Shown: positions 1 through 47,944 of the stretch, one piece after another | How positions within the stretch are numbered: position 1 is the stretch's first letter | How the letters are laid out: every line of letters starts with the position of its first letter | Source of the DNA: Parvularia atlantis | Lineage: Eukaryota | Direction of reading: 5' to 3' | NCBI GenBank assembly: GCA_943704415.1 | Contig: CALSCO010001544.1 | Coordinates: 1 to 47,944, forward strand | Length of the DNA stretch: 47,944 nt | The notes under the pieces: generated by a model | Database searches by the model: none | Told to the model about the DNA's origin: nothing | The model's input: the letters and a program-made list of their open reading frames with translations, nothing else | Made by a program: the position numbers and the translations under genes

Positions 1-1013
1 CCCCCCCCCCTCGCCACGCGCCTCCTCAGGGCAGATGGCCGTGCCGCGCGTCGAGCACGTCAGCCAGCGGCCGACCTCGGGCGCCCATTTGCCGTTGAGC
101 TTGTTGATAATCTCGGTCAGGTAGCGCGACTCGCTGCCCAGCAGGTCAATCGTGCGCTGCGCGACAGCACGGTCCACGGTCAGCGCGCGCGTGTGTGTGT
201 AAAGTGCGCGCAGCGGCCCGCGTGCCTCAGGGATGCCCGTGTCCCACAGCGCGTGCAGGTTCCACGTCTCGCCGTAGAACTGCGCGCGGGCCGCTGAGCG
301 CTCAACAGCGTCGCTCCTCTCAAGCGCGGTGCACCTTGACGTCGATGTTGTTGCCGCCGATGATGCTCGGCGGGCCCAGCACGTGCACGGGGTTGTGTAT
401 GTCCTGCACAAAGTGCGTGAGGAACTTGAGCGCCTCCTCGCGGTTCGGCGACGGCTTCTCGCCCGTGAGCTGCAGGCTGTAGTTGTAGACGGCTGCGCGC
501 AGCCGTCTGCGTCACCAACCAGGGGCACGGCGCGTGCTGCGCGCACCGCCGACGACGCAGGCGTCGTTCGGGCAGTCGCGGTCGTAGTTGAAGTTGCAGC
601 TGGCCGGTGGCTGGCCGCGGGCGCGTCGCCACCGCCGCGAACGTCACCGCCGCGAACGTCAACAGAGGCCAGCGCACGCACGTTGTCGTTCGGGTTGACG
701 TAGTGCAGCACCGAGCTCCACGAGTACACGGACTGGCTGCGCACCTGGTCGGCCCATGTGCACACGCTCACGAGGCCGCCCGCGCCCACGAGCCGCTCGA
801 CCTCGGCCGCCGCGCGCTCGGTCAGGTTCGCCTGGGCGATCTCGCTCACCAGCTCGTGCACTTGCGCGGCCACGGGGTGAGCGCCGCCCTGCGGGACGGC
901 TCGCCGTGCATGCACCGCGCACCGGTGAAGCCCCATGAGCCCCGGCGCACGGGTGCCGCCGCCGCCACGGCCGCCGCGGCCGCGACGAGCACGAGACCAG
1001 TCAGGACGCGCAT
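1..1013 (-). CDS. S1/P1 nuclease (secreted or lysosomal), multi-exon, 3' end truncated by window start
   Basis: Spliced translation: signal peptide [19 protein letters not shown], then [57 protein letters not shown]. These carry the W/H/D/H/H/D/H/H/D zinc ligands of the S1/P1 family. Confidence 0.9.
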
Positions 1014-1057
1014 CGTTTGCACGTGCACAGCTGAAATCCGACCACACGCTTGCACGC

Positions 1058-3076
1058 ATGGCCGCGCATGCAAGGTGCGTCCGCCGCGTGGCCCTTGCCG
1101 GTCGCGCCGCGTGCCGAACCGCGCGCCGCCACGCCAGGTACGCGAGCCCGCTCACGAGCCGGTACGCGTCCAAGGAGATGGCGTTCAACTTCTCCGACGA
1201 CAAGAAGTTCCAGACCTGGCGCAAGCTATGGGTGCTTGCGCGCTTCGCACCCAGGCACTTACAGCGACTGCTGACCAGCCCGGCCGCGCAGGTCGACCTG
1301 GCCCGCGCGGAGCAGAAGCTGGGCCTGTCGATCACCGACGAGCAGATCGACGAGATGGAGCGCAACGTGACCAACATCGACTACGAGCTGGCCGCGGCCG
1401 AGGCACGCCGGCGTAGGAGGCGCGCCACTGGCGGCCTGCTCACACGTCGTGCGCAGGAGAAGAAGCGGCGCCACGACGTCATGGCGCACGTGCACACGTT
1501 CGGCGTGTGCTGCCCGAAGGCCGCGCCGATCATCCACCTCGGCGCGACGTCGTGCTACGTTGGCGACAACACGGACCTCATTGTCATGCGCGACGGCATT
1601 GACCTGCTTCGGCCCAAGCTCGCGCGCGTCATCGACCGTCTGGCGGTGCGCGGAGGGAGGGCTGCTGCTGCGCGGGATGCAGGGCGCTGACGGAGACGCG
1701 CAGCAATTCGCCGGCAAGTACAAGGACATGCCCACGCTCGGCTTCACGCACTACCAGCCGGCGCAGCTTGTCACGGTCGGCAAGCGCGCGTGCCTGTGGA
1801 TCCAGGAGCTGCTAATGGACCTGAGCAACCTGGGCAACGCGCGGTGCGGCACTGTCACTGCAACGTCGCGCGCCTCACCCGTTCCGCCGCGCGCGCGTGT
1901 AGCGACGAGCTGCGCTTCCTCGGCGTCAAGGGCACGACGGGCACGCAAGCTAGCTTCCTCACGCTGTTTGACGGCGACCACGCCAAGGTCGAGGCGCTCG
2001 ATCGCATGGTGACCGAGATGAACGGCTTCGCGAGCCGATTCATCATCTCGGGCCAGACGTACACGCGCAAGCTCGACCTGCAGGTGCGCGGCTGGGCGTG
2101 CGCGCGCGTGGACGCTGCTGCCGCTGACACGCGGTGACCGCCGCGTTGTAGGTGCTCTCCACCGTGTGCAGCATCGGCTCGTCTGCGACCAAGATGGCCA
2201 CCGACATCCGCCTCTTGGCCAACCTGAAGGAGGTCGAGGAGCCGTTCGAGCGGGACCAGATCGGCTCGTCGGCGATGGCCTACAAGCGCAACCCGATGCG
2301 GTGCGGCACACGCGTTTGCGCGCCGGGTCGGTGCTGACGGGCGCGCACACAGCTGCGAGCGCATCTGTTCACTGTCGCGCCACCTGCTTGCGCTCCTGGC
2401 CGACGCACAGCACACGGCCGCGACGCAGTGGTTTGAGCGCACGCTCGACGACAGCGCCAACCGGCGCATCTCCATCGCTGAGGCGTTCTTAACGGCGGAC
2501 ATTGTGCTGTCGATCCTGCAGAACGTGTGCGAAGGCCTCGTGGTCTACCCGAAGGTGATCGAGCGGCACGTGCGCGAGGAGGTGCGTCTGGGCGCCCTAC
2601 GCGGCCGCATCCCCTAGTGCTGACCCCGCCGCACAGCTCCCGTTCATGGCCACCGAGAACCTGATCATGGCCATGGTCAAGGCCGGCGGCGACCGCCAGG
2701 TGTGGAGCGCGCAGCCGGCGGACCCACTGACGCGCGTGCGTGTGCACCGCGGCCTTTGGCAGGAGTGCCACGAGCAGATCCGCGTGCTCTCGCAGGAGGC
2801 GGCGCAGCAGGTCAAGATGCACGGGCTGAACAACGATCTGATCGACCGCGTGCGCGCGAGCGCGTACTTTGCGCCGATCCACGCGCAGGTCTGTGCGCGT
2901 GTGTCATGCTGACGCCGAGCTCACCGCCGTGCGGGCAGCTCGACGCGCTGCTCGATCCGGCGACCTTCACCGGCCGCGCCTCGCAGCAGGTGGCCGAGTT
3001 CCTGCAGCACGAGGTCGAGCCGGCGCTGCGGCCCTTCGCCGACAGCCTCGCGGGCACGGTTGAGCTGACTGTGTAA
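1058..3076 (+). CDS. ADSL: Adenylosuccinate lyase, multi-exon
   Basis: [50 protein letters not shown], lyase signature [29 protein letters not shown] 1058, TAA 3074-3076. Confidence 0.97.
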
Positions 3077-3091
3077 TTGCGCGCAGCACCG

Positions 3092-3886
3092 TCACCGCTT
3101 CGCTTTTTTGGACGCGCTCGCGGGGCTGCTCGGCGTGGGGCTCTCGGCCATGCGCTTGTGCGATCGCCGCGTGCTCGCGGGCGTGTCGGCCGGGGCGGCG
3201 ATGGAGGGCGATGCCGCGGACGTGGTGCGGGGCTCCTTGGCGGGCGTGCTGGCACCGGCCGAGCCGCGCGTCGTTCGCTTGCCCTTCTTGGCTGGGGGGG
3301 GGGGGGGCACGTCGTGAGCCGCCCGGCCGAGGCTGCACAGCGCGCGCACTGTCTTCCTCGGCCGGCGTCGGGCTCCCGGTTGGCGAGCCCTTCGACTCGG
3401 ACCGCCGCAGCGAGCGCCCGGCCTGATGCCGCGCCGTCAGCTCGGCCGCAGCAGCGGCAGGCGGTCGCCAACGCGCCTCGTAGACGTGCGTCGGCAGCAC
3501 AAACTCGACGGGCTCGTCAGGCGCGTCCTCGGCCTCGTTGTCCGAGTCTTGCTCGTCCTGCGTGCGCACGCTCGTCAGCACACGCGGTGGGCCTCCCACG
3601 TCGGACGCGCACGCACGTAGCGGTCGAGCACGTCGAGGTTGTACATGCCGCGCAGGTGCGCCCAGATCGCCTCAACAGGCACGGGCCCGCCCGCGGCCTG
3701 GGCGACGTGCCGTTGCAGCAGGTACATGCGCACGTGCTTGTGCAGCCCTGCGCGGCCACGTCAGGCCGCACACCCGAGCACGCCTCACCCGCGCGCACGC
3801 CTCGCCCGCGCGCACGCACCGACGGGCTTGTGCCGCGCGAGGCCCTCGAACAGCGCGGCCTCGAGGTACGGGCTCCAGGTAGCCAT
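3092..3886 (-). CDS. EAF7: NuA4 complex subunit EAF7/MRGBP (CT20 family), multi-exon
   Basis: MATWSPYLEAALFEGLARHKPVG-LHKHVRM...IWAHLRGMYNLDVLD, acidic linker with EFVLP, basic Ser/Pro-rich tail ending KKAKR. Confidence 0.85.
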
Positions 3887-4181
3887 TGCACACTGTGCGG
3901 CGGTGCGCATCCCCAGCCACGCAGTTTGCCGGATTGGGCAGGTCATTGCCGACGACTCGTGCGTCGCGCGTGCTGCCGCGCCGAGCGGGCGGTCGCTGTC
4001 TGGCCGCGCCGTGCGCACTTTGCCGAGGCGCTTGCGCGCGCCGGGCACGCTGTCGTGTGGCCTCCCTCGTCGGCGTGCTGCTGAGCTGGCCGTCTCCTCG
4101 TGTTCCTGACGCACCCGCGCTCATCCCGCAGCAGCGCCCGATCTGCGAGCGCCGCGCACCGCCGCATCACCGCGCCGCAAC

Positions 4182-5801
4182 ATGAAGGCGCTCATCCTCG
4201 TCGGTGGTGCGCACTCTGGGCCGGCCGCGTGCGCGACACGCCCCCCGCCCGTGACCGCGCAAACCCAGGCTACGGGACGCGCCTCCGGCCGCTCACGCTG
4301 TCCCTGCCCAAGCCGCTCGTCCCGTTCGCGAACAAGCCGATGATGGAGCACCAGGTCAAGAGCCTGGCCGAAGCCGGCGTGACCGATATCGTCCTGGCCG
4401 TGAGCTACCGGCCGGAGGTGATGATGAAGCAGCTGCAGGACTACGAGCAGCGGGTGCGCGCACGCTCTCTGCGCGCGCAGCCGCCGGCTGACACGGCGCG
4501 GCGCGGCACAGTACAAGGTCAAGATCCACTTCTCGATTGAGACAGAGCCGCTGGGCACGGGTGAGCTCGCCGTTTGCGTGGCACTGCGGCGCCGCGCTGA
4601 CGCTCCGACCGCGTGCGCAAAGCCGGACCACTCGCCCTCGCCCGCGACATCCTCGCCAAGGACGACTCGCCGTTCTTCGTGCTCAACAGCGACATCATCT
4701 GCCCGTTTCCGTTCCGCGAGATGCTTCAGGTGCGGCATCTCGCGGCGCCCGCCGACGCGACGCTGCGTGCCCAGCCAACGCCGCCGCGCAGTTCCACCGC
4801 AACCACGGCAAGGAGGGCACGATCCTCGTGACCAAGGTCGACGAGCCGAGCAAGTACGGCGTGATAGTCAACAAGGCCGGCACAGACCAGATCGAGCGCT
4901 TCGTCGAAAAGCCGGCCGTGTTCGTGTCCAACAAGATCAACGCCGGCGTGTACATCTTCACGCCCAAGATCCTCCAGCGCATTGAGGTGCGTGCGTGCTC
5001 GCGGCGGGCACACGCGTCGCGTCTCACGTCGTGCGCCACCGCCGGTGTCGCCAGCTCAAGCCGACCTCGATCGAGAAGGAGGTGTTCCCGTTCATGGCCG
5101 AGCAGGGCGAGCTGTTTGCGATGGAGCTGCAGGGTGCGCTATCGCTTCCTGCGTGTGCGCACTCCCCCCAACACGCGCCGCGCAGGCTTCTGGATGGACG
5201 TCGGCCAGCCGAAGGACTTCCTGACCGGCATCGGCCTGTACCTGTCGCACGTGGCCAAAACGACGCCGGCCGAGCTGGCCCAGGGCGACAACATCGTCGG
5301 GCACGTCCTGATCGTGCGTGTGTCGCGACCGCCAGTGTGCGCACGCCGACTGAAGCGCGCGCGCGCGCGCGCGACATCAGGACCCGTCGGCCAAGATCGG
5401 GCAGGGGTGCAAGATCGGCCCGAACGTGGTCATCGGGCCCAACGTCGTCATTGAGGACGGTGCGTGCGCACACGGGCGCGGGTCGCGTGTGGCCTGAGCG
5501 CTGGCGGGCCCGCAGGCGTGCGCCTGTCCAAGTGCGCGCTGATGGACAACGTCGTGGTGCGGTCGCACGCTTGGGTGAGCTCGTCCATCGTCGGCTGGAA
5601 CTCGAACGTCGGGCGCTGGGTGCGTGGCATAACGCCGCCCGTGTGTCGCCGGCTGAGCCGCCGCGGCAGGTCCGCATGGAGGGCGTGTCGGTGCTGGGCG
5701 AGGATGTCCAAATAGCCGACGAGCTCTACATCAACGGCGGGCGCATCCTCCCGCACAAGGGCATCAGTGCGAGCATCACCGAGCCCGAGATCGTCATGTG
5801 A
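4182..5801 (+). CDS. GMPPB: Mannose-1-phosphate guanylyltransferase (GDP-mannose pyrophosphorylase B), multi-exon
   Basis: [66 protein letters not shown], hexapeptide repeats, ends PEIVM-stop. Confidence 0.97.
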
Positions 5802-5925
5802 GGCGCCTAGCTACTGGCCGTGCCAGTCGGGCGGGCGTGCGGGCGTGCGGTGTGCGTGGTGGGGCGTGTCTCTGTGCCGAGCGGCGGCTGCATCCTTTCC
5901 CATTGGTTCTGCTCTACGCGACGGC

Positions 5926-6666
5926 TCACGACGCCGCCTGCAGCGTGCGCAGATAGTCCACGCGGAAGCTGTTGTCGTCCGCGGGGCGGTTGATCGGCAC
6001 CCACTTGGGCTCCTCCTTGAACAGGCGGATCGCGTGGATGAAGTTGCCCTCATCGAGCGTGAAGCGGTGGTAGATGCCCGCGGGCTGCACGCCGCGCCGT
6101 CACGCTCGCGGCCGGCAGCGCACGCGGCCCGCACCAGGATGATCAGGTCGCCCGGGTGCACGTGGATGCGCACCCACTGGTCGCTCGAGTCGCGCACGTC
6201 AAAGTAGCCCGAGCCGGCGAGGCAGAAACGGATCTCCTCGTCCTCGTGCAGGTGCCTGCTGCGCGCTCAGCCGCGGGCCCCGTGCGCGCGCGCACGCACG
6301 ACGCACTCCTCAAAGAACGTCTTGATCTTGGCCTCGTACACGTCGCCCATCTTCTCTTTCGACACCTTGATCTGCGCGCGAGCACGGCGTGAGCCGCACG
6401 TCGAGGGGAGGGGGCCGCCGCGCACCTCGTCGCGGTTCTTGTAGTTGCGCTCGGCGGCCAGCGCGTTGACCTTGGCCAGGTAGTCGTCCAGGCCGATGCC
6501 AAAGTGCAGCACGCCGAACGAGCGTAGGTACTCGACCGTCACGGGCTGGTTCGGCTCGCGCTGCGGCGCGGCGCGTCGGCACACGGCGGCACACAGCGGC
6601 CCGCCCGACCTTGTGCGGCAGGCGCTGGTCGGCGTCGCTGCTGTCCATGAACCACGCGGCAACCAT
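5926..6666 (-). CDS. ADI1: Acireductone dioxygenase (methionine salvage), multi-exon
   Basis: [67 protein letters not shown]. Confidence 0.96.
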
Positions 6667-6769
6667 GACTGCGGGTTGCGGGAAGGCGGCGGCTGCAAAC
6701 AAAGTGCTTGGGCCACGTGGTCTGTGCACCATCGCCATCGCGCCACACAACCGCGCCATCGGCGGCTGT

Positions 6770-7849
6770 TCACTGGGCCTTGGCCTGCTTGTCCTTCTTG
6801 GGGCTGAGCTGCTTGCCGCGCTGCGAGATCATGTGCAGATACTGCACGGGGAAGACTGCACGCGCGCGGTCGTGTGTGAACGGCCGCGGGCGATGAAACG
6901 CGATCCGCGCGTCATGTCGGCACGCACGCGGCACGTAGGCGGCCAGCAGCGCCACGAAGAAGCAGTACAGCGGCACGCTCGGCACGAACGGCAGCGCCGT
7001 GTACGTCTGCAGCATCTCCGAGCCCGCGCCCGTTGGGTACAGCAAGAAGAAGAACGTGTAGCTGCGCGGCGAAATGAGCAGTCGTGCGCAGCGCGCGACC
7101 GCGGATAACACGCACCGCATCCACAGCAGCGCGTACGGGCGCAGGTTGAGCAGCTCGGTCGCGTAGTTGGTGTACCGCACGATCTCGGTCACGCCCCACG
7201 ACAGCACCATCGTCGAAAACGACCAGTGCAGCGGCACCTGGCGCGCAGCGTGACCACGGCGCTGAGCGGCCCGCTCAGCGACGGGCCTCGAGGGCCGCAC
7301 CTCCGGGTACGCGTCGCACACGGCCCACAGCACAATCAGGCGCGAGAAGACCTGGATCACCGTCGTCGACAGCTGCGAGCGCACGACGCCTGCGGCGATG
7401 CGGCGTCAGCGCGGTGCGCGCGGTGGCCCGGCAAGCGGGGTGCACCGGTCGCGACGTGCACGATCTGGGTGTCGTGGTGAGGTGAGTTTTCTGCCTGATG
7501 GCGCCTCACGCGCAGGCCCGTGCGCACCTCGAGCACGGCCGCGGTCTGCCAGATCTTGAGCGGCCACTCGACGTCATCCCACACACCGCGGTAGCCCTCC
7601 GGCGAGCTGGGAGCCGCGCGGCGCGCGCGTCAGTCCCCGCGTACGCCCCACGCCAAGCACGGCAGCGCACAGCAGCGCCAGCAGCGCGAGCACGGTGACC
7701 TGGAGCCAGCCGAGCGCGAGCACGACGTTGTACGCGACCAGGTACGACGTCGCGAGCCCGCCGGGGCCCTTCTTCGCCTTGTCGTCGCCTGCGCGGTCGC
7801 CGTGAGGCGCGCAAAAGCGGAGAGCGGCCGTGGCCACACCGTTCGCCAT
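6770..7849 (-). CDS. PHS1: Very-long-chain 3-hydroxyacyl-CoA dehydratase (PTPLA/HACD/Phs1), multi-exon
   Basis: YLVAYN, QTAAVLEIVHVATG, TVIQVFSR, SWGVTEIVRY, RYTFFFLLYPTGAGSE (catalytic Y/E), YLHMISQR, Lys-rich tail. Confidence 0.93.
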
Positions 7850-7907
7850 TATGGCTCCACGCGAAGTGCATGGTGGCGAGCCGGAAGCATGACAGGCACT
7901 CTGAGCG

Positions 7908-9616
7908 ATGCGGGTGTTCGTCGCGGCGGTCCTGCTGGCGGTCGCGGCGGCCGCGGCCGAGCCCGAGGCCTACGTCGAGCTGGTGATGGTGCAACGGGTG
8001 CCGCTGGCTGCGGCCGGGTCGCTCGGCAAGCGCGACGTCGTCGAGATGACCGGTGCGGCGCGTTCGGCGCGTCGTTGTGCGCGAACGCTGACGGGCCGCA
8101 TGCGCGCGCCGGGAGGCTGCCCGAGCCGCGTCTTCACGGTGCCCGTCACGATCGGCGTCGGCAGGGCGCGGCAGACGTTTGACCTGCGCGTTGACACGGT
8201 GCGCCGCGGAGAGTGCCGCGCACGCACGCGCTGACGCTGCGCGCCAGGGCTCGTCGACGCTCGGCGTGGCCAGCGACCAGTGCGCGTGCGAGGGCGTGAC
8301 GCCGCGCTTCGCCTCGGCTATGCACAAGGCCGAGGGCGCTGTCGACAGCGGTCAGGGCGTGCTCGCGCAGTACGCCGACGGGAGCGGCTGGCAGGGCACA
8401 ATCTGGCGCGATGTGGTCACGGTGGGCTCGGCCACGCTGCGCTCGTTCCGCTTCGCCGCCATCTCGACCGCGGCGGGCTTCTTCGGCGCGAGCAACTGCC
8501 AGGAGCGGGGTCCGGCGGCCAACCAGGGCATCCTAGGGTGCGCCGACCCACGTGCATGTTGTCGTTCGCGTGCACGCTGACACCACCGACAGTATGGCGT
8601 ACGACGCCATCGCGCTGCGGAGTGCCGGCGCCGCGGACGCCACCGACTCGTTCGCGGACGCGTGGGAGCAGGCCGCGCTCGGTACGCCCGCGGGACGCGG
8701 CAGTAGCCGCGCCGGCAGCCTCGTGTTCGCCATGACCCTGTGCACGAGTGCGGGCGTGCTCATGATCGGCGGCTACAACGCCTCGTACGCGGTGTCGGCG
8801 CCGCTGTATGTCCCACTGGTCGAGAACGTGCGTGGCACAATCCGCAGAGCACGCCCGGCTGATCGCGCTCGCTCGCTCGTCGCGCAGACGTACTACCGCG
8901 TCACGCTCACCGGCATGAGCTTCACGGACGCGAGCGGCGCCGACGTGCGCTTCACGGTGGTGCCGGCAGGCGCGGCGGGTGCGAGCGTGTTTGGCGGCGC
9001 GATCCTTGACTCGGGCGCGACCAACGTCGTCGTGCCGCCCGAGGTGCTCGCGCGCATGAGCACGTTCCTCGACAGCGTCGCGAGCTTCGTGTCAGTCTTT
9101 GGCGGCGGCTTCCTTGGCGGCGACTATTGCCGCACGAGCGCGCTCTCGGTTGAGCAGATGAACCGCATGTGGCCGTGGCTGCGCGTGGACCTGTCGGACG
9201 GCGTGGCGGTGGTGCTGCCGCCCGTGTCGTCGTACGTAATCCGCGAGGACCGCGGCCCGAGCGGTGTGTTTTTCTGCCCGGGCGCGCGGGCGGGCGCGGT
9301 GACCAACCTGGGCTACGCCTTCATGAACAACTTCCTCACGATCTTTGACCGCACGGACGCGCGCTTCACCAAGGGTGCGATCGGACTCGCGTCAACGGCG
9401 CAGTGCGGCACGGGTGCGCTCGCGCGCGTGCTGTACAACGACGCGGTGTTTGGCGGCAACCAGGTGCGCGGCGTCAGCGCACGTGGCAGCACCCGTCAGA
9501 CTAACGCGCGGGCGCAGAGCTTCCCGGCCAACAGCGCCCCGGACACTCGCCGCGGCACGTGGCCCGCTGTTGGCCTGGTGACTGCTGCAGCGCTTGCACT
9601 CGCCTGTGGCCTGTGA
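7908..9616 (+). CDS. Pepsin/BACE-like (A1) aspartic protease with signal peptide and hydrophobic C-terminal anchor, multi-exon
   Basis: Signal peptide MRVFVAAVLLAVAAAAA; catalytic motifs LRVDT|GSS and ILDSGAT; YADGSGWQG; GILG-MAY; C-terminal WPAVGLVTAAALALACGL (GPI or TM-like). Confidence 0.88.
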
Positions 9617-9727
9617 CGCATCGTGTGTCGGTGTCACTGTGAGGGCGTGTGGCGGCTCGGCGACCACTGAAACGCTCCCGCTGGAAGCCCTTGTCATGTG
9701 TCTTTCGCAACCCCAGCTGAGCACGCA

Positions 9728-12700
9728 TCACACGTCGATGCTGCGGTAGTCGATGATCTCGTCGCTCGGCGGCGCGTCCAGGTCCATGTATGAGCGCACG
9801 GTGCGGCCGCCACCCTCGCCCGCCGCACTGCCGCGCGGCAATTTGAGGCAGTGAGAACCGAGTCCTCCACAACAGCACACTCGCGCACCCAGACGGCGCT
9901 GGGCGCAGGCCGCGCGGGCCGCCGCGCCGATCGACCTGGTCGTCGCGATCGTCGCGCCGGAACGGCCTGTCTTGGCGGGCATTCCTGCGGAGCCGTGTCA
10001 GCGAGCCGGGCGCGCACGCGACGAGAAGCACTCACGGCCCGTTCCGGTCGTCGAACGGCGGCCGGTGGCGGTTGCCGCGCCAGTCGTCGTGTCCCCCGCT
10101 GGGAGCGTAGCCTGGCATACGCAGAGCGCGTCAGCGAAAATGAGGCACCGCAGCGGCAGAGCATCACCGCCCGCGTCCACCGGCGTGCCACCCGGGACAG
10201 GGACGAAGCCACCAAAGCCACCCATCGGCGGCACCAGCAGCATCGGGTTGAGCGGCACTGCGGCGAGCGCCGACGTGAGACGCACACCGTGCGTGCGTGC
10301 GCGCACGCACGGCGCACCTCCACCTGGCAGCAGTGGTACGGGCGCAGCTGGGGCCGTCGGTGCAGGGAGCAGGATGCGGTTCGAATCACGCAGGAAGTTG
10401 TTATACATCTCCGCCTGTGCCGCCGTCGCGCGTCAGAAAAACACAGCCGCACACCCTCTGCACAGCACCTGCTGCCGCAGCGCCAGGGCCTTCTCCGCGT
10501 GCTTCACGGTGAGGTGCGTCATGATGAACTGATGACCTGGGGCGCGCGCGGCGGACATGCGGTCGGCTACGCGTGGGCGCGGCGCGACGATGCGCACCCT
10601 TGAAGTTCTTTGAGCAGATCGTGCAGTGGTACTTGGCCCCCTCCTCCAGCACGGTGATGTACTCCTGCAGGCCCTTGTCTTGCTCGCTGCGCACTGCTCA
10701 GCACAGTGGTCGACGCGGGGCGCGCACCACGCCACCTCTGCGGGTCGCGTGGCATCAGCCGCTCGTACTCGGCGTCCGGCAGGCTTGGGTGCATGCGCTG
10801 CGCGATCTGCTCATCCAGCTTGGTCAGCGTGTCCGTCGAGCCGCCTGCGCAGCGGTCAGCGCCGTCGTGACAGACCCAATCCTCGCATGCGCACCGCTCT
10901 TTGGCGCGGGACGTTCGGGCTCGGCGCCCGTTTTCCGCAGCAGCGCGAGCCGCGAGTCGCACTCGCTCGCGCTGTAGTAGTCGAACAGGTGCACCCGGCG
11001 CAGGTACATCACGAGCAGGTCGAGGTTGTACGAGAACTGCACCGGGTGTATGTGAGCACGGGCGGCACTCCCGCATGCGCTCAGTCTCCGCCACCTCTGA
11101 CGGGGCCACGTCCTTGGATACACGCGCGGTGAACGACGGCGACACGCCCTTCTCCTTGTCGAGCTGCGCCACCAGCTCCCAGGCCTGCTTGAAGTCGTGC
11201 GCCTTGCGCTCGGGCGAGGCAAAGCCGGCGTTGACGGCAACCTTGCGCATGAGTGTGCACGGGTGCACGTTGAGAAAGAACTCGAAGCCTTCGATCTGCC
11301 GGCCCGACCGCGCGTCAGCCGCAACGGCCAAATCTCCGCGCACGTGAGCGCGCGCGCCTTGGTGTGCGTCAGCTGCTTCTGCGCCGCGTTCGCGTCGATC
11401 TCGGGCTTGTAGTACGCCCAACCGCTGCGGTGGAACTTCTTCTGCGGGTTGACGTCACCCAGTTCCAGGTACAGAAAGCCGTCCACCTTCTTGCACATCT
11501 GTGCGGTGCGGACGCGCCCGTCAGCCCTCACTGACGCGTGTGCATGGGGGGCCCCTGAGCGCACCTCCTCGATCTGCTGCCGCGAGATGCTCGGTGGGAT
11601 CGTCTTGATCGCGAGGATCTTGGCGACCCTGGGGCGTGCCAGGTCAGCCTAGCATGCGCGTGCGCCCGCCGGCTGCTGTACTCTGGCGCGCCCGGGATGG
11701 GCGTCTCGGACGGCTGGCTCTTGTCGTCGCCATCGGCCGCCTGGCCGTCGTCTGCGCCGGCGGCTGCGGCGCCTCAGCACGCTTCCCACCTTGTGCGTCC
11801 GGGCGATCGCACCTGGGGCAGCGTCGTCTCCGCCCAGGCTCTTGTCGAGCGAGAGGCTGTTCATGTCGCCCGCGGCACACTCGCTCTGCCGTTACGCATG
11901 GCGTTCAGCCGGCGCCCCTCGGAGCAGAGCGTGCACAGACCATGAACTGCGAGTGCTCCGCCTCAGCGAGCTGCTTGAGCGCTGCCTCGCGGGCGGCGCG
12001 GCGCTGCGGGTGGTACTTTTCCTGGAACCTGGATGTGCACGTCTGAGTGCCACGGCCACCCTGCGCGGCGCGGCGCGGTGCGGCACGCACCAGTCGAAGC
12101 TCTTGTGCTGCGCGAACGTCCTCTGGATGTTGCGCGTCGCAAACTCGGCCTTGTACGCCGTGTACGCGGCCGAGGCCTTTTCCGGGTCGACGTCTGCACA
12201 CACTCCCGCTCGTCGGCCCGGCGTGCACGCCGCAGCCACGCAGCTGGCGCACCAGAGTCCTGCGTGGCCAGAAACTGCTTGAAGGAAAGTAGCACGTCGC
12301 CGTGGAGCAGGTCGGCCGGCTTCGCGGGCGCGGGCGAAAACGGCATCGCGTAGTCTGCGCGCAGGCGGCGTGGTCACGCGCCCCACCGACGCGCCGTCGC
12401 CCGGCCCCGCACCCATGCCGCCGTCACCGTCGTCACGGCGCGCGCGCTTGCCGGTGCCCTGCGTGCGCGCGAGCGGTCAGCCACACGCGCGCGGCACCGA
12501 TGCGGGCACACGCGCGCACCCGCTCGTCGTCGTACGCGTCGTTCCCGCGGCTGCGCGCAGTCGCCGTCAGCCCCACCCGAGCGCGCGCGGCACGCACCTG
12601 CGGCGACGGTCGAGGTCGCGGCCAAAGGCGTCGGTTCGGTCGCGGTCGCGGTCGCGGTCGCGGTCGCGGTCGCGGTCGCGGTCGCGGTCGCGGTCGCGCG

Positions 12701-12839
12701 GCTGGTAGCGCTCCCGGCCGCCGCGGCGGTCTGTGCGCGCGCGCGCGCGCGTGGCATGCGTCGTCAGCGCGCGACCGGGCAAGGGGCCGAGGCCGGCGCA
12801 CGGACCGTCGTCGTCGCGGGGACGCCAGCTGCCCGCCAT
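9728..12839 (-). CDS. SRRT: SERRATE/ARS2 RNA effector, multi-exon
   Basis: N-terminal RD repeat, LLSFKQFL, FAQHKSFDWFQEKYHP, RRM-like region, LDLLVMYLRRVHLFDYY, C2H2 finger CTICSKNFKGHQFIMTHLTVKH, C-terminal RSYMDLDAP..IIDYRS. An upstream ATG at 12860 is an alternative start. Confidence 0.92.
12637..12696. repeat. Perfect hexanucleotide microsatellite (CGGTCG)x10 encoding the Arg-Asp repeat of SERRATE on the minus strand
   Basis: Ten perfect copies counted directly. Confidence 0.95.
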
Positions 12840-12890
12840 GGCCGTGTCGAGTATCGACATCAGTGCACAGCTAGCCACAGCCGGTGCAGC

Positions 12891-14784
12891 ATGGCCGACG
12901 CACGCGTGACTGGCCTCGTCGAGGCGCGGAAGTTGCCGGTTCCGCGCCGCACACGCACGCCGACCGCGCCGCGCCCGCAGGGCGACGACAAGGTGCAGGT
13001 CGCCGGCACCGACATTGACGGCGTCCTGCGCGGCAAGGTCATGAAGAAGTCCAAGTTTCTGTCGTCGCTGCGCGACGGCTTCGGTGCGCGCGCCCTGCGG
13101 CCACGGGACGTGCTCACGGCGCGCCTAAGGCTTCTGCGGCGTGATCTTTGGGTGGGACATTCACGACCGCGTCTACAACAAGAGTGCGTTCAGCACGGCC
13201 GAGACGGGCTTCGAGGACATCGTGGCCAAGGTCGACGTCGACTCGTTCCGGCGCCAGCCCTGGAATTCCGACGTGCCCTTCTTCCTCGTCGACTTTCTCT
13301 CGCCGCAGGGGGTGCGCCACGCCCCCGCGCAGCAAGCACGGCCCTGCTGATACGAGTGTGCGTGCAGACGCCGACGTTGATCTGCCCGCGCACGCTGCTC
13401 AAGAAGGTCGTGGGCGAGCTCAAGACGGCGGGCTTCAAGGCGTACGCCGGCGTCGAGTTTGAGTTCTACAACTTCCTCGGTGCGTGGGGCACGGGAGGCG
13501 CGGGGGGCTGGCGTGCGCGGACCTGACAGGCGCACCGTCGCGTAGAGACGCCCGAGTCGTTTGCGCAGAAGAACTACGTCAAGCCGACGCCGCTCACGCC
13601 GGGCATGTTTGGCTACTCGCTGCTGCGCCCGGCGCGCCACCAGGAGTTTTTCAACCGCCTGTTTGACGACATGAAGCGCTTCGACGTGCCGATCGAGGGC
13701 CTGCATACAGAGACCGGTGCGTACGACGCGTGCTTGCGAAGCGGTACTCATGCCCGCGGCAGGCCCCGGCGTGTACGAGGTCGCGATCGAGTACAGCGAC
13801 CCCGTCAGCTGCGCCGACCGTGCGCAGCTGTTCAAGACGGGCGCCAAGATCATCGGTGGCGAGTACGGCATCATGCCGTCGTTCATGGGTTCGTGTTGGC
13901 GCGCGCGCTGTTTAGGCCGCGCTGACCGAGGCGCGACAGCCAAGCCGGATCCCGCGCTGCCGGGCTGCTCGGGCCACACGCACTACTCCCTGTGGGACCT
14001 CGAGGGCAAGACGAACCTGTTTGCGGACGCGAGTGACCCCCGCAAGGCACGCACCCCGTGCTCGACGTGACGCCTCTCTCGGCAGCGCGACTGACGGCAC
14101 CGCCGCAGATGTCCCAGACGATGCGCCACTTCCTCGCCGGCCAGCTGCACTGCCTGCCGCACATCCTGCCCATGTTTGCGCCGACGATCAACAGCTACAA
14201 GCGTATGGTCGAGAACGGTGGCGTGACGCGCTCTCGCTTGCTTTCGCTCACCAGCCGCTCGCGGACGCGCAGCGTGGGCACCGGTCGTGGTGACGTGGGG
14301 CGTCGAGAACCGCACGGCGGCGTGCCGCGTGATCACGCTCTCGCCAAACGCGACGCGGATCGAGACGCGCGTAGGCGGCGCCGACATCAACACGTACCTT
14401 TGCATGGGTGCGTGCAGCGCGCGCTGCGCCGCTCGGCTGACTGGCTGCGACCGCAGCCGCCGCGCTGGCCTCCGGCCTGTACGGCATCCGCCACAAGCTG
14501 CCGCTGCAGCCCGAGTCGGTCGGCGACAACGTGCGCGACCCGTCGCACGCGCGCCTCCCGTCCAACCTGGGCGAGGCTGCGGCCAAGTGCGTGCGCGGAT
14601 GCGCGCAGACGTGTGGCCGACCCGGGCGCGCTCTGGCAGGATGGGCGCGAAGGACTCGGTCGCGCGCGAGCTCTTTGGCAACGAGTTTGTCGACCACTAC
14701 GTCGGCACGCGCCTGGAGGAGTGGGCACTCTACCAGCGCGCCGTGACTGACTGGGAGCTGAAGCGTTACTTTGAGCTTGTTTGA
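12891..14784 (+). CDS. Type I glutamine-synthetase-like protein (probable gamma-glutamyl-amine ligase), multi-exon
   Basis: DIDGVLRGKVM, GFCGVIFGWDIHD, GVEFEF, HTETGPGVYE, FMAKP..PGCSGHTHYSL, PTINSYKR, WGVENRT, RIETRVGGADINTYL, VTDWELKRYFE. Confidence 0.9.
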
Positions 14785-14885
14785 GAAGGTAGCGGTTGAG
14801 GCTGATGCGTCGTTCATGGTACTTTTAAAATAACTTACCACTGTCTCGCTTCTGTCGCGCTTACCGCGCCGTTTGCAGTGCCCGA

Positions 14886-16677
14886 TCAGTCAAAGTAGTC
14901 TTCTAGGTCCACGTCCGGGTCGAGCAGAACGTGCTCGATCGCCGACAGGTCTGTCCGGTTCAAGATCAGGTTCTCGAACGCCTCCTCCAGGTCGGTCTCG
15001 CCAATGAGCACGGCGCCGACGAGGCGGTGGTCGCGCACGACGGCCTTGACGTACTCCTGCCCCGGGGTGGAGCGCACGTGCACGGAAAAGTCGGTGCCGA
15101 GCGTCTGCCCGTTGTACAGCCCGAGCAGGACGACCTTGAAGCCGAAGAAGTTTGTCACGTGCGCAAACAGCTCGAACGAAAAGCTGCTCGCGAGCCAGTC
15201 GGCGTCAACGCGCCCGCGCCGCTGCTCGTGCACCATCGACAGCGCAGCCTCCATGCCCATTTCGCGCGCCTGCGTCCACAGGCGCATCTGCCCGCCACTG
15301 TCAGTGCAGCGGGCATGCAAGCGCCCGTCTGCGCACCTGGAACCACGTTGGCGAGGCACCGGGCCCGCGGTCGATCGTGCAGGCGTCACCCGCCGCCAGC
15401 ACGCCCGGCACGCTCGTGCGGAAGCGCCGGTCGACTTGCACGCCGCCGTCGCTGGCGCGCCGGAACTGGCGGTGCCACCGTCGGTTAGCCTCGTCACCCG
15501 CCCCCACGTGGCCGCGCACCTGCTCGCCCAGAAAGGCCGTGAACGGCTCGACGCCAATGGCCGAGACAACGACATCGCAGTTGATCGTGTCGCCGCTGCT
15601 GAGCACAACGCGGGCCGGCCACCCGTCGTCCGGCCGGCCGATGGTGGTCACCTGGGCGTCGTACACGACCCGAAGCGAGCTCTGTGGCCACATCTTGGCT
15701 AGCGACTGGGCGGCGGGTGAGCCTGCAGGCGCGCAAAAGCATCTGTGCGCAGAGGGGCGCCGCGCACCGACTTCTGCTGCTCGCTCAGCGCCGAGACCCA
15801 GTGTGGTCCCAGCGCCGCGCCGCGCACGGGTGCACGGGCGCAGTCCAGCTCTGCGCGTCGGCGCTTGTGGTCGCCGGTGGTGCGCGGCTGCTGCGCCGAC
15901 TCGACGTGCGCGAGCGTCGCAATGAAGAAGCGCGCCGCGCCCTCGTCAAAGTAGCTGCTGCCGAGCGTGTCGCCGCGGACGACCCAGATGACAGGCACGG
16001 CGCGCACGGCGTGTCTGCGCGGCGGCCGGTCAGCGACGCGATCGCGCCACGCCCGCCCGCCCGGCCGCACGCACACGATTTCGAGGGCGACGCCGCCGCT
16101 GCCCACGACGACGACGCGGCGCGACTGTTCCAGCCGCCGCGCCAGGTCCTGCACGCTCTCGGTGTCGCGCAGGCCGATCACCGACGGGTGCGGCGCGACG
16201 ATGCGTGGCACGGCGCCCGTGCACACGCACAGCTGGTCGTACGCGACGGCGCTATCGCGCGCGGCCCGCGCGCGCACGCGCACGACCTGCGCGACGGTCG
16301 TGCGCGTCGCGGTCAGCCCCCGTCCCGCCTGCGCGCCGTCGCCGCCGCACCCGCGCGGCCACGTCCACGCCGACGACCTCGCCCTGCACGAAGCGCACGC
16401 CGTGCGCGGCCAGCACGGCCTCGTTCTCCTCGGTGATGTCGAAGGTGACGCGGGCGCGCGAGAGTGTCTTGACGTTGCGTGCAAGCTGCGGCGGCGCGGC
16501 ATCGGCACGCGCGCCCCTCCTCCCCGCGGCGCGCGCCCGCCGCACCTTCAGCGTGGGCGAGGCCGAGATGAGCGTGACCGAGGCCGGCCCGTCGCCGAGC
16601 GTCTCGCGCAGCTGGAGCACGCACGAGACCCCGGCGATGCCGCCTCCCAGGACCACGAAGCGTGCGTCTGCTGTCAT
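14886..16677 (-). CDS. PYROXD1: Pyridine nucleotide-disulfide oxidoreductase domain protein 1, multi-exon
   Basis: [81 protein letters not shown], ends [12 protein letters not shown]. Confidence 0.95.
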
Positions 16678-16942
16678 CAAAGCATGGCTTCCGCTGTGTT
16701 GTCCTTCCGTCGTGCGCGTGCTGCCGCCGTGCTGCCGCTGCTCGGCCCGCTCAGGGACGTCCCCTTCGGTCTGTTTGGGAGGGGCTTGGTTGCGGGATTC
16801 CGCCCATGCACGCACCTGCTGGGCCGCAATCAGCTGACGGGACGCGCGCGCGCGCCCTGCTCTGCTCGCGCCCTCGCGCCCCCTCCTCGCTCTCGCCCAT
16901 GCACGCGCCCGCGCCTGCGCCGCAGATCCGCGCAGCAGCACC

Positions 16943-17580
16943 ATGTCGGACAAGGTCTGGTGGGTGGTCAAGTCGGGCGACGTCGACGACCTGGCGGAGC
17001 TGATGGGCAAGGAGAAGATCGACGTCAACGTCAAGAACGAGCAGGGTGCGCGCCCCGCTCCCGCCGCTGCCGCTGCCCGCCGCCCGCTGCGCCGCCTCTC
17101 ACGTCGCGCGCTGCGCCGTGCCGCGCAGGCCGCTCGCTGGCACACGTCGCGGCCGACTACAACTTTGTCGACATCCTCAAGTTCCTCAAGGGGAAGGGCG
17201 CGCAGATGGACGTGTGTGCCGACCGGCCGCCGCGCCATCCGCTCACGTCCCGCGCCCGCGCCAGACCAAGGACAAGCACGGCATCACGCCGCTGCTGTGC
17301 GCCATCTGGGAGGGCCACAAGGCCTCGGTCGAGTACCTGCTGAGCATCGGCGCGGGTGCGCCGTGCGGCCTCGTGAGCCGATGCGCAGTGCTGACGCCGG
17401 GGGGGCCGGCCACGCGCAGACGCCAAGGGCAAGACGCCCGAAGGCCAGTCGTACGTGGACGCGGCCGAGAACGCCGAGATCAAGGCCCTGCTCAAGGCCA
17501 AGTCGGGGTGCGCGTCGCGCGCGCGGCCTGGTGCACGCGGGGCGCACGCTGACGCGCAGGCTGCGGCGCGCTGCAGCTGA
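16943..17580 (+). CDS. MTPN: Myotrophin/V-1 (ankyrin-repeat capping-protein inhibitor), multi-exon
   Basis: MSDKVWWVVKSGDVD, HVAADY, DKHGITPLLCAIWEGH..VEYLLSIGAD, KTPEG..AAENAEIKALL: colinear with myotrophin along the full length. Confidence 0.9.
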
Positions 17581-17685
17581 TCCCCAGGCCCGAGCGGCTC
17601 GCCGTGTCACTGTCGCACCAGCTGCAGCTGCAGTGAGATGGGCTTTTTCCCTGTGCTCGTGCTCGTGTCCAACAAGAAGACGACG

Positions 17686-20120
17686 ATGCTCTCGCCTCGC
17701 GCGCAGCAGTGGCTCGCGCGCACACACGCGCACTTTGTCGACGGCAAGGTCGCGCCCGCAACCGACCCGAGAAACGGCCCTTACACAGGCGCCACAGGAG
17801 GTGCCGCCGGCGTCGAGCAAGACGATCGACGTCGTCTTCCCGGGCACGGGCGCCGTCTTCTCCAGCATCCCCGCTGGCGATGCGCGCGACATCGCCGCGG
17901 CCGTGGCGGCGGCGCAGCGCGCGTTCAAGGAGGTCCGCCCCCTCGGTCGCCCAGCGCTGCGGCTCGTGACGCGCCCGCGCGAGCGCAGTGGTCGCGCATC
18001 GACCCGTCCGCGCGCGGCCGCATCCTGTGGCAGTGGGCGCTCCTGCTGCGCGACAACCTCGAAGTGCTCGTGAGCACCACCGGCACCGGGCGCGGCGGAT
18101 GACCGCTCACGCACTCGATCGGACGGCCGCAGGCCGAGCTGGAGACGTGGGACGTTGGCAAGCCTATCGTCGAGTCGCGCATGGACATCGTCGCGACGGC
18201 CGACATCCTCGAGTACTACGCCGGCCTGACGACCAAGGTCTACGGCCAGACGCAGCCGCTTCCGGGTAACCAGGTGCGCCTCGCCCGACGTGCGCTGCCG
18301 CGGCGTGCTCGCGCTGACGCTCGCGAGGCTTGGTGCAGCTCGGCATGATCCTGCGCGAGCCGGTCGGCGTCGCCGGCCTGATCACGCCGTGGTGCGCGCG
18401 CCGCTCGCACGTGCTCGACAGTCTCGGCTGACGCGCGCACGCACCCCGCTAGGAACTACCCGATCATGGTCGCGGCGTGGAAGGTGCCGCCAGCGGCCGG
18501 TAAAGTGTGCCGTGTGCTGGCCTGCTGACAGCGTGCCACTGGCAGTTTGCACCCGCGCTGTGCGTCGGCTGCACGGTCGTGCTCAAGGTGCAGGTCCCCG
18601 CAACGCTTGCTCGCGCACGTGCTCACGCACGCGCAGCCGTCCGAGCTCACGAGCATCACCGCGCTCGTCGCGGCGCACCTCGCGATCGACGCCGGCATGC
18701 CCGCGGGCGTGTTTAACGTCGTCACAGGCTATGGCGCCGAGGCCGGCGCGGCGCTGAGGTGCGTGCGCACAAGACGGGAGAGATGAGGTGGTGTGCTGAG
18801 CGGGCGACCGCAGCGTCCACCGTGGCGTGGACGTGCTCGGCTTCACCGGCGGCCCCGTCTCCGGCAAGATCGTTTTGCGCGCGCGTGCCGAGCTGCTCCG
18901 CCCGACGCAGCTCGAGCTCGGCGGAAAGTGCGTTTTGCATACCTGTCGTGGCACCGTGGCACCGTGCTCAGCCTGGGCTGCCCGCGCAGGTCGCCGAACA
19001 TCGTGTTTGACGACGCAGACCTGGACCTCGCCGCGGCCGGCGCGGGTGCGGTGTGAGTGGGGGCCGAGACGGCTGCGTTGCTGAGCCGGCGCGTGCAGCG
19101 TACGGCATCTTCTTCAACCAGGGCGAGAACTGCAACGCGGGCAGCCGCATCCTGGTGCATGCGAGCGTGCACGACGCGTTCCTCGCGCGCCTGCAGAAGG
19201 TGCGCCGATCGCGCGGAGCAGACTCGACGTTGACGCGGCGCCGCGCCGCAGATCACCGAGGGCATCAAGGTCGGACCGCCCATGGACGAGGCCACGCGCA
19301 TGGGTGCGCTCATCTCGGCCGCGCACCTGGCCAAGGTGGAGGCGTCCGTCGAGGGCGCCAAGGCGGACGGCGTGCGCGTCGTGACCGGTGTGCGCCCAGC
19401 GAACGGCCTTGCTCGGCTCACGACGACGCACGCAGGCGGCCACCGTCTCACGGGCGGCATGCACCAGGGCGGCTTCTTCTACGCGCCCACGGTGCTGGCC
19501 GACGTGCTGCCGACACACCGCGTCTTCAGCGAGGAGATCTTTGGGCCGGTCGTGACAGTACGCGCGCCGCGCGCGTGTCCATGCGACGTCGTACGACGCC
19601 GCCGCCCCCAGGTGACCAAATTCACCACGGACGACGAGGCGATCGAGCTCGCCAACGCCACCGAGTACGGCCTCGCGGCCGGCTGTTGGACCAAGGCGCG
19701 TGTGGTTCATGGCGCCCCAGGTGTCTGATGCTGCGCGCAGAACGTCGAGCGCGCGGTCCGCTGCGTGCGCGACATCCAGGTGCGTCGCATGGAGCTGTCT
19801 TGTGCGCACAAGCTCATGCGCGCGGCACGCACAGGCCGGCTACGTGTGGGTCAACACATTCAACAGGTGCGCACACGCGCGCGCACGCACGCGCAGGAAG
19901 GTCTGACACAGGCGGGCGGCCCGCAGCACGCCGGTTGAGGCGCCGTTTGGCGGCCAGAAGGGTGTGTATACCGTGCGAACTCCCCGCGCACTGGCGTCGG
20001 CGGCTCACGGGCGGCGCAGGCTCGGGCTTTGGCCGCGACTGTGGCATGCAGGCGATTGAGACGTACACGACCTGGAAGACGGGCGTGTGGTGCACGGCCC
20101 CGTTCCAGCCGTACTACTGA
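17686..20120 (+). CDS. NAD(P)-dependent aldehyde dehydrogenase, heavily fragmented by introns
   Basis: REPVGVAGLITPWNYP, KPSELT, FTGG, LELGGKSPNIVF, FFNQGENCNAGSR (catalytic Cys), EEIFGPV, ANATEYGLAAG, PFGGQKGSGFGR. Confidence 0.95.
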
Positions 20121-20181
20121 CCGCATGTATCGCAAAGCGAGCAAAAAAAAGACAATGCCGGCGCACAGCGCGGGCGCTCGC

Positions 20182-21449
20182 TCAGATATCGCTTGACCGG
20201 CGCAGACGGAACAGGCCCTTCTTTTCCTTTTTGAGCGTGCTGTCGTTGCGCTGCGACTCGCCACTCGAGCTTGCGCTCGTGCTCGTGCTCGTGCTCAAGC
20301 TGCTGGTGCCGTCGGCCCCGGGGCTCTCAGCGACCGTCTCGAGCATCGACATCCACGCGTCTGCCGCACGCCGCCGGCGTGAGCCAGCCGCCTCGCGTGT
20401 ATAATGCACGCGCAGCGCACCGGCCTTCGACCCCGTGCTCGCGATGCTACTGCCGCTGTTGCGGCGCGCGTCGCTTCGCGTCGGGAGGGGCAGTGTGGCC
20501 GTGCCAGGGTCGATGTTGCCGCCGCCGCCGCCGCCGAGCATGCCCATGATGCCCCACTGGCTCTTACGCTTCTCTTTCTGCTCGCGCGCGTGTGCGTGTG
20601 CATGAGCTGTCGCGCGCCACGGGCGCGAGCGAGCGCACCTTGGCTGCCTCATCACTGCGCTTGCGCTCGGCGTTGCGCCGTTGCTCGATCTGCGCGGCGA
20701 CTGCGCAAGCTCAGACGTGCCGTGCGAGCGATGCCGTGCGCGACGAACCGCGCTGCAGCGTCGCGATGACGGCCGAGTCGTTCGCCTGGTCCGCCTTCTC
20801 GAGCGCGATCGACAGCGGCGTCTGGCCAAGGTGGTCGGCGACGGTCGGGTCGGCGCGGTGCGTCAGAAGCAGCGCGATCATCTCGCGGTGCCCGTGGAAG
20901 ACGGCGCGGTGCAGCGGCGTCTGGCCAATGTGGTCAGGCTGGTTGGCGTCTGCGCGCGGGCGGGTGGCGGCGATGTTGAGGCGCGCGCGCTGCCGCGCTC
21001 CCCGTCCGCGCGCACCGCCGCCAAACTCGAACAGCGCGCGGCCGACGTCGATGCGGTTGTCGCGCGCGGCGTTGTGCAACGGCGTCCTTCACGCTCAGTG
21101 AGTGACCACGCGCCCGCACCGAGCGAGAGACGGCGCGCACCAGCCGTACTCCTTGTCGGCATGGTTCGGGTCCGCGCCCGCGTCCAGGCACTTGCTCACG
21201 AGCTCGAGGTCGCCGCGGCGCGAGGCCTCGTGCAGCTTCTGCTGGTACTCCTGCCGCGCGCGGACTTGCGTCGGCCAAACACGCGCGCGCGCTCACTCCC
21301 GCCGCACGCACGCTCAACGTCGCCGTCATGTCCAGCCCCGCGAGGATCCCCGCGCCGTAGCGGTGCCGCTGGTCCGCCGCGCCGTCGCCCGCGCCGTCGC
21401 CCTCCGTGACCGGCTCACCCTCAGCAACGTCGCATTCTTCGTCGATCAT
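20182..21449 (-). CDS. Ankyrin-repeat protein with acidic N-terminus and Ser-rich/basic C-terminus, multi-exon
   Basis: MIDEECDVAEGEP..., LHEASRRGDLELV..LDAGADPN, TPLHNAARDN, GQTPLHRAVFHGH..LLLTHRADP, GQTPLSIA; ends KKGLFRLRRSSDI. Confidence 0.8.
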
Positions 21450-21456
21450 CACCGTG

Positions 21457-24400
21457 ATGTACACAATCGATGATGACGATTCGCGGTCGTCGCGCGTCTC
21501 GTCTCACTCGCGCTGCGCGCCGGCAGCGGCGATGCCGTCGAGCTGGCCGCGACCGCGTTCCTCTCGAAGCACGTCTCCCCGACGCAGAGCGTTTTTGAGC
21601 TGCGCCCGGCCGCGACGCGCGCGCTGGTGCACACGGACTGCTTGGCATCACCGTGACGGCGCGGCTGACGCGCGAGCGGCGCAGGGCCTGCGCATGCTGC
21701 GCGAGGGCGAGGGCGATGCGCTGTTTGTCGAGGTCGAACGCCGCGCCGAGCAGGACATTGTGCCGGCCGCGGACTCGTTCGCCGCGCTGCTGCTCTTGCT
21801 CGGCCAGCCCGCGCACGCCGACCTGCGGCTGCACGTGCTCTTCGCGATGCCCGACGTGGCGTGGCTCGGCGTCGCGCACCCCCACATCGAGAGCTGCCTC
21901 GACGCCGGGCCCGTCGACGTGTTTGTCCTCGCGCGGCACGCCGACGACGTCGCGCACCTGCTCGGTCAGCGCGCGCGCTTCGTGCAGGGTGCGCGGGGCG
22001 CGCAGACATGACACCGTATGCCGCACAAACACGCACACGCGCCCGCGCGCAGTTGCCACAATGCACGAGGCCGCGCATCGCGTGCGCCAGGCCGGGCAGC
22101 GCCGCGCGGCCATCGCCGTCACGACGCCGCTTGCGCTGCCGGCGAACGGCCTGCGCTGCATCGGCGTGCTCCCGACGCACACGACCAGGTGCTGCTGCAT
22201 GCGTGCGCAGCAATCGACGCCGCTGACAACGCCAGGGCCGCTGCCGCAGCAAGTTCGCCGTCGTCACCCGGCGCGACCCGCCGCACTTCTCGCTGGCTCA
22301 GACAGATATGTCGACCTGCACGGCGCTGAGCGCGACACTGCCCAACACCGCCGGCGTCCTGGTACGCGTGCGCTGTGCGCGCGACATGTGCTGAGACGTC
22401 ACAGTACCGCAGCCTCGCTGGCTTCTACCTGCGCCAGATCGACATCGTCAGCGCGAGCATGCACCCCGTCTTGCCCGAGAGCGGCGTGTGCGTGTGTCTG
22501 CACTCGCGTGCCCGCAACCGACCGCAGCGTATGCAGACCGTTTGTTGACGAGAAGTGCACCGTGCTCGTGCTGGTCGTCGACGGGCCAATGGGAACGGAC
22601 GCAATGGTCGAGGCGATCAAGCACCTGTCGCAGTGCGCCGGCAACGTGCGTCGTGCGGGCCGGGCCAGGCGTGCACGCCTCACCGCCCCGGCATGCAGCT
22701 GCGCGTCCTCGGCACGTATGTCCAGACAGAGGCGTCCTTCGGCCAGGCGATGTGGCATCGGGTGGCGCGCGGGTCAGCCGCGTCGCCTGTGAGGGCGCGC
22801 GGGCTTTCGTGGCCGGCTGCACATGCTCACAATGCGTCATGGCCAGGTGCTTGCGGACTCGGGGCGGCGCGTCGACTTTGTCTCTGCCCTGCCGCGCGAG
22901 TTGGCCGCGCACGTGCTGCTGTACGCGATCGGGTATGTGACGCGGCGCGGCGACGGGCGCGCTGCTGACGCGGGCCGACGGACAGCGACGACATGCGCAC
23001 CGTGCTCGGCGTGATGTGCGTGAGCCGCGCGTGGCACAGCGTGGTCGACGGTGACAGCTTCTTCTGGCAGCAGTTGTGCACACAGCGCGGGTGGAGCTCG
23101 TCCGGCCCGTTTGGTCGGTGCTAGTGCAGGTGGGCACTCGCTGACCTGTGACGTGCAGACGGCGTGGCAAGCGGGGGATGGCGGGCGCGGGCGCGACGCA
23201 GGCACAAGCAGTCTGTCAGCCTGCGCCGAGGGCAGCTCACGACACTCAGCAGCCAGCGCGCAGAGTGCGGGCCCGGCGGTGCTGCCCGGTCGGTTTGCCG
23301 ACGGGCGCGCGTCGCAGCTCGACATTCTTTTTCAATATCATCGACGGCCGCCTCGTGCGCATCACCCAGCCACACAACCGCTGCCACGTGTTGCGGCTGG
23401 ATGGCAAGTTGCATGAGGTCTCGTACGCGCTCGGACACGACTCGTTCGGGTCGCAGGAGCTGCAGGTGCATGCGTGCCGCGCTCTCGCCGGGGCTGACGC
23501 TTGCGCGGGTCACGCAGTGCGCGTGGATCACGAGCGACGCCGTCGTCGCGCTGTTTGCGTCCGGCGTGCACGTGAGCTCGTGGCGCACGGGTGCCGAGCG
23601 ATGGCGCCTGCAGCGGCCGTGCGTCTCGCCCGCTCATTGCACGCCGCCCTCGCTGATCGACTGTGTGCCACAGATGCCTAGACGACACGCGCTTCATTGA
23701 CTGCGGTGCGCTGTACGTGTTGTACTCGCTCCGTGAGCAGGCGCTGCACGTGTACGACGCGCACGACGGCTCGCTGTGCGTGCCCGCCCTCGGCGTCATC
23801 GCCGCCTCCGGCTGACACGGCGCAAAGCAGCGTGCACTGGCACCAACTCGACCTGGCGTGCCTGCGCGTGGTCGGCAACGCGGCGCATCTGGTGTACTGG
23901 CTGGCCAACGGGCTCGAGCATGTGCGTCTGTCGGACCTGCGCGGCGATGCGCCGCTGCAGCCAGCGCCCCTCATGCGCCTGCACAGCAAGTACCGCAACT
24001 TTGAGTTGGTGTGTTGGACGCAGCACCTGCTGCTGGTGCTAACGCGTGCGTGTCAAATAGATCACGATCATCGACGACGTCGTGTACTGTCAGGGCGACA
24101 GCCAGCTGATCCGCTTCCACGTCGGTCTCAGCCCGCTGTACCAGCAGTTGGCCTACGACTACGGCAAGAACTACGTCCCGGGCATGGCGCGGCCGGACCA
24201 GATCCTGCTCATCCAGCGGCGGATCAACGACCAGCTCGTCGTCGGTGTGTGCTTGCGGCAAGCGTGCTCGACGCGCCTGCAATAACGCTGCACCCCGCCA
24301 GTGTTCAAGGACGACCAGTGGGTGAACGTGCGCGTTTTGCAGGAGTCGAGCGGGCTGCTGCTCACCATGCCCAACACGTGCGTAGCGCGTGCGGTGCCGT

Positions 24401-24533
24401 GCGCAGCTCACCGCCCCGCATCAGGAGGCCGATCAGCGTCCCGAACGTCGACGCGGTCAGGTTTGACGGCGAGCTGTTTGCCGTGGCCTCGCACTACGAG
24501 CAGCGAATGCTCACCGTGTACGCGTTCGGGTGA
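21457..24533 (+). CDS. Fusion protein: degenerate prephenate-dehydratase-like domain + ACT domain + F-box + beta-rich (propeller-like) C-terminus, multi-exon; start codon uncertain
   Basis: In-frame spliced model: ...ATMHEAAHRV..RAAIA..NGLRCIG..HTTSKFAVV..TLPNTAGVL|YRSLAGFYLRQIDIVSASMHP..MVEAIKHLSQCAGN|LRVLGTY..|DFVSALPRELAAHVLLY..VSRAWHSVVDGDSFFWQQLC..; TGA 24531-24533. The F-box is clear. The PDT/ACT assignment rests on remembered family motifs. Confidence 0.75.
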
Positions 24534-24548
24534 CCGGCTGTGAAATAC

Positions 24549-25513
24549 TCACTTGCGGCCCGCCCCTCGCTTGCCCGCGCGTGCACCACCGCCGCGTGCG
24601 CCATTACCGCGTGCGCCTCCGCCGCGCCCGCCGCCGCGCCCACCACGTCCGCCACGTGCACCACCTCGCCCGCCTCGTCCGCCTCGTCCGCCGCCCCGCC
24701 CGCCGCGTCCACCGCGTGCGCCGCCAAAGGACGGCAGCAGCTTGCGGATCTCTGCGTTGCTCCTGGCGCGCGGGCGAAGGCGGTCGGTCAGTGCCGCCTG
24801 CGCTCGCTCGCACGTCGGAGCTGCGCACTTCTTGACGTCGACGAGCGCTGCGCCGTTGCGGAAGCTGTCGCCCGGCGTGAAGGCTGGGCCGGCCGCGGGC
24901 GTGCCCTTGGCGCGCTCCTTGTCGCTCTTGGGCTTGACGTACGTGCCCTGCTCTTGTTGCTGCGCGCGTTGTGTAAGCGCCGTCGTCGCAGCTCGCGTGG
25001 GCTCGTGTGCGCACCCGGATGCGCGTCATCTTCGTCTCAAACTGGCGCTTGCGGTGCATGCCCTGCAGGATCGGCAGCGGGATCTTGTTGCGCTTGGGCG
25101 GCTGGCGAGCGAGCGGTCAGCCGACAGCACGTGTCCGCCATCTCGCGCGCGCACGATCGCGCCGAGCGCCACGCGCTGCTGCAGCTCGTGCTTCTTGCGC
25201 GCCTTGCCCTCGAGGCTGGATGTGGCTGCACGCGGGTGGCGCACACATCAGCCACGCGCGCCGTGCCAGGGCCACCCGCACCGAACGCCTCGACCTCGGC
25301 CAGCATCGCCGCGGTCACCGCTATGGACCTCGTCGCGGCCGTCCGCGGCGACGTCGCATCGGCCGCGGCCTTGCGCGCCTGCGGCGGCCCGCTGCGCGCC
25401 CGATGCCCGGCCGTGGGGTCTGCGCGCGCGTGTTCAGCCGCTTGGCATGGCGTGGCGGGTGCGCGCTGACCCTTGAAGACGACGACCTGAGGCGGCGGTC
25501 GCGTGGACGGCAT
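24549..25513 (-). CDS. DUF4602/Faf1/C1orf131-like small-subunit assembly factor with C-terminal RGG tail, multi-exon
   Basis: PQVVVF, EVEAF..SSLEGKARKKHELQQRVALGAI-PPKRNKIPLPILQGM, FRNG, long RGG/GRG tail ending GRK-stop. Confidence 0.65.
24575..24725 (-). repeat. Low-complexity coding repeat (RGG box)
   Basis: Degenerate CCGCC/CCACC units on the plus strand translate to [13 protein letters not shown]... on the minus strand. Confidence 0.8.
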
Positions 25514-25524
25514 TTGTCGGGCCG

Positions 25525-26898
25525 ATGCGTGCGACAGTGAAACGACTGGCCGAGCTGCCGGCCGGCGCACCGGTGCCGGTGGCCGACGTGCGTGCAGCCA
25601 TGGAGGAGATCCTGACGGGGCGGGCGACGGATGCGCAGGCGCGTGCCGGAGGCGCGCTGTGCCGCCGGCGCGGGCACCAACGCGCGCGCACACGCAGACG
25701 GCCGCGTTCGCGACGATCCTGCGCGCGCGCGGCGAGACGCCCGAGATCGTCGCGGCGTGCTGCGAGGCGCTGCAGCGGCACGCCCTAGCCTGCGACGTGC
25801 GCGATGCCGTCGACATCGTTGGCACGGGCGGCGACGGTCTGGACACGTTCAACGTGTCGACCTGCGCGGGCGTGGTCGCGGCGGCATGCGGCCTGCGCGT
25901 CGTCAAGGTGCGGTCTGCCGCGCACCCGAGGCCGACCGATGCCAACGCCGCCGCCCTGCGCGCAGCATGGCAACCGCGCCGCCAGCTCACTCTGCGGCAG
26001 CGCCGACGTGCTCGAGGCCCTCGGCGCCAAGATGAACATCACGCCGCCGGACGTGTCGCACATCGTCGACGCGTGCGGCTTCTGGTGCGCGGTGCGTGGG
26101 CCGGCAACGGCCTGCTCACGCCCGGCCGCGCAGCTTTGTCTTTGCGCAGCGCTTCCAGCCGGCGCTGCGGCACGCCGCGCGTGTGCGCCGCGAGATCGGC
26201 TTCCGCACTGTGTTTAACATCCTTGGGCCGCTGTCCAACCCGGCGCAGCCGCGCGCGATCCTCGCGGGCGTGTACTCGGAGCAGCTCGGGCAGCTCGTCG
26301 CCGAGACGTTCCAGCTGCAGGGTATGCGGCGCGCGATCGTCGTGTGCGGCCACGACGGGCTTGACGAGGTGTGCGCGCTGCTGCTGTAGTAGTCTTGCTC
26401 TGCTCATGCCCGCGTGCGCACTCGTGCGCAGATCAGTCCGTACGGCGCGACGACGGTGCGCCCTGCGCGACGCCACGCCGCTCGCAGCGCTGCTGACGGC
26501 GGCGCGGCGCAGGTGTGGTCGCTGCAGGACGGCAGCATCGCGCGCTCGACCGTCCACCCGACCGACTTTGGCCTACCCGTGCACACGCTTGAGGCCGTCA
26601 AGGGCGGCGACCCCGCGTTCAACAGCACCGTCTTCCGCGCCGTGCTGGCCGACAAGCCCGGGCCGTACCGCGACTGGGTGAGCGGGGCGGGCGCGCGCGG
26701 CCAAGGCTTCACGTGCGCCGGGCGCAGGTCGTGCTCAACGCGGGCGCGCTGCTGTTTGTGGCCGGCGCCGCGGCGACGATCGTGGAGGGCGTCGCGCAGG
26801 CACGCGCGGCGCTGGCGAGCGGAAAGGCGCGCGGCGTGCTCGAGCAGTACGTGCGCCTGTCGAGCGAGGCCGCGAGCATCACGGGCGGTCTCGAGTGA
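25525..26898 (+). CDS. trpD: Anthranilate phosphoribosyltransferase, multi-exon
   Basis: VDIVGTGGDGLDTFNVST, KHGNRAASSLCGSADVLEALG, RREIGFRTVFNILGPLSNP, GLDEISP, GGDPAFN, VVLNAGA. Confidence 0.96.
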
Positions 26899-26910
26899 TG
26901 TACACGCGTG

Positions 26911-27422
26911 CTAGCTGGCAGATGGCCTCGCTGGCGGCCGCTTGGTGACGGTGATGTGCACGGCCGAGTTGAGCCGCTCCTGGGCTGACGGCGTCTCGTC
27001 CTGCTCGCGCGGCGTGAGCGGCCGCACTCACTCGCACAACCGCGCGCGAGCCGCACCGGGTCCTGCGGGTCGAGGTCGTCAACGAGCGCGACGGTCGACG
27101 TGGTCGTGCTCAGCTCGAGCGCGCCAAGCGAGTCGCGCTGCAGCTTGAGGGCGAGCTCGATGGCCTTGGTCATGGCCGCGCCGAGGCCGTGGATGACGAC
27201 GCGCGGGCTGCATCCGCATCGCCCGTCAGCGCTCAGATTGCGCGCGGGGGCGCATCCACCGCGCGCGCACCGGTCGCTCGCCAGCAGCTGCTCGGCCCGA
27301 CGGTACTGCGCCATGAAGTTGCTGCGGCTGGCCACGTAGACGTCGTGCTCGAGCGTCGGCAGGCGCTGCGGCACGCGCTTGCGCACAGCGACCGGTGCAT
27401 CATCATCGGCGGCGCGCTTCAT
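26911..27422 (-). CDS. POP7: RNase P/MRP subunit Rpp20/Pop7 (Alba fold), multi-exon
   Basis: RKRVPQRLP..HDVYV..SNFMAQ, IHGLGAAMTKAIELAL, TSTVALVDDL, RLNSAVHI. Confidence 0.9.
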
Positions 27423-27514
27423 GCGTACGCAATCCGATGTCCTTCCGACTGTACTCTCGCCAGGCCGGGGGCACGGTGTTTCGATCTTGAGGGTAGGCCT
27501 AGCACGTGGTGACA

Positions 27515-29156
27515 ATGCTGGTGCCGGTGACCGCCTGCTCTGCGCCCGCCTCGCTCACCCCGCCCGCCTGCCCGCCCCGCAGACCGCCACGCGCCGCCTG
27601 TCGACCGCTACGGTGCGCGGCCTGCTCTCCCCTCTCGCAGGTGGCGGTGACCGCGCGACGTGCAGCGCGGCGTCACGCTCATCCCCGGCGACGGCATCGG
27701 CCCCGAGATCTCGGCCGCCGTGCGCCGCGTGTACGAGGGCGCGCACGTGCCGATCCACTGGGAGGTGCGCGCGCAAGCACGGCCGTGGCGGCGGCTCACG
27801 ACCGCGCGCGCGCGCAGGAGGTCGATGTGACGCCCAAGCGCGACGTTTCCGGCCGCATGATCCTGCCCGCGGAGCTCTATGAGTCGATGAACCGCACGCG
27901 CGTGGGCCTGAAGGGTGCGCTGCCGCCGGCGCCGCGCCGCCATCTCCGGGATGCTGCTGATGCGCCGTCGCCAGGCCCGCTGGCCACGCCCGTTGGTAAG
28001 GGCCACGTCTCGCTCAACCTCACGTTGCGGCGGCACGTGTGACCGCGACGCTCACTACCGCTAGCTCACACGCGCGCGCACGCACGCTCGCACCGCAGAG
28101 CGTTCAACCTCTACGCCAACGTGCGCCCGTGCAAGAGCATCGAGGGCTACAAGACGCTGTACGACAAGGTCGACTCGGTCATCATCCGCGAGAACACCGA
28201 GGGCGAGTACAGCGGCATCGAGCACGAGGCACGGCCGCCGGGCGCACCCACACGCGCGCGCACCCACACGCGCGCACATGCACGCAGCTGACGCGCCGTG
28301 CAGGTCACCAAGGGCGTCGTGCAATCGATCAAGGTCATCACGCGCGAGGCCTCGCGCCGCGTCGCCGACTACGCGTTCCAGTACGCGGTCGACAACAATC
28401 GCAAGCGCGTCACCTGCGTGCACAAGGCTAACATCATGTGCGCCGCGAGCGCGCCGCCTCGCCGCGTCTGCCGACCGCGCGTGCCGGCCCCACGCGCGCA
28501 GGAGGAAATCGGATGGCCTCTTCCTCGAGCAGTGCCACGAGGCCGCCAAGAATTACCCACAGATCCAGTTTGACGATGTGCTACTCGACCGCGCGTGCCT
28601 CAACGTGCGACGCCGCGCTCGCTCTCACGCAGGCGCCGCCGAGCTGACGCGCGCGCGCCCTGCCAGTCGGTCATCGACCCGACGCAGTTTGACGTGCTCG
28701 TCATGCCCAACCTCTACGGCGACATCCTCTCGGACATGTTCTCGGGCTTCATCGGCGGGCTGGGCCTGACGCCCTCGGGCAACCAGGGCTCGGACGGCGC
28801 CATCTTTGAGGCGGTGCGCGTTCCCGACCGCCGCAGCCTCGCGCGCCCAACCCTGCGCGTGCCGCAGGTGCACGGCACCGCGCCCGACATCGCCGGCCAG
28901 GACAAGGCCAACCCGACGGCGCTGCTGATGTCGAGCGTGATGATGCTGCGGTACATGAAGCTGAACGAGCACGCCGACCGGATCGAGAAGGTGCGCGTGA
29001 GAGGGCGCGCAAGAGCACTGCCGCTGCTGATGCGCAACCCCACCCGGCCAGGCCGCGCTCAAGACCATCTCGCAGCGCAAGGTGCTCACGGGCGACCTCG
29101 GCGGCAAGGCCAAATGCTCCGAGTATGCTCAGGCGATCGTCGACAACCTTGAGTGA
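27515..29156 (+). CDS. IDH3A: Mitochondrial NAD-dependent isocitrate dehydrogenase, catalytic (alpha-type) subunit, multi-exon
   Basis: Short presequence [90 protein letters not shown]. Confidence 0.95.
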
Positions 29157-29183
29157 GCACGTGGTGTCTCCTGCGATACTGCA

Positions 29184-30129
29184 CTACAACACAGTCGCCG
29201 CGGCCGCGTCGCCCGCCAGCAGGCCGAGCGCACGCAGCCGGTGGAGCGCCATCAGTGCCGTCTGCACGCTCGGCAGCATCACCCGCCCGGCCAGGACGAG
29301 CTCGCGCAGCTCGGCCACGGTCACTTCGCGCTCCTCCATGAACAGCTCTGCGCGCCAATGGGTGGGCTGAAAAGCGCGCGAAGGGGGGCCGCAGACAGCG
29401 CACCGTCAGCGTCGCGCTCCGCCAGCTGCGCCGTGTCCTTCTGCGGGTCGATGCAGAGCCACGGGGAGAACTTGTTGGTGCTCCACTTGAGCTGCGTGCG
29501 CGCTTTAGCGATCGACCACACCCGCACGCGGGGTTCGCCCTACCTCGCTCACGCCCGTGTGACCGTCCGGCAGCAGCGGCTCCCAGTGGCCACCCGACAG
29601 CCGCGCCTCCTCGGCCAGCTCGCACCGGGCGGCGTCGAGCACACTGCCGCACGCGCACGAACGTGTCAGCTGCCACACGCACGAGCACAAGCACCCACAC
29701 AGCAACCTGCTGTGCGCCTGCCGCTCGTACTGGCCCGCGGCGAGCGTGTACATCTTGTGCGCGCGCGCACGGGGTCACGCACACGCCGCTTGCCCGACCC
29801 GCGCGACGACGCACAAACTCATTGGGGCCCTGGGCGTACTCGCGCACGAGCGTGGTCGTGCCCTGGGCAGCCCGTCAGCCGGCGGCGCACACCACACGGG
29901 GCGAGGCAGCGCACCCGCGCCGTGCTGAACGGGAAGACGACGACGAAGACCGGGTTCGGCTGCATGTGCCCGACCACGTCCCAGTCGACATCGCGCCCGT
30001 CCGGGAAGCGCACGGTGCGGCTCCACAGTGCCAGGTAGCGCTTGTGCAGGCGCGTCTCGGCCACGACTGGCACTGCGCGAGGCGGCGCGATCAGGCGTGA
30101 AGATCGTGACAGACCGACGCCACACACAT
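29184..30129 (-). CDS. Nudix hydrolase, multi-exon (start at 30129 or 30155)
   Basis: RTVRFPDGRDVDWDVVGH, LVREYAQG, Nudix box AGQYE...DAARCELAEEARL. Confidence 0.8.
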
Positions 30130-30153
30130 TGACTCGAGCTCGCGCTGGTCTGC

Positions 30154-31514
30154 ATGTCCGCGAACTTCTGGAGCAGCAGTCACTGGCAAGCGCGCGGCAG
30201 CCGCAGGCGCACTTTGCCCGCTGACCGATGTGCACGCCCATGCGTGCGCGCGCGCCGCAGCAACCACTGGCTGCTGAGCCGACAGCGCGTCGCGCTCGCG
30301 CAGCAGGACGACACTCAGATTGTGACGCCTCAGGAGCTGCGGCTGCTGCGGCTGCACTTTATCACTGGTGCGCGCTGCTCCTCGCTTCTTGCGCCGCACG
30401 CCGCCTCATGCGCTGCGTCGCTCCCAGTGATCCAAAAGGCCGCGAGCATCCTGCAGCTGCGGCAGCAGGTACTCGCGACGGCCATCGTCTACTTCCGCCG
30501 CTTCTACGTCAAGTGCGCGGCACCGACGCGCGCCGCACCCGCCTCATGCGCCCGCGGCGGCAGCAACTCGTTCCGCGTGTGCGACCCCATCCTCGTCGGG
30601 CCGACGTGCATCTACCTCGCGTGCAAGGTCGAGGAGTGCTCCGTGATCCAGGCCAATGCGATGATCGACAAGTTCAAGCAGAACTGTGCGCGCGGCCGCC
30701 CCGCCGAGGGGTACTGCCTCATGTGCGGCCGCCGCAGCCAACGACACCCCGTTCAAGCGGTACCCGTACAACGCCGAGGCGATCCTCGAGTGCGAGTACT
30801 ACCTGCTGGAGGAGCTCGACTGCTACCTGATCGTGTACCACCCGTACAGGCCGCTGACGCAGTGCGCCCGGGCACTGCCCCGCGTTCCCGCGTGCGTGCT
30901 CACCCGGCCCGTGCGTGCAGGTACATGAGCGACCTCAAGCTGGAGGCGCACCTGCAGACAGCCTGGAACATCGTCAACGACAGCTACCACACCGACGTCT
31001 GCCTGCTCTACCCGCCGCACATGACCGCGCTGGCCGCGATGTACATGGCCGTGCTGCTCTCGGACGATGCGAGCGGGCCGCTGACGTCCTCGGCCGCCGA
31101 CGTCGCAGCGGCCGCGGCGGGCGCCCCTGCAGGCGCCCCGGCAGGCGACGCGGCGGGGACGATGTGCGCCTTCGACTGCGCCACGCGCGGACGCTCACAC
31201 GCGCGCGCAGGACGGCGGCAGGGGTGGTCAGTGCGTTTACGAGCGACGCCGGCAAGACGTCGCGCACGGCCGAGCTTCGGCGGTGGTTCTCGGAGCTCAA
31301 CGTGGACATGGACGAGGTGCGCGCGCGCCATCGGCCCTGCCCCCGCGCCAGCCTCACACGCGCACCGGCCCAGATTGTCGAGATCACCCAGCAACTGCTC
31401 GACTTCTACGCTTTCTACGCGTTCCAGGCCGGCAACCCCGACTGCGGCACGCTGCTCGAGGTCGTGCAGCGCGTGCGTGGGCCGCAGATCCAGGGAGCGG
31501 GCATGCCTGGGTGA
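30154..31514 (+). CDS. CCNC: Cyclin C (Mediator kinase module), multi-exon
   Basis: MSANFWSSSH, LRQQVLATAIVYFRRFY, TCIYLACKVEE, ILECEYYLLEELDCYLIVYHPYRPL, AWNIVNDSY.TD.CLLYPPHM, WFSELNVDM. Confidence 0.96.
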
Positions 31515-31549
31515 CGCTGTGTAGCGGAAGATTTTGCCGATCACGTGCG

Positions 31550-34510
31550 ATGAGTGCCGAGGCGGAGCGTGTCGCGGCCGCGATCCACGCTGGTGCGCCG
31601 CGCGGCACAAGTGCAGCACCAGCGCATGACACCGCGCGCCGCGCGCACGGCAGAGGCGGTCGATCCGCGCGACGACATCAAGCGCGAGCGCACGCGCGCC
31701 ACGTTCGCCGCGGGTGAGCTCGCCCAGTACCTGCACGGCGGCAAAGAGGGCCTCGCACGCCGCAAGCTCATCACCGACGCGCTCGTCGCGTGCGTGTGCG
31801 CGGCGCGGCGGGAGGGGCCGTGCGGCTGACGGCACGCCGCTGCCGCCAGCGACCCGCGCTTCCGCCGCGACGACCTGTGCTTCCTGTCGCGCACGGAGCA
31901 GCACCGTCGCGCCATGTGCGTCGTCTTCCAGCCTGCCTCGGCCACCACACTGACGCCGCGCGCGCGTGCACAGGAGCATGGCGCTCGCCCTGCCGCCGCT
32001 AATGGACAAGCTCAAGCTGTCGGGCGAGGAGGAGCGCTTCCTGTCCAACTCAGTCGACACGGCGCTGCCGACCAACCTGCACGTGTCCATGTTCGTCAAC
32101 ACGATCGAGGGGCAGGCCACGGACGAGCAGAAGGCCTACTGGCTGCCCAAGATCCACAACTACGAGGTGCGCCTCCGTCCGCACGCACGTCGGCAGGCAC
32201 ACTTTCGCGGGCCGAACACCGCGCGGCGCAGATCATCGGCACGTACGCCCAGACCGAGCTCGGCCACGGCACATACATTCGCGGCCTCGAGACCTTCGCC
32301 GTCTACGACAAGGCCCGCCAGGAGTTTGTGTTCCACACGCCGACCGACTCGGGCATCAAGTGGTGGCCGGGGTGCGCGCGCATGCGCTTGCACCCGCCTC
32401 GACAGGTCGCTGACGCCCCGTGCGCCGTAGCGGCCTCGGCAAGACGTCGACGCACTGCATCCTCATGGCGCGCCTCGTGCTCGAGGGCAAGGACCTCGGC
32501 CCGCACGCGTTCGTGATCCAGCTGCGCGACCTCAAGACGCACCTGCCGCTGCCGGGCGTCGAGCTGGGCGACATCGGCCCGAAGCTGGGCTGTGCGTGCT
32601 GGTCCGACGCTCGGTGAGTGCGCTCACACGCACGCCCTCGCCCACAGATGTCACCATCGATAACGGCTATCTCCGTCTGAGTGCGTGCCCTCCTGCACGC
32701 CGTCGCGCGCACCGCCTGACACCGCCGACCAGCCAACTACCGCGCGCCGCGCAACGTCATGCTCATGCGCTTCGCCAGCATCACCCCAGACGGCAAATAC
32801 TCGAGCCCGCCCGTGGCCAAGGCCAGCTATGCGACTATGGTCTTCATCCGGTGCGCCGCCGTCGCGCTCGCAGCGGGCGCAGCGGCCAAAAAAACACGCG
32901 GCGGCACAGCGCGCACATCGTCATTGACGCCGGCCTGTACCTGGGCAAGGCCGTCACGATCGCCACGCGCTACTCGGCCGTGCGCCGCCAGGGCGAGAAG
33001 GTTGGCCCGCACGAGACGCAGGTGCTCGACTTCCAGACGCAGCAGTGGCTGCTCTTCCCGCTCCTGGCCACGGCGCACGCGCTGCTGTTCACCGGCCGCT
33101 ACATGAAGAAGATCTACTACGACTTTATCGCGGCACGCGACACCAAGGTGCGCCTGCGGAGCGCGGGACGGGACCGCACGGCGCGCGACTGACGCGACGC
33201 GACGGTGCGCAGGGCGACTTCTCGTCCCTGCCGGAGCTGCACGCGACCTCGGCCGGGCTCAAGTCGCTGTGCACGTACCTGACGGCCGACGGCATCGAGG
33301 TCTGCCGCAAGGCTTGCGGCGGCCATGGGTGCGCCCGCGCGGTGTACACCGCGCGGGCTGCTCACGTGCACGCTCAGCTACCACGCCTTCTCGGGCTTCC
33401 CGCAGCTCGAGAACGACTACGTGCCGAACGCAACGTACGAGGGCGAGAACGTGGTTATGGGTGCGTGCGGCGGGCCCATCGTCGGCCGCGCGTGCTCACG
33501 GTCGCGACCCGCAGCCTTGCAGACGGCGCGCTACCTCGCCAAGGCCGCGCTCGACGCCGCCAAGGGCAAGGCGCCTGAGGGCAACGCGCACTACCTCGCC
33601 AGCCTCGGCCGGCTCGCGAGTGAGCGCTGGGAGGTGCGCCAGGCTGCCCGCTGCCGCGCTCAAGGGCTAAACACCGCGGCGGCAGGTGCGCGAGCAGGCC
33701 GACGTGCTCTCCGGCGACAAAATCGTGGCGGCCTTTGCGCACCGCGCGGCCCGCCTCGTCGCCGTCGCCACGCAGCAAATCGGCGAGCACATGAAGGTTC
33801 GCGCGGCCGTCGGTCGTGGCACCGCGCTCAGACGCGTGTGCGCTGGCGCCGTGCAGAAGGGCGAGGACTTCAAGGCTGCGTTCGAGCACCACACGGTCGA
33901 CCTGCTGCTGGCGAGCAAGGCGCACTGCGCGTACATCCTCGTCAGGAACTTTGTGCAGGTGCGTCGCCGGCAGGCGTGCAGCGGTGTGCGGTTCTGACGC
34001 TGCGGGCGGGCGCAAGGGCGTGGCAGCGCTGCCGGCCAACGCGAGCTTCACACCGGTGCTGCGCACGCTGTGTGCGCTTTTTGGCCTGTTTGAGATGGAG
34101 AAGGTGCCGTAACATGCCGGCGCCTCGTTGCTCTGCGCTCATCCTGCGTTGCGCAGGCCATGGGCGACTTCCTTGAGGACGGCTACGTCTCGGCACGCCA
34201 GGCCGCGTTGGTGCGCGCCCAGAGCCGCGCGCTGCTCGCCGTCGTCCGGTGGCGTTGCCGGGGCACGCGCTTGGTGTGCCGGTGGCTGACACGCAAGCGC
34301 AGCCCGAACGCCGTCGCGCTCGTGGACGCGTTTGACTTCTCCGACTACTCGCTCAATTCGTCGCTCGGCCGCTACGACGGCGACGTCTACCGCGACATGT
34401 ACCGCCGCGCGCAGCTCGAGCCGCTCAACGCGACGCCCGAGGGCCCGGCCTGGGACATCCTCAAGACGGTTGTGCCGCACGGCTACAGCAAGATGCCCTC
34501 AAAACTGTGA
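31550..34510 (+). CDS. ACOX1: Peroxisomal acyl-CoA oxidase with PTS1 (SKL), multi-exon
   Basis: [83 protein letters not shown]-terminal SKL-stop. Confidence 0.96.
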
Positions 34511-34590
34511 GCGGCCGGCCGGGGCGGTGTGTCCATCGTCATAGCGTTCCATCCCCATCAACTTTTTGGCGCGGACGCGGCCGCCCGCCC

Positions 34591-39552
<4,962 letters not shown>

Positions 39553-39670
39553 CGACAATCGACCGGCGGAATGTGTGCAACCGTGTCCTCTTCGCGAGCC
39601 GGCGGCGTGGTGTTGCAAGGCGCGCGCGCTCGTGCGCACCGGCGCTTGGGCTGCGTGCGCTGGCTGACCG

Positions 39671-41227
39671 ATGGGGCGCGTGCGTACGGGCTCGCGCACA
39701 GGGACGTGCGGCTGGAGCGATCCGACGCTGCTGCAGTGCGGGCGCTTCTACCCGTCCAGCGCCAAAACGACCGAGGACCGCCTGAGGCACTACGCGCTAC
39801 ACATGCCGTGCGTCGAGGTGGTGCGTCGCCCGCACCGCCCGTCCCATCCCGTCCGCGCGCTCGCCACGCTGCGATGCACATGCGCGCACGCCGTCGCACC
39901 GCACGCTGTCCCTCACGCGCGGTGGCGCTACCCTGCAGGACACGTCGCACTACGCCATCCCCGCCGACGACACGGTCGCGCGCTGGGTCAAGGCGACACC
40001 GACCGGGTTCACTTTCCACTTCAAGATCTTCCAGTTGTTCTCGAGCATGTCGGCGCCGTTTGGCGCGCTGCCCAGGGCCGTGCGCGAGCACCTGGATCTG
40101 CGCGACCAGAACCAGGTTGTGCGCTACGCCGAGGTGCCGACCGAGCTGCGCGCGCAGATCTGGCAGCGCATCAACCAGCAGCTGCGGGCCGTGCACAGCG
40201 CGGGCAAGCTCGGTGCGCGGCGCAGAGGGCTCGCCCTCTTGCGCGTGCGCGTGCGCGCGGCTGATCGTAACGTCGCGCAGGCGTCGTCATGTTCCAGTTC
40301 CAGAACGGGTACAAGCCGACCAAGGACAACATGGAGTACCTGCGGCACACCCGCAGCATGCTCGACGCCGACTTTCGCATGGTGTACATCCCCGTGGCCG
40401 CGGCCGTGGTCCGCAAACTCACATGCGCGCCGCGCCTGTCCAGGCGATCGAGTTCCGCGACCGCGCGTGGACCTCGCCCGAGCACCTCGACACGACCGTC
40501 GCGCTGCTGGCAGACCTGTCGGTGACGATCGTGGCCGTGGACGAGCTCGAGCATGAGCTGTACAACCGCGACACGCTGGTGCGCTGCCGCGCGTGCGCCT
40601 CGCGGCACCTGCTGAGCCTACCCGCGCTGCACTGCAGAGCGAGCCACGTGTGATGCCGATCAACTTGTACCTGCCACACGAGCACTTCTTCTACGTGCGC
40701 GTGCACCGGCGCGAGGGCACCAAGCGCTTGCTGTCGGACGAGCAGATTGCGCAGTGGGCGCAGCGGCTGCGCGGCCTGCGCGACAAGTTGAGCGGTCCGA
40801 TCTACTTCATGTGGGGTGCGTACAGTGCGTGGCACGCCGCGGCGAGCGCGCCTGACAGGGCGTGCCAGGCACGGACCACGAGGACCAGCCGATCAAGAAC
40901 ATGGCCAACCTGGCGCGCGCGCTCGAGGGGCAGGCGCTCGACTGGCGCAAGGAGGTCACGGGGCGCAAGGGCGCGCTCGGCGCGATGTTTGCGGCCGTCT
41001 CGGCTCAGCACGCGCGCGACGGCGCGGTGTCCGCAGGCGACGGCGACGGCGATGCGAGCGATGCGGCACCAGCGGCACCAGCGGCACCGATGTCGTCGCC
41101 GCCGTCGACCAAGCACGCCGCGCCCGCACCGGCCCAGTCGCCCTCGCCCGCCAAGCGCGCCAAGCCCGCCACGCCCGCACCCGCACCCGGCGCCGGCATT
41201 GAGCGCTTCTTCGTCAAGCGCGCCTAA
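39671..41227 (+). CDS. DUF72 (YecE-like TIM-barrel) protein, multi-exon; exact start uncertain (39571-39671)
   Basis: GTCGWSD, FYP, RLRHYA..CVEVDTSHYAIP, W..ATPTGFTFHFK, GKLGVVMFQF, AIEFRDRAW, VAVDE, YVRVHRREG: the DUF72 motif order. Confidence 0.85.
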
Positions 41228-41265
41228 ACACAGATAAGTTATGAAAAGTAACTAGCCATACCCCA

Positions 41266-43903
41266 ATGCTTTCGTGCGTTGTGGGCTCCACGCGTGTGCC
41301 GCTGCTCGCGACGACGATCGGCGAGGTCTTCGATCGCACGGTGCGCATGCGCCGCACCGCCTGCCGCACCGCCTGCCGTCTAGACCCCGCATTGACGACG
41401 GCCGGCCGCAGGTGCGCGCGGGCCCGCAGCGCCTCGTGATCGCCGTCTGCGACCAGCTGCATCCGCATCTGCGCCGCGATGCGCGCGCCCGTGAGCACTT
41501 TGTGCCCAACGGCGGCGGCGACCGCTGGCGGCACTTCCTCGCGCAGTCCGACAAGCTGCACGCGCGCCTGACGTACGGCGAGCTGCACGCGCTCGTGGAC
41601 CAACTGGCGCACGGTCTCTTCCAGCTCGGGCTGCGCAAGGGCGACCGGCTGGGCGTGTGGCTGCCAAACTGCTACCAGTACCTGGCGACGCAAGTGAGCG
41701 AGCGCGTGCGTGGGTCGATCATGAGCACTCACGTGCGCGCCCGATCCAGGTCGCCGCGGCCAAGCTCGGCGTCGTCCTCGTCACGATCAACCCGGGGTAC
41801 CGCGCGCCCGAGGCCGAGTTCGCCTTCCGCAAGGTCGGGCTGCGCGCGCTCATGATCACGTCCGCGGTCAAGACAAGCAACTACGTCGACATGCTGCACG
41901 GGATTCTGCCGGAACTGCGCGACGTGCGCGCGCCGGCTGCTGTGCCTGCGGATGGACCGACAGGGCGCCGCCGCGCAGCACGCCGCCGGCACGCCGCTGC
42001 GGTCGCGTGCCGTGCCGACGCTCGAGCACGTCATCTCGATTGACTTTGTGCCGGAGCGCGGCTTTGTGCCGTTCGACGAGCTGCTGGTGCAGCGCCCGAC
42101 GCCTGCACAGGTGCGTGCACGCTCTCGCGCCAGCCTGCGCGACCGACCAACCGGCCGTGCGCACCAGGACCTCGTGGGCGAGCTCACGCCGAACGAGCCG
42201 ATCAACATCCAGTTCACGTCGGGCACGACGGGTGCGTGCGTCTGCGCTTCGTCAGGCACCCCGGAAGCTGAGCGCGCGCGCGCGCGCACCAGGCAATCCA
42301 AAGGGCGCGCTCCTCTCACACCGCAACATCCTCAACAACGGTGCGGCGCTGTTTCCATCGGTGTGTGCGGCTGCCTGAAAGCGCGCCACGCGGGTGCAGG
42401 CTTCTTCGTCGGCAAGGGCATCCATCTGACCGACGCCGACCGCATCTGCGTGCCCGTGCCGCTCTACCATTGCTTCGGGATGGTCATGGGCAACCTCGCT
42501 GCGTGCGTCGTTTGTGTGATCTGCACGGCGCTGGCGCTGACATAGCGCGCAGCCTGACACACGGCGCGGCTGTCGTGTACCCGTCCGCGACGTTTGACTC
42601 GTGCGCGACGCTGGCGGCTGTCCAGGAGGAGGTGCGACGCCCCTCTTGTGTGCGCGCGCCGAGGCTGACGCGCGCCTCTGACAGCGCTGCACAGCGATCT
42701 ACGGCGTGCCGACGATGTTCATCGCCGAGCTCAACAACAAGGACTTCTGCTCGTTCGACATCGCGTCGCTGCGCAAGGGCATCATGGCCGGGAGCATTTG
42801 CCCGGTCGAGACAATGCGCGAGGTGATCGACCTGATGCACTGCACGGGCATGACCATCTGCTACGGCACGCGCGCGGCACTGTGCGCACCGTGATGCGCC
42901 TAACACCCGCGACACGCCACACAGGGCAAACCGAGACCTCGCCCGTGTCGTTTCAGACATCGGCCGACGACCCGATCGAGGCGCGCGTCGGTGCGCGGCA
43001 ACAGTGGGCCACGGCGGCGGTTCATGACGCGCTGTTGCGCCGCGGCAGAGACCGTCGGGCGGATCCACCCGCACCTCGAGTGCAAGGTGATCAACGAGGA
43101 CGGCGCGACGGTCGCGGTGGGCGAGCGCGGCGAGCTGTGCACGCGCGGATACAGCGTTATGCTCGGTGCGCTCGCGTGGCACGGCGCGCAGCCGGGCTCA
43201 CGAGCGCCGCAGGGTACTGGGACGACCCGCACAAGACGGCCGAGACGATCGACGAGGACGGGTGGCTGCACACGGGCGACCAGGCCGTGATCGACGACAA
43301 GGGCTACTGCCGCATCGTCGGTGCGTGGCCAACACCGCGCGCCTGCACGCCTAACGCACAGACGCCCCCGTCAGGGCGCATCAAGGACCTGATCATCCGC
43401 GGCGGCGAGAACATCTCGCCGCGCGAGATCGAGGTGCGCAACTGAGTGCGCCCAGCGCTATGTGCGCCCTTGAGCATCGCCCGGGCGCGCAAAGGACGTG
43501 CTGTTTGAGGACCACACCGTGCTCAACGTGTCAGTCGTGGGCGTGCCGGACCGCAAGTACGGCGAGGCCGTCTGCGCGTTTGTGATCACGAAGGAGCAGC
43601 CTGGGATGCCGGTGGTGACGCGCGAGGCCGACGCGGTCGCGATCGACCTGCAGCTGCCGCCGCCCGCGGACGACGCCGCCGCGCACCCGTACGCCGACCT
43701 CGCGCGCCGCCTGAGCCGCGCGAGCCAGGCGCGCCTCGCGCACTTCAAGGTGCCGCGGTTCTGGGTCTTCACGAGCGAGTTCCCGATGACCGTGACGGGT
43801 GCGTCGGCGTGCGCGCTCGCGACCCGCACCTCACGCTGCCGCTGCAGGCAAGGTGCAAAAGTACCTGCTGCGCGAGCACGCGGGCCGGCTGCTGCGCCTT
43901 TGA
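41266..43903 (+). CDS. ACSF2: ACSF2-like medium-chain acyl-CoA synthetase (AMP-binding), multi-exon
   Basis: [99 protein letters not shown]. Confidence 0.93.
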
Positions 43904-44216
43904 GCCGTCGCCTGTGTACGTCACGCTGAAATTGGATGACCACACGCGCTGATCAACCTGCCTTCCTTGTCATTCGTGCTCGCCGCGGCTGCGCGTCCGG
44001 CCCGTGTGCGCTTGCGCAGGGCGCGCGAGGCGGGCCGTGGGTGCCCGGCGAGGCTGCGGCCGTCGCGTCCGTGCCGTGCCGCTGATGAACTGCGCTGTGT
44101 CGCGCGCGCATGTGCAGCACGGGCGCCGCCTTCGCCGCCGCTGTCTGTTGTTGTGCGCTCACCGCGGCACGCGATCGCAGCAGCCGCCCCCACACCACCG
44201 CCGCGGCCACGCAGCC

Positions 44217-45693
44217 ATGGGCAACCTTCTGTCGCTGCGCAGCGACAAGCACACGGTCGAGACCGACATCTTTGTTGACTTTGAGAGTGCGCGCCCGCCG
44301 CGTACACAGGCCGCACACGGCCCGCCTGTTTGACCGTGTGTGCCTTTGCGCAGACGCCAAGCCGACCGAGGGCGAGGTCGACCTGTTCGAGCTCGTCAGC
44401 CAGAGCCTCGGCCAGGCGGAGCAGCTGCTCGGGCAGATCCGGGCATACACCGGCTGCGGCCCGCAGATCGCCAAGGTGCGCTTGTGCCTCGCGCACGTGC
44501 TCGTGCAACGCTCAGCGCCGCGCCGCAGGCCATCTCAAAACCCGGCAAGGAGACCGAAGAGGAGGCGTGGGCGGCGGTCGTGCCGCAGGTGGACGTGCTC
44601 AAGGGCTTTTACGAGTTCTCGCTCACGCTGGGTGCGTCGCGCGCGGCACCGTGCCGGGCCTCGATGGCTGACGCACACACGGGCAGAGGATGTCGTGTCC
44701 AAGCTGCTGTTTGCACTGTGCCACGGCGACCCGATCAAGAACCTGGAGGAGAAGCAGGCGGTGACGAAGCAGTTTGCCGACCTGCTGCACTTTGTGCTCG
44801 TGTTTGACGACCTCAAGGCACGGCTTGCGCGTGCGCCCGTCTCGCCGTGGCCGCTCACAGCCCGCCCAACGCGTGCGCACAGATGACCAACCCGGCCATC
44901 CAGAACGACTTCTCGTACTACCGGCGGACACTCAACCGCGTCAAGATGTCGGACAACGTGCGCGGCTCGCACTCAGTGCTTTCGCACGCTTCTGACGTGC
45001 GTGCGCGCAGCAAACGATGCTTGCCAACCTGAGCGTGCGCGACGAGCTGGCCAACAAGATGTCGCTCTTCTTCGCCGTGCCCACGCCGATGCTCAACGCG
45101 CTTGTCTCGATCACGAGCGACTTTGTCGGCGCGGTGCGCGGCTCGACGCAAGCGTGCGCCGACCTTGTTCTGACGCCGCGCGGCAGAACGAGAGTGTGCC
45201 GCAGGCCAACGTGTATGAGTGCTTCGCGACGATGGCGACCATCTGCCACAACGCCGTGAACGAGCCCGAGAAGGTGCGGTCTCGCGCTTGTGCTGCGTGG
45301 TGCTGACGCGCAGGCCCAGACGGCCAAGTTCACGAAGCCCGAGACGGTCGCGTTCCTGCTGCGCGTCATGGTCGGGCTCATCATCCTGTACGACCACATC
45401 AACCCGCAGGGTGCTTTTGTCAAGACGTCGGCGATCAACGTGCGTGCGCCGCCGGTCGCTGTGCCCACGCCAGGCCGACGCTCGCGCCCGCACGCCGCGT
45501 GCAGATGAAGTCGTGCATCAAGGTCGTGCAGGCACAAGGCGGCCAGCTCAAGGACGGGCTGCTGAACGCGCTGCGGTGCGCCGAGGCGTGCCGCGCGGGC
45601 GTGCGGACCCTGACGCGTCAACGCGGCAGATACACGACCAAGCATCTCAACGACGAGGACACGCCCAAGAACATCAAGCAATTGCTGGCCTGA
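44217..45693 (+). CDS. FAM49: CYRI/FAM49 (DUF1394) Rac1 interactor, multi-exon
   Basis: MGNLL myristoylation start, [76 protein letters not shown]. Confidence 0.96.
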
Positions 45694-46045
45694 GCGGGCG
45701 TTTTGCGCGTGTCTGTGCGTGTCTCCTCTGATCTCGCTCCTCCGTCTTTTGGCCTCCGTGGCACGTGTCCGTCTCTCCTCCGTCCAAGTCTCCTCAGTCA
45801 AACTAAACACAGCTAACCTTTTTTTTTTTTCCTTCTTTGTGTGCCTTCACCCAAGACGCGCCTGCGCATCCTGCTCTGTCGCCGTGGCCGAGCGTGACTA
45901 GCACTGCACGCAGCAGTCGTGGCCGTTCCCGCAACGTCGAGTTGTGGCACTGCACGCTGCGGTCTGGCCGTGGCCGTCATGACGAGTCGTGGCCGTTGCC
46001 GTCACGCCGAGGCGTGGCCGGGCGACTCACACCGCACGCGCCTGG

Positions 46046-46623
46046 CTATGGCCACGTCGCGGCAAGACCTTGCCGCTCGCGCAAGCGCGGCAGCACCTCG
46101 CGCAAGAGCGCCATGTCTAGGCCCTCAGCGGGCTGTACCACGCGTGCGCGCAGCACGGCCGGTGTTGCTGCCACCGCCACGCGTCGGGCTCGTTTGCGCG
46201 GGCCCGGCCCCGGCTCGGCGTCGGGCACTGGCGCGCGCTCGAGCTGCCCGATGTACATGTGGAGCGCGCCGAGCAGCATCGTTGCGCCATGCGCGTCGGC
46301 GAGCGCTGTGTCGACCGCGAGGGCACACCCGCCGTCCTCGATGCGCAGCGTGCCCTGCAGCGCGTCCACTTGGCGCAGCCTGCACGCCGCGCATGTCAGC
46401 CGGATCACGCGCGTGCGGATGGATGTACGCACCGGCCGTAGACGCGCGCGTACACCGTCGCCGGTGCGCCCGCGCCGCTCGCCCACGCGTGCACCTCCGG
46501 CAGTAGCAGCGGCCGCGCACTGACGATGTCGGGTGCCTGGTCAATGCGCGCAGCCGCGGGCGCGACGCGGGCGATGCTGAGCGCCGGTGCCTCGAGCCGG
46601 TGAACGCGTTCACTCCACGACAT
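46046..46623 (-). CDS. TEN1: CST complex subunit TEN1 (OB fold)
   Basis: ARVYG|RLRQVD...IEDGGCALAVDT...GALHMYIGQL...VLRARVVQPAEGLDMALL, matching remembered plant/animal TEN1 patterns (IEDGG, FIGEL, L.AR..V.G.D..L). The start is tentative. Confidence 0.75.
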
Positions 46624-46700
46624 GGAACGGAAAGTGGCACGGCGGCAGGGGCAAGGGCAGAAGCAGCACACGTACAGCAGCACGCTCACAGACGCGGATG

Positions 46701-47298
46701 CTACCGGCGCGCGGCACCGGCGGCGGCGCCACTCGCGACCGTCGCTGTCGGCGGCTGCGGGGCGCGTCGACTAAGCCGCGCCGCAACAAAGGGCACACGC
46801 GACGCACCGCTGCCGCCGGCGCCGCCGCGGCCAGACCGCGCCCGCCGTAGATCGCGTCCAGCGCCGCCATGAGCACGAGCACCTGGCGCTGGATCTCGGC
46901 GGCCTGCTCGGCCGGCGACGCGTGCGGGTGCGCCCGAACCCAGTCGACGACGTTTTGCAGAAACGCGACCTGTTGCGCCGCCGCGTCAGCGGCGCGGCCC
47001 CATGCGCACGCGCACAGCACCAACGCGGACGCGCCTTAGCCGCCTCGGCCGCTTCGGCGCCCGAGAGCTTGCGGTACGCGGCGTGGGCGAGGCGCGTGCC
47101 ATACCAGGCGTTGTAGACCTCGCGCGCGTGCGGCCCGTCGTTGACAAAGTTGAGGTTGACGAGCTGCGCCCCGCCCGGGCCCACGGTCAAGTGAGCGGCG
47201 CAGCAAGCAGCAGGCAGCCGCACCTGGTCGACCAGCCCCGCCACGGCCGGGTCCGCGCGCGCCGCCCCGAGCGCCAGGATCGGTGCGAGGGTCTCCAT
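46701..47298 (-). CDS. Hypothetical small helical protein, about 4 exons
   Basis: Consistent spliced frame METLAPILALG..LVDQ|LVNLNFVNDGPHAREVYNAWYG..AK|VAFLQNVVDWVRAHPHAS..; no family recognised. Confidence 0.6.
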
Positions 47299-47333
47299 CG
47301 TGGCCGCCGTGCTATTTCGGGAAACCGTGAAGC

Positions 47334-47944
47334 ATGACAACCTTGAACCGCGGACGCGCGGCCTTCGCGCGACAGGTGCGTCCTGCGTTGTTGTGCGTCG
47401 TGCTGCTCACCCGCCGCGCCCCGCGTCTGCAGCAAGGCGACATCGCCGCGTCGTACCCGCACCTGCGCTACCTGTACAACGCGCCGGCCGGGCCCGAGGT
47501 CGCCTACACCGTGGCCAAGCCGGTGCGCGCTGGTGGCGACGCAACGCACGGGGCAACGCGCCGACGTCGCGCGCGCGCAGCCCATGTTTGAGCTGCTCGG
47601 ATGGAACTGCCGCCACGGCAAGCTCGCGCTCTTCTCCAAGGCGCGCGTCTTCCTCGGTTTCCGCATCGCCTTGCCGTCCTGGTCCGACTGCTACGTCGGC
47701 GTGACCAAGGACAAGTTCTACTTCTACCGCGCGCTGGACGACGTGCGCGCGCAAGCCCGTGCACGCAGCCGTGCTGATGGGCGCGCGCGCAGACCTCGGC
47801 CCGGCCCGACTTTGTCTTTGACCTGGAGGACCTGCTGATCGAGGACCTGGGCGAGAGCGAGGGGCGCCCGTTCGCGTTCCGCGTGAACGAGCTGCGCGGC
47901 TCGGTGGTGCGTGCTTCTGCGCTACGCTGCGCTGTTCGGGGGGG
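47334..47944 (+). CDS. PH-domain-containing protein, truncated by window end
   Basis: HGKLALFSK..WSDCYVGVTKDKFYFYRALDD|..PDFVFDL..IEDLGESEGRPFAFRV has the strand pattern of a PH domain; exons flanked by typical introns. Confidence 0.6.

Follow-up and report, generated by a model that had tools for sequence, protein, structure and literature searches.

Introduction

Prephenate dehydratases (PDTs) such as PheA carry a catalytic domain (PF00800) followed by an ACT domain (PDB 2QMX); TRF is described as critical to catalysis, and regulation is assigned to the motifs GALV and ESRP (PMC13217925). PDT homologues are reported to form homodimers through the ACT sheet and to adopt open and closed states (PMC8192741), and in PDT-type proteins Phe is described as sitting where the ACT domains of the dimer meet (PMC3828330, PMC8192741). 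ACT domains have also been reused elsewhere, as in CASTOR1, whose ACT domains are reported to be similar to those of aspartate kinase and which acts as a dimeric amino-acid (arginine) sensor (PMC5187391). Among F-box proteins, the FBXW substrate receptors (Cdc4, Met30, Fbw7, beta-TrCP) are arranged as an N-terminal dimeriser, F-box, linker and propeller, and the N-terminal D domain of Cdc4 and Met30 is described as required for homodimerisation and substrate ubiquitination (PMC7032732). In ZEITLUPE/FKF1/LKP2, a chain of LOV, F-box and Kelch domains is reported to control target stability (PMC7968664).

Here we describe a gene in the nucleariid Parvularia atlantis that combines features of these systems. 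It lies at 21,457–24,533 of the + strand of contig CALSCO010001544.1 (assembly GCA_943704415.1), of which we analyzed positions 1–47,944, a 47,944-nt stretch hereafter called the window; this stretch is gene-dense and ~70% GC, with introns of ~40–65 bases. The product of the gene aligns colinearly with PheA across 271 columns, among them the linker, the G-x-L of the first ACT loop and the closing LG-x-Y/F strand, but differs from it in that TRF, ENS and ESRP are altered and an F-box and a tail follow the module. With the FBXW receptors it shares the domain order, the dimerisation of the N-terminal part and the fold of the tail being predicted; in contrast to them, it has a 310-aa enzyme-derived N-terminal module in place of a short D domain, and its short tail exons gave no match to the WD40 family. 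It is like ZEITLUPE/FKF1/LKP2 in its layout, with a candidate sensor, an F-box and a predicted repeat domain in one chain, a likeness that does not imply homology, and the sensor there is a LOV light sensor of shown function, whereas here it is a candidate PDT-ACT sensor. CASTOR1 is alike in its reused ACT domains and unlike in having neither an F-box nor a dead catalytic domain and in signalling through GATOR2. The fusion protein thus resembles sensor-F-box and ACT-reuse systems, is a member of neither the ZEITLUPE-type nor the CASTOR1 family, and judged by its motifs does not read as an active PDT. The PDT/ACT–F-box architecture was not found in a literature search that covered few subscription papers; supplementary domain tables might list the gene.

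One Spliced Gene Encodes the PDT-ACT Module and the F-Box

Three-frame reading together with a splice-site list yielded 18 exons and 17 introns on the + strand, and removal of these introns left a stop-free frame of 726 codons from ATG 21457 to a TGA ending at 24533. The original prediction had proposed such an uninterrupted frame across five introns (22189–22249, 22362–22404, 22488–22536, 22646–22698, and 22789–22846), all of which proved to be GT-AG at exactly these coordinates. From 21527 onward, each of the 17 exons had a higher codon score in the modelled frame than in either of the other two forward frames, the margin being narrow for exon 23159–23264.

For transcript evidence we used run X1, which is not catalogued as RNA and which we treated as an RNA source because its contigs skip GT-AG introns; such contigs lose rare forms. 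They skip 13 of the 17 introns, including four of the five originally predicted. A 372-nt contig (contig 2) has one intron removed (21627–21684), while a 1618-nt contig (contig 3) extends from 22294 to ~24530 with 12 introns removed and holds ACT exons, F-box and tail in a single piece. The two contigs are not linked across ~21905–22293, where X1 cover is absent and the gap counts as evidence neither for nor against. Introns 21989–22052 and 22189–22249 fall without RNA cover, and each corresponds in column and phase to an intron of the ortholog described below. We therefore tied the N-terminal half to the ACT domain by the open frame, the continuous PDT homology and the ortholog. The remaining two introns, 21486–21526 and 23114–23158, were left unspliced in X1 contigs. 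These two, which at 41 and 45 bases belong to the shortest introns, begin with GTC donors; the donors of all 13 RNA-spliced introns are GTG or GTA.

The exon carrying the end of the ACT domain is joined in frame to the first F-box exon by removal of intron 22789–22846 (+), and the 22788/22847 joint, for which transcript support had been sought, is present spliced in contig 3 with 85 letters on its shorter side. The ortholog lacks this intron and encodes both parts in one exon. As a contig can join adjacent genes, we took the splice joint itself as the evidence of fusion. Two separate genes at this position were ruled out, both because the in-frame ATGs available to an F-box-only gene (22824 and 22833) fall within the spliced intron and because the end of the ACT domain and the F-box share a single exon in the ortholog. 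The fusion of PDT-ACT module and F-box in one gene, as first proposed from the letters of the DNA, is real, borne out by a spliced RNA contig and by a syntenic ortholog with the same layout. Elsewhere in these data, contigs can fuse neighbouring genes: a 2905-nt ankyrin contig exceeds the apparent length of that gene.

An Intact Ortholog Shares the Architecture

When one read-through frame was put through a full HMMER search of 1.84 billion proteins, three matches came back, namely the gene's own tail and two metagenome fragments. A metagenome scan then gave three confirmed loci (L112–L114) among 399 pattern matches; these are 53% GC and 100% identical in their overlaps, and were counted as one genotype. 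The ortholog gene has 11 exons and 759 codons with one stop, and it is intact with the same domain order, so that the architecture that the original prediction suggested looking for in other organisms occurs in one further genotype. The two proteins are identical at 280 of 723 residues, all 10 ortholog introns are common to the Parvularia gene in column and phase, and the ortholog locus is syntenic, being colinear with the 21–33.8 kb part of the window. Four-fold sites differ between the orthologs at 63 of 99 positions and are thus near saturation while the protein is conserved, which argues that the protein has been under long selection. When identity was compared by part (PDT second half, 28/54; ACT, 39/93; F-box, 22/57; tail, 104/282), the enzyme-derived part was conserved at least as well as the remainder of the protein.

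The known range so far looks narrow, comprising two related organisms. All three word-based homolog searches gave 0 matches, which are weak blanks, as one of these searches missed the existing P0002/P0004, and among viral contigs none of 95 pattern matches was confirmed. A trpD gene lies 1 kb downstream of the Parvularia gene; because it has no counterpart at the ortholog locus, we claim no pathway cluster.

The N-Terminal Module Descends From a Prephenate Dehydratase

The family was represented by an HMM of 31 bacterial PheA rows, made up of E. coli PheA and 30 PF00800 loci, which came from 29 of the 30 genomes searched; the HMM and HHalign comparisons below are targeted pairwise tests and not library searches. 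When an alignment of the two orthologs was compared with the 31 PheA rows by HHalign, the N-terminal ~310 aa matched PDT plus ACT with a probability of 96.7% (E = 3.4e-10) in an ordered alignment of 271 columns. The PDT part alone reached 67% (E = 5.2e-5) and the first lobe alone a weak 12% (E = 0.0024), each above 60 of 60 column shuffles. Against the family HMM, the catalytic part of the ortholog scored 11.0 bits, which none of 1000 shuffles attained, and that of Parvularia scored 3.8 bits, which 11 of 1000 did. Single exons of either ortholog gave no PDT or ACT family match in a family-profile search, NCBIfam yielded no relevant match among five proteins, and a PDB phmmer search with single exons returned nothing relevant. 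The PDT/ACT ancestry, for which a missing profile or structural match would have spoken against the original prediction, is thus upheld by the HHalign result, with the ACT part strong and the first lobe weak.

The degenerate catalytic domain (21527–22275, +) is encoded by exons 21527–21626, 21685–21988, and 22053–22188 and the start of exon 22250–22361. The motif TRF, found in 31/31 family rows, is replaced by SKF here and by RKY in the ortholog, in line with the SKF reading and the loss of the catalytic motif noted at the outset. ENS reads ERR here and EHQ in the ortholog, so that the E (31/31 in the family) is retained and the N (29/31) is replaced by R or H, in a lobe where the alignment is less sure. 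Altogether, 10 of 19 conserved family columns are retained in Parvularia, as against 15–19 in the family rows. Since TRF is changed in both species, the enzyme is likely dead; from these motifs, we consider it highly probable that dehydratase activity is gone. In a tree with the 31 bacterial rows and no eukaryotic PDT, the ortholog pair sits on a long branch without a usable sister group, 3.57 changes per column away from the family side.

The former catalytic motif is split by intron 22189–22249 (+), which has the same column and phase as the ortholog intron. A rival CAG acceptor at 22235 competes with the acceptor at 22249 and is nearer to a branch-like site; its use would lead to a stop at 22329, and the resulting model ends at codon 228. 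An alternative splice restoring TRF was rejected, as it needs a non-canonical intron end and the ortholog intron is placed as 22189–22249.

The ACT Domain Retains Part of Its Ligand Pocket

The PDT-type ACT domain (22320–22725, +) is spread over four short exons (part of 22250–22361, 22405–22487, 22537–22645, and part of 22699–22788), the three inner introns of which are all RNA-spliced. Against the family HMM it scored 27.5 bits here and 21.1 bits in the ortholog, and in neither case did any of 1000 shuffles reach the score; HHalign gave a probability of 94.4% (E = 9.4e-8).

In the related PAH ACT domain, three Phe-binding regions are described, two of which also form the dimer interface (PMC4822156); we transferred the PAH motif names of that paper to PDT-ACT columns by inference. 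The first ACT loop, N-x-x-G-x-L, reads N-T-A-G-V-L here and N-E-K-G-S-L in the ortholog, with G and L kept in both, and ahead of strand 2 the N-L/M pair of the family is D-I here and D-V in the ortholog. At the ESRP columns we found SMHP, as originally read, and SLHP in the ortholog; P alone is kept, and the Ser present in 29/31 family rows is changed in both species. The YxF strand reads T-V-L here and T-G-C in the ortholog, the F of 31/31 family rows being lost in both. Read from these residues, the side of the pocket that would bind the amine and carboxyl (backbone) groups survives, while the side facing the Phe side chain appears altered. Neither species keeps the YxF Phe or the ESRP Ser, which makes Phe doubtful as a ligand, and we regard it as unlikely to be the one bound; an aliphatic amino acid would suit the changed pocket equally.

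An F-Box Is Followed by a Linker and a Putative Propeller

The F-box (22871–23085, +) spans exons 22847–22932 and 22986–23113. Its second exon alone, which holds half of the motif, scored 23.5 bits against PF12937 (E = 4.6e-5; cut-off 24.3), and the corresponding ortholog stretch scored 25.3 bits against the same cut-off, or 21.8 bits with all 144 aa of its exon. The F-box called in the original prediction therefore scores near the Pfam cut-off here and above it in the ortholog; PF00646 remained under its cut-off in both. A PDB profile search gave 13 matches up to E = 10, nine of them to F-box proteins (E = 0.012–1), with weak ones to the F-boxes of FBXW7, FBXW8 and Cdc4. Going by what is known of the family, this F-box very probably binds Skp1.

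The stretch that follows (23159–23264, +) resembles an FBXW linker, as profile positions 8–105 match residues 17–108 of FBXW7, weakly (E = 0.18); it has a weak codon score and is identical to the ortholog at 11 of 44 residues. The beta-rich C-terminal tail (23318–24533, +), a predicted beta-propeller, comprises seven exons and ends with TGA 24531–24533, and its six inner introns and the preceding one are RNA-spliced. A model of the ortholog tail (212 read-through residues, 34 of them intron-derived) had a mean pLDDT of 49.6 and showed four-stranded meanders; Foldseek and VIA matches of this low-confidence model were mostly beta-propellers, Fbw7 and beta-TrCP among them. A weaker model was obtained for the last 134 residues, and the Atlas model of P0004 had a pLDDT of 0.39. 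No WD40 family match was obtained on single exons or on the read-through stretch, a search of low sensitivity as the exons are short. Of the propeller tail proposed earlier, then, the fold is favored by mostly propeller matches of a low-confidence model, and the WD40 family match is missing on these short exons. From such models and from knowledge of the family, the tail is probably a substrate-holding propeller.

RNA Retains an Intron That Separates the F-Box From the Tail

Between F-box and linker lies a 45-nt intron (23114–23158, +); its GTC donor is weak, and it contains two stops in frame, TAG 23122–23124 and TGA 23149–23151. This intron is retained in the sole RNA contig that covers it, of which the piece 22985–23264 is unbroken, and TAG 23122–23124 ends the protein right after the F-box at ~400 residues. 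We conclude that the retained form exists; since contigs drop rare forms, this does not imply absence of the spliced form. The continuous chain into the tail that was first proposed thus holds as a frame, but the proposal missed that the sampled RNA retains 23114–23158, which removes the tail.

We regard the intron as real because the ortholog has the ACT end, F-box and linker in one exon and reads through this position. Stop read-through across 23114–23158 was ruled out: both TAG and TGA would have to be read, TGA ends the gene, and the stretch scores as non-coding (codon score −1.43). Database protein P0001, which EukProt labels as Parvularia atlantis, is identical to the last 134 aa of the model and has the tail's first Met as its start. 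This start agrees with a transcript carrying an upstream stop, and as P0001 possibly stems from the same data, we did not count it as independent. Retention could yield a tail-less ~400-aa form that binds Skp1 without a substrate site, or lead to decay of a nonsense transcript.

A Likely Dead Enzyme as a Possible Switch of a Proposed SCF Receptor

We tentatively propose that the protein is an SCF substrate receptor with a likely dead PDT-ACT dimeriser that is likely tuned by a small molecule at the ACT-ACT interface, a proposal that as a whole we hold at slightly less than even. Its PDT-derived module, F-box and beta-rich tail would together form one ubiquitin-ligase substrate receptor. As the last ACT strand is followed by ~25 residues and then the F-box, the module stands where Cdc4 and Met30 have their D domain, and it would form the usual side-by-side dimer in place of that domain. 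By analogy with this family, the PDT-ACT dimer probably stands in for the D domain. Should a small molecule still bind between the ACT domains, the open-to-closed shift known for PDT would change how far apart the two ligase arms lie, or else the state of the dimer. In the least sure step, which we infer from the behavior of the parent enzymes and consider possible, the ligand would thereby change substrate ubiquitylation or the receptor's own turnover. More speculative still is the broadest form of the proposal, in which the whole allosteric apparatus of an enzyme (dead lobes and ACT dimer) has become the built-in amino-acid switch of an SCF ligase in a close fungal relative, with the retained intron setting the share that bears a tail. 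If true, the level of an amino acid would be coupled directly to protein destruction within one chain, and the gene would offer a compact model of enzyme feedback domains turning into signalling parts and a natural template for ligand-switched degraders.

The main rival holds that ligand binding has been lost and that the module is merely a fixed dimerisation or scaffold domain of an SCF receptor. The side-chain pocket residues altered in both species fit this reading, as does the fact that the retained residues also build the dimer interface in PAH (PMC4822156), and D-domain homodimerisation in Cdc4 and Met30 is a described precedent (PMC7032732). Yet a 310-aa module of three subdomains has been kept whole at 37–52% identity, beyond what plain dimerisation would seem to need, and the ligand loop still has its G and L; we therefore consider a fixed dimeriser rather unlikely, if the strongest of the alternatives to a ligand-tuned receptor.

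The dead module might instead be a substrate hook that pairs with the cell's active PDT, or with another ACT enzyme, and hands it to the SCF ligase. Homodimerisation of PDT-type proteins via the ACT sheet (PMC8192741) would allow this, and the tail-less transcript still encodes module and F-box, but the long branch of the pair (3.57 changes per column) makes pairing with a normal PDT doubtful and the conserved tail is available as the usual substrate site, so that we think a hook improbable. Slightly less probable again is an N-terminal module that is still an enzyme, tethered to the ligase and acting on a new substrate, as the PDT homologue GqqA is reported to have gained acylase activity (PMC8192741). 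Novel motifs near the cleft are common to both species (e.g., HEAAHR and HPH), whereas the two carry different residues in place of the catalytic Thr (S vs. R) and of the N of ENS (R vs. H), which is unlike a conserved active site.

The 5′ End Offers Two Readings

Two readings of the 5′ end were compared. In model A, the first exon is 21457–21485 (+), which starts at ATG 21457, requires removal of intron 21486–21526, has a codon score of +0.26 bits/codon over nine codons and matches the ortholog N-terminus without gaps (P = 0.005, shuffle). The donor of this 41-nt intron is a weak GTC with a score of −7.1, the weakest scored, compared with 1.4–9.0 for confirmed donors. In model B, an open frame at 21477–21526 (+) resembles the first strand of the ortholog (P = 0.011), has a codon score of −0.06 and is unspliced in contig 2, which starts at 21475. 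Model B lacks an ATG in its frame; those at 21470 and 21473 both fall out of frame, the latter lying at the position that matches the ortholog start. The ortholog match of either reading is only marginal, and codon use leans slightly to model A; on balance, ATG 21457 is somewhat favored as the start. The splicing picture first drawn for this gene thus stands for its five introns, but it missed that the start at 21457 depends on a weak-donor intron seen unspliced.

The least probable alternative, that the gene is decaying or mainly truncated in this species and that a working full-length protein exists in the relative only, would accommodate the two unspliced GTC-donor introns, the out-of-frame ATG 21473 and the tail-Met start of P0001, but is set against ~720 codons with no further lesion, a modelled frame that scores best in every exon from 21527 on (narrowly in the linker exon), and GTC donors that are in use nearby. 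Such donors are predicted at 3 of the 17 introns of the neighbouring ALDH gene, a rough count, since the unsupervised finder missed 4 of the 17 introns of the F-box gene.

Gene order around the fusion gene

We found a gene order common to both organisms downstream of the PDT-ACT-F-box fusion gene, extending over 24549-33800 in the window and over 4747-12620 in L113, a metagenome locus from the second, related organism that carries a syntenic ortholog of the fusion gene. The shared order comprises an FSAF1-like, an Rpp20-like and an isocitrate dehydrogenase-like gene, a Nudix gene, one further gene and an acyl-CoA oxidase gene. In the window, the FSAF1-like and Rpp20-like genes flank an anthranilate phosphoribosyltransferase (trpD-like) gene (25519-26898; family matches PF00591 and PF02885). 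We looked for its counterpart at the syntenic place in L113 and found none; a stretch of about 400 bases (L113 5520-5900) occupies that place. The first intron of the trpD-like gene (candidate, window 25639-25697) was placed from the reading frame and appears to be of the GC-AG type, since the frame from ATDAQ into TAAFATILR held only with a GC donor.

At the 5′ end, the fusion gene is adjoined by a divergent ankyrin-repeat gene (window 20711-21449, minus strand). About 8-24 bases separate the start of this neighbour from the fusion gene's candidate starts, and the neighbour's RNA contig has its first position at 21458. The ortholog also has a divergent neighbour, 23 bases from its ATG, but this is a different gene.

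Upstream frame and neighbouring genes

An upstream reading frame (window 21470-21598) opens at ATG 21470/21473 and closes in TTT TGA, a shifty-stop motif of the kind seen in antizyme genes. A +1 shift there would lead into the main frame but would leave out conserved residues, and the motif is therefore likely due to chance. Further downstream, the RNA contig that starts at 22294 opens with 8 letters that differ from the genome at this position, probably an end artefact of that contig.

The proteins predicted from window 13041-17590 presumably include a glutamine-synthetase-like protein, a minus-strand product resembling pyridine nucleotide-disulphide oxidoreductases, and a short ankyrin protein, each named by likeness rather than from a family match. 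Three predicted introns with GTC donors (window 17749, 17933 and 18594) were found in the aldehyde dehydrogenase gene, and the fusion gene has two retained introns with such donors.
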